From the NCBI GenBank assembly GCA_024679065.1, contig JAGIQG010000040.1, positions 7,502,001 through 7,566,000 of the forward strand: a stretch of DNA of 64,000 nt, read 5' to 3'. The notes under the pieces are model-generated. The model did no database searches and was not told the DNA's origin. It saw nothing but the letters and a program-made list of their open reading frames with translations. The number at the start of each line of letters is the position of its first letter. Positions within the stretch are counted from its first letter, which is position 1. This document shows, in pieces, positions 1-64,000 of the stretch. This DNA is from Sphyrna mokarran (lineage: Eukaryota). The position numbers were made by a program, and so were the translations under genes.

Positions 1-210
1 GAGGGAGGTGGGCGTGTAGAATCAGCTGCCAGCTGTGTTTGTGGAGGCGGGTTTCACAGGGTTTTTAAGATACTTTTCGATAAGTACATGGAACTTAGTA
101 AGATGGAGGGTTATAGGCATGCCTAGTAGGCAGGGACATGTTTGGTGCAACTTGTGGGCCGAAGGGCCTGTTCGTGCTGTAGTTTTTTTTTCTATGTTTC
201 TATGTCTATA
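1..210 (+). mobile_element. CR1 LINE 3' end
   Basis: GGGCCGAAGGGCCTGT 3' UTR motif and TCTATGTT tail. Confidence 0.75.
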
Positions 211-349
211 TTCAGGTTGAGTAGGAGGTGAGTGACTATTTTTACAGAACATCTAGCTTGGTCAGAAAAATAACAATCTTCTCTGGGTTTGCAGCATTTT
301 CAAATAGTCAAATCAAATTAACATGTTCCTTGTACTGCCTGTTTCACTT

Positions 350-1260
350 TAAAAGAACAAAGAACAGAGAAAATTACAACACAGGGACAGGCACTTCGGC
401 CTTCCAAGCTTGTACTGATCATGTTGCCCTACCAAATCTCCTACTATTCCGAGGACCATATCCCTCTTTCTCATCCTATTCATTATTTGTTCAGACGCCC
501 CTTGAAATGTCCCTATCGTATCTACTTCTACTTCCTCCCCCAGCAGTGAGATGCAGGCACCCACCATCTTCGTTGTAAAAAAGTTGCCCCGTACATCTCC
601 TTTAAACATTGCCCCTCACATCTTAAATCTATGCCCCCTCATAATTGACTCTTTCACCCTGGGAAAAAGTTTCTGACTATCCATTCTACCCAAATCCTCA
701 TAATCCTGTAGATTTCTATCATTTCGCCCCTCAACCTCTGTCTTTCCAGTGAGAACAAATCAAGTTTCGCCAACGTCTACACATAGCTAATGTGCTCCAT
801 ACCAGACAACATCCTGGTAAATATTTCCTGTATCCTCGCCAAATCCTCCACATCCTTCTGGAAGTGTGGCGACCAGAATTGAAAACTATATTCCAAGTGC
901 GGCCTAATTAATGTTCTATAAAGCTGCAACATGACTTGCCAATTTTTAAACTCAATGCCCCAGCCAATGAAGGTAAGCATCCTGTATGATTTCTTGATTA
1001 ACTTCTGCAGCTGCATTGCTACGTTCGGTGATCTGTATACTTGTACATCCATATTCCTTTACCTATCAATTATCTTAAGAGTTCTGCCATTTTCCTATCT
1101 GTATTAGACCTTCCAAAATCCATAACCACATATTTGTCCGGAATTAAACTCCATCTGCCATCACTCCGCGCAAGTCTCCAATAGATCTATATCCTGCTGT
1201 ACCCTATGATGGTCCTTATCGCTATTGCAAATCCACCAATCTTGTGTTGTCCACAAATGT
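350..1260 (-). mobile_element. Degenerate CR1 LINE fragment
   Basis: ORF 777..1052 with RPHLEYSFQFWSP; CR1 tail near 350. Confidence 0.85.
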
Positions 1261-1369
1261 ATTAATCAACCTAAATTTACATTAATAAAAGCTTCTTATC
1301 TCAGTTATTTTTTTTCTCCTTGAATATTTCTCAACGATATTTTTCAACTGGACAATTCCATTATTCCTC

Positions 1370-2810
1370 CAGACTGGAGGATAGCGAATGTGGTCCCATT
1401 GTTCAAGAAGGGGAAGAGAGACTTTCCGGGGAATTATAGGCCAGTGAGTCTTACTTCTGTTGTGGGCAAAGTATTGGAGAGAATTATTAGGGATAGGATT
1501 TATAGTTATTTAGAGAGAAATGAACTGATTAGAGAGAGTCAGCATGGTTTTGTGAAGGGTAGGTCGTGCCTTACTAACCTTATTGAGTTTTTTGAGCAAG
1601 TGACCAAAGAGGTGGATTGGGGTAAGGCAGTTGATGTGGTATATATGGACTTTAGTAAGGCGTTCGATAAGGTGTCCAATGGAAGGCTTCTGCAGAAAAT
1701 GCAGAGGTATGGGATTGAGAGTGATTTAGCTAATTGGATTAGGAATTGGCTAGCAGATAGAAGACAGAGGGTGATGGTTGATGGAAGATATTCATCGTGG
1801 AGTTCGGTTACAAGTGGTGTACCTCAGGGATCTGTTTTGGGGCCCCTGCTGTTTGTAATTTTTATAAATGATCTGGATGAGGGTATTGAAGGATGGATTA
1901 GTAAATTTGCAGATGACACCAAAGTCGGAGGAGTGGTAGATAGTGAAGAGGGGTGTTATAGTTTGCAGAGAGACTTGGACAAGTTGCAGAGCTGGGCCGA
2001 GAGGTGGCAAATGGAGTTTAATGTGGAAAAGTGTGAGGTAATTCACCTTGGCAGGAATAACAAATGTGTAGAGTATAGGGCTAATGGTAGGACTCTTAAT
2101 AGTGTTGATGAACAGAGGGATCTTGGTGTATATGTGCATAGATCCCTGAAAGTTGGCAATCAAGTCGATAAGGTTGTTAAGAAGGCATACGGAGTCTTAG
2201 CTTTTATTGGTAGGGGGATTGAATTTCGGAGCCGCAACGTCATGTTGCAACTGTACAAAACTCTAGTGCGGCCGCACTTGGAGTATTGTGTGCAGTTCTG
2301 GTCCCCACATTATAAGAAAGATGTGGAGGCATTGGAGAGGGTACAGAGGAGGTTTACCAGGATGTTGCCTGGTATGGAGGGCAGGTCTTATGAAGAGAGG
2401 CTGAGGGATTTGAGGTTGTTTTCGTTAGAAAGAAGGCGGCTAAGAGGAGACCTTATTGAAACATATAAGATGATTAGAGGTTTAGATAGGGTGGACAGTG
2501 ATAGCCTTTTTCCTAGGATGGAGAAAGCTAGCACGAGGGGACATAGCTTTAAATTAAGGGTTGGTGGTTATAGGACGGATTTCAGAGGTAGGTTCTTTAC
2601 CCAGAGGGTGGTAAGGGTATGGAATGGCCTGCCTGCGTCAGTTGTAGATGCGCCAAGTTTGGTGGCATTTAAGAGGTTAGTAGATAAGTTTATGGACAAA
2701 AAGGGAATGGTTTAGGTTAGAGAGTCATTGCTTTTTCCTAATTAGTCGGTGCAACATCGAAGGAGGAAGGGCCTGTTCTGCGCTGTAATGTTCTATGTTC
2801 TATGTTCTAT
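1370..2810 (+). mobile_element. Young 5'-truncated CR1 LINE with open RT domain (ORF 1390..2715)
   Basis: [47 protein letters not shown]; (TTCTATG)n tail. Confidence 0.97.
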
Positions 2811-2919
2811 TACGTATGGGTGCTGATGGTGATTGGATAATACAGCTCAGGGGTACCAGCAAATGAACTCCTTATCGCATGGAAGTGTTGGTGCTTCGGT
2901 GACCATAAAGAACAGACGA

Positions 2920-5250
2920 TGTAAATGACAGGAAGCATGGTTTAGTATGGGGACGGTCATGTCTCACCAACCTGACTGAGTCTTTTGAAGAGATGACACG
3001 GATAAAGAGGAAAGGGTTGTGGATATAGTTTGAATGCAAATTGGCTTGATTGGATACAAAATTGGCTTGATGACAGTAGCCAGAGAATGGTTGAAGAGGA
3101 TCGTTTTTCAAATTGGGGGCCTGAGACCAGTAATGTGTCTCAGTGATCAGTGCTGAGTCCACTGTTATTTGTCATTTATATTTAAGATTTGGATGAAAAT
3201 ATAGCAGGCATGGTTAGAAAGACAACAAGATTTGTGGCATAGTGGACAATGAAGAAAGTTATCTCGGATTGCAACAGGATCTTAATCAACTTGGCCAGTG
3301 GGTTGACGAATAGCAGATGGAGTTTAATTTAGATAAATGCGAGAAGATGCATTTTAGGTAGGTTGAAGCTGGTGAGGAATTATTCAGTTAATAGTAGGGC
3401 ATTGGGGAGAGTTACGGTGAAAGAGATCCGGGGGTACATGTTCTTAGCTCCTTGAAAGTGGAGTCACATGTGGACAGAATGGTGAAGACGGCATTCAGCA
3501 TGCCTGATCACATTGGTCAGAACATTGAATACAGGACACCTTGTTGAAGTTGTACAAGACATGGGTGAGGCCACATTTGGAATACTGTGTACAGTTCTTG
3601 TCGCCTTAATGTCCTTAGAAAGGATATTATTAAACTCAAAAGAGTGCAGAAAAAAATTACTATGATGCTACTGGGACTTAATACTTTGAGTTATAAAGAG
3701 AGGCTGAATAGACTGGAACTCTTTTTTCTGGAGCATAGAAGATTGAGGGGTGATCTTATAGAGGTCTGTAAATTAGTGAGGGGCGTAAATTAGCTAGATA
3801 ATCAATATGATTTCCCAAAGGTCGGAGAGTATAAAACTAGAAGGCATAGATTTAAGGTGAGAGGGGAGAAATGCAACAGTGTCCAGAGGTACAAATGTTT
3901 CACACATAGGCTGAGGAGTTTCTTTAACAAACTGCCAGAGGTAGTAGTTTTCTTTTAAAAAAGCATTGAGACAGTTCCATGTGCAAAATGGGTATAGAGG
4001 AATATGGGTCAAATGCGGGCAATTAGGATTAGTTTAGGGGTTTTAAAAGAAGATTCACAGAATGGACAAGTTGGACCGAATGGCCTGTTTCCATGCTGTA
4101 AATCTGTATGATTCTAAGGCTTTAGAAAGCCATTTGACAAGATCCCACATGGCAGGCTGACATATAAACTAACACCACATGAGGTTCGAGGTTGGCTGGC
4201 AAGATTGATCCAGAACTGCCTTGACAGAAGATAGCAGAGAAAAAGTGTTTTATCTCAGATGGAGACACATAGCAAATAGTGTTCCGCAGTTCTCAGTGCT
4301 GGGACTCTATTGTTTATTGCGTATATAAATGACCCAGAGGAAAACGTGAGTGATTTGATCAGTAAGTCTGTGGATGAAAGAAGATTTGTGGAGTTGTTGA
4401 TGTTGAAGCAGATCGTCGAAGGATGCAGCAGACTATAGATAGATTGGAGATTTTGGAATAGAAATGGCAGAAGGAGTTTAACAAGAATAAATGCGAGGTG
4501 GTAAATTTTGGAGGATCAAATTTATGTGTGAATTATACTGTCAATGGCAAAATCTTTGGAACATTAACAAACAAAGCGATCTGAGCAAGTCCACAGTTCT
4601 TTAAAAGTGGCATTACAGGTGCCAAGGTGAGTTAAAAAGGCACATGGTTTGCCTTGAGCTGTTAAGGCATCGAGTATAAGAGTTGGCAAATCGTGTTGCA
4701 GTTATATAAAACCTTAATGGGCCGCAATTGGAGCATTACGTGAAGTTCTGGTCACAACACTACCACAAGGACGTGGGAACTTTGGATAGAGTTCAAATGC
4801 CTTTCACTATGATGTTGTCTGGCCTCGATGGTGTTGACTATAAAGAGGGATTCAATAAACTAGCATTGTTTTCGGCAGAAAGACGGAATCTGAGTAAAAG
4901 CCTGAAAAACGTCCACAAAATATGAGAGGCATACACATGCTGTATATACAGAGGCGTTTTGAAGGGGAAGTTAAAGAAGGGGAAAGTTTAAGGAAGATGA
5001 GTGGAGAAGATTTTTCATAATGCAGAGATGGCTGGGCGCTTGCAACGCATGCTAGAGGATTTGGTGGAAACAGGTACCTTAGAAACATTTAAGAGGCACC
5101 TACACTGATACCTGAATAGGGAGGATGCAGCGGGGTACGAACCGAGTAAGGACAAACATTTTTTTCTTAATTTAGAATACCGGAATGAGCATATACTTGG
5201 AGGGCCGAATGACCTGTTCCTGTGCTGTACTTGTCTGTGTTCTTTGTATG
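2920..5250 (+). mobile_element. Two tandem old CR1 LINE fragments (about 2920..4110 and 4120..5250)
   Basis: Broken RT and C-terminal frames (ORFs at 3587 and 4728), each ending in a CR1 3' UTR motif. Confidence 0.85.
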
Positions 5251-6699
5251 AAATTCCATCTTTGTGACTTTAAATATGCATTTAATAAACATTTCAATCT
5301 AAAATCTAGGACAGATCACCTTCCAAACGTAAACAAAACACAAAGTCTAGACTTTGGAGCAGATCAAAGGCACTAGCACTCGATTAAAAGTCAGAACTAC
5401 AATATTTTAATCATTTTCTGATATTTCTTTATTCTGCAATTTAATTTATTGGTATTAGAAACACCTACTATGTAGTTTAATGCTGCAATCTTCATCGGGT
5501 CACTTGCATTCCGAACTTTTGCAATGAAGCAAGCAGTAATGTTGTGGCTTTATGTTCTCCTAATGTAACCGTACGTGCTTGGACTTGTAGATAGTGAGTG
5601 CACAAACTTCAATGGGAAGTTCCTATTATTATTTAAAGAAACACATGCCATACGATTAAACCGTAAACATGAGCTGAGCAACACCTGTGTGAATGTATTA
5701 GTTACATTAAAGTTAATTAATGCAAAATAAAATACCAATGAATCATCTCCCTGGAGCTTGACATCGGGTGTAAAGGTAAACATTTCGGCGCTTCAGAACG
5801 CGATGAGAGCGTTTTAATAACATGGACGCAACATCAGAAGATCTGGGCTTTGCCAGTCACTATCCGGTACTTGCAACTATAGGGATTCCAGAAAAAAGAT
5901 TGCGGTTGCTTAGTAACTGAGTGAATTAATGTTTATCTGGATCAATGTTCGCATTCTACCAACAGCGCTTCTGCATTGTCAATATATCGTTTCTCCCAAA
6001 TAATGGGTGAAATTTAACTTCTCGACTGATGTGATGTTTTCTGCATAAGTGGAATCTATTACAGTACAACATTTCCACTTAAAAACTGTCTGTGCATTCA
6101 TTGTCTATATGTCCAACGAAGTACGGCTACATTAGCAGCGCATAAAGCCAAAACGTCACTGCTTGCCACAGTGCAAACGTTCTGCGTGCAAGTGACCTGA
6201 TGAAGGTTGCAACATTAAATTTCATAGCAGCTATTCCTATACCAATAAATGAAATTGCAGTTTAACAATGTTAATTTTACAATGTAACATCTGATGCAAC
6301 ATCCAGGTATAAATGCTATGCTCACATCACATTAGCCTTGATTCTTCACCAGTTTAGCAGCAGAGTTGCTTCACATTACCTCTTTATTCTATTTTCCTTA
6401 ACTGTATTTCACATTCCTGTATTTAGTTGCTTAAATGATATCATTGATCCCTTTTCCATTGACATCACGGTGTAAATGTAGTTCCATTGCTCTCTTTGCA
6501 CGATTACAGCGGCTAAATTTGCACACTGTTGTGAAGCTTTAAATGCAGTTCATCTGACTGATTCATAATACAAGAAGTGTGTTAAATGTGCTGCATACAC
6601 TGCACTCAATTCGGTATCTGATGCAGACCTCGGATTTAACAATGCATGCTATGAAAAGGAAGTCCGTACGAAAATGTTAACTCTTCATCCATGGTCAAC

Positions 6700-7245
6700 A
6701 AAGTCTGATATGTCTCTACACCCCACTCACTCGTTATTTCGCCATTACTTTTGATTTCCTTACCATCCAAAAATATTTCTGTCTTAAACGCACTCAATGA
6801 TCTGGCCTTCACAGTTTTATCTGGCAAAAAAAAATCTCAGGTTCTCCCCCTCTGAGTGACGAAAATCCTCCACATCTCAGTTGTAAAGCGTCGTCTCTTT
6901 ATCCTGAGTCAGTGCCCTATGATCCAAGTCTCTCTTACTAATGGGAACTTCTTGGCCACGTCCACTCTCTCACACTCTTTCATTATTCTGCAAGTTTCAA
7001 TGATGTCCTCCTTCATCTTTCTAAGACACATTGAGTACAGTTCCTCAGTCCACAAACTCTCCTCAGATGTCAATCTTTTCTTCCCCGGGATCATTCTCTT
7101 GAATTTCCTCTGCACCCACACAAGGCCAGCATATCCTTCCTTCAATAAAGAGACTAAAATTTCTCATAATTTTCTACATTTGGTCTGACCAAACTTTATA
7201 AAGCCTCAACATTATATCACTGCTTCTACATTCTAGTCCCCTCAA
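6700..7245 (-). mobile_element. Old CR1 fragment
   Basis: ORF 6909..7145 resembles the CR1 ORF2 C-terminus. Confidence 0.75.
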
Positions 7246-8204
7246 ACATAGACCCCCCCCCCAACCACAACACCCCCTCCCCCACCCTTCCGGGACCTTC
7301 CCCTGACCAGCAAATGCAGACCGTGACAATCCCACATCATCAGTTACTGACGTTTAGGTGTTCTGTGGGTTTATGGCAGCTAATTCGGCAAACTTTTGCA
7401 GTGGCTGAGCTTCCATGTAGAGGACATTATTGTTCTTATACTTTATCCAGGGAGAACACACAATTAGAATTGCATCAGTGTAGGAGAATAAAAGCGTCAA
7501 TGCCTGGCTATAAACAAAAAAGGAGTGTTTAGAAGATAATTCTAACCATCATAGAGGGAATTGGATGCAATTCATCCAAGGTTTGTGAGGATGGTTGTTT
7601 GAATGAAGGTGTTGTCTAAAGAAGAGAAGTTGAGCAGTTTCCGTAAAAGGGTATTGAAGCTTAGAAGAATGAGTGTTTTATTATATTGAAAAGCAAAATG
7701 TTTTGTTGCGGATGTTGTCCGTCGTGTGGAAATCTAGAGCTCGGGATACCATTTTATAATGAAACACCGGGTGTCGATTTGAAATCACAAACACTTCCAA
7801 AACTGTTTAGTGTATCCACAGTTCTACTCTTTCCATAATATATTCAGGCACATAGTGAGCATGGGGGAACCTCGAGGGAGCATCAGTGACCATGGTGGTG
7901 ATGTTTAAATGTTGTTTAATAACACTGCCCAAGGCAACTTCCATCAGGAATTGGTGATCATGACTAGACTTGTGCAGTGGTAACTTTAGAGACATGAATT
8001 AACCCATTCAGGTGGCGACATTGTTGAATTTGTACTGATGATGATAAAGCTATCACGCTGATTGAGATATTTTCTGCTCAGAATTTCATTGTGTGAAAGT
8101 GGATACCTACATCCTGAATATCATCATATTTTAATGAACTTCTCAACAGTGAAATTAACTAGGATAAACTGACACATTCCACATTCCAGTAACTGCTGAC
8201 TGAA

Positions 8205-8430
8205 CGGGGCGGCACGATGACACAGTGGTTAATACAGTTCGATTTTGACTTGGGTCACTGTCTATTGAAGTTCGCACATTCTCCTCGTGTCTGCCTTGGT
8301 TTGCTCCGCGCGCTCCCGTTTCCTCTCACAGTCCGAAAAACGTTAGGTGAATTGGCCATGCTATACTCTCCCTCAGTGGGCCCGAGCGGAGTGTGGGGAT
8401 TAGCGAATTTTCACAGTAACTTTCTTACAA
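8205..8430 (+). mobile_element. tRNA-derived HE1/V-SINE-like SINE
   Basis: GGGGCGGCACGATGACACAGTGGTTA head and GTTCGCACATTCTCCTCGTGTCTGC core. Confidence 0.7.
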
Positions 8431-8969
8431 ATGCTAACTAAACATACTCTTGATACGAAAAAAAACTTCTATAAAAATTAAACAGTTCTTGTCAAATTAG
8501 CATATAAATGTGAAGAACATTTCCTCTCCCCATAAATCTTACCCTGCTCGGCCTCCATAACCTCAATATTGCTAAATTAGATCTATAGATACCGAAAATA
8601 ACTGGGCTGAACGAGCCATCAACACTGAATGTAAATGCCATGATCTGCACTTGGATCTGCTCGTACTGAATGGAAACGTGCTCAATTGGTCCAGACTACA
8701 CTGACTTAAGGGAGACAGTACTGAGGTTAAGAGTGCGAAGTCGACCTGTTCGCGACTGTATGAAAAAGTGCTGTTATAAATCAGGTCCGCAGTGAACGGA
8801 AACACATCAAGCTGAATTTATACCAGTATACACTAAAGTTACAGAGGTGGACAGTGCATAGTGTTACAGAATATAACTGTGCTAAGGTGGGCATGATCAT
8901 TTAAAGTGTAACATTCTGGAGAAAAATGTTCTTCATGTATGACAGCGTGTGTGCAGAAAGAAACAGACT

Positions 8970-9990
8970 TAGAACAAAAAACAAAGAACAAAGAGCAACA
9001 CAGCACTGGAAACAGGCCCTTCGGCCCAACGAGCCCGCGCCGCCGTCCTAACGTCTTAATGACGTCCATGACTTTAGGCCATGCCTATTGTGGAAGATTC
9101 CATATAGGGACCAATATAGGGACAATTTGTTACCCAATCAGCCTAAGAGCACATTTTTGGGATATGGGAGAAAACCGGAGCACCCGGAGAAAACCCACGC
9201 AACCACGGGGAGAACGCGCAAACTCCCCCAGACACAGGACCAAATCGATGTGTCTGCACAGCAACAGCGATAGTCTCTGAGCTGTCATGTTGCCTATCAG
9301 ATGGTCCAGTTTAAGCATACACTAACGACTTGAAGCACTAGGCCACTCCTGAAGCAGCATCCAAGAGCAGCCCTCGCACGACCTGCCGAATGCATGCACC
9401 TTGTTGGTCAACAAGGTGGACCGAATTGCCTGTGGAAACAAATAAGATATTTAGACAGTCCTGCTATATCCCTCTATCTGCAGACCGCTCATGTGGCTGT
9501 CCAAGAGACCCTTAAACAACCCTGCCTGCTCCCACCACCTTACTCGGCAGTGCATTCCACACCCCCACTACCCTTTGTGTGAAAAACTGCCCTCTAATAT
9601 TCGTCTTATACATAGCCCCCCTCACCCTAAGGCCATGACCCCTCGTTCTATCCATTTCTAATGGTGGAAAAAGCTTACCACCATTTGCTCTCTCTATACC
9701 CCTTATAATGTTATATACCTCTACTAGATCCCCTCTCAGCTGACGTCTTTCAAGGGAAAACAAGCCCAGTGTGTTCAATCTTTCCTCGTAAGACAGCCCT
9801 TCCATACCAGGCAGCATCCTGGTAAATCTCCTCTGCACTCTCTCCAAGGCCTCCACATCCTTCCGGTAGTACGGCGACCAGAACTGGATGCAGTACTCTA
9901 AGTGAGGCCTAACCAACGTTCTATACACTTGCAACATCAGACTCCTACTCTTGTATTCTATACCCCTTCCTATGAAGGCTAACATACCAT
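8970..9990 (-). mobile_element. CR1 LINE with long 3' UTR containing a SINE body (copy 1)
   Basis: ORF2 C-terminus (within ORF 9512..10039), then unique UTR, V-SINE-like segment (~9130..9295) and CR1 tail. Confidence 0.85.
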
Positions 9991-10593
9991 ACGCATGGTA
10001 TGTATGCCATACGCATACCATACCATACCAACTTAACATGTTGAATCCAGCATGACTCTTCTTCGGAACTGCTCTGCTGCACAGGGTCTGTTCAATGGGA
10101 GATTCAGCTGTTCACCGTGAACTGAATGTATCCACATGATTCTGACCTGAGCAAGTCCACTGGGAATCGAATTATGAAGAAATTGGCCTGTGATCACGAA
10201 TTGTAATCACATCCAATCGGGACCTGCACGTAACTAATTTGTGTACAGAGAGATTTCAAACAGTAGTGCACTGGATTTGTGACCACAAGGAAGGAAAAAT
10301 ATCAAGGGTGAAAAGCTGCTTATGTTGTTTCAGCACAACTTAAATTTCTCAGAGTGGTCTGTAATAGAACATTCTGCTTTGATATGAAGGCCATATTCCG
10401 GCAGTAAGTGCACAGAAGACTAAAAGATAAATTCACAATCCCTGGATGCTTCAATTTTAAAAATCATGAAGAACATTATGTTCCATGAACTGTAAGAAAA
10501 AAAACAAAATGCAAAAGCTGTGCAGATACGTATTTCGCAATAAAGGCAATTAACGTTAAACATTGCATAATGTCCCAGGAGCCTACCGTCAGG

Positions 10594-10599
10594 TATAAA
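10594..10599 (+). promoter_or_regulatory. Candidate TATA box of the GPCR gene
   Basis: TATAAA 57 nt upstream of the ATG; position only. Confidence 0.4.
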
Positions 10600-10650
10600 T
10601 GTAACCGTTTTAAATCACAAAGCAGACGCTGGTCACAACCTCTGATAGAA

Positions 10651-10720
10651 ATGCATGGAGTAACAACAGGTCTGTTCTTTGCGATTTACTACCCTGTTCT
10701 TGCAGCTATCGGGCTTCCAG
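10651..10720 (+). CDS. GPR139/GPR142-like GPCR, coding exon 1 (MHGVTTGLFFAIYYPVLAAIGLP)
   Basis: ATG at 10651; 23 codons + 1 nt, then donor CAG|GTAAAG at 10721. The 'IYYPVLAAIGLP' TM1 start joins exon 2 in phase 1 (G+CT=Ala, then Asn-Leu). Not in the ORF track. Confidence 0.85.
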
Positions 10721-11694
10721 GTAAAGTGTTATAGATAATAGTTGGTGAATTGTTGGTTGGCTGCATCAGCTCTCTCATTGAACCACTCGCACTTCTTGCG
10801 TTGTAGATTCGTTTTCTCTTGAAAAATGACTTATGAGGGGAGAATAAATAGTTTGGGCTTTTCTTGCTGGAGCTGATGGAGGTGTATTAAATTTTGAAAG
10901 GGATTATTTTTTCATTTGGACCAAATGTTTCCTCTTGCGGTGCAATCTAGAACAAGAGGTCTCAAGGATAGATTGAGAAGTGGTAGTTTTAAAACTAAGA
11001 TTAGCAGCAATTATTCCTCGCACAGGATGGTGACTTTGTGGAGTTCCCTGTCCAGTAGCGTGATGGAGTCTGAATTGTTGAATGGTTTCAACTGAAAAAT
11101 AGACATATTTCTACTAAAAAGAAAGATTAACAGATATGGGGAACAGGTGGGAGGATGGATTTGAGACCAGGGAGACACCAGCTATTAAATGGTGGAGCAG
11201 GCTTGAAGGGTAAAGTTTGATTACATCCGCATCTAATTCCTATGTTTTGAATCTCTTGCGTTCTCATTTTGTTTCAAATTTCAATCCCCTTAATAGGTAA
11301 AAGGTGCTAAAAGTATAACTTCTAAGTTCTGCTCTTTTATGGTACGTACATTTCAAGCTTTAAGGTTCTTACTTTGTTGTACTAAGAGCATGGGCCAAAA
11401 CCTTCCTAACAGGGTCAGAACCCCAGTTTATAATCCTGACCAGATATCATGTACACACACATGATCCTTCGATTTTTTGCATTGTCTTCTGGTGGAGAAT
11501 TTGTTGATAAAAGTGACGAATCTTGCAAATTTTGAAAGAGCAGCTCTGCATCGAAGCCAACATTTCTTTACTGGGCTGGGCTAGTTTTCCCTTAGGTAGA
11601 GCGTTTAAATTATCCAAACGTTCATTGAGATCTGCGCAGTCAGTGTATGCGTTTAAGTGTAAGGAGGGAGGGCGGGTAATTTTAACTCAAAGTT

Positions 11695-12310
11695 GATGAC
11701 ATATAGAAAGAGCCCCAGAGAGCAGTGACGTTTATAGAAGGAAGTTCAAACTTTCATGGAATGCCCTAGTGAATTACTTCGTTGGGTCTTCTAACTAATA
11801 TTTCTGGTAATAAACGTATATATCTGTTTAGATTGATTTGGGTTGGATAAGGGAGTAGAATGGGTAATACATATCAAAAAGCAGAATAGGTGGTAAATGG
11901 GGTACGATGGTTAAAGAAATAGGTTAAGAATGCAAGATTCCAGCTGTCTGGAGTTGTCTGCCTGATCGGGCAGGGATCAGTAATCTGCGTGATTTGGGGC
12001 TGTCGAGGTGGCGAGACTAGTAAAGCCGTTTTGGGGTCAGAATTATGTTACTGATGGGATTCGGCCGATGCTAAGGAGGTGGCTCCTGTATCGTTAACCA
12101 GAAGCTCGACTGGGAGATATATGTCTAACATTTCTACCGTAAATATCCAGATCCATAAGATGATAACTGTCTAAAGATGCCGATTCTAACTTGATGGCAT
12201 ATAGAGAGTCTCAGAGAGCAAGGACGTTTCTAGAAGGAAGTTCAAACTTTCATGGAGTGCCCTATTGAATTGCTTTGTTCGGTATTTCAACTAATTTCTG
12301 AGGTAATAAA
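11695..12310. repeat. Diverged ~115-bp direct repeat (11695..11811 and 12193..12310)
   Basis: Shared core TAGAAGGAAGTTCAAACTTTCATGGA and colinear flanks. Confidence 0.8.
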
Positions 12311-13610
12311 AAACAAGGAACAAAACAGCACGGGAAACAGGCCCTTCGGCCCAACGAGCCCGCGCCGCCAACCGCATGTTCCCACCTCTACCCGTGATTC
12401 CTGTCTATGTTTATAGATCTATGGATTAAAAACCAAATTTGAGACAATTTAGGGAGAATTTGTTTTGCCAATTAGCCTAAGAGCACATCTTTGGGACGTG
12501 CAAGGAAACCGGAGCACCCGGAGAAAACCGACGCAAGCACGGGGAGAATGTGCAATCTCCCACAGACACAGGCCCAAATCCATGTATCTGCACAGCACAG
12601 CGATAGTCACTGAGCTGTCGTGTTGCCCATCAAATGGCCCAGGTCAAGCGTACACTAACGACGTGAAGCACTAGGATACTCTCGAAAAAAATCCAAGAGC
12701 AGCCCTCTCACGACCCATCGCGTGTATGCCCCTTGTTAGACAAGGTGGACCAAAGCACCTGTAGGATAAAAACAAGTACATCAATATCATCATCTATTTA
12801 CACACTTCACAGGGACTCCCAAGGCTCATGATCACTATTTTAAATCAGTTTTCTATACCCCTCCATTCCCATTCTGTTCATGTGCCCATCTAAGTATTTC
12901 TTAAATAACTCCAGAGTACCTGCCTCCACCACTTTACTTGGCAGCGCATTCCATACCCCCACCACCCTCTGTGTGAAAAAACTCCCTCTAGCATCCAAAT
13001 TATACCTTACCCCCCTCACCCTAAGCCTGTGACCCCTCGTGCTATTTGAGTCCATCCTAGGAAAGAGCTTAACCCTGTTTACTCTATCTATACCCCTCAT
13101 AATCTTGTACACCTCTATTAGATCTCCTCTAAGTCTACGTCTTTCTAAGGAAAACAGTCCCAATTTGCCTAACTTCTCCTCGTAACTCAGAGCTTCCATA
13201 CCAGGCAGCATCCTGGTAAACCTCCTCTGCACTCTCTCCAGAGTCTCCACGTTCTTCCGGTAGTAAGGCGACCAGAACTGGATGCAGTATTCCAAATGAG
13301 GTCTAACCAATGTTTTATACAACTGCAACATTAAAGGCCAGCTCTTGTACTCTATACCTCTTCCTATAAAGGCTAGCATACCAGATGCTTTCTTCACAAA
13401 CTTCTCCACCTGCTCTGCCACTTTCAGAGACTTGTTCACCTGCACCCCCAGGTCCCTCTGCGTTTCTAGACTCTTAATAGGTCTACCCTTTATCATATAC
13501 CTCACCCCCTACATTCTTTCTCCCGAAATGCATCACCTCACCTTTATCAGGATTGAATTCCATCTGCCATCTATCTGCCCAAGCTACCAGCCTATCTATG
13601 TCCTGCTGCA
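12310..13610 (-). mobile_element. CR1 LINE with long 3' UTR containing a SINE body (copy 2), in the GPCR intron
   Basis: ORF 12840..13505; UTR colinear with 8970..9460. Confidence 0.88.
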
Positions 13611-13613
13611 TCA

Positions 13614-13790
13614 TAGAACATAGAACATAGAACATAGAACATTACAGCACAGAACAGGCCCTTCGGCCTTCGATGTTGTGCCGACCAAAATAAAAGCAAT
13701 GCCCCTCCAAACTAAACCATTCCCTTCTCTTCCATATACTTATCAATTAACCTCTTAAACGCCACCAAACTTGGTGCATCTACGACAGCA
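13614..13790 (-). mobile_element. Young CR1 3' tail fragment
   Basis: (CATAGAA)n and 3' UTR near-identical to 43852..44010. Confidence 0.9.
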
Positions 13791-15521
13791 TCTATTTACA
13801 CACTTCACAGGAACTCCCAAGGCTCATGATCACTATTTAAATCAGTTTTTTTCTAGGTTCATAACATCGCCTGACAATGCTCCTCACTATCTGCAAGTCC
13901 AGCCATCTTTGTATCGTCTGCAAACTTGCTGATCACTCACTTAAACCCTCTTCCAAGTCATTTATATATATTACAGATAGAAGAGGTCCCAGTGCCAAGC
14001 CCTGCAGCACACCACTAGTGACCGACTTCCAGCTAGAAAAACACCCTTCCACTATTACTCTCTGTCTCCTATTACTAATTATTATTAATAATGAATTTTT
14101 ATCTGTCTGTTAATATCATCGCGCTGAGTAAAATATTCTTGTTGCTGAATTATTAAACAAAAACGGTTTCATTGCATAAAATGAGTTCTCCAGTTCTCCA
14201 GTGGATTAATTCTCACAATTATTACACTGAATTTAGCATTCAATTGGATTAAATCAACTCATGCTTTTCACAAATGTTGCCATTGTAATCACATTTTGTA
14301 TGTAGAGTTGTTTTACTATTGACTTTAACAGCGCTACAATAATTCCATCTAAACTATTACATAACGTAAAAGATTGAATAGAAACGACTAAATTTAATTA
14401 ATTTATATGGTAAGGTGACATTTTAGGGCAGCAAGTTTTTGACTGATGTACAAATGCTGATAATGAATGATTAGAATTTGCCCTGAACTCACAGAAGACA
14501 GCTTTACGTGCTTAGTCTCTAACACTGATTGGTTCAGCCCGGCTATTATATTCAATATCCCCTGACAATGGTGGTTCTGTTTTGATGACTGTTGGATCAG
14601 GATTTATTTTTCTGATACTTCCATCCAGTATTCTCTCGGTCTGTTCACATGTTTACAATTTTCACGCTGTTCGTCCACGCAACTGGTGACAGTTTTTGCA
14701 CCTAGCATGTACACTTATTTTGATGAATGTCCTCCAGTAAACCGGCAGCAACTATCGCGACAATGCTGTGCAAAAAGGGCAATTAAGGATGGACACCAGA
14801 TGCTGCCCGAGTCAGCGATGCCCACTTCCCATGAATGAATGGGGAACAAACCATAGGAAATTTGGTGAATTATAAGCGGGCTGCTATTCGAATAAGACCT
14901 CACCACCTGTAAGTTGCAATATTTTCGATCAACACTGGAAATCCCAGGTGATTGTCAGCGAATGATGTCAGATCAAAAACACCCACTATCAAAATGTTCT
15001 TCACTCATTCGGATAAACGTTAATTTTCCATTCCACAACCACAATTTGGACATATTACAGAACGGATAACATTTTCCAGTCGTGATTTTTTTTATTAATT
15101 AAATCGGACGAATATTCAGAGAGTTATAAGCTATATTTTTGTCAATTTCGATTCTTGTCCGTTGCTTAGGTATTTTCTATAATCTCCTTATTCTTGTTTG
15201 ATTTTTTTTGCTGTTGTTGTGAATTCCATTTTTCAGTTCAAAATTGATTGCTTCTTCTCCAATCTTTGGCCTCCTTAGATTAGATTCCATTGCTATAATA
15301 TCTCCGTCCGTGCATTTGATCCCGGTTACTATGTTGATCACATTAAACAATAGGAAATGGAGAACCATCAATTTTGGACCACGTCCCAATATTTTAAGTT
15401 TGGTACAGACTATAATGTTGCACATGACTCTTTCTTTGAATTAATAAATGGAAGCCTTATTCTTGCTCTGACTTAAACAGATGTTTATTTATATTCTCTC
15501 TCTCTCTTCTCCCTGTCACAG

Positions 15522-16432
15522 CTAATTTGGCAGTGATCGTGATCCTGTCTCGAAGACGGTGTGGTCTTTCTAGGTGCATTACTTGTTATCTGATCTCCAT
15601 GGCAGTGACAGACCTCTTGGTCATCATCACGGCTGTAATACTGAACCGGATTTCTGGGATTTATTTCCCAGCCAGTTTCCTATCTATTACACCGGTTTGC
15701 AGCGTCCGTGCTGCCTTAAATTTTGCCGCCATTGACAGCTCTGCCTGGTTCACTGTCGCTTTCACCTTTGATCGATTTGTGGCCATTTCTTGCCAGAAGC
15801 TGAAAATAAAATATTGCACCGAGAAGATGGCAGCGTGTGTAACAGGAATTGTATCTGTGCTGACCTGCGTGAAAAATATCTTCATGTATTTTGCATATGA
15901 ACCGTTATACATCATTGACAATATACCATGGTTCTGTGGCTTAAAAGGTGCATATTACACATCAGCACTATGGGCTGCATATGACTGGATTCGCTCCATC
16001 TTAACCCCTTGTCTCCCATTCATTCTGATTTTATTACTCAATGCACTGACGGTCAGACATATTCTCGCGGCCAATAGAGCCCGCAGGAGACTCCGTGCCC
16101 AGAGCAATGGAGAGAATCAGAGTGACCCCGAGATGGAGAAGCGAAGAAAGTCCATTGTTTTACTGTTTGCTATTTCTGGAAGTTTCATCCTGTTGTATTT
16201 GTTATTTTTTGTAACGATTCTCTATGTCCGAATTGCGAATGTTACTTATTCCTCGGGCTCCAATTCTACTAATTCCACATACATGCTCCAACAAATTGGA
16301 TACATGCTTCAGTTATTGAGTTCTTGTGTCAACCCTTTTATTTATGCTGGGACTCAGAGTAAAATCAGAAACGAGTTAAAGAACGGGGTGAAATATCCGC
16401 TGAGACTATTTGCTCAAGCATTAAAGTTTTGA
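15522..16432 (+). CDS. GPR139/GPR142-like class A GPCR, coding exon 2 (TM1 end to TM7 and C-tail); spliced protein 326 aa
   Basis: Polypyrimidine tract + CAG acceptor ending at 15521; open frame to TGA at 16432. Motifs: MAVTDLL (TM2), FTFDRFVAI (DRY variant), PCLPF (TM5), SSCVNPFIY (NPxxY). Family name from recalled similarity to the expanded chondrichthyan GPR139-like set. Confidence 0.88.
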
Positions 16433-17388
16433 AAACTATGAACCGTATTGCATATTATTGCATGCCTTTCTCTTATCTATACCACTTCCGCCTGTTAACT
16501 CTGCTCACATTTAAATTTCTATGAAATATTTTAATTGGGATGGTAAAACAAACTGCAGTACCTGATGAATCAGCCTTGTATTTAGTTTCCAAATAGTTTT
16601 CAATTCCCTACTCGTTGTTGATTCACAACTTCTCCGTTCCTACCAACCTAGCGCTGTAAATCAGTGTAATGTTTCAATTAGCACAGGTCGAGTAAACAGG
16701 AAGGAATTATTTATTGCATTATTTTGTTGTTGTTTGATCAGATGTAAGCATTCGGATAAGGACAGTACTTATTGCCCATCCAAATTACTCTTTTCGTGCC
16801 AGATTCCTGTCTGCACTCATTGCCTGTATTTGCTCTGCCATCTTCCACTCTTGGGTCCGAGCAAATGCCTGAACCTCTGTCTGATGTTAGCAAAGTTGCC
16901 GCTGTAGCGTCTACATCTCCGCCTTGGTGATGACTCAAGCGCCAAATCATCAGCGAAAGGTGAGAATCAGCTTTTCTTCTGGCAGTCTTCTGACGATGAG
17001 TGAGCTCAAGATTGGCTATCTCTATTATTTTGGAAAGGATTGGACACAGAGCTCATAGCATGTTGTCAACACCCACATTCGGCAATTCATCATTTTTTAG
17101 TGCTTCCGCTCTGATCTAAGGCTGTTGTGGAAAAATGCAATATGAGCCCGCCATCTACCTTCCTCAATTTCCCTTATAGCATGCGGTATTGTGCATAGGC
17201 TCTGAATCAGATTGTTGTTATTCATCATGTCAGAATGAAGTTAAGTTACGGGAAATTATGTCCTTCTGATTACTCGTCATTAGGAACTCTATCTGGTCAG
17301 CTGTGCATATATGCTTCTTATACTTTGTGCTCCCTAAAGATTTTATGCATCCGTGCATTAGGCCGTCTCACTTATAATTTCACAGCCG

Positions 17389-17746
17389 TGTTACCCGCAG
17401 CAATCACCCATCCTGACTGCATTCTTACCATCGATTTACCCACAGCCTAATGGCTGAGCATGACTGAAACTTTCCTCCAGATCTTCTCCTTTCCCCTATG
17501 CTTTTGCTGATGACCTTGTAAGCTAAAGTCTCCTGCGATCAGTTCCAGTAACTACACAGTTTCTGCAAAACACATAATCCCCGATAAGCACAAAGTCTCA
17601 TGTAAGCAGGTAGTCACTTGTTAGCACATATTCTCCTATAAGCATATAGTTTCTTGGAAGCACATAATTTCTATAAGCAAGTGCATTTCTCTTGTTGACT
17701 GTTCATCAGAATAAAAGGCACATTGTTTGTGTTTGTGGGAGCAACA
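17389..17746 (+). mobile_element. Candidate solo LTR with internal degenerate 18-bp tandem repeat
   Basis: TGTTAC...GCAACA termini; AATAAA at 17710; about 7 units of AGCACATA(N)10 at ~17569..17680; no clean target-site duplication. Confidence 0.4.
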
Positions 17747-18429
17747 CTGTCCACCATTATTCCACATATATCATTGCGTGCGACCTTTCAGTATTGGCTG
17801 TGCAGTTATCACGATGCTTCAGCAGCTTCGTACCGAGGGGGAGTATCATGCGTGAGACAGCTTGATGCTGATATTCACTGAGGAGTTATCATTGAGATTC
17901 GGAGCAATAATCTGTCTCCCGCTATGCTACTATTCATCACTATTAAGTCACAGCCTGTGCTTTTGATAATGATGCGGGCTGTGCTTTTGCAGTGTCTGTG
18001 TATTTGTATGTCCTTGAGCTGGACGAAGAAAGGGCTGTAGCTCCACCACAGGATTGAACCGGAACTGCTCCCATTATGTTTGTTGAGTCATTTCCAGCCC
18101 TCTTTTCCCAAGATCCCAATAAACATTCATTGATGATTGGTCGCCTCTACAGAATAATCAACAAATTTACTGTTCCTCTTAGCTGGGGTATGTAATTATT
18201 TTATGCCCAAATTGAATAAAGAATTAAAAACAGAGGCTTGTGTGTAGAATATAGGGCATTCTGACTTGCTCACATTTTGAAGATTTTACAGATTGAACCC
18301 TCAGTCTTTCACTATTTCCCCTGACTCCTCCCCACTTTACTCTTCCTGTTAATACACAAATTGATGGGAAAGCCATAGATCGGTTTCGTTTCAACAATAG
18401 ATGTTCCAAAAAGTAAGCTATGTATCATC

Positions 18430-19130
18430 AATTTGCCAGTCGAATAGTCGGCATCCTATCAAAGGCAATTTCAACAAGAGTCCACCCATCGACATTGGAC
18501 ACTCGAAGGCATTTATATCAGTGGACTTCCCACTGGCAACAACCTGGGAGTTATCATTGAACTGAAACTCAACTGGGTTGGCCATATAAATATTGTATCT
18601 ACAAGCGAGTTCAGAAATTAAGGGCCTCATAGTGATAACTCATCTGCTTGCTTCCGAGAACCTCCCCACCATTTGCAAAGATAAAGTCATTGTGTAATTG
18701 AATGATGTTCACTTGTTCTCATAAGTGCAACTCCAACACCACCCAAGAATGTGACACCCATCAGGGTAAAAATGGCCATCTGATTGGCATTGCATAGACA
18801 AGCAGTAAATCGTTAAACTACTGATACAGTGGAGCAGTGTGTACAATGTACAATGTTCATTGCTCAAATTTACACAGCCCTCTTCGACAGCAATTTCCAA
18901 ATCCACGACCACTGCCATATCGACGTCAGCAGATACTTGGTAAAACCACTACCTTCAAGTTCTCCTCTTAGCTGCCCATCGTCCTGACTTGAAAATAAAT
19001 CTCTGCTCCTTCATGATCTCTGGGCCGATGTCCTGGAACTTCCCCCATAACAGCACTGCGGAATCTATCTACAACACATTGACTGGAACGATTCAATATC
19101 CTCGCTCACCACCACATTCAGAAGGATAAT
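18430..19130 (+). mobile_element. Old LINE 3' fragment of a second family (related piece on - at ~37950..38380)
   Basis: Degenerate RT C-terminal coding pattern shared by both places; subfamily not determined. Confidence 0.55.
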
Positions 19131-19289
19131 TAGTGATACTAAAATGTTGGTTTCACCAGGGACTGCATCCAAAAAAATTAATACTCATAAATTCAACCCT
19201 GCCCAATTCGTGTCCCTTTCAGGCAAGAATGAATTGGCATTTATGGTTCATCCACAAATGTATAGGTAATAGACATGTGTTTCTGTGGC

Positions 19290-22200
19290 CGCAAACAAGA
19301 TTCCCTGGTTCTAGGATCAAGGATATCTCAGAGCGGCTGCAAGTCATTCTGAAGGGGGAGGGCGAACAGCCAATGATCATAGTACACTTTGGTACAAAGA
19401 ACATAAGTATAAAAAGGATGAGGTCCTAAAAGCAGAATACAGGAAGCTAGGAAGAAAATTAAGAAATTCGACCTCAAGGACAGTGATCTCAGATTGCTAC
19501 CGGTGCCACTTGCTGGTCAGAGTAGAAATGACAGGATCTATCAGATAAATACATAGTTGAAGAGATGGGGAGGGGGAGGGATTCAGATTCCTCGGCAATG
19601 GGACCGGTTCTGGGGAATGGGGCACCTAGGCAGGACTGGGACTGATGACCCGGGGGGGGGGGGGTGCTTGCCAGTGCGGTTGAAGAGGGTTTAAATTAAT
19701 ATGCCGGAGGATAGGAGCCTCTGTAAAGAGTCTGAGTTTGAGGGAGCAAGGGCAAAATGTGGAGAGAAGGTTCCAACTACATCAAATATTAGAGAAAATA
19801 TTAAAAGGAAGGAGAACTCCGGATATGTTATTAATGGAAGTGTTAGAATTCAAAAAAGATACAAAACTAGCATAAGAGCACGTTATCTGAATACTCGTAG
19901 CTTTCAAAACAAGTAAGTGAGTTGACGGCACAAATGATTGCGAACGAATATGATTTGGTGTCTATTAAGACACATGGTTCCAGGATGGTCACGACTGGGA
20001 GTTAAGTATCCAAGGGTATCAGACTGTTTGGAGAAACCGACTGGAAGATAAGGAAGATGTTTTGCTCTGATATTTAAAGATGACGTCAGGGTGGTAGTGA
20101 GAGATGATATAGGTTCTATGCAAAACATTGTTGAATCAATTTATGTGGAAATTAAAAACAGAAATGAGAAAAAAAGTACTGATAGGCGTAGTCTATAGGT
20201 CACCAAATAATAAAATCATGGTGGGGCCAAAAATAAACAAAGAAATAACTGATGCATCTAAAATTGGTACAGCAATTGTCATGATGGATTTTAATTTACA
20301 GATCATTGGTCAAATCAGATCGGTCAAGGCAGCCTTGAGGAGGAGTTCATAGAATGTATCTGCGATTGCTTCCTTGAACAATATGTAATAGAACCTACGA
20401 GGGAGCAAGCTATCCTAGATCTGGTCCTGTGTAATGAGACAGGAATGATTAATGATCTTACTGTTATGGATCCTGTCAGAAGAAAAGATCACAGAATCTT
20501 TGAATTTAAAATAATATTGGAGCTTAGGAAGGTAAAATCCAATACTAGTGTCTTGTGCTCAAACAAAGGAGACAACAAAAAGATGAGGGAGGCGTTGGCT
20601 AAGTTAGACTGACAACAAAACTTTATGGTGGATCAATTGAGAAGCAACAGAAGACTTTCAAAGCGAACTTTCACAGTATACAGCAAACGTATGTCCCAGT
20701 GAAAAAGGGGGATGTAATAGCTGTAAATGAAAAAAATGGCTGAGGCATTGACCAGGTATTTTGTGTCAGTCTTCACAGTGGAAGACATAAATTGAAGAGT
20801 GAAGGGACTAGCAACTATCATTATCACGAAAGAAGTCGTGTTGGGCAAGCTAATGAGACTAAAGATAGACAAGTCTCCTGGCTCTGTTGGAATGCATCCA
20901 AGGGTACTAAAGAGATGATGGGGGAAATAGCAAATGCACTAGTGATAATTTACCAAAATTCGCTGGACTCTGGAGTAGCTGCTGCAAATTGGAAAACAGG
21001 AATAGTGACATCATGGTTTAAAAAAGGAGGTAGAATGAAAGGCGGTTAACTATAGGCTGGTTAGCTTTATTTTTGTAGGAGAGAAATTGCCTGAATCTAT
21101 CATCAATGAACAAAGAACGTGATGTAAAATAATTAGAGGCACAGATTAGTTAGATAGTCAATATCTTTTTCCAAGGTAAGGGAGCCTAAAACCGGAGGCC
21201 GTAGATTTAAGATGAGACAGGAGAGATACAAAAGTGTCCAGAGAGGCAACTTTTTAACAGAGAGGGTGGTGAGCGTCTGGAACAAGCTGCCAAAGGTAGC
21301 AGTACAGGCGGGTACAATTTTGTCTTTTAAAAAGGATTTAGATAATTACATCAATACAATGAGTATAGAGAGATATGGGCCAAATGCAGGCAATTGGGAT
21401 TAGCTTAGGCGTTAAAAAAGGGTTGCATGGACAAGTTGGGCTGAAGAGCTTGTTTCCATGCAGTAAACCTCTGTGACTCTAGGATCTGGATATAAATTGT
21501 TTCGTTGATAAGATGGAACATGGATTCATGAAGAGCAGGTGTGTTTGACTAATTTGGTGGAATTCTTTGAAAACATTACATGTGCAGTGGAGAACCTGTG
21601 GATGTGGTGCATCTGGATTTCCAGAAGCATTTGACAAGGTGTGCACCGAAGGGCCTGTTTGTGTTGTAGTGTTCTAAGGTGCCGCACCAAAGACTGTGTG
21701 TTACGGGCGGTTATTAGCACGGATAGAGAATTGTTTAACTAATAGAGAGCAAAGAGTGGCAGTTAATGTTTTTTTTCTGGTTAGCGATCAATGGCTAGTG
21801 GTGTGCCTCGGGGATCGGTGTTGGGACCACAATTGTTTCCGATTTACATCGATAATTTGGAGTTGAGGACGAAGTGTAGTGTGTCAAAATTCGCAAATGA
21901 CACTAAGAAGAGTGACAGAGCAAAGTATTGCAAAGGATGCTGAAAGTCTGCAAAGGGCATCAACAGTCTGAGTGGGTGAGTGTCCGGCAGATGGCAGTAC
22001 AATGTTGTTAAGTGTGAGGTCATCCATTTTGGTAGGAATAAAAGCAAAATAGACGATTATTTAAATGGTAAAAAATTACAGCATTCTGCCATGTAGACGG
22101 ATCTGGGAGTCTTGTGCATGAATCACAAGAAGTTGGTTTGCAAATGTAGCAGGTAATCAAGAAGGCAAACGGAATTTTGTCCTTCATTGCTAGAGTGATG

Positions 22201-22810
22201 GAGTTTAAAAACAGCGAGTTATGATGCAGCTGTATAAGGTGCTGGTGAAGCCAAATCTGGAGTACAGTATACAGTTTTGTTCCCCTTAATTGAGAAATGA
22301 TACATTGGCACTCGAGGGGGTGCAGAGGAGATTCATTAGATTGATTCCGGAGTTTAGAAGGTTGGCTTATGCCAAGAGACTGAGTAGATTCGGGCTATTC
22401 TCATTGGAATTCAGAAGAATGAGGAGACGTCTTATAGAAACATATCAGATTATGAAGAGAATACATAGGATTGAAGCAGGAAGTGGTTTCCATTGGCGGG
22501 TGAAACTAGAGATAAGGGGCATGGCTTCAGAATGTGGAAGCAGGTTAAAGACTAGTTGAGAAGGAACATCTTAACACAAAGGTTGTGAATCTGTGGAAAA
22601 GCCTGTCCCGTGAAACAGTTGAGGCTACCTCACTGAATGTTTTTAAGGAAAGAATAGATACATTTTTGAATAGTAAAGGAATTAAGGGTTATGGTGAGCG
22701 GGCGGATAAGTGGAGCTGGGTGCATGGAAAGATCAGCTATAATCTTATTGAATTGCGGAGCAGGCTCCAAGGGCCAGACTGCCTACTCCTGTTCTTAGTT
22801 CTCCTTTTTT
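19290..22810 (+). mobile_element. Long degenerate CR1 (ORF1 esterase-like part, endonuclease, RT) with nested CR1 fragment ~21120..21480
   Basis: 'FPGSRIKDISERLQVILKGEGEQPMIIVHFGT' (SGNH-type ORF1), 'LIGVVYRSPN' (endonuclease), RT remnants; many stops. Confidence 0.88.
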
Positions 22811-22889
22811 TCAGTCCTTCTTAAAGCTGCAAATGTATTCTTTGAAAATATAAGTGCCTGCACATCCATTTCAGAGATGTAAAAATTTA

Positions 22890-23490
22890 ATATTGAATCC
22901 TTACAGTGCAGAAGGAGAACATTCATCCTATAGAGTTTGCACTGGCCCTCCGAAAAAGCATCTCCCTTTGTCCAATCCCTCACTGCGTCCCCGTGCATCA
23001 ACTTGCACAGAAGTTGAAAACTGAGTAGAAATTCATCATGATCAACCCACTTAACCAGCAGGCCCTTGGACTGTGAGAGGTGCCAGGAACACTGGGCGAA
23101 ACCTACGCAGACATGTATAGAGTGTGCAAGCTCCACACAGCGGCTGGGTTCGATCACGGATCCCTGAAATCACTGAGAGAGGCCATTCGGCCCATTGACT
23201 CCGCACCGACTACAATCCCACCCAGTCCCTACATCTATATCCCTCTGTTTTGCCCATTAATTCTTCTAGCGTACATATATGACACTAAGGGGCAATTTAA
23301 GCATGGCCAATCAACCTAACCTGCACATCTTTGGACTATGGGAGGAAACCGGTGCACCCGGATGAAACCCATACAGACACGAGGAGAATGTGCAAACTCC
23401 ACACAGACAGTGACCCAAGCCGGGAATCTAACACAGCACCATAGAGCTGTGAAGCAGTAGTATTCAGCACTGTGCTACGGTGCCGCCCCA
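22890..23490 (-). mobile_element. Two tandem HE1/V-SINE-like SINEs
   Basis: Reverse-strand GGGCGGCACCGTAGCACAGTG head at ~23489; V-domain core; CR1-type tail. Confidence 0.8.
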
Positions 23491-23790
23491 CTAGTAGCAA
23501 TGGTAATTACTATTACACCGATCGAGTTCTGATGACTGGAACTACCACAGGACAAAAATAATTGCGAAGTTGTATTATAATCTCTGAATGTATTTAATAA
23601 ATCAATTGGATTTCAGTCAGCGAGTGGCCTCGATGACCTGAATCGTTTTCTGATTCTACTGGCAGATAAAATTAATGATATAATTCCTAAGTATCTTATC
23701 TCAATCTATTTCTGTAAATCAGATGGTGTGTTGTCGGCTAAAGGCGCAGCTAAATACTGTGTTGTCCTTTTGTATTTTTGCTCGTGAAGT

Positions 23791-23863
23791 ATTTGCGTCG
23801 TACAGTGATCATCACATTTACCTCCAGGGCGAAAAGTCCCCTGCTGAAAACTGTCCAGAAAGT
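23791..23863 (+). pseudogene. Degenerate tRNA-Val relic
   Basis: ATTTGCGTCGTACAGTGATCATCACATTTACCTCCAGGGCGAAAAGTCCCCTGCTGAAAACTGTCCAGAAAG aligns without gaps to vertebrate tRNA-Val; B-box decayed. Confidence 0.55.
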
Positions 23864-24729
23864 TGTCAATTTATTCTAAGTTTAGAATAATCAAAGTTGA
23901 AATAATCTGAGTGCTGGCTGCCAAAAGAAATAAATATGCTGAGTATTCCCAGCATTTTCTGTTTCAAAATTGCACAGTCCCGATGCAAAAACGAAGGGAG
24001 GCAGATCTGCGACAGAAAACAAGGCAGGATGGATTAACTGAAAAAAAGAATGGTGGAAAGGGCAACACTGGTGAAGCCTGGGTGGGCTAATGGATCAGAA
24101 TCAAGGTTTTTAGCGACAGACACTTAGAACCAGTCACAATGGTTTTACTGAATGAATGTTGGTCTACTAGACATCCCAGAACAACTCTTGATAGGCGAGA
24201 TTAATGAAGTAGTCCAACCCTGGGATAGACGCGATTAATAAATGAGAACGGGGACGCTTGTTTATTGTAATTTCCATTGTAACATTGCATTGAACGGTGC
24301 ATTGAACCCTAAACACTAGCCAACAGGGTCTCACCTTTCTGACTCCCAGATGCTGATTACAAGAATGTGCACAGACCCAATTATCCACAGTCACACTCTC
24401 TTTTCAATCTGTTAAGATTTGAAATTGTTCACACTTTCGAACTAGCTTCCAGTTTGACCAAGGAAGAGCTGTGATAAGCTAATGTTGTTCAGCAGATATA
24501 TCTTCATAAGGTTTATAACATATCAGTCTTAACATTGTTCTTTGAACGTGATGTGTTATGGAGAAACTTCATGCAGTTCAAGTTAGCATCCACATTTTGA
24601 CAGGAGGGACCAGTAAGGGCAACGTAAATATGAATTGAAGGGATTGACGAATGGGACTGATTATTTTTTCCTGCTGTTCAAATGGGCGCAAGTATTATAT
24701 GACTATTTATGGCCTGCTGTTGTGTGCTA

Positions 24730-24801
24730 GGTTTCGTGCTGTAATGGTGAGCACTCTGGACTCTGAATTCAGTGATTCCAGTTCAAATCTCGTTGGAATG
24801 T
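24730..24801 (+). pseudogene. tRNA-Gln(CTG) pseudogene
   Basis: GGTTTCGTGCTGTAATGGTGAGCACTCTGGACTCTGAATTCAGTGATTCCAGTTCAAATCTCGTTGGAATGT; anticodon loop and GTTCAAATC retained, acceptor and T stems mismatched. Confidence 0.8.
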
Positions 24802-24905
24802 TCCTTTACTTTGCTAAAACCCGATATTTGGTTTGGTAAAGGGCTTTTTCTTTGTAAATTCTCATCAAGGGGAAATCGAAACGCTGACGAAATGTCATAA
24901 AAGAA

Positions 24906-24979
24906 ATGTTCTGCCGAGATTTGAACCCAGATTGCCGAATTCAGAGGCCAGTGTGTGCTTACGATTTCACCACAGAACG
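24906..24979 (-). pseudogene. tRNA-Gln(CTG) pseudogene
   Basis: Reverse strand CGTTCTGTGGTGAAATCGTAAGCACACACTGGCCTCTGAATTCGGCAATCTGGGTTCAAATCTCGGCAGAACAT. Confidence 0.75.
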
Positions 24980-25312
24980 CAGAAACTAGCTGGAAATCTT
25001 CACTCAAGGATTTTGGTCTCTTCCGTTCAGTGTGGCAGCAACAGCAAGTGCAGCAAGTATGTGTCGTTATGTGCCACCATTGACATGAGAAAATCTCAGA
25101 AGACATAGACCCCTCTCCCCTCCCCCCTCCTCTCTCCCCTCCCCCTTTCCCTCTCACTCCCCACCCCCACCTCCCTCCCAATCTACAGCAAATCATTTCA
25201 TCCTAAACCATATCGGGGATACAGCAGAAGTAGTCATGTTTCACAGGTCACCTGCACAGGGTGGGTGCGGAGGGGGCCGAAGGGGTGGGTAGAAGGGGGT
25301 GGCTTTGTTTTG

Positions 25313-25384
25313 GGTTCCGCGGCGTAATGATGACCACTCTCGGCCCTGAATCGAGTAATCCGAATTCAAGTCTTAGTGGAGCCT
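25313..25384 (+). pseudogene. tRNA-Gln(CTG) pseudogene
   Basis: GGTTCCGCGGCGTAATGATGACCACTCTCGGCCCTGAATCGAGTAATCCGAATTCAAGTCTTAGTGGAGCCT, colinear with tRNA-Gln. Confidence 0.75.
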
Positions 25385-25516
25385 TGCTTTATGTTCTCAA
25401 TGCTGATAATTGCTTTGCTACAGGGTATTTCGTATAAAACCCTCACAAAATACGAATCGAGGGGACAATTTGTCAGCCATTTCAATGACATTAATTTGTT
25501 ATCAGCCTTATTAAGA

Positions 25517-26315
25517 TATAGAACATAGAACAATACAGCACAGAACAGGCCCTTCGGCCTTCGATGTTGTGCCGACCAAAATAAAAAGCAATGCCCCTCC
25601 TAACTAAACCATTCCCTTCTCATCCATATACTTATCAACTAACCTCTTAAACGCCACCAAACTTGGCGCATCTACAACAGCTGCAGGCAGGGCATTCCAC
25701 TCCCTAATCACTCTTTGAGTAAAGAACCTACCTCTGATATCCGTCCTATAACTCATACCCCTTAATTTAAAGCTGTGTCCCCTCGTGCTAGCTTTCTCCA
25801 TCCTAGGAAAAAGGCTATCACTGTCCACCCTATCTAAACCTCTAATCATCTTATATGCTTCAATAAGATCCCCTCTTAGCCGCCTCCTTTCTAACGAAAA
25901 CAACCTCAAATCCTTCAACCTCTCTTCATAGGACCTGCCCTCCATACCAGGCAACATCCTGGTAAACCTCCTCTGTACCCTCTCCAATGCCTCCACATCT
26001 TTCTTATAATGTGGGGACCAGAACTGCACACAATACTCCAAGTGCGGCCGCACTAGAGTTTTGTACAGTTGCAACATGATGCTGCGGCTCCTAAATTCAA
26101 TCCCCCTACCAATAAAAGCTAAGACTCCATATGCCTTCTTAACAACTTTATCCACTTGACTGCCTACTTTCAGGGATCTATTGACACATACACCAAGATC
26201 CTTCTGTTCCTCAACACTATTAAGAGCCCTACCATTAGCCCTATACTCTACACATTTATTGTTCCTGCCAAAGTGCATTACCTCACACTTTTCCACATTA
26301 AACTCCATTTGCCAT
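25517..26315 (-). mobile_element. Young 5'-truncated CR1
   Basis: ORF 25604..26308 near-identical to the other young copies. Confidence 0.95.
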
Positions 26316-26543
26316 ATATCCGCTGAAATGCATCAGCTTATCACAGCAATGACATTTCTGAGTCTCACATGTCAGCATCATCGCTGTTTCTTTTCATCTT
26401 TTCACTGCTCTTTAAATTCTGTTGAAGGAAAAGAACACTTGGTGTCACACAACAACCATTCCACCGGAGACTGGCAATTATGTGTGTGTTTGTGTGTGTG
26501 CGTTTTGGGAGAAAAGCCGTGTGTCTTCGGCCAGAGCGCCATC

Positions 26544-26587
26544 AGCTCTATGCTGTAATGGTTAGTTCACTGGACACTCTGGACACT
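26544..26587 (+). pseudogene. 5' fragment of a tRNA-Gln relic abutting a SINE
   Basis: GCTCTATGCTGTAATGGTTAG...CACTCTGGAC resembles the tRNA-Gln 5' half. Confidence 0.45.
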
Positions 26588-26880
26588 CATAAAATCCCTA
26601 CAGTCCAAAAGGAGGCCATTCGGCACATTGAGTTGGCCCAGACTCTATTCCGGTAACCCCATATTTGTACGCTACTCATCCCCCTGATACCAGCGTCAAT
26701 TTAGCAATGCCAATCAAGTTAATTCACAAATCTTTGGAGTGTTGGAGAAAACCGAAGTACCCGGAGAGAACCCAGGCAGAATTTGCGAACTCCACCCAGA
26801 CGGTGACCCGAGATCAGAATTGAAACCAGGTCCCAGGCGCTGTGAGGGAGCAGTATTAATCACCGTGCCACTGTGCTACC
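26588..26880 (-). mobile_element. HE1/V-SINE-like SINE
   Basis: Head, core and tail recognisable. Confidence 0.8.
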
Positions 26881-28289
26881 TGACACTTGGCCTCCAAACC
26901 CTTGTTTAAATTGGGACAGCCTCCAGGGTTGAATGCTGAAAAACGTTTGTGAAGAAGCTCAGATTCGTGAAACCTATTTCCCAAATATTCTATTTCTTTA
27001 AAGCAGAGCCAAAAAGAAGGGAAAGGGAGAGAGTGAGAGAGAAAGAGAGAGAGACTGCTTCTTAGTTTGCTGCGATGCTGCTTCTCAAAGAGGAAACTAA
27101 AACTTCCAAAGGAACAAAAACCCTATCACCTCACTGCCACAAACAAAACTGGAAGCTCTATTACCTGACTGCTACAGCTTCTTTCCACCTAATGACATAA
27201 CTGAATCTGTAGGCTGCATGATTAAAGAAAAAATATTTCTTAGAGGTACACTCACATGGCAACCTTATTATGTTTGTTCTAAATGTTCCAACCAGGAGAA
27301 GAACAGCCTCTCACTGTATAAACTGTCAGATTGTCTCCCAATTTCAAAACTTTCAATCAGATCATCTCTCATTACTCTAAACTATAAAGAGAATAGACAC
27401 ATCCCACTGAACCTCTCCTGCCAGTACATCGCATGAATCAATCCAGTTACACACATACAGTGAGAGAATAGAGAGAGAAAAGAACAAAAGAAGGGTAAAT
27501 GTGAGATACACAGACAGCGAGTGAAAGAATCTGAGACAGGTATACAACGACAAAGAGAGACAGAGAGGGACACAGAGTGGTGCAGACAACCACAAGTCAA
27601 TATGCAGGCACAAGCTGTCTGAACCCACAAGCATTTCGTCCTCTGAATTGAAGTGGATTAAGTAAATATGGGTAAGCATAGGTTTTCTTTGAAAATTCTT
27701 TGATTCTTTGTGAGTGTGTTACTTTGATAGAATCCCTGCAACGTGTGCTCAGGTTCTCAAATCTAACCATATGTAAATCAATCCCGTCATGTGCACGAGA
27801 AATAAACTAACTAAACTGTGCACATGTCCAATGGGAAACAACGGCGTGTCCAGGATTATGAACCAGGAATCTCCCACAAGCTTGTGGATTTTAACATCTG
27901 AAGCGAGACTCATACCCATACTTCTAGACCAACAAGTCATTGTTAAGGAAGGAAATCAACAAAATATATGTTATCATTGCCATCCAAAGCGGATCAGACA
28001 TCTGCACTGAAGGATGAAAATGCTAGAGAAACTCAGTAAGTCAGGCAGCCTGTGTGCACAGGTCAACAAAGTTCATCTTTCACCTTCATGACTTTTCATT
28101 ACCACTGGGATGGTTAGAAATGTAAAAAGTTTTAAACAAGTGATATCCAGCAGGCAGGATGCAATAACATCTGGTAGGGTGGAAGTTACGAGAGACTATA
28201 TGAGGGAAATAGAGAATCACAGAACGATTACACCACAGAAGCCATTTTTTTTCCAGCTTATTTTTCCAAGACTCACTTGTCATAGCGTA

Positions 28290-28562
28290 CATACAATGCA
28301 GAAAAAGGCTATTTAGCCTTCGAGTTGAACGAACACAACTCCACCCATGTTGACATACCCGCTGACATTATGCAGCAAATTCGCATGACCAGTCCACCTA
28401 ACCTGCACGACCTTGGATGGAAACCGGAACAACCACAAGAAACCCTCGCAGACACAGGGAGAACGTGCAGACTCCATGCAGACATTCACCTGAGGCCGCA
28501 ATTGAACCTGTGTCCCCGATCCTGTGAGGCAGTAGTGCTAACTACAGTGTCCCCGCGCCGCA
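28290..28562 (-). mobile_element. HE1/V-SINE-like SINE
   Basis: Head and core motifs. Confidence 0.75.
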
Positions 28563-29277
28563 CATGTTCTGTGTGGATGGGAAATGGTAAATGGGACCCA
28601 GAAGATGTACTGCACATAGATTGCATTGGGACCTCAATGATGAGGTTGGTGGAGTTTGAAAATTGGAAGTTACATTTAGGAAGATAGGAACATGGGGAGT
28701 AGGAGCAGATGTAGGCAAATTCAGTTCTTCCATCCTGCTCTGTTATTCAAACAGATCATTCCTGGTCTGAAATCCGCCTCTATGTTCTCCATAACTCTTT
28801 AATCCACTTCTTTTTTATCAAAAATATATTTATCTTTTTCTTGAAATCATCCAATGATTCAAGCTCCACCGCGCTTTGAGGCAGTCAGTTCCAACAATTC
28901 ACCATCCCTCATTGCGAGAAATAGTCCCTCCCCATGTCAGCTTTAAATCTACTGTCCCTAAACCTACCCGTGTGATCTCTTGTCCGTTAAATGGAAACAT
29001 TTGGTCTACATTTACTCTATCAATCAATTTTAGAAATTTATATACCCCATCTCATCCTTGTAAACTCCAGCAGCTTGTGGAGCTATTTCACCTCGCTATC
29101 AATTTCATCATCCAGTGAACTGAGTCGTGCTGTTCTTCGTTAATGGTGGCACTTATATCCCATTCGAACAGAACATTTTGAAGGAGAAACTTGTCTCTGG
29201 TGAAAACAAAATTGTGATGAAAATAACAAGGAAAGGGATGCAGAGTAAGTCAATTTGAGAAACATAGTTCTCCAGTG

Positions 29278-29347
29278 ACCGTGGTAGATCAGTGGTTTGT
29301 GTTCAGCACTTCCCCGGTGATTTTTGGTTTGGATTCCCGCTCAGGAA
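29278..29347 (+). pseudogene. Degenerate tRNA-Glu-like relic
   Basis: CCGTGGTAGATCAGTGGTTTGTGTTCAGCACTT...GGATTCCCGCTCAGGAA resembles tRNA-Glu; heavily decayed. Confidence 0.4.
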
Positions 29348-29849
29348 TGTAAGATTCATTGCTCTTGGCAAAAGGATTAAAAATGAGTTTACTTACTGTC
29401 TGATCCAAAGCAAATCGAAGAAAATCAGCCAACTGACGTTTGCAAGATTATTTTAGAGCTGAGAATGTCATCTGTGCAACAGTTCAAGAATAAACACAGA
29501 CAGCGAAAGACAGATAGGGTACAAAGCTGACGATGGGGATGGTGACGCAAGGTAAAAACTGGATGGTACTGAGATAAATTGTACCGTTTTACACTGCCAT
29601 TGCATTATAAAACTTTTCCCTCACTCAGCAATGAAAATCATTTGGCGCATTTCTGTCTGGTTTCGAACAGGCGGAAGCAAAATTGGCATCTGTAGTGGAG
29701 TGCTTGTTGCACGTTGTCGTTAGCTAAACGCATCATTGGTATTGGAGCAGAAGGCGCTATTTTGCAGGAGAAAGTTCAAAGTCGTCTGGTGTGGAAAATT
29801 AAAATAATAAATGGAACTTGGATAAAGCAAATTGTAAAACATTGGGTAA

Positions 29850-30030
29850 AAGCAAATTACTATAGATATTGGAATCTGGAAGCAAAAGAGAAAATACTGG
29901 AAAATCTCAGCAGGTCTGGCAACACGTGTGATCAGAAGGGCTAACATTTCGAGCCCAGATGAACTTTTGCTAAAGCTCGAAACATCAGCTTATTTCTCTC
30001 CTTACAGATGCTGGGAGACCTGCTGAAATT
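29850..30030. repeat. Short palindromic interspersed repeat (related copies ~23900..23965, ~28000..28090, ~43660..43820)
   Basis: Inverted arms AAATCTCAGCAGGTCT...AGACCTGCTGAAATTT. Confidence 0.6.
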
Positions 30031-30409
30031 TAAAAAACACGCTGGTCTAGTGATTAGAGTTTCACAGAGTCACTACGGTTTTGATTACAGATCAGAAAAT
30101 GAAGATTTATTGCTCTCATTCGAAATGTGAAAATAAATATCAGTTATTGCCTGATAGAACATAGAAATCTCAATTTCGCCTTTTTGGCCCACCCTTTCTG
30201 AACAGAAGACCCCAAGCAAGTTCAACGTGAAGGTTTCTTTGTTATTTCTGGCAGGAAATTGGGAATCAGAGGAGATTAAGGACAGTTTAAATGCTGCAGG
30301 CCCATGACTGCAAATAATTTCTACAAAGATCAGTATTACCTGATCTACTGAAGGAGCAAGTTCGAATTCCTGATGGCCTTTCCCAGATCCATTGTTTCTG
30401 ATTTATTTC

Positions 30410-31295
30410 ACCAATAAGATCACAAGACATATGAACAGTATTAGGCCACTTGGCCCAGAGATAGCAGATATATTTTTCATCCCATTTTCCTACCTTTTCC
30501 TCATAACCCCGATTACCTTATAAGTCAGGAACCTATCTATCGTTGTCTTAAAGATAGTCAATGACTTGTCTCCACAGCCTTCTATGGCAGAGTTCCAGAG
30601 ATTCACAACTTTCTGGCTGACGGAATTCCTCCTCATCTCTCTTTTAAAGAATCGCCCATTTAGCCTGAGCTTGCGCCCCCTGTTTCTAGTTTTCCCTACT
30701 AGTGAAAACATCTTGTCCACATCCACTCTATCAGGCCTCGCATTATTCTGTAAGTTTCAGTCAGATTCCCCCTTATCGTTCTAAACTCCAGTGAATATAG
30801 ACACAGAGTCTTCAAGTGTTCCTTGTACGACAAACTCTTCTTTCCAGAAATCATTCTTGTGAAATTCCTTAGGACCCTTTCCAACGATCAATATCATCGA
30901 CAATTTACACACTTCCCAGGAAACTCCCAAGGCTCATGATCCATATTTTAAATCAGTTTTCTATACCCCTCCATTCCCAATCTGTTCATGTGCCCATCTA
31001 ATTATTTCTTAAATAACTCCAGAGTACCTGCTTCCATCACTTTACTTGGCAGCGCATTCCATACCCCCACCACCCTCTGTGTGAAAAAACTCCCTCTAAC
31101 ATCCAAATTATACCTTACCCCCCTCACCCTAAGCCCATGACCCCTCGTGCTATTCGAGTCCACTCTAGGAAAAAGCTTAACCCTGTTTACTCTATCTATG
31201 CCCCTCATAATCTTGTACACCTCTATTAGATCTCCTCTAAGTCTACGTCTTTCTAAGGAAAACAGCCCCAATTTGCCTAACCTCTCTTCGTAACT
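30410..31295 (-). mobile_element. Two adjacent CR1 fragments (30410..30885; 30890..31295, same subfamily as 12310..13610)
   Basis: ORFs at 30490, 30699 and 31002; 30890..31295 near-identical to 12780..13185. Confidence 0.88.
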
Positions 31296-31471
31296 GGACC
31301 TTCCAGTTATCTTCGTAACAAGGACCTTCCAATCGTTGCCATTTTGTCTTCTTTTTCTTTTGCTGTAATGTTGTCCTTGACTTCCCTCGTCAGCCATGGA
31401 TGCCTCATCCACCCATTAGCATGGTTTCTCCTCCACCAATAACATCAGTATAAAACAAAGCAGCAAAGTGT

Positions 31472-31553
31472 CATATTGTCACCAAATGATCCAATGTGCT
31501 AAGTTAAGGTTTCAGTCTCTCCCGAAACGTGGGTTCGAATACCACTGCTACCA
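31472..31553 (+). pseudogene. tRNA-Leu(AAG) relic
   Basis: ...GTGCTAAGTTAAGGTTTCAGTCTCTCCCGAAACGTGGGTTCGAATACCACTGCTACCA matches the tRNA-Leu anticodon, long variable arm and T arm; 5' part decayed. Confidence 0.7.
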
Positions 31554-31899
31554 GATTTGGTTTGTGTTTGCATCCTTGCTTCTAAATTCTGGCAGCTTGC
31601 GTTAAATGCAGGAATGTGTACAGTGCTGTTTCTGGCAGGAACAACGAAGAGAGGCAATGCCAATGTGATCAGTTGTTGGGGTAAAGGGCAGATCATGGAA
31701 TGAGTTGAGTTGCACCTATAGAGAGCACACTTGTGAACACAGCCTGAAAGCCAGACTGCCAATATAACAACACATATATATATTCATATGCCGATGCACA
31801 TTCTCATTTAAACTCACTCCAATTAGGTCACGTATATGTTTAAAGTGCCTTCGCCATTTCTCCATTCTAACAATGGTCAAAAGAGCAACGGGAGGTAGG

Positions 31900-34800
31900 T
31901 TCATACAGTCATCGAGGTTTATAGTATGGAAAAAGGGCCTTCAGCTCAACTTATTCATACTACCCCTTTTCTAACTCCTAAACCTATCCCAGTTGCCCGT
32001 GTTTGGTCCATATCCCTTTATATCCATCTTACCCATGTAAATGTCGAAACGCTTTTGAAAGGCAAAATTGTACCCGTCTCTACAGCTACATCTGGCAGAA
32101 TCTTCCAGACATTCACCACCCTCTGTGTGAAAAAAATGCCTCTCTAGACCCTTTTGTATCTCTCCCCTTTCACCTTAAACCTATGCACTCTAGTTTGAGA
32201 CTCCTCTACCTTTGGAAAAAGACATTGACTAGCTGATCTATGTCTCTTATTACTTTCAAGACCTCTATAAGATCACACCTAAGCCTCCTACGTTCCAGAG
32301 AAAAATGTCCCATTCAATCCGGCCTCTCTTTTTAACTCAAACCATCTAATCCAGGTAATATCCTAGTCAATCTCCCACACTCTTTCCAGATGAAAAATAT
32401 CCTTTCTATAATAGGGTGACCAGAATTGTACACACTATTTCAAATGTGGCCTTAACAATGTCGTGCACAAGTTCGACAAGATGTTCCAACTCCTGTATTC
32501 AATGTTCTGAACAATGAAGCCAAGCGTTCCGAATGCCTCCTTACTACTGTCACCTGTGACTCCACTTTCAAAGAGCTATTAACCTATACGCCTTGATCTC
32601 ATTGTTTTATAACTCTCCTCAATGCCCTACCATTAATTGAGCAAGTCCTGCCTCGGTTCAAACTATTAAAATGCATCACTTCGCATTTATCTAAATTAAA
32701 CTCCATCTGCCATTCGCCAGCCCACTGGCCCAATTGATTAAGATTCCGTTACAATCCAAAATAACCTTCTTCACCATTCACTACGCCACCAATCGTGGGA
32801 TCATCTGCAAACTTATTATCCACGCCTACTAAATTCTCATCCAAATCATTGATGTAAATGACAACAGTAGACTCAGCACCCATCCCTAAGGCATACTCTG
32901 TTCACAGGCCTCCAGTTTGAAAAACAACCCTCTAAAACAACCTCTGTCTTCTACCATTAAGCTAATGTTGCATCTAGTTGGCTATTTTACCCAAGATCCC
33001 GTGAGATTTCACCTTGCGCAACAATCCAACATGCAGTACCTTGTCAAAGGCCTGGCTAAATTCCATGTTGGCAACAACAGCTGCACTGACCTCATCTACC
33101 TTTTTGGTTATCCCTCCAAAAAAACTCATTCAAATTCGTGAGACATAATTTTTCACTCACATAGCCATGCTGACTGTCTCTATTCATTCATTATGTCTGA
33201 AAATGCTTTTAGATCCTGTCTCTCAAAATACCTTCTAACAACTTACCCATGGATGTGAGGCTCACTGGCCTGTAGTGCTTTTTCCCTGCTGCCTTTCTTA
33301 AACAGAGGCACAACATTTGCCATCATCCAATCTTCATGCACCTCACCTTTGGCTATGAGTGATTCAAATATGTCTGCTGGGGGAGGCACAATTTTCTCCC
33401 ACGCCTCCAACAATGTCCTGGGATGCCCTTCATCAGGTACCGGGGATTTATCTATATTGATACACTTTCAGACTTCCATGACCTCCCTCTGTATTATTTG
33501 TATACCTTTCAAGTCATCGATATTTAATTCCTCAATTTCTCTAACTTCCACGCCTTTCTCAACAGTAAATACTGATGAGAAATATTCATTTAGTATCTCA
33601 CCGATCTCTAGTGTATCCACGCATAGATGATCTTGTTGACCCTTAAGAGGTCCTACTCTCTCTGTTCTTACTCTTTTGCTCTTTATGTATTTGTAGAAGC
33701 TCTTTGAATTTTCTTTTGCCTTATCTGCCCAAACAATCTCGTGTCCAATGTTTTCCCTCCTGATTTCTTTCTTAACTCTACTCCTGCACTCTTCATGGGC
33801 CCCACATGATCCCAGCTGCCTATCTATGTCATATACCTCCTTCTTCTTCTTCTCCAGGGCGTCAATAACCGAGTCATCCAGGGTTCCCTACTTCAACCAA
33901 CATTGCCCATCTTTCTAAGGGGAATGTGCTTAACCTGAATCCTGGTTAACACACGTTTCAAAGCCTCCTACTTATCAGACGTCCCTTTGCACTCTCACAG
34001 ATTCGCCCAATTAACTGTTGGAAAGTTCCTGTCTAACACCATCAAAAATAGCCTTGCCCTAAATTAGAATTTTAATTTTTGAGCCAGACCAAACATTCTC
34101 CGTAGGTGACTTAAAGCTAATGGAATTATGGTTACTGGTCCCAAAGTGATCCCTCATTAACATTTCCAGAACTTGTCCTTCCTCACTTCCCAAGAGGAGG
34201 TCACATTTTGCCTCCTCCCTAGTCGGGCCATCCACATATTGAATGAGAAATTCCTCCTGAATGCACTCAAGAAATTTCTCTCGATCCAAGCCTCTAATAC
34301 TACGGCTGTCCCAGTCAATGTTGGGAAAGTTAAAAATCCCCTTCTATTAACACTCTATATTTCTCAGAGCTATCTATAACCTTCTTACTTATTTCTTCCT
34401 CCATTTCCGCCGATTATTTGGAGCTGATAATACAAGCCCATCAAAGTGCTATTACCCTTAGTATTTCTCAGTTCTACCCATGTTGATTCAGCGGACGGAT
34501 CCTTGGGTATATTTCCATTCAGTAATGCTTGATGTTTGCCTTAATCAAAAGTGCAACCCCCCCCACCCCCACCCCACTCTTGCTTTGTATTCCATCTTCC
34601 TATAGCACCTATACTCTGGAATATTGAGTTGCCAGTCCTATCCCTCCCTTAGCCCTGTTTCAGTTATAGCTACAATATCCCAGTTCAATGTACCCATCCA
34701 TACCCTGGGAATATCTGCCTTGCCCGTCAGGCCTCTTCCATTGAAATAAGTGCAGTTTAAACTAGGCTTCCTTGCTCTACGTCTTGCCATTGCCTGATCT

Positions 34801-35150
34801 GTCTAGGACCAAGATTAGTGACGCTGCCTTTACGATTTAATGTGTTTTATTTAACCTCTATGCTGTCCTCAACCTTTCCTTATGTTTGCTTATTGCTTTG
34901 TGTCCCACCTCCACTACCAAACTAGCTTAAGCCTACCCAAGTGACTCGAGCAAATCTCCCCACCTGGATATTCATCCCCCTCCAATTCAACTGCAATTCA
35001 TCCCTGTTGAACAGATCACCATTCCCCAGAAGAATTCCCTACGATCCAGAAATCTAAATTCATGCCCCCTGTACCAGCTCTCAAGCCACGCATTCATCTG
35101 CCTAATCTTCCTATCCCTATTCTCACTAGCACGTGACATTGCTGGTAATC
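31900..35150 (-). mobile_element. Near full-length degenerate CR1 LINE
   Basis: 3' tail at ~31900, RT remnants, endonuclease C-terminus (ORF 34059..34289 'QYVDGPTREEAKCDLLL...DHFGTSNHNSI'), ORF1 remnant ~34900..35150. Confidence 0.88.
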
Positions 35151-36463
35151 CAGATGCCCAATAAGTTCTAGTCTTGACGGTGCTGCGCAGGGCTCAATAT
35201 CTCTATACTTAAATTGAAGAAGGCTCAGTCTTACAAGTGTGCCGGTCAAATAAACACACACAGAAAATGAAGAAGCTTCAATTCACTTGAATCTGGATTG
35301 AATTTAATGGCGAAATCAATGGTTTTGTTCTGGGTATAATGTTAAATATGCCTATGCATGAATTTCGCTAAGTCAATCACTGGAGTGGACTGAACGCTGA
35401 ATATATGTTAACCAAACACTCAGGTTACTTTAAGTCGAGGCTATCTGTTAAAATAAAAATGAATAACAGCATAAATCAAGTTCTTTGTGTTGTGTTGTAT
35501 CACTTTACGTCAATGGGATCTAAAAGCAATGGCGAAAAAAAGGAATAGTCGTGATATTCAAAGAAAAATCCATGAATTCTATTTCAAGCAATATATTTCT
35601 ACAGGTTTCTAAATTGAATAGACTTTACCATTTTTACTAGTGCTGTATTTGTATATAATACTCTGCAAATACATTCTCTTCAGCAAGGGACACTGAAATA
35701 CCTGAAAAACACGTTGAAATATTTTCAATGTTCAGATCAAAATGACAGTGGTGGTACATTATTCTTTTCATCTCCCAAATGAATCACTGAGACATTGAGG
35801 ACAAATCGTTCTCTCATACATTACTCTCAATTTGCTTTTTAATTATTGAGACTATCAGCTTTCACAGGCTTAAATAAAAACTCTCTCTTGTTATAATACA
35901 GTGGAGTTGTAATTATTTTCATGTAGAATGCCACTTTGTGGATGTTTCTTAGAAGATAGTAAATATTTTGTTTTTACATATCATTATCTAGAACTCCTTG
36001 GAAATAATCATTGGGATCCACAACAACACATTTTCTGATTAATTCTTAATCACGGATTTATACAGTGACTCGTGTTTCAGTAATTTTTTTGGATGTTCAT
36101 GTCACTAATGAGCAATCACGGTTACTTTCAGTTTCCATTTATTTCTGCCAGGATGTCAGGCCCTGAAACTTCGTTAAAATTAATGTTGTGATGCTTTCAA
36201 TACATTTGTGAGGGAATATGAATTATGGCTGTACTCCGTAAACTATATATGAAGATACGCTAAAGCCTCCGAAGAACATTACAGCCCGGGAGCAGGTCCT
36301 TGGACCCTCCAGCTTACCACACTGACACACCGACCATCCTCCCCTAAACTGAGCAAAAGCCCTAAGTCTATCCGGGAATCATGATCCTCTATTCGTATTT
36401 TATTCATACACTTGACAAGGCCCCCCTTTCAAAGCCACAGACACCCTTAAAATCACAGAAATT

Positions 36464-36545
36464 TGATAGCAGTGGGATTAAAATATACGCCTTCATAGAC
36501 ATTGGAGCCTAAATCCAGCACGCTAAACCGCTGGGCCACGCTAAC
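36464..36545 (-). pseudogene. tRNA-Leu(TAG) pseudogene
   Basis: Reverse strand GTTAGCGTGGCCCAGCGGTTTAGCGTGCTGGATTTAGGCTCCAATGTCTATGAAGGCGTATATTTTAATCCCACTGCTATCA, 82 nt; B-box destroyed. Confidence 0.78.
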
Positions 36546-36749
36546 AGGCACAAAAATTCCTTTGTTTTCTTTCACTAACAAAATCACTAGCGGCATTTGG
36601 TGATTTCGGAAAAAAAACACAATATCTGTCGAATAAAGCAAATGTTTTATGACACGATTGTGTTCTCAATTTAAACACGACTATAGAAATAGCCTTTCCG
36701 CTGATTTCATCTACCAAATTTTCGAAATACATTAATGCTTCTTAGAATC

Positions 36750-37050
36750 TCTACCTCGATGAAAGAGATCACTCGACCCATCGAGTCTGCACGGATCAGG
36801 ATCCCAACATCCCCTATCCCCGTAGCACCACGTATTTAGCCTGTTAGATCTCCTAACACAGAGCGGAAATTTACCCATGACCAATTAACCTAACCTGCAC
36901 ATCTTTGGACTGTGGAAGGAAACCAGAGCATCCGAAGGGAACACCTACAGAAACGGGTGCACAAACTCCAAACAGATAATGACCCAAGGCCAAGAATCCA
37001 AGCTAGTTCCCAACCGCTGTGAGACAGCAGTGCTAACTGTGCCTCCTCCA
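36750..37050 (-). mobile_element. HE1/V-SINE-like SINE
   Basis: Core and head motifs. Confidence 0.78.
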
Positions 37051-37313
37051 GTGTCCTCAACCCTCGACGCTCCATTCCTTTACTCTGCAGGGAACACCCA
37101 GAATCTCCCTGTAGGTAACGAATCCGAGGTTAATTGGCAAACTTGACAACTATGGCTTTCCTCAAAAAATCATGGACACAGTAGAAAAGTTTCTCTGGTT
37201 ACTTTTTTCACTGACATCCCGATCACATACTCAACCAATGACTGACATGGCAAAAGCTCCTGCTGCTTTCAGGAACTTCCAACACATCACAGCATTTAAT
37301 GTTTTCCCCTCGG

Positions 37314-37319
37314 TTTATT
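37314..37319 (-). terminator. Candidate poly(A) signal of the membrane Ig transcript
   Basis: AATAAA on - about 210 nt after the candidate TM2 stop. Confidence 0.45.
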
Positions 37320-37531
37320 TCATTTGAGACTTCCAATTTCCCAGTTAATTAATTTGTTTTGTGTACCTGCAATTCTGGCACTTTAAAAAGGCATAAAATA
37401 AGGTTATCAGACGAGGAATAGTTTTCTTGGCTCAACTGGAACGATAAAGGAACGCAACGTGAATCAATGCAGCAGAGCAGCCGATAAGTGTGTATGAAGG
37501 CGGGGCAATCCAATTTCGTCCATGTCAACAC

Positions 37532-37588
37532 TCAACCTTCAAGTACAAAACCGGAAGTAATCTTTTGGCCCGGCATTGACGAGTTCAC
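37532..37588 (-). CDS. Candidate TM2 / cytoplasmic exon: VNSSMPGQKITSGFVLEG*
   Basis: Strong acceptor TTTTACTGTTTCTCCTGCAG|GTG AAC, resembling the GTG AAA start of Ig TM2 exons; phase 0; AATAAA follows at 37314..37319 on -. Confidence 0.55.
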   Translation of the reverse strand: MNSSMPGQKITSGFVLEG

Positions 37589-39014
37589 CTGCAGGAGAAA
37601 CAGTAAAATTTCAAGTCATTAAATACAAGAGTGAGAGACAATGGCATATAAACACACCTAATGTGGAATACATCATAACATAAAGTGAATTGATTATTCT
37701 TAAAATGTGAGAAGGTTTATTTGTTTCGAACGTTAACCTCCACAAATGGCTGACCACAGCTCTGTATCCATGCAGCTGCAATGTTTGAGGGTTTCTCCGG
37801 GTATTGAAATGACAAGAGAGTCATTTGTTGTCTCTCACTACATATATAACACTAAAATTACAATTTTCAAGAAAATGTACAGATGTATCTTAATTAGCTC
37901 TGGGCGTGGCATTCAAATAAGCTTTATTTTTCACAGATTTTCCTCGAAGTATTTTAATTTCTCTTTCACGATATATGAAAGTCGTTTGGTAGGTGTTGAT
38001 CTTCGTGATTTGGAAATGCGTGCATGCAGACAATTGAGAGTATTCTATCCAACTCTTGACTTTTGCCTTGTAAATGTACACAGGTTTTTGGTATTCAGCA
38101 GATGACTTACATGCCACAGTACTCGCAGTCTTTTTGTTGCTGTATTAGCCACAGTTTTAATGTTGATAATATATTGCTGTTGTTGGTCAACGGTGATCCC
38201 CTGGATGTTGATAGTGCGGCATTCAGCTATGGCAACGTCATTGGACGTCAAAGGGTGAAGGATAGATATTATCGTGGTGGAAATGTCCATTTCCTGGCAC
38301 TTGTGTACCGCGAATGTTGCCTTCCACTTGCCAGTCCAAACCTGGATATTGTCCAGGACTTGTCGGATTGGAATTGTTGGATTGAAAAAAAAACCCTATA
38401 GTGGAGTGGAATATATTGGTAGCAATTATGGCAGTAAGCTTGATCATTAGTTATAATGACTGTGTGACAATGGAAGCCTGCTATCTATATTTGGACCACA
38501 GAGTTCGCTATTCATAAGTACATGGAAGCATAGAAGATAGGAGTAGGAGCGGGTCATTTGTCATTCGAACCTGCTCCAACATTCATTCTGACCATAAGTG
38601 ATCATCCAACTCAAGACCCTAAGCCTGCTTTGTCACCATAACCTTTGATTCCATTTCCCCAAGCGCTATATCCAGCCATGTCTTGAAAACGTTTGAGGTT
38701 TTGGCATCAACTGCTTTCTGTGGTAATGAATTTCACAGGCTCACACTCATGGGTGAAGAAATGTCTTCACACCTTGGCCCTAAATGCTTCCCCCAGTCCT
38801 CAGACTATGACCATTGGTTCTTGTCTCCCTGCCATCCTCCCTGCATCTACCACAGGAGAGCAGGAAAATAAGGGCACAATATCTCATTTTGGAAAACGGA
38901 ATGGTTCCTCCATTGCACCTTTGTACGTTTAAAAATTTCTCTGTCAATGTTTATTTTACTGATCTCGTGTGACAGCTTGAGAACACTCGGCCCGTGTATA
39001 TACTAGAGGTGTGG

Positions 39015-40550
39015 AGATGCTGGACTGGGGTAAACACAGTAAGAAGTCTTACAACACCAGGGTTAAAGTCCAACGTGTTTATTTGGTAGCACAAGCCGCT
39101 AGCTTTCAGAGTGCTGTCCCTTCATCAGGAGAGTGGGACTTCTGTTCACAAACAGGGCACATAAAGACACAAACTCAATTTACAAAATAATGGTTGGAAT
39201 GCGAGTCTTTACAGGGATTCAAGTCTTCAAGGTGCAGACAATGTGAATGGAAAGAAAGTTAAGCACAGGTTAAGGAGATGTGTATTGTCGCTAGCCAGGA
39301 CAGTTAGTGAGATTTTGCAAATTAGACATGTCGTGGGGGTTACAGATAGTGTGAAATCTGAAACAACTATATAATGACATCAAAAAGTTCCATTCCGCCA
39401 TCAGACTCACCATGGACTACTCTCCAGAACCGGTTGCATTCTTGGACACATGCATTTCCATTAAGACAGTCACCTCAGCATCTCATTGTACTGCAAGTCT
39501 GCAGATAATCTCACGATGCTCCACTTTTCCAGCTTCCACCCTAAACATGTTAAAGAAGCCTACGGACAAGCCCTCCATACACAGGATGTGCTCAGCTGAG
39601 AAGGATCGTAATGGACACCTCCAGACGCTGAAAGATGCCTCATAAGAACAGGATATGGCGCTCAACTTATTGAGCCACAGTTTCTGATACACCACAATGA
39701 AAAACTGTGCCAACCTCTTCAGAAGACAAACACGAGACACAGCGGTCATTTCCCTGGAGCGGAGAAGTTACGACATCTTCTCCTGAGCCTTCAACATGTC
39801 ATTGATGAAGACGAGCATCTCGCCAAGGCTGTCCCTACATCCCCAGGTTCTTGCCTTCAAACAACCGGTTGAACTCATTGGCCGCAGGTTTCAGGAGAAC
39901 AGTGACCACGACACTGCACACAACCCTGCCACAGCAACTTCTACATGACGTGCCAGACCATTGACACAAATGCCATCACTTCACGTGAGAACATCATTCA
40001 CCAGGCAAACAGTGCATACACTTACAACTCGGTCAACGTTATCTCCCTGATAGGCTGACGGAAAGATGTCCCGAGGCATGGTAAATTGAGGAGACCATGC
40101 AGATGCTACGGCAACAGATGAAAGAACACCGCTGAACGATCAACAGGCAGCAGTGCTGGGGAACACTTCTGTGGTCATGGGCATTCGGCCTCTGATCTTT
40201 GGGTAAGCAGTCTCCAAGGAAGGCTTCATGACAACACAGAGTTGCTGAGCAGAGACTGGTAACCAAGCACACATGGGGATGGGCTCAACCGAAATCTTGT
40301 GTTCATGTCACATTATTTGTAACACCCACGACTTGCCTGATATGCAAAATCTCACTAACTGCCCTGGCTGGAGACAATACACATTTCTTTAACCTGTGCT
40401 TAACCTTCTCTCCATTCACATTGCTGTAATTTGATTACCTGTAAAGACTCGCATTCTAACTATTATTTTGTAAATTGAATTTGTGTCTTTATATGTCCTG
40501 GAACAGAACTCCCATTCGCCTGATGAAGGGGCAGTGCTACGAAAGCTAAT
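39015..40550 (+). mobile_element. Degenerate Penelope-like retroelement with inverted terminal repeats
   Basis: 'IRLTMDYSPEPVAFLDTCISIK' RT end; broken GIY-YIG remnant ~40020..40130 ('IGXRKDVP...IEETMQMLRQQMKEHR'); arms 39100..39355 and 40308..40547 are inverted. Confidence 0.85.
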
Positions 40551-41189
40551 AAATGATTTCCTTCCTCCTTCACAGTAGTTGGGTTTACAAGAAAAAAAAT
40601 CTATTTGTAGTTTTTCTTTCTCTCTTTTCTGATTGTTTTACTGATCACTACTGAGAGGATATATACACTTTACATCTAATTGCCCATAATGATACATGTA
40701 TCTTTTCTTTTCCAATTTGCTTTGTGTTTTATCACCAAAGCTACAAGTAAAGCAATAATTTCAATCCATGTTGTAAATTGTTTTATTAATTCCATCTGAA
40801 TTATTGTTCAGATGCCAGTTGATGTCATAACTGAACAGGACAATTCCAGAATGGGACACTTCGTAATTTTTTTATGCTTTAGAAAATGTGGAGAGCGTAA
40901 ACACACGACTGCTAACTAGATTTAGCAAAGAGAGAGACAAAAAAATGAACACGAAAATTGGTACAATACTTTCCTACTCCCCATTTATCTTCAAAACTTA
41001 CACTGATTTTAAATTGAACAAGGTCACAAAATATATTTTAATCGACAATAGTCTATGTAATATAACATCTCTTTACATATAAAGGTTGGCTATGATAAGA
41101 CATACAATACAGTCTGAGCTCCGGTCAATGTCTGTAGATTTCTATTTAAAATCCCAATTTCAGCCACTCACCTTACCCCATCCCGCATG

Positions 41190-41277
<88 letters not shown>
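41190..41277. repeat. Compound microsatellite (CT)n(CA)n
   Basis: Directly visible. Confidence 0.97.
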
Positions 41278-41278
<1 letters not shown>

Positions 41279-42408
41279 CTTTCCTCATATCATGAGCCAT
41301 CTTATCTCACTGGACTCCAGCTTCCACGGAGCTATTTCTGATTTCACTTTCAAAATGACACGCTTTCACATTTTCTTCTAAGCATTCCTTTCTTCCTATT
41401 GTTTATATTTAAAACCACCCCAGGTTTTCTAAATTTTTCTTTCAATTTCAATACAGGTATTCCACCACTTCTCACACGCATCTATGTTTTACATCTTCCC
41501 TAAAGAATTAGTTTGTCAAGGTATTTGAACTATTGTTCACAATTGCGTGAACTATCAATTCGTACATTGCGTTATGATGTCACCCAACTTTTGATATACT
41601 TATAAATTCCACTTTCCTACTTCAAATCTGGCTACTGCACCTAGTCTGTTTAAGTCAGCCTTCTCCTCGGCTCTGCCAGTTTTAAATCGACAGTTATTTC
41701 CTTCTGCTTTTATCTCTGTTCTATTTTTTATGACCACAGATCTCTCGAAACTTTTCTTCAGTCCTTTAGTTTTCTTCATTTGCAGAACTATGGTTATGCA
41801 ATTATTTCCTCACAATTACTCCATTCTATGGTATTTTGCTCATAAAGCTGAGAGAGATGTTCCATCTCTATCTTTTTGAACCAACCCTCCTAGCTTCCTG
41901 TTAAATTAAGCACAAAAATCATTGCGCCCAAAAAGAGCCTCCAGTGGCTAAATACTGATTTCTGCTTCTGCCTTGGGTTCATGTTTCTCACCGAACCCTC
42001 TCTGAGCACAATAAATCATTGTTAGAACGGAAATTTAAAAAACCCATACGTATGACACAGTTGTCCAGTCGAAACACCCTTCGTTACGCAGGAATACTTA
42101 ATTAATCGCACTTAGAATAATGTTGCATTTCTAATGTATTGCAAAACAAACATAAATTGTACGAAGCAAGCTTTGACTTTCGAATAATATGCTTTATCTG
42201 AAAAGACATTGTATTGGGAATATTTATTGAATATGTCAACTTATTCACATGGTACCGGCTGACCAATTCAAATCTGATATTGGGAGAAATTATCCTTCTA
42301 TTAAATTATATTGTTCATTGTTTGCATCTCTACTTACAACTAAAGTGTACATTGAACAGTCTAGCGAACGTGTGGAAAGTCATGTGTACTGTGGAAATTT
42401 GATACTAC

Positions 42409-42575
42409 CTTAATCAAAGTTGCAAATGTGCTGTAAACCATACTGAGAACAAAGAGGAGGGTGAAAACAGCCCCTAATGATGCAGCGTTGGGTTCCTCGT
42501 CGAAATTTTCTAATCCTTCTTCGGTTTTGATTTCGATTTCGTCGTCTTCTGGGTCTTCCTTTATCCCAGACTTAT
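42409..42575 (-). CDS. Ig heavy-chain transmembrane exon TM1: (D)KSGIKEDPEDDEIEIKTEEGLENFDEEPNAASLGAVFTLLFVLSMVYSTFATLIK
   Basis: Acceptor TTTCTAG|, donor AAG|GTAGT, 167 nt, phase 1-0, in frame with the internal donor at 54320. Acidic spacer followed by the antigen-receptor TM pattern F-x-x-L-F-x-L-S-x-x-Y-S-x-x-x-T-L-x-K. Not in the ORF track. Confidence 0.88.
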
Positions 42576-43049
42576 CTAGAAATAATAGGTTGATATTGTT
42601 GTAAATATATCCTTACCACAAAGAGGATTAACAGAAAATCAGTGTAAGGTAGTAACAGGAAACTGGCAACAACAATGGGTTGTGATGTATGAGAGTTTCG
42701 GTATAGTATTGGTGATAGTCGTGCGCCAATGGCGTAGTGTTAATATCAAAAGCCAGGATGTGCTAAGTCTCTGGAGAGACGGGCTTGTCAATAACTTCAA
42801 CAATTAAAAATATATGTGAAACAAAATGCCTAATGGTGACCAGGAAAAAAAATGCTGATTGTGGTTAAAATAGACCTCGTCCAAAAATGCTCGGCACACA
42901 TTTTTTGGACTGGTCTATATGTGAATCCATTTCAAAGCAATGTGATTGACTCTTAAAATGACTCATGGTTTAGCAAGTAGGAATGGGCATTGAAGATTTG
43001 CATGACCAATCATGGCACCGATCTGTAAATGCATGTCCAAAAACCGAAT

Positions 43050-43335
43050 ATGGAACCTATACAGTGCAGCGGGGGCCATTCGGCCTATTAACAACAATCC
43101 CACACAGACCATTTTCCCATGACCTTATATATTCACACCACTAAAGTACAAACTCCAGAAGACAAAGGGACAATTTAGCTTTGCCAATCACCCCAAGCCA
43201 CACATCATTCGGCTGTGGGCAGAAGCCCACGCAGACAATAAATAGGCAAACTCCACACAGACAATGATCAAGCCTGGAATCGAACCAAGGCTCACTTGAC
43301 TTATGAGACAGCAGTGCTAACCACTGTGCCACGGC
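43050..43335 (-). mobile_element. HE1/V-SINE-like SINE
   Basis: GGCACAGTGGTTAGCACTGCTG head on -. Confidence 0.8.
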
Positions 43336-43851
43336 ATTTGAATTTATTTGATATGTTAACAGTCCGATTTATTTTCTGCCATTTCAGAACATTTATTCGT
43401 TCAGAATACACCCACCGGAGAATTTAGTTAATTCATTTAACAGATATATCCATTCATTCACCAGCCCGGGCATGCTTTATGATTCTGGCAAAAGTGCATG
43501 ACTAAAATTAGCAGCTTCCGACAATATTGAATAAAAATCTATTTAAAACAATGAAACTGTGCAACAGTTTCTCAACAGAAGTATGCAGTAAATACAAGAT
43601 TAAATCACTTGCCAAATTGAATAACAAATCAGCAATACTGAGAGTGGTGTAATGTTACAAGAACAGAAAATGCTGGAGAATCGCAGCCGGTCTGACAGCA
43701 TCTCTGGGTGGAGAATAGAGCCAATGATTCGAGTCAGGATAACCCTTCGTCAGAGCTGCAGAGATTTTGCATCATTTATTTTTGTTTTTGTTTCGGATTC
43801 CTACATCGGCAGTATTTTTCTTTTATGTATGTGTAATATCACACTTTGGCT

Positions 43852-45751
43852 TAGAACATAGAACATAGAACATTACAGCACAGAACAGGCCCTTCGGCCT
43901 TCGATGTTGTGCCGACCAAAATAAAAAGCAATGCCCCTCCAAACTAAACCATTCCCTTCTCTTCCATATACTTATCAATTAACCTCTTAAACGCCACCAA
44001 ACTTGGCGCATCTACAACAGCTGCAGGCAGGGCATTCCACTCCCTAATCACTCTTTGAGTAAAGAACCTACCTCTGATATCCGTCCTATAACTCATACCC
44101 CTTAATTTAAAGCTGTGTCCCCTCGTGCTAGCTTTCTCCATCCTAGGAAAAAGGCTATCACTGTCCACCCTATCTAAACCTCTAATCATCTTATATGTTT
44201 CAATAAGGTCTCCTCTTAGCCGCCTTCTTTCTAACGAAAACAACCTCAAATCCCTCAGCCTCTCTTCATAAGACCTGCCCTCCATACCAGGCAACATCCT
44301 GGTAAACCTCCTCTGTACCCTCTCCAATGCCTCCACATCTTTCTTATAATGTGGGGACCAGAACTGCACACAATACTCCCAAGTGCGGCCGCACTAGAGT
44401 TTTGTACAGTTGCAACATGATGCTGCGGCTCCTAAATTCAATCCCCCTGCCAATAAAAGCTAAGACTCCATATGCCTTCTTAACAACTTTGTCCACTTGA
44501 CTGCCTACTTTCAGGGATCTATTGACACATACACCAAGATCCTTCTGTTCTCAACACTATTAAGAGCCCTACCATTAGCCCTATACTCTACACATTTATT
44601 GTTCCTGCCAAAGTGCATTACCTCACACTTTTCCACATTAAACTCCATTTGACACCTCTCGGCCCAGCTCTGCAACTTCTCCAAGTCACTCTGTAAACTA
44701 TAACACCCCTCTTCACTATCTACCACTCCACCGACTTTAGTGTCATCTGCAAATTTACTAATCCATCCCTCAATAACCTCATCCAGATCATTTATAAAAA
44801 TTACAAACAGCAGGGGCCCCAAAACAGACCCCTGAGGTACACCACTTGTCACCGAACTCCACGATGAATATCTCCCATCAACCACCACCCTCTGTCTTCT
44901 ATCTGCCAGCCAATTCCTAATCCCATTAGCTAAATCACCCTCTATTCCACACATCTGCATTTTCTGTAGAAGTCTTCCATGGGCCACCTTATCAAACGCC
45001 TTACTAAAGTCCATATGTACTACATCAACCGCCTTACCCCCATCCACCTCTTTGGTCACTTTCTCAAAAAACTCAATGAGGTTAGTAAGGCATGACCTAC
45101 CTTCACAAAACCATGCTGACTATCCCCAATCAATTCATTTCTCTCTAAATAACTATAAATCCTATCCCTAATAATTCTCTCCAATACCTTGCCCACCACA
45201 GAAGTAAGACTCACTGGCCTATAATTCCCAGGAAGGTCTCTCTTCCCCTTCTTAAACAAGGGGACCACATTCGCCATCCTCCAGTCCTCCGGAACCACAC
45301 CCGTAACCAACGAGGACCTGAAGATCAGAGCCAGAGGCTCTGCAATCTCCTCTCTTGCCTCCCAGAGAATCCTAGGGTAAATCCCGTCCGGCCCAGGGGA
45401 CTTATCCAACTTCAAACCCTCGAGAATTTCTAACACATCCACCCTATCTACTACAATCCTCCCCAATTTGCAACCCTGTACCTCAGTGCTCTCCACAGCT
45501 ACATTTCCAGCACTCTGCGTGAATACCGAAGAGAAATATTTATTCAGTGCCTCACCAATCTCTTCAGGCTCCACGCACAACTTCCCACTGATGTCTATGA
45601 CTGGCCCTAATCTTGCCCTAACCAATCTTCTATTCTTAACATATCGAAAGAAAGCTTTAGGATTCTCCTTAATCCTATCAGCCAACATCTTCTCGTGTCC
45701 CCTTTTAGCTCTCCTCAATTCACTTTTTAGCTCCTTCCTGGCTAATCTATA
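43852..45751 (-). mobile_element. Young 5'-truncated CR1 (1.9 kb, few frameshifts)
   Basis: ORFs at 45056, 44511 and 43944 tile the RT region. Confidence 0.97.
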
Positions 45752-46294
45752 CATTTCAACTTCACATTTCAACTTTGCATTTTCAGTGCAGTTTATCATC
45801 GAGCTTTGGAATCGATTGATATTTGACTTCTTTTTAAAATAAGGCTTGTGTTATAGGACCTTAATTGAATCCTGGGAATCTTATTATACTACATGGACAC
45901 AAAGTTGAGAGACCAATGTTAAATTTTGCTGTTTTTTTTAGTATACTGGGGCTTCTCTAATCTTCTGTTTCATGTTACAGAAGGTGTATATGACTGTTAA
46001 AATTTGTTACATTCCTCGGTTAGATTCTATTTTGTGGAATCTGTTCCAGAATAACTTGCATCAATTTATGGTGCCTCCAATTTTCAGGAATAAAAAGAAT
46101 TTCCTCGTGATTCCGTTTTCTGTGAATACGAAATGGAAGTGAAGTTAAAAATTCACAAGAGCTACTTTGATCTTAAGCATTGCGTATCATAGAGCATAGG
46201 ACCTTTAAACCATAGAGCCACAGCACAGTTTGAGATTTTGACGCCTGCTGTGCCCGTCTTGGTTCTTGTCAAGAAGCAGTTTGCTGGTGCAATT

Positions 46295-46610
46295 CATAGA
46301 TTCATAGAATCCTACAGTGCAGAAGGAGGCCATTAGGCCCATCAAGTTTGCACCGACTGCAATCGCACCAGGACATAGAACAATACAGCACAGAACAGGC
46401 CCTTCGGCCTTCGATGTTGTGCCGACCAAAATAAAAAGCAACCTATCCCTATAACCCCATATATTTAACTCAGCTAGTCCCCCTGACAATAAGTGCCAAT
46501 TTAGCATGGCCAATCCACCTAACACGCACATCTTTGGATTGCGGAAGGAAAAGGGAGCATCCGGGGGAAACCCACGCAGGCATAGGGTGAATGTGCAAAC
46601 TCTGTACAGA
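46295..46610 (-). mobile_element. SINE with nested 70-bp young CR1 tail (46372..46441)
   Basis: SINE tail and core interrupted by CATAGAACAATACAGCACAGAACAGGCCCTTCGGCC. Confidence 0.8.
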
Positions 46611-47199
46611 TTCCCATCACATTTCTCCGTAGCCCTGTACATATATCCCCAAATTCCCAAAGAAATCCTTACACAACATCATTTGCCCCGTTTCCAATAT
46701 ACTTTCAATAAGTGCCATTTCTTCCTCAAAAAACCACTGATGAAAAAAGGTTTGGCGAATGCCGCCATTGGTTCAGCTGTCTTTTGCCATAAAATAGCGT
46801 GTCACAGTTCTAGACAACTAAACGGGCGGGAACGTTTCTGTTCCCAACTGGACTTTTATTATTTGATCACATGTCTTCAGCCATTCTTTTCTCGGGGAAA
46901 TAACCCCAATTTCTCCAATCTGTCCATTCGAACATTTTTTTTTTCATCTGCATCCTTCCCGAGACATTCACAATCGTACTAAATTTCAATAGTCGTAACT
47001 TGATTCAGTATTCTAGTTCATCAAAAAATCGTTTTTTTTTTCATATCATGCTTCAACACTCTATTTCTCTATCAAGTGTAAGTGTAAGTGTAAAGCATTG
47101 TCTCAATATTGCTAGCCCCAACCCCACCCCGCCAACTTCATCGAGCTGGATACATATAGCTCCACTTTCCACTGTGCAATTGTATGAGGGTCAACACGA

Positions 47200-48070
47200 T
47201 TTCTGAAAGGCAAATCATGTTTGACTTATTTGTTGAGAATATTTCGAGATGCAACAAGCCAAAATGGATAACGGTAATTATGCAATTACTTAGATACCCA
47301 GAAGACATTGGGTAAGGTGCCACACAAAATATTAATACGCAAGGTAGGATACCACGTATTTGGACTGAGAATTGCCTGACCAACAGAAAGCAAACAAATG
47401 GGACGCCTGTATTCTTTTCTGGCTGGCGAGCTATAACTCATGGCTTGCCACGGGGTGCAAATCTCGGTCTCTATTTATAATCCATATTAATGACTTGGAA
47501 GCAGGGACCGAATGTTGTACGGCTAAACACGACAGCAAATTAAGTCAGATAGCAAGTTGCAATTGGAAAATAAGACATTTAAAAATTGATAAGGCCAGTG
47601 AGCGGAAACTTGGCAAGTGGAAGTTAACGTGGATAAGGGTAAGTTTGTTAATTTTGATGGGACGTATAATAATCTAATTTATTAAGTAAATGGAGAGGAA
47701 TTTCAAAATGCTTCGGGAGGGAGTGCAGAGGGTGTAGGTGTCCTCGTGCCTGAATTGCAGCAAACTTCATGAGGTAATAGGAAGGCGAATGGATTTTTGG
47801 CATTCATTGCTAGAGAAATAGAATATCAAAGTAGGAAGGGTGCTGTTGCAGCTGAAAAGGACATTTGTGGGACTGTATCTGGAACACTATGCTGCAACAG
47901 TTTCGATCCTCTTACCTGAAGACGAATATAAATGCTTTGAAGTCAGTGATGAGAATGCTCACTAGATTAATTACAGGGTGCGAGGACTTGAATCACGAAG
48001 AGAGATTGAATAGTTCATGCCTATGCTTATTGGAGTTTGGAAATATCAGCAAAGCTTTAACTGCATCATA
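47200..48070 (+). mobile_element. Old CR1 RT fragment
   Basis: 'LFIIHINDLEAGTEC' and further degenerate RT motifs. Confidence 0.75.
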
Positions 48071-48798
48071 GGATCAGTCATAGAACCACTCCAGTACGGA
48101 AGGAAGCCATTCGGTCCATCCAATCTGTAATAGAAAACCTCACCCATGCACGTTCCCTGCCCTATTCCTGTAACTCTGCACATTTACCCGGCTAATTCAG
48201 GTACAGCAAATACTTCCACCTGTTGAGCGTTCTAGAAAGAGAGGCCATCATTTTAGGCTAGCGTGTTGCAGATTAAAGCAGAATGACAGAAAATTATTTA
48301 CTAAAAATGTGATGAATCTGTGGACTTCTCTATCCCAGAGCTCATTATCGCTGAATTTCGAAACGGGATGAAGGTTTACACGGACCTTGCAGTAGGGTAG
48401 AGATGAGGTCTATAATGATCGGATTGAATTCTGTAGCAGGTTTGAAGGACTGAATTGCCTGTCCGATTCCATCAAACTGTAGCAGTTCGAATATGTCCAC
48501 AACAAATCTAAGTTGCTGCCAACCTATGTGTCATTTAAGCTCAACACTGCACTCAAACTTTGTCAATGTTCTGTTTTCTGTTATATATAAAGGGTGAACT
48601 TCCAAGTCATAAGAATATATGAAAATAAACAGAGACTGTGCCGGTCCTTGGTTCATCTAAATTTGACCAAGTCACTGCTTCTTTTTCAAAATTAACAATT
48701 TTAATTAACACATTACATTAATATTAAATGATATACTTGATTATTTAAACTTTAGATTTCTTTGACTGAAAGCGATCTCATTGAGCATTTCATTGTGA

Positions 48799-51143
48799 TT
48801 GCCAACTAGAGGTGAGGCTACATTGGATTTGGTGCTGGGCAATGAGCCAGACCAGGTGTTAGGCTTGGAAGTTAGTGAACATTTTGGTGATAGTGACCAC
48901 AATTCGGTTACGTTCACCTTAGTGATGGACAGGGATAGGCATGAAGCTGGGGGCTGTAGTTATAGCTGGGGAAGGGTAATTATGAGGCCATCAGGAGAGA
49001 ATTAGGGTGCATAGATTGGACTAGGGAACTACAGGGACTGGGAACATCTGGAATGTGGTGCTTATTCAAGGAGCAGCTTCTGCGAGTCCTTGATAAGTAT
49101 GTCCCTGTCAGGCAGGGAGGAAATGGTCGAGTAAGAGAGCCTTGGTGTACGAAAAAAGTTGATTTTCTGGTTAAGAAGAAAAAGGAGGCTTATGTCAGGA
49201 TGAGGCTTGAAGGCTCAGTTAGTGCAATGGATAGCTATAGATTAGCCAGGAAGGAGCTAAAAAGTGAATTGAGGATAGCTAAGAGGGGACACGAGAAGAT
49301 GTTGGCTGATAGGATTAAGGAGAATCCTAAAGCTTTCTTTCGATATGTTAAGAATAGAAGATTGGTTGGGGCAAGATTAGGGCCAGTCATAGACAGCAGT
49401 GGGAAGTTGTGCGTGGAGCCTGAAGAGATTGGTGAGGCACTGAATAAATATTTCTCTTCGGTATTCACGCAGAGTGCTGGAAATGTAGCTATGGAGAACA
49501 CTGAGGTACAGGGTTGCAACTTGGGAAGTATTGTAGTAGATAGGGAGGATGTGCTAGAAATTCTCGAGGGTTTGAAGTTGGATAAGTCCCCTGGGCCGGA
49601 CGGGATTTACCCTAGGATTCTCTGGGAGGCAAGAGAGGAGATTGCAGAGTCTCTGGCTCTGATCTTCAGGTCCTCGTTGGTTACGGGTGTGGTTCCGGAG
49701 GACTGGAGGATAGCGAATGTGGTACCATTGTTCAAGAAGGGGAAGAGAGACCTTCCAGGGAATTATAGGCCAGTGAGTCTTACTTCTGTTGTGGGCAAAG
49801 TATTGGAGAGAATTATTAGGGATAGGATTTATAGTTATTTAAAGAGAAATGAATTGATTGGGGATAGTCAGCATGGTTTCGTGAAGGGTAGGTCATGCCT
49901 TACTAACCTCATTGAGTTTTTTGAGAAAGTGACCAGAGAGGTGATGGGGGTAAGGCGGTTGATGTAGTATATATGGACTTTAGTAAGGCTTTTGATAAGG
50001 TGGCCCATGGAAGACTTCTACAGAAAATGCAGATGTGTGGAATAGAGGGTGATTTATCTAATTGGATTAGGAATTGGCTGGCAGATAGAAGACAGAGGGT
50101 GGTGGTTGATGGGAGATATTCATCGTGGAGTTCGGTGACAAGTGGTGTGCCTCAGGGGTCTGTTTTGGGGCCCCTGCTGTTTTGTAATTTTTATAAATGA
50201 TCTGGATGAGGGTATTGAAGGATGGATTAGTAAATTTGCAGATGACACTAAAGTCGGTGGAGTGGTAGATAGTGAAGAGGGGTGTTATAGTTTGCAGAGA
50301 GACTTGGACAATTTGCAGAGCTGGGCCGAGAGGTGGCAAATGGAGTTTAATGTGGAAAAGTGTGAGGTAATGCACTTTGGCAGGAACAATAAATGTGTAG
50401 AGTATAGGGCTAATGGTAGGGCTCTTAATAGTGTTGAGGAACAGAAGGATCTTTGTGTATGTGTCAATAGATCCCTGAAAGTAGGCAGTCAAGTGGATAA
50501 AGTTGTTAAGAAGGCTTATGGAGTCTTAGCTTTTATTGGTAGGGGGATTGCATTTAGGAGCCGCAGCATCATGTTGCAGCTGTACAAAACTCTAGTGCGG
50601 CCGCACTTGGAGTATTGTGTGCAGTTCTGGTCGCCACATTAAAGAAAGATGTGGAGGCATTGGAGAGGGTACAGAGGAGGTTTACTAGGATGTTGCATGG
50701 TATGGAGGGCAGGTCCTATGAAGAGAGGTTGAAGGATTTGAGGTTGTTTTCGTTAGAAAGGAGGCGGCTAAGGGGGGATCTTATTGAAGCATATAAGATG
50801 ATTAGAGTTTTGGATAGGGTGGACAGTGATAGCCTTTTTCCTAGGATGGAGAAAGCTATCACGAGGGGACACAACTTTAAATTAAGGGGTATGAGTTATA
50901 GGACGGATATCAGAGGTAGGTTCTTTACTCAAAGAGTGATTAGGGAGTGGAATGCCCTGCCTGCAGCTGTTGTAGATGCCCAAGTTTGGTGGCGTTTAAG
51001 AGGTTAATTGATAAGTATATGGAAGAGAAGGGAATGGTTTAGTTTGGAGGGGCATTGCTTTTTATTTTGGTCGGTACAACATCGAAGGCCGAAGGGCCTG
51101 TTCTGTGCTGTATTGTTCTATGTTCTATGTTCTATGTTCTATG
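48799..51143 (+). mobile_element. Young 5'-truncated CR1 (2.3 kb)
   Basis: ORFs at 48799 (LDLVL...SDHN endonuclease end), 49053, 49973, 50142 and 50615; (TTCTATG)n tail. Confidence 0.97.
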
Positions 51144-51671
51144 TAACTTATCAGGTCACCTCACTGAATCAATTTTCAGTACACACCGACAGACAGTCAG
51201 ACCTGGAAGTATACCAGATCCTGTAGACTACCTGTTGATGCCCCAACCCAGACAACATTCAACATGGGCATTTCCCAAATCCCATGCTGCAGGCATTCTC
51301 AAAAGCGCGTTAATAACCTGAATAAATACGCAAACAGATTCCCCTCAACACACTGAGACAATCTCCAACGTGGATAGGAATAACATCCAATAGAACAGCT
51401 GTTCTCCAATTGTAAAAACACAATTCAGCATAGAAATATCGCACATGCCATGAATGGGTGCGCCAGCAGCTGAATGTATAAAATTTTGCTTCACTAACAG
51501 TGTGTTAGTCGTAGTGCTCATCCAAAAGAGATTATATGATGATGTATTCGTTCAGCTGTCTATAGATATTGTTTTACATTATCTGTTTGAAATTTCAGAA
51601 TCTTGATGTATGAATTGCTTGCATTGCAGCTTAGCACTCCCCTCAATACATTGAATACTGTCGAAATATGG

Positions 51672-52127
51672 GTAGGGCAGCGTGGTAGCGCAATGGTTAG
51701 CACTGTTGCTTCATAGTTTTAGGGACCTGGGCTCGATCCGGTCTTGGGCCACTGTCTGTGCAGAGTTTGCACATTCTCCTCGTGCCTGCGTGAGTTTCCT
51801 CAGGGTGCTCCAGTTTTCTTCCACAGTTCAAAGGTGTGCGGGTTAGATTGACTGGCTAAATTACCTCTCACTGACCCGAGATGCATAGCTTAGAGGGATT
51901 AGTTGATAAGTATATGGAAGAAAAGGGAATGGTTTAGTTTGGAGGGTCATTGCTTTTTATATTGGTCGGCGCAACATCGAAGGCCGAAGGGCCTGTTCTG
52001 TGCTGTAATGTTCTATGTTCTATGTTCTATTAGTGGGTAAATATGTAGGGATAGGGCTCCGGTGGGATGGTGGTCGTTGCATACTCGATGGGCCGAATGG
52101 CCTCTTTCTGCACTGTAGGGATTCTAT
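51672..52127 (+). mobile_element. HE1/V-SINE-like SINE with nested young CR1 tail (~51903..52030)
   Basis: Complete SINE head, core and tail; the insert is flanked by ATTAGT on both sides. Confidence 0.85.
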
Positions 52128-52849
52128 GAAACATTAACCGAAATATTTGTTTAGAAACTTGGGCCTTGTCATAAGTGTATGCCTTCAATTTTCATTTCAC
52201 AGAAGTTAACTCCCCTCATTTCAGAAAGTGGGCGTATTTAAATGGTAGCTTTAGACATTTGCCTGAGAGTCCTTTGCTGTTAATTCAGCCTCGAGTGAAG
52301 TGTATGAAAATTCAAACGGGAACCTTAAATAATTACCCATGAGATGAAATTTTACTATTACTACTGGCACTAAAAATTGTATCAACTGAAACATTGTCGA
52401 CTTCACAATTCTAATAATTCAATCCATAAATCCCCCTTCCCTATTGCCCACCATTAGTGGGGAAACAAAAATCACGATGCAGAAGAAGCCCAAATCACAT
52501 CCACGTTAATGTTATGACTAAATCTGAATGAATTTATAATGGTCGACGGAGATGAGGACATGTTGGAATTCGGTTCATGGTGAGTGGTATACAAAATGAA
52601 GTGTTAATACATATATAGACTAATATCATTAAGCAGCACAGTGGTGATGATTGAATGGAGCTTGCTGTGAGTTAGGATACAGACAACAGACTCTTAGATC
52701 ATATTAGTCCTCCAAAAGCTTGAAAATAGGAGGCCACAGTAAGAAGTCTGACAACACCAGGTTTAAGTCCAACCGATTTATTTGATAGTAAACTCGCAAG
52801 CTTTCAGGCTTCGCCAAACAGGCGGCCAGCCAGGAAAAGAGGTGAAAAT

Positions 52850-53340
52850 GTGAGGGACCTGGGTTCAATTATGGTCTCGGAATTTGCGCGTCCTTCATGT
52901 GTCTGCGCGGGTTTCTTTCGGATGAACATAGAACATAGAACATTACAGCACAGAACAGGCCCTTCGGCCTTCGATGTTGCGCCGACCAATATAAAAAGCA
53001 ATGCCCCTCCAAACTAAACCATTCCCTTCTCTTCCATATGCTTATCAACTAATCTCTTAAACGCCACCAAACTTGGCGCATCTACAACTGCCGCAGGCAG
53101 GGCATTCCACTCCCGAACCACCCTTTGGGTAAAGGAAACCAGATGCTCTGGTTTCCTCCCACAGTCCAAAGAGGCATGGGTTAGGTTGATTGGCCAGACT
53201 AAATTATCTCTTCGTGTCAGGGCTGAGGAGCGGGGAATTAACAAAGGAGAGACATGAGTTTAAGGGGTTCGGACCTAGGTGGAATTGTTTTAATTGCAGG
53301 GTCAGTGGCCGAATTATCACGTTCTGCACTGCAGTGATTC
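52850..53340 (+). mobile_element. SINE with nested young CR1 3' fragment on - (52925..53133)
   Basis: SINE core split at GGATG / GATGCTCTGG by the CR1 tail. Confidence 0.8.
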
Positions 53341-53940
53341 GGTGTCTTGATGCATCTAGACTTGCAAGATATTTCCTGCAGCACTTCAGAATGGTGAAGA
53401 ATTAATTTATACTTCAGAACTGGAAAAAGGCAGTCATTGTGACGGATTAGAAGGTCAACTAGGATTCAGCATTTACAAATCCTTTGATACAGTCCAGTGA
53501 GAAAGATGGTGTGGGGGGAGGGGGTGGCTGATCATTGCGCGACTCCAGGGAAATTACTCTGGAATGAGATGGGTTGCATCAGAAGAATATGCTTTGGCCA
53601 CAACTGAGTAAGTAAGAATGGAAGAGACAATCAGTGGTTTTAGAGAACGATTGCAGGCATAAATTATGACCCGACGTTCTATTTCCACCATTGCACATTC
53701 TGTCCACCAGTTAGAAAATTCTTGGATCAAGTGCTAATCGCAGGAGCAGGCAAACATGTTAAGGATTCGACTGATCAGGTTCTCAACGACCCCGGTTGTC
53801 TCAATATGTAGGCATAGAAACGGGTTGCACTGCTGAAATATCAGGCAGTAGGTATCACAGGTTCCAACTGCTAATTCATTACTGTAGATGTTACATGCTA
53901 AGAAACCATGAAGCGGAAGTCAGAAGGTTTTCATTCTGCA

Positions 53941-53946
53941 TTTATT
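53941..53946 (-). terminator. Poly(A) signal of the secretory Ig transcript
   Basis: AATAAA on - about 310 nt after the secretory stop codon. Confidence 0.7.
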
Positions 53947-54257
53947 GCAGTTAGCAGAGCCACATGCAAACTAAATCACAATTGCCTGCGAATTCAAAAA
54001 CGTCACCAAACCCTCCAATCAACTTTGAGTGTGATTACGTATTTCTAAGTGCATTTTTTTGTTGGATTCTAATCGGAACTATTCTGATTTTACAGCCATA
54101 CTTTCAGATACGATGAAGCTACATGATGTGCCGCTCATGTTGGGGTGACAATGATACGTTAAAATGCGATATTCAGTGACGTTGTTGCTTAAATATTTAT
54201 GGTCACAGCAACACTAAGACATCTGTAGGAAAACAAATAACAGGCAAAACAGACATG

Positions 54258-54640
54258 CTACGGACAGGATTGAAAGCTGTCAGTTAGAACAAGTGAAACG
54301 TTAACCAATGTAGGTTTACCGTAGGATTTATTTATACTTCTGATTAAATTCGTTTTGCGGGACGGATGTCCCACTAAACAGGAGTAGCTGTTGCCACTAT
54401 TCCAATCCTCCGCGGTGACTTTCAACGTGCTGGTAATAGAAAAGGATCCATTCCCCGTCTCACTCTCCGGTTGGCTCGGGTAACCCGAATCCAACAACGT
54501 GTCATTGACCATCCAACCGACGTAAATATCAGCGGGATAAAAACCTGTAGCCAGACACACCAGGGTAGCTGTCTTCTCATTGCTAACCTCTTCCACTGAT
54601 GGAGGCAGAAGGTAGACTCTAGGAGGATGCATTTCACCAA
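54258..54640 (-). CDS. Last Ig constant exon (IgNAR C5 / IgW CH6 homolog) plus secretory tailpiece GKPTLVNVSLVLTDSFQSCP*
   Basis: Acceptor TTTACAG at 54641; open to TAG at 54258. Internal membrane-form donor TAC G|GTAAA at 54320/54319. Tailpiece has an N-V-S sequon and penultimate Cys. The tail looks more IgW-like than IgNAR-like from memory. Confidence 0.93.
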
Positions 54641-55024
54641 CTGTAAAGAGGATAATATTTGTTAAAGTATTTATATTCTCCAGTCTTCACAACATATTTC
54701 TGACTGTTATAAGTAGCATTTATGTAGAACGGCATTGGTGTCTCCTATCTGAGAAAGATTAGATAATATTTTACTTGGCTAATTGTCAATTTAATGTTCC
54801 AGGCTTTTGTCGAGGTCCCATTTTGATAAAATGATATGCAGAAAATAATATTCTTAAAAATGCAGCGGGGCTGAAGGAATAAACCATTTCCGTAGTATTC
54901 ATATGGGTCATGCCAGACTTCATATTTGTGGATGTTATGGTACAAGTATGTGATATAGAAACGAGGTCATTTGTGTAAGCTTTATCACCAGATCAGTGTC
55001 TGAATAAATATTATCATTGCTTAC

Positions 55025-55345
55025 TGTTTAGTTTCCTGATGTACTTTTTCTCTGCTGTTGGTAATTCTCTGCTTTCTACGATGCAGGCATATTCCACCCC
55101 ACTGTCCCACTCTGCTGCGGTGACTTCCAGTTTGCTCACGATACGAGATTCATTGTTAGTCAATTCCGGATCCTCAGTCTCCACTCCTTCCGTTCTCTCA
55201 TTCCCATTCGCTTGCCAGGACACTCTGACATTTTCTGAATCGCTGTAAGTTATCTCACAGACAATGGTCGCTGTCTGCTGTGTCCAAATCTCTTCAAAGG
55301 AAGGTTTTAGTATTTTGACGGAAATTTTACTCTCAGGGCAATGGC
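55025..55345 (-). CDS. Ig heavy-chain constant exon, IgW/IgNAR family (homologous to IgNAR C4 / IgW CH5)
   Basis: Acceptor TTTTCAG|G, donor A|GTAAG, 321 nt, phase 1-1. GHCPESKISVKILKPSFEEIWTQQTATIVCEITYSDSENVRVSW...EWDSGVEYACIVES; carries an extra N-terminal Cys as in IgNAR C4. Confidence 0.92.
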
Positions 55346-56223
55346 CTGAAAAGAATAAGGAATGCTTATTTCAATTTGTCATTGCAAAATCAAGGATATG
55401 TCGAAAATAAAGCACCTATTTGAATGGTTTAGGGAATAGTTGCAATTGCAAAATGTTCATCTTTTGGTAGTGGAATCGAGTCTTCGGAGCAAAAGTAAAT
55501 GTGTTAATGTAATTGCTGAATCAATAAAATTAATTACTTGCTAAAATGAAACAAAGATCGGGCGACAGCACTGCGATACCTAGCTGTTCTCAATAGCAGA
55601 AATGTTCTATGCAGAAACGGGTTTAAATTTAACAATGAAACTTTCGCCTAAGTACTCTAACATAAGGACAATGATTCATTCCTTATATTTCTTGGGACAT
55701 TTAATGAGACTTTAAAAATACTTACGTGTGTTGTTACTCCTGGGAAGACTTCCCCGAGGAAAATTACCCTCACTAGTCATTTTCAGCGAATCAGCAGATA
55801 ACGTTCGCATCGCTGTGAGGGCAGTAGGGCCCGGCCCATTCCGGCTGTCACACCTCAGCCTTTCTTTCCCAAATCAGTAAGGGTAACAAAAATATTGCAG
55901 CAGATAATGTGAACAACTCTGTCTCTGGTTGCTGTATGCAATTGTTTGATTACAATCGCCAGGTAACGGTGCCGTGAAGGGAGACAAATAATTTTCGTTC
56001 CTACGTTATGCCATTGGGTTCTGACTAAGTTGAAGCAACACGTACGCTGAGAATTAATCATTTTGAATTCAGCTAACTTCTGCCGAGTTAAGAATATATA
56101 AACTGACTTTCATACGTATTGTATTACTGAAACCTAGAGGGATTTAATGATTGCTTGATGATGCATGCAGATTTAAACATCAAGCGCTGACTTTGTGTAT
56201 GTATTCTGAGAAACTATCCTTAC

Positions 56224-56541
56224 CTTTTGAGTAGCTGATAGTTCTCGTTTGATTGGATTCTGAAGGTGGATGGAAGGCAGTACAGGTATATTTTGCTCCA
56301 CTCTCCCATTCCACTTCAGGTACAATGAGTTCGCTACTTGTGCTAAAAGTCCCGTCTTGTTCCCGAGCCGATTGGGAGGTGACGATATTTGAGGTCAAAT
56401 CAATGCCGTTCTTCTTCCAAGAAATGGTTAAATCGTCCGGGTAGTATCCTTTTATCAAACATATGAGAATAGCATCTCTGGAATTTTCTACCTCGTCTGG
56501 TGATGGAGGCAGGAGGCCCAGAGCGAGTTCCATCGGCTTGC
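56224..56541 (-). CDS. Ig heavy-chain constant exon, IgW/IgNAR family (homologous to IgNAR C3 / IgW CH4)
   Basis: Acceptor TACAG|G, donor AAG|GTAAG, 318 nt, phase 1-1. GKPMELALGLLPPSPDEV...LICLIKGYYPDDLTISW...GAKYTCTAFHPPS: C1-set Cys-Trp-Cys intact. Confidence 0.92.
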
Positions 56542-56604
56542 CTGTAATAGAAGACCAAATGAGTTAGCCTTCCCACCATAGAAAACAAAATGATATATGT
56601 TTAC

Positions 56605-57401
56605 CAGCTTTTATCTTTCCTGTCCTTTTTGATACCGGAGACGATGATTGACCCTGCTGAACAGAACAGAACTCAATCCTGTCTTCCCACATTTCCATGC
56701 TGCTTGCTAATCGGTTGATAGAGTCGTAGAGTTTTACATCACAGAAGCAGGCCCTTCGGCCCAACGTGTCCATATTCGCACTTGGTCCATATCCTGGATA
56801 GCCATCTTACTCATGTTAAATATCTAAACTGTTTCTAAAAGGCAAAATTGTACCTGCCTCTACTACTACTTCTGGCAGCTTGTTCCAGACATTCACCACC
56901 CTCTGTGTGTAAAATTGCCCCTTTGGACACTTCTGTATCTCTCCCCTGTGAGCAGAAATCTATGCCCTCTAGCTTTAGACTCTGCTACCTTTGGGAAAAG
57001 ATGTTAATTATCTGGCTGATCTATGTCACTTATTATTTCACAGACCTCTGTAATAAGATCACCCCTAAGTCTTTTCGTCTCCAGAGGAAAAAAGTTCCTG
57101 TCTATCCAGCTTCTCTTTATAACTTAAACCATCAAATCCTGGTAGCATCCTGGCAAATCTCTTCTACACTCTTTCTAGTTCAATAACTTCCTATAATAAG
57201 GTGACAAGAACTGATGGTCAGATATTGATTTCCATCCTGTCTAGTGCTGTTGGTTCGAACTGCTTCAGTCCTTTTCTTTCCAACCACTTTCTAAGTGATT
57301 ACAACCTCAGTAAAAAGTACAGAAACTACTTCATACACAGGTGGCAATTTTATTGATTCGCGCTTCATCAACCGAAGGATCTATTAGAAACACAGCGAGC
57401 T
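56605..57401 (-). pseudogene. Disabled Ig constant exon (IgNAR C2 / IgW CH3 homolog) split by a CR1 insertion
   Basis: 5' half 57401..57212: ELAVFLIDPSVDEARINKIAT/(frameshift)/EVVSVLFTEVVIT*KVVGKKRTEAVRTNSTRQDGNQYLTI. 3' half 56719..56605: INRLASSMEMWEDRIEFCSVQQGQSSSPVSKRTGKIKA. TAG at 57291..57293 replaces the core Trp; acceptor (GACAG) and donor (GTAAAC) are still visible. Confidence 0.88.
56720..57211 (-). mobile_element. 5'-truncated CR1 inserted into the dead Ig exon
   Basis: CR1 ORF2 C-terminus and 3' UTR; TGAT at 56716..56719 and 57212..57215 is a candidate 4-bp target-site duplication. Confidence 0.88.
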
Positions 57402-57609
57402 CTGTCAGTGAGAAACCATAGAGCCAGAACCGTGGCAATGCTTTCACAATGACCAAACTGAACGTTTAGAAAGAATTTTAATACAAGTGATAGGATATTG
57501 AGGTGACATTGTGTTACTCGACGGTAATCACAAAAATCTTCCATTTTTCTTCAAGGTGCGTTTAGTTGCATCACAAAATTTTATAAATATTTCAACTTCA
57601 CAAAGAAAA

Positions 57610-57895
57610 GAAAGACGTTTATTCATTCATTATTAAACACTCCAATGAAGTGACATGAAAATCCCTTAGTCGACACACTCCGCCGCTTGTTCAGACATAC
57701 TGAGAGAGAAATTAGAATAGCCCATGCTCTAACCAGTATATCTTTCGGACAGTTGGACGAAACTGGAGAATCTGAAGAAACCTACGCAGATGAGTGAGAA
57801 AACATGCAGACTCGGCACAGACAAATACCCAAGCCCCCGGAATTGAACTGGGTCCTTGACATTGTGGGGCAGCAGTGCTAACTGTTGTGCTGCCG
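57610..57895 (-). mobile_element. tRNA-derived SINE
   Basis: GGCAGCACAACAGTTAGCACTGCTGCC head on -. Confidence 0.7.
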
Positions 57896-58282
57896 ATGAG
57901 GGAAAGGAAGAGAACGAACAAAAGAGAGAAAGAAATAAAGACGGGAATGGCTGTTACACCGAGAGTGTAAGCCAGAAAGAGATGCTAATGGCGATGGGCA
58001 GGCAAAGAAAGAAAGATTCGGGGGGTTGGGGTGGGGGGGATGCAGAAGGAGGTGGATACAGATCGAAATAGTGAAAAAACGGCATTGCTGAAAAAGAAAC
58101 ATAGTGTTGGCAAATTTCATCAGTTCTATCACAAGGATACCAATTAACGGACAAAACAACAAATATATGAGAAGAGCCTGCTGATTGTTTGGCACCTGGA
58201 CTTCAATCGTCGGAAGTGCTCCAATGAGAATTCAGCAGGTGATGCTGATTAAATGCCAAGCATTGTTTCAAACTTGAATCAA

Positions 58283-58350
58283 GTAGATAGATAGATAGAT
58301 AGACAAACAGACAGACAGAAAAAGACAGAGACAGAGTCAGAGACAGAGAC
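58283..58350. repeat. (GATA)n(GACA)n microsatellite
   Basis: Directly visible. Confidence 0.85.
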
Positions 58351-58359
58351 ATAGGGAGG

Positions 58360-58954
58360 TAGAACATAGAACATTACAGCACAGAACAGGCCCTTCGGCC
58401 TTCGATGTTGCGCCGACCAATATAAAAAGCAATGACCCTCCAAACTAAACCATTCCCTTCTCTTCCATATACTTATCAACTAACCTCTTAAACGCCACCA
58501 AACTTGGCGCATCTACAACTGCTGCAGGCAGGGCATTCCACTCCCGAACCACCCTTTGGGTAAAGAACCTACCTCTGATATCCGTCCTATAACTATCACC
58601 CCTTAATTTAAAGCTGTGTCCCCTCGTGCTAGCTTTCTCCATCCTAGGAAAAAGGCTATCACTGTCCACCCTATCTAAACCTCTAATCATCTTATATGTT
58701 TCGATAAGGTCTCCTCTTAGCCGCCTCCTTTCTAACGAAAACAACCTCAAATCCCTCAGCCTCTCTTCATAAGACCTGCCCTCCATACCAGGCAACATCC
58801 TGGTAAACCTCCTCTGTACCCTCTCCAATGCCTCCACATCTTTCTTATAATGTGGGGACCAGAACTGCACACAATACTCCAAATGCAGCCGCACTAGAGT
58901 TTTGTACAGTTGCAACATGACGTTGCGGCTCCGAAATCAATCCCCCTACCAATA
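58360..58954 (-). mobile_element. Young 5'-truncated CR1
   Basis: ORF 58445..58918. Confidence 0.95.
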
Positions 58955-60057
58955 GAGGGAGAGAGATGGAGACATTTAGAATCAGAGAAAAAGTGATGCA
59001 GAAGGAAAGGGAAGAATGTAACGAGAAGAATGATATAGGTCACAAGGACAAAGGGAGAGCATGACAGATGGGAAGAGAAAGGCGACCAACAAGAGGAAAA
59101 ACAAAGGGAGAAGGGCAGAGAGACAAAAAACAGATGCAACGAGGGCAAGATATGGTCCTTCGTTTTCACAACAGAGTGCGAAATGAGGAGTTAAAGCGAT
59201 GACAAAAAAGAGATAGAGAGGGATAGTAATGTACAGCCTGAGAGTGATAGACAAACATCAACATAGACAGAGCGGGTGATAAAGAATTTTTGAGGCAGAA
59301 TCAATGATTTCAATAGCAGAGAGTGTGATTGGATCATCATGCCTAATGGGTCTTTTAATGACCCAACCAAATAGAAATGTTTCCCTTCCCATCTGCTAAC
59401 TGGCCACAGTTGACAATTCTCCCCGGCCCTGTACCGTCTTTCTGAAGCGACCTATAGCGCCAAAACAAAAAAAAAACTTTAGATCCAATGATCATTTCCC
59501 TCTACTTATTCTCCTACTGACACGAATTCCACTTGTCCATTTCCTTTATCAAGTAGATCCAGCTGTGCTTAATCACTTGATGGACTGGAAACTTGCTGCA
59601 CAACTGGGTATTGTACAATCATGGCCATAAAAAGTTTCATCGGCTGAAAAGCAAATAACGAAACTGTTGTTTCATGTTTATTCGAAAAAAGCTCAACAAG
59701 AGTAAAGGCCAGTTCGTGTCAATGCAATAACTGGATAGCTGTAACAATATTTACTAAAATTCCGTGCCATCACATAATAACGTGCTTGGTACAATTTGCT
59801 CGTGACTTAAATAAGCATGCAAATATAATAATCGTTCCAAAGGGCCTTGGAATGCGTTATAAGTCAGAGCGACTGATGGCTGTAAATGCGCTAAAAGGCA
59901 AAATCATCTAAACATTTTACGTATATATGGAACGGAATGTCGGCAGGGTTGAGTTGGATTTGTGAAGGGAATGAGAGGGTAACTCAAGGATTATCAAAAT
60001 CAAAGAAAACAAGTAATATGTGTCCAGCTGTAATTAAATATGTATATATTTTGTGGA

Positions 60058-60360
60058 TGGCATGGTGGCACAGTGGTTAGGACTGCTACCTTATAGAATC
60101 AGGGTTCCATTCCGGCATCTGTCTGTATGCAGTTTGCAAGTTCTCAATGTGTCTGCGTGGTCTTCCTCCGGGTGCTCCGGTTTCCTCCCACTGTCTAAAA
60201 ATGTGCGGGTTAGTTGATTGGCCATGCTAAATTGACCCTGGTGTCAGGGGGATTAGCAGACTAAACATGTGGGGTTGTGAGAAAAGGTATTGTATCGATT
60301 TGCTATTGTTGCAGATTTGAAGGGCCGAATGGCCTCCTCATGCACTGTAGGGATTTTATG
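60058..60360 (+). mobile_element. HE1/V-SINE-like SINE
   Basis: GGCATGGTGGCACAGTGGTTAG head, core, and GGGCCGAATGGCCTCC tail. Confidence 0.82.
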
Positions 60361-60662
60361 AAATTGTGGATGCTGAAAAAAAATCAACTCTTTGTGACAA
60401 TTAAAGGGACGGTCATGAAATAACTACCGAGAAACAAGCACATGTATTAGCAGGCAGATAGGTAATGGATTCACAATTCTTGGTTAACATTATTCTGTGA
60501 ATATTCCTCACTGATATATCAATGACTTTGTTTTACTCATTGTTTCCTGCATGAGGATGCAAAGAATTCGATTTACTGCAGAAATCATCTTTGGCCATTT
60601 CAGGGTATAACAGTAAATGCTAGTCAATCAAGTAGAGCATAAAGGGACTAATACCTATTTAC

Positions 60663-60718
60663 CTGAACAGATTAAAGCAATGAACACTAAAAACAGGAGA
60701 GTCGTACCATTTTAGCAT
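60663..60718 (-). other. Leader (signal-peptide)-like exon with one extra base
   Basis: ATG CTA AA[A]T GGT ACG ACT CTC CTG TTT TTA GTG TTC ATT GCT TTA ATC TGT TCA G|GTAAAT. Removing one A from the A4 run gives MLNGTTLLFLVFIALICS + phase-1 donor. Confidence 0.4.
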
Positions 60719-62201
60719 TGTGCAAAGTGAAGAACATGAGTTGATTTGGGAGAATTTCCAATGATTGCACAATGACCATGGGGGAATTGGATTGGAACCA
60801 ATAGAGTTCTTTTGCTGCAGGAGTTCCTGGATCGATAAAACAAGTTTCATTTCAATAACTGACTCTTCTATCTTTGTGACGAAACATTGACTGTCCACAA
60901 TATTTCCACGCTTTAACATTCCCCTTAAAATAGGGAGTTCCTCTCGCGTTACTAAGGAGTTCCACGGAAGAAAATATTTTAAATTTCATGTCATCAACCA
61001 TTCTGGTGAGAGGGACTATCATCTGGTAAGCTTTGGCGTGTGTTGTCTACAACTGATAACACGCAGTACAGTTTGAGTATATTTGATGGGGGGTGGTCTT
61101 AATCGGACACGATTTAGAGATTTTACCTTACTTTATAGTTTGTGATTAGTGGTCTGTGCTGGCTGTGAACCTAGTACAAAACAAAAGCAATCTCACTGCA
61201 ACAATTTAGCCTTCCTCAACAAAAATTGAAACCTGCACTGAATCAAGGTGACATGTTGCCGTGAGGCAGCCATGGCGTTACCAAGCAGGTGGCTTGAATT
61301 GTGCGAACAGAGTAACGTAACTTGAAGAATGAAATTAGTTTTATAGAGCCAAAATAATGTTGGATTCCATGAAGATATACCACGAAACTAAGATACATGT
61401 GATCGTCAATAGGGATGCTTATTATGATGTGGCATTTACAGTAATTTGTGCAAAAAGCACACTTCGTCCAAAAACAAATTTGGCATTTCAGGGCCAGTGA
61501 AGATGTTGAGCAGTTAGTATTTTGTCATTATGCCTCAAAAGCATACAGTTCACGTCCTTCATCAAGAAAAGAAATCATGATATTTCGATGCCACAATTAC
61601 TGTGTATTTATTTTTCAATTCACATTGCTGCTTAGAGTAATATGTACAGAGCACTCTACGGACTATCTGACAGCATTTTATATATTTTCATATTCCTCTG
61701 TACAAGTTCAAATATCTATCCTTGAAGTGAATGCTGATACTTGCGCCGTCACTAACAGGCAAAATCCTCCTTATTTTGTAACAGTCCAAGTCGCTTATTC
61801 CCAACTCCTAAAATTTTCCACAAACCAACAGCACTAACCATTAACCTGCCCAAAACAAGCGATAACATGACAACTGGATAGCAACCAAGAAATGATTCTT
61901 CCACTTTGCTACAGTTTCCTCCTCTTTTTGCTGTCAGTTAATGTGATCTAAAATCAGGAGCTAAGATACTAAGCAAACTATTTATTCCAGCAAATTAAGC
62001 AAATGTGCAGTAACAAGTATACTCAATGCGTCAAAGATTTAATTATTCACCCCGAAGCAATAAACAAAGAGCCGTCTGCTGACTTCATTCCCACTTTAAA
62101 TGGAACTCCACTGTTGGCCCTGAAATCACTAGTTTCGAATTCCGCTGCTGCTCCATACACGATTGCACACAAATTGCTGATCAACAATACTCCAACAGAC
62201 C

Positions 62202-62720
62202 CCAGTTCTGGTCGCCTCATTATAGGAAGGATGGAGAAGCTATTGAGAGAGTCCAGAGGAGATTTACAAGGATGCTGCCTGGATTGGGAGGCAGGCCTTA
62301 TGAAGATAGGTTGAGGGAGCTGGGACTCTTCTCACTGGAGCGACGCAGGTTGAGAGGCGACCTGATAGAGGTTTCTAAAATGTTGAGAGGGATAGATAGG
62401 GTGGACTCTCAGAGACTATTTCCCCGAGCTGAAATGGTCACTACGAGAGGACACAGATTTAAAGTGCAGGGAAGCAAATACAAAGGAGATGTCAGAGGTA
62501 GGTTTTTCACTCAGAGGATTGTGAGTGAATGGAACCGACTGCCGTCGGAGGTTGTTGAGGAAAACTCACTGGGGTCTTTTAAGAGACTTCTGGATGAGTA
62601 TATGGAAATGAGTAGGATAGGGGGTTATAGATAGGTCTGTAGATTGGTCGATGTGATCGGCGCAACTCGTGGGCCGAAGGGCCTGTTTTTATGCTGTATT
62701 GTTCTATGTTCTATGTTCTA
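62202..62720 (+). mobile_element. CR1 3' fragment
   Basis: ORF 62272..62634 and (TTCTATG)n tail. Confidence 0.92.
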
Positions 62721-63629
62721 ACGTATGTCTGCAAGATTTGATTCCATTTAGATAAAAAAAACAGCTGAATTGCAGTGAAATGAGCTCTGTGTGCAATGGG
62801 CCGTAAACAAATCTCTAGGCGGTTTTGCATTTCATCCAAGTGACTTTGCACTGAAGTTCACAGAATAACTGTTCAAACAATTCCTGGAAACTCGAATACT
62901 TTCCGTACAATGTTTATCGTGTTCGAAATTGAAAAATATATCAAAACAATATTACATAAGAGGTGGATAATAAAAGCTTCTCAATGTATAACAGTGTCCC
63001 TATATGTCAGCGACCTTTCACCCTACTCAAGAAGAGCAATTTAATCCCCAATCGGTCCTTCAGTAGCTCACAGTTACATGTCCATCGTTAATGTCGAAAA
63101 TCCAATGAGCAAAACATTTGAAGACAACATGTTTGCATTAATTTAACAGGCATTGTTTTAGCATTTTGAGTGGTGCTTTTCTAGCGACATGAAATTCGCC
63201 GTCAACATTTTATGTAATTAACGCTGTTTGCATGAAACTTGCCTTACCCGATCCTTGTATTAATTCCATGAATTACAATCACTCTATATCAATGACATCC
63301 GCAACACCTCAGTAATGACAACTTTGCCGATCTAGTTCCGTTCTAAAGGTATAAGCTTCACAATCTGTTCAAATGATTATCTTGAATTATCTATGTCAGT
63401 TATGTTGCATATTTGAATGCAGCGGTGTACAAAGATAAGTTACGTGTCCAAATTCATTTACATTTTCTCCCCTAAACAACACTAAACAAATATTCTAATT
63501 TAAAATATAGTAAATTGCTAGCTCATCTGAGTGACCATAACAAACTGATTCGAACATCGCTTTACGCAATTCATACCATGTCTTCGAAAAAAATAATCAT
63601 TAACAATCTTGTGCGGATAACACAATTTC

Positions 63630-63990
63630 ATTTTTTCTGTTTGTGAAGTAGCTTGGTATGGCTTCTGCTCTGTTCAAGACCGCAAGAAACTGCAAAAAGT
63701 CGTGAATGTGGCCCAATCCATCACTTAAACCAACTTCCCATCCTTTGACTCTAACCACAATTCCCGCTGCCTCCGCAAAGCAACCAGCATAATTAACAAC
63801 CGCACACACAGGAAGCATACTCTCTTCCGCCTTCTTCCGTCGGGAAAAAGAGACAGAAATCTGAAGTCATGTTCCAACCGACTCAAGAACAGTTTCTTTC
63901 CTGTTGAATGGATCTACTTTATATTCAGATGATCTTTGACTGCATCCGATCTATGGCTGTTACACTACATTCTACACTCTCTCGTTTCCT
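63630..63990 (+). mobile_element. Rex1/Babar-like LINE 3' fragment
   Basis: + frame 'AWYGFCSVQDRKKLQKVVNVAQSI...LFRLLPSGKR...RLKNSFFP'. Confidence 0.7.
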
Positions 63991-64000
63991 TGTCTATCAA

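Follow-up and report, generated by a model that had tools for sequence, protein, structure and literature searches.

How a single constant-domain exon of an immunoglobulin gene came to lie in ruins beside intact neighbours, and what the gene encodes without it, is the question raised by a 64,000-nucleotide stretch of Sphyrna mokarran DNA (contig JAGIQG010000040.1, 7502001-7566000; hereafter the window), in which an IgNAR gene occupies the minus strand. IgNAR is described as a highly diversified, late-acting shark antibody. A preliminary description of the window had noted four lesions in one constant exon, and had proposed that this exon was released from selection long ago while the rest stayed constrained, that it is constitutively skipped, and that a LINE insertion may have caused the domain loss. 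By itself the dead exon is a modest curiosity; the main point, which that first reading missed, is that the V exon is already joined and that C1 is absent.

We focused on the exons that remain open. Three intact C1-set exons are found on the minus strand (56541-56224, 55345-55025 and 54640-54258). Among single-domain PDB entries, the best match of the first is the shark IgNAR entry 4q9c (111 bits) and that of the second is the shark IgNAR entry 2mkl (139.7 bits), while the C2 domain of the paralogs described below matches 4q9b. We take 2mkl to be IgNAR C4, and all three entries presumably come from nurse shark. In the available part of the PMC12227049 supplement, 4q9c is given as C3 and 4q9b as C2. 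Moreover, the C2 relic, C3, C4 and C5 map onto Triakis IgNAR in the order of the IgNAR constant domains, and in the tree each domain is placed with its own IgNAR class, with some forks unsettled and C5 grouping with IgNAR C5 (94/87). A cysteine in the secretory tail, a transmembrane exon and the C3-C4 linker cysteine, all features of IgNAR, are present as well. The parts of the gene within the window are the following.

56605..57401, minus strand: dead IgNAR C2 exon, 797 nt including an insert; acceptor AG retained, ancestral donor lost
56720..57211, minus strand, sense orientation: decayed, 5'-truncated, CR1-like LINE of 492 bp with an ATCA target duplication
56224..56541, minus strand: intact IgNAR C3 exon, which takes the splice from J
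55025..55345, minus strand: intact IgNAR C4 exon, C3-C4 linker Cys retained
54258..54640, minus strand: IgNAR C5 exon and secretory tail, ending Cys-Pro-stop, with an internal donor at 54320 for a predicted membrane form
53941..53946, minus strand: poly(A) signal AATAAA for the secreted form; the surrounding stretch is conserved in both paralogs
42409..42575, minus strand: transmembrane exon, open, in frame with C5, AG and GT intact; membrane splice predicted

At a distance of 0.6-0.7 Mb the contig also carries two intact paralogs, conventional IgNAR clusters at 6.87-6.89 Mb and 6.96-6.98 Mb. Their domains are 78-96% identical to Triakis IgNAR (BAJ20185.1), as against 53, 62 and 68% for C3, C4 and C5 of the present gene, which sets the locus apart as an old lineage of its own. 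Homolog searches of protein collections, a weak test, turned up no ortholog, the best VNAR match in one of them being Triakis at 52%. At synonymous sites the C2 exons of the two paralogs hardly differ from each other (dS 0.014), whereas their other exons have dS values of 0.08-0.17, a hint of gene conversion. Contig C1548 carries, at 81.08-81.86 Mb, more than 25 arrayed matches to Ig constant domains, which are near-equal and about 39% identical to C3.

Lesions in the dead exon were called on the minus strand by alignment to both intact paralog C2 exons, against which the relic has a local score of 144-145, compared with a maximum of 49-52.5 over 30 shuffles. The alignment to IgW CH3 and IgNAR C2 that had been proposed as a check identifies the domain as IgNAR C2; an IgW origin was rejected by the comparison with the paralogs, 4q9b and Triakis, and by the tree. 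Six lesions were counted in all. The frameshift previously placed at 57320-57332 is real, although it consists of a 2-nt deletion placed after 57342, approximately 10-20 nt upstream, and the first Cys is in addition lost by substitution, as the codon aligned to it (57335-57333) is TAT, encoding Tyr. The TAG at 57293-57291 in place of the core Trp was confirmed in the paralog alignment, as were the 3-nt deletion after 56671, which leaves EFC where the paralogs read EYSC or EYNC, and the decayed insert of exactly 492 bp, flanked by ATCA copies (TGAT on the plus strand) at 57215-57212 and 56719-56716. Together with the Cys-to-Tyr change, the loss of the donor was not among the four lesions first noted: the paralogs read AAAG/GT at the exon end and this gene AAAG/CT, with the nearest GT 3 nt further, at 56604. 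A 3-nt "insertion" at 57236 was rejected as a lesion, the residue being found in 4q9b and in Triakis C2 too. Inclusion of the exon would stop translation at residue 149. C3, C4 and C5 are open and phase 1-1, as had been described for the neighbouring exons, and because all exons share this phase either of the constant exons C1 and C2 can be dropped in frame. The gap of 63 bp between C2 and C3 is ordinary, and the short intron ancestral, since the C2-C3 intron measures 88 bp in both paralogs.

A contig from another organism (X2 contig 11) aligns to the 3' end of the dead exon, at 56609-56648, with 36 of 40 letters identical, where this animal's own paralogs agree at 32-33 of 40. Its loose ends resemble an intact C2 end and a C3-like start, and the weak signal of these 40 nt possibly points to a related IgNAR that has retained C2.

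We then considered when C2 was lost. Nucleotide identity to the paralogs is 67-68% for the dead exon and 70-74% for the live ones. The dN/dS of dead C2 against the paralogs is 0.31-0.33 (95 codons; 95% interval 0.15-0.59), within the range of 0.22-0.66 seen for the live exons (C3 0.65-0.66, C4 0.34-0.42, C5 0.22-0.27; pooled 0.37-0.42). Its observed dN is 0.31-0.32 (0.23-0.41), while neutral evolution since the paralog split would predict 0.47-0.63. As the dN/dS of C2 matches that of the live exons and its dN lies below the neutral prediction, C2 seems to have died well after the locus and the paralogs split; thus, the alignments suggest a death in the later part of the locus history, yet early enough for six lesions to accumulate. 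The per-exon comparison that had been suggested therefore gives a mixed answer: the decay is confirmed, with six lesions, but "long ago" needs qualifying, as the ratio for C2 is like that of exons still in use. For C3, dN/dS is 0.65 with an interval of 0.39-1.07, which leaves room for relaxed selection on this domain. C3, which now adjoins V, is also the most diverged live domain (53% identical to Triakis, against 92-93% for the paralogs). Branch lengths of 0.55-0.56 and bit scores of 111 versus 142 point to an accelerated C3 or C2 in this lineage, but none of 8 relative-rate comparisons with an outgroup of IgW-like domains reached significance.

The LINE offers a second clock. The insert is a 3' fragment, one related genomic copy of which has Pfam RVT_1 upstream; its CR1 name is our assumption, drawn from ORF2 and tail motifs. 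It is 82-85% identical to 19 of its best-matching genomic copies and 86.3% identical to their majority state (JC 0.15), to which those 19 copies themselves average 93.5%; because 40 of 12,491 candidate copies were scored, JC 0.15 is best taken as an upper bound. Dating against a consensus hence bears out the decay of the insert, while the age of C2 death that it gives falls at the edge of the dN interval: neutrality since a LINE of at most about 0.15 substitutions per site predicts a C2 dN of 0.37-0.42, next to the observed 0.23-0.41. This near agreement is what speaks for the LINE having been the first hit, which broke C2 and made skipping advantageous later, an order of events that would be compatible with the main reading given below. 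We consider it rather unlikely, though well worth keeping in mind, as loss of the ancestral donor, also seen here, could by itself have led to skipping, the first stop in frame precedes the LINE, and the loss of C1 shows no trace of a comparable cause. The LINE as the cause of the domain loss is consequently not upheld, with six lesions of no resolvable order and a second domain gone besides; either donor loss or the LINE may have struck C2 first. Young LINE copies at 58954-58360, 51140-48801 and 45751-43852 are 95-98% identical to copies at the paralog loci, unlike the old insert in C2.

The gene continues beyond the window, and coordinates above 64000 count onward from the window end into the adjoining sequence L001 (64001 = L001:1).

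64619-64577 (L001:577-619), minus strand, just past the window: leader exon, phase 1
64452-64120 (L001:120-452), minus strand, just past the window: single-exon joined V(D)J VNAR, running from FR1 through CDR3 and J to a GT donor
57402..64000 plus 119 bases past the window end, minus strand: interval from J to dead C2, with LINE and SINE pieces, no C1 relic and no recombination signal

Upstream of C2, the J-C2 interval gave local scores for a C1 relic of 42-43, against shuffle means of 39-40, and tblastn of Triakis IgNAR over it returned no C1 match at E<=10. A genome search at E<=1e-14 recovered the two paralog C1 exons and no third one. A possible mini-exon near 61170 was dropped, since the contig described below splices J directly to C3.

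The V exon is a VNAR in sequence, the atlas included, and in predicted fold, and its J is homologous to that of the paralogs. Its 11 matches to PDB sequences at E<=1e-22 are all shark VNAR-type domains, its model (pLDDT 92) has VNAR entries in all of the best 50 Foldseek rows, and from FR1 to the second Cys it aligns without gaps to five VNARs, with the short FR2-CDR2 of that type. In the genome V search the best matches were two IgNAR V segments, at 54% and 48%, the other 24 lying at 33-42%. The CDR3 spans approximately 13 amino acids, and the predicted mature domain has two canonical Cys only. From the promoter to 57400 (65000-57400) no recombination signal was found, while the paralogs have 5 and 4 by the same rule. 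No significant D-derived stretch was recognized in CDR3, the best of 6 candidate segments reaching P=0.064. As the introns, including that of the leader, are retained, the joining probably took place at the DNA level, and a retrocopy is unlikely. Recombination by RAG in a germ cell is the accepted origin of germline-joined clusters in the available text of PMC4279169, and an old IgNAR cluster would have been recombined here in the same way.

Two other origins of the joined exon were weighed. The first holds that it is a somatic rearrangement or an assembly artefact, with a germline locus that rearranges normally, and X1, the sample with the relevant transcript, could indeed derive from the same animal as the assembly. 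We regard this as very improbable: a join made in a single somatic clone would not be expected to end up as the consensus of the assembly, the J differs from the paralog J at 16 of 40 nt (24 of 40 identical), and the RNA contig is apparently unbroken through the junction. The second takes the gene for a primordial non-rearranging receptor, never split by RAG, like UrIg or UrIg2; a single-exon VJ, a split leader and several C domains are shared with UrIg2 as it is described in the available part of PMC12227049. Nevertheless, V is a VNAR, C3 and C4 reach 111 and 140 bits to IgNAR where the UrIg2 domains reach 36-47 bits each for C3, the C2 relic stands in IgNAR order, and C5 goes with IgNAR C5. 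Neither V nor C domains are thus of UrIg type, and by these comparisons the proposal is already largely refuted, so that we give it hardly any credence.

In FR4 the joined exon has Phe where the paralog and Triakis J have Asp, and its FR2 has a second Trp; both are more hydrophobic than in typical VNARs, at positions that may belong to the former pairing face. A complex prediction with two V copies scored 0.02, which is evidence for neither side. In the promoter (L001:~720-735), the octamer ATGCAAAT of the paralogs is ACGCAAAT here, with one base different, and a TATA-like box is retained.

To follow the gene into transcripts, contigs from three runs of one study (X1, X2 and X3) were aligned to 53300-57700, none of the listed runs being on record as RNA. 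Contig 4 of X1, of 1161 nt, links 54640 with 55025 and 55344 with 56223 across GT-AG introns. It has 1 differing letter in 966 and extends 195 letters beyond C3. Thirty of these are identical to 64127-64156 (L001:127-156; 30/30), with no other match in the three regions examined, and the 7-nt overhang has the 1 mismatch that splicing of the J end onto 56541 would produce. Because the 30 letters match and the overhang fits, the junction is read as J (64120) to C3 (56541), in frame. If the remaining 165 letters are colinear, the contig reaches 64321 (L001:321) through CDR3, which would fit an invariant junction. The J-C3-C4-C5 path was observed in one contig of one sample from one study. Pieces of X2 and X3 on C3-C5 (0-1 differences, depth 2-6) are probably not independent of X1 and may reflect carry-over; being near-identical, they were left uncounted. 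Contig depth over the LINE stems from other LINE copies, and X1 depth is nil in two bins at 57269-57562, in the 5' part of the dead exon, missing cover being no evidence. A search for junction reads into 56541 had been recommended, and one RNA-derived contig does enter C3 there, directly from the J end of the upstream V exon. The in-frame skip of the dead exon is accordingly borne out, but "constitutive" goes further than one contig allows, since contigs drop rare isoforms.

Spliced in this way, leader, V, C3, C4, C5 and tail encode 465 amino acids with a single terminal stop, in which all domain, linker and tail cysteines are retained. In serum, IgNAR is a light-chain-free homodimer. The available text of PMC4622739 states that C1 and C3 dimerise IgNAR and that the C3-C4 linker is disulfide-bridged. 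The present chain retains both C3 and the linker Cys, through which it would dimerise, so that a compact dimer carrying V on a C3 stalk is expected; the tail Cys may allow multimers.

The same open frame bears on the alternative that the entire gene is a pseudogene, still transcribed and at an early stage of a decay that began with C1 and C2, its other exons being open only by chance or lag. Two lost domains, the C3 dN/dS interval extending to 1.07 and the variant octamer would be in keeping with this, and still we find it improbable: leader, V, C3, C4, C5, tail and transmembrane exon (approximately 1.56 kb) have neither stop nor frameshift, against six lesions in the adjoining exon and a LINE drift of about 0.15 substitutions per site. 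Moreover, every splice site in use is preserved, and a spliced contig was observed.

Altogether, the joined V with its leader intron and no recombination signal, the absence of C1, the lesions of C2, the open frame and the J-C3-C4-C5 path of one contig were observed. They are, in our judgement, quite probably those of an IgNAR gene whose V, D and J are joined in the assembly, and which would make one fixed-specificity, heavy-chain-only antibody with three constant domains. C1 would have been deleted; C2 would have remained under selection through much of the history of the lineage before it was skipped in splicing and then decayed. By analogy with IgM1gj, the product would likely be an invariant, innate-like, preformed antibody to a conserved antigen. 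With slightly more confidence than doubt, we further propose that a secreted, hard-wired "innate nanobody" exists in some sharks, as a subclass of IgNAR in which a single invariant VNAR sits directly on a C3 stalk. It would have converged on the IgM1gj design, and its origin would go back roughly to the divergence from nurse shark IgNAR. This age would be consistent with C4 of this gene equalling the paralog C4 against 2mkl (139.7 and 134.1 bits).

Searches of full-text literature returned no report of an IgNAR that is fully joined or that is devoid of both C1 and C2, though one may exist in subscription papers. The proposal that germline-joined clusters bind conserved antigens, made in the available text of PMC3149040, becomes directly testable with a transcribed IgNAR of fixed junction, as its binding site consists entirely of one small domain, which can be produced by itself. 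Moreover, one gene holds domain loss at two stages, with C1 gone and C2 a datable fossil, and VNAR library primers in C1, as described in the available text of PMC11641339, would miss this transcript.

Compared with the canonical IgNAR cluster of nurse shark, bamboo shark and Triakis (V-D1-D2-D3-J, C1-C5), the gene shares the VNAR-type V, C3-C5, linker Cys, tail, transmembrane exon and phases. It differs in its fully joined V(D)J with no recombination signals, in having no C1 and a dead C2; split V, D and J segments with signals and a secreted form of five constant domains are thus the two canonical features it lacks, the splice running from J to C3. In the genes of camelid heavy-chain antibodies, CH1 is still present as an exon, which a mutated donor site causes to be skipped. 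These antibodies too lack a constant domain in the expressed chain, although VHH rearrange, and the loss there removes a light-chain pairing already absent in IgNAR (PMC3149040, available text). Type III IgNAR and the bamboo shark clusters with pre-joined D share germline joining and restricted CDR3 diversity, but in the available parts of PMC4622739 and PMC8692893 the D segments alone are fused and rearrangement continues, and all five C exons are present in the complete clusters of bamboo shark. Short IgNAR forms, namely bamboo shark IgNAR3, from a dedicated locus and devoid of C2-C3, and nurse shark isoforms devoid of C4-C5, also have three constant domains; they retain C1, whereas C1 and C2 are lost here, and no joined V is reported for them in the available text of PMC11641339. 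NAR-TCR, in which a NAR V is followed by a supporting TCR-delta V, differs in that J splices to an Ig C3 exon in the present gene; among 23 of the 26 "NAR" entries of Table S1 in PMC12227049, a white shark NAR-TCR V is marked "gj" and a catshark IgNAR, LOC119951508, is marked pseudo. The nearest parallel is IgM1gj of nurse shark (PMC4279169, PMC5192425, available parts), for which neonatal expression was shown, with its germline-joined V, lost second constant domain and three C domains. The join and the three C domains recur here, in the assembly and one RNA contig, while the IgM VH and C-mu do not: IgM1gj is an IgM with CH1, paired with a germline-joined light chain, and the V and C domains described here are those of IgNAR. 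Overall, the gene works like IgM1gj, with a joined V and three constant domains, but is not a member of that class; it is an IgNAR by descent.
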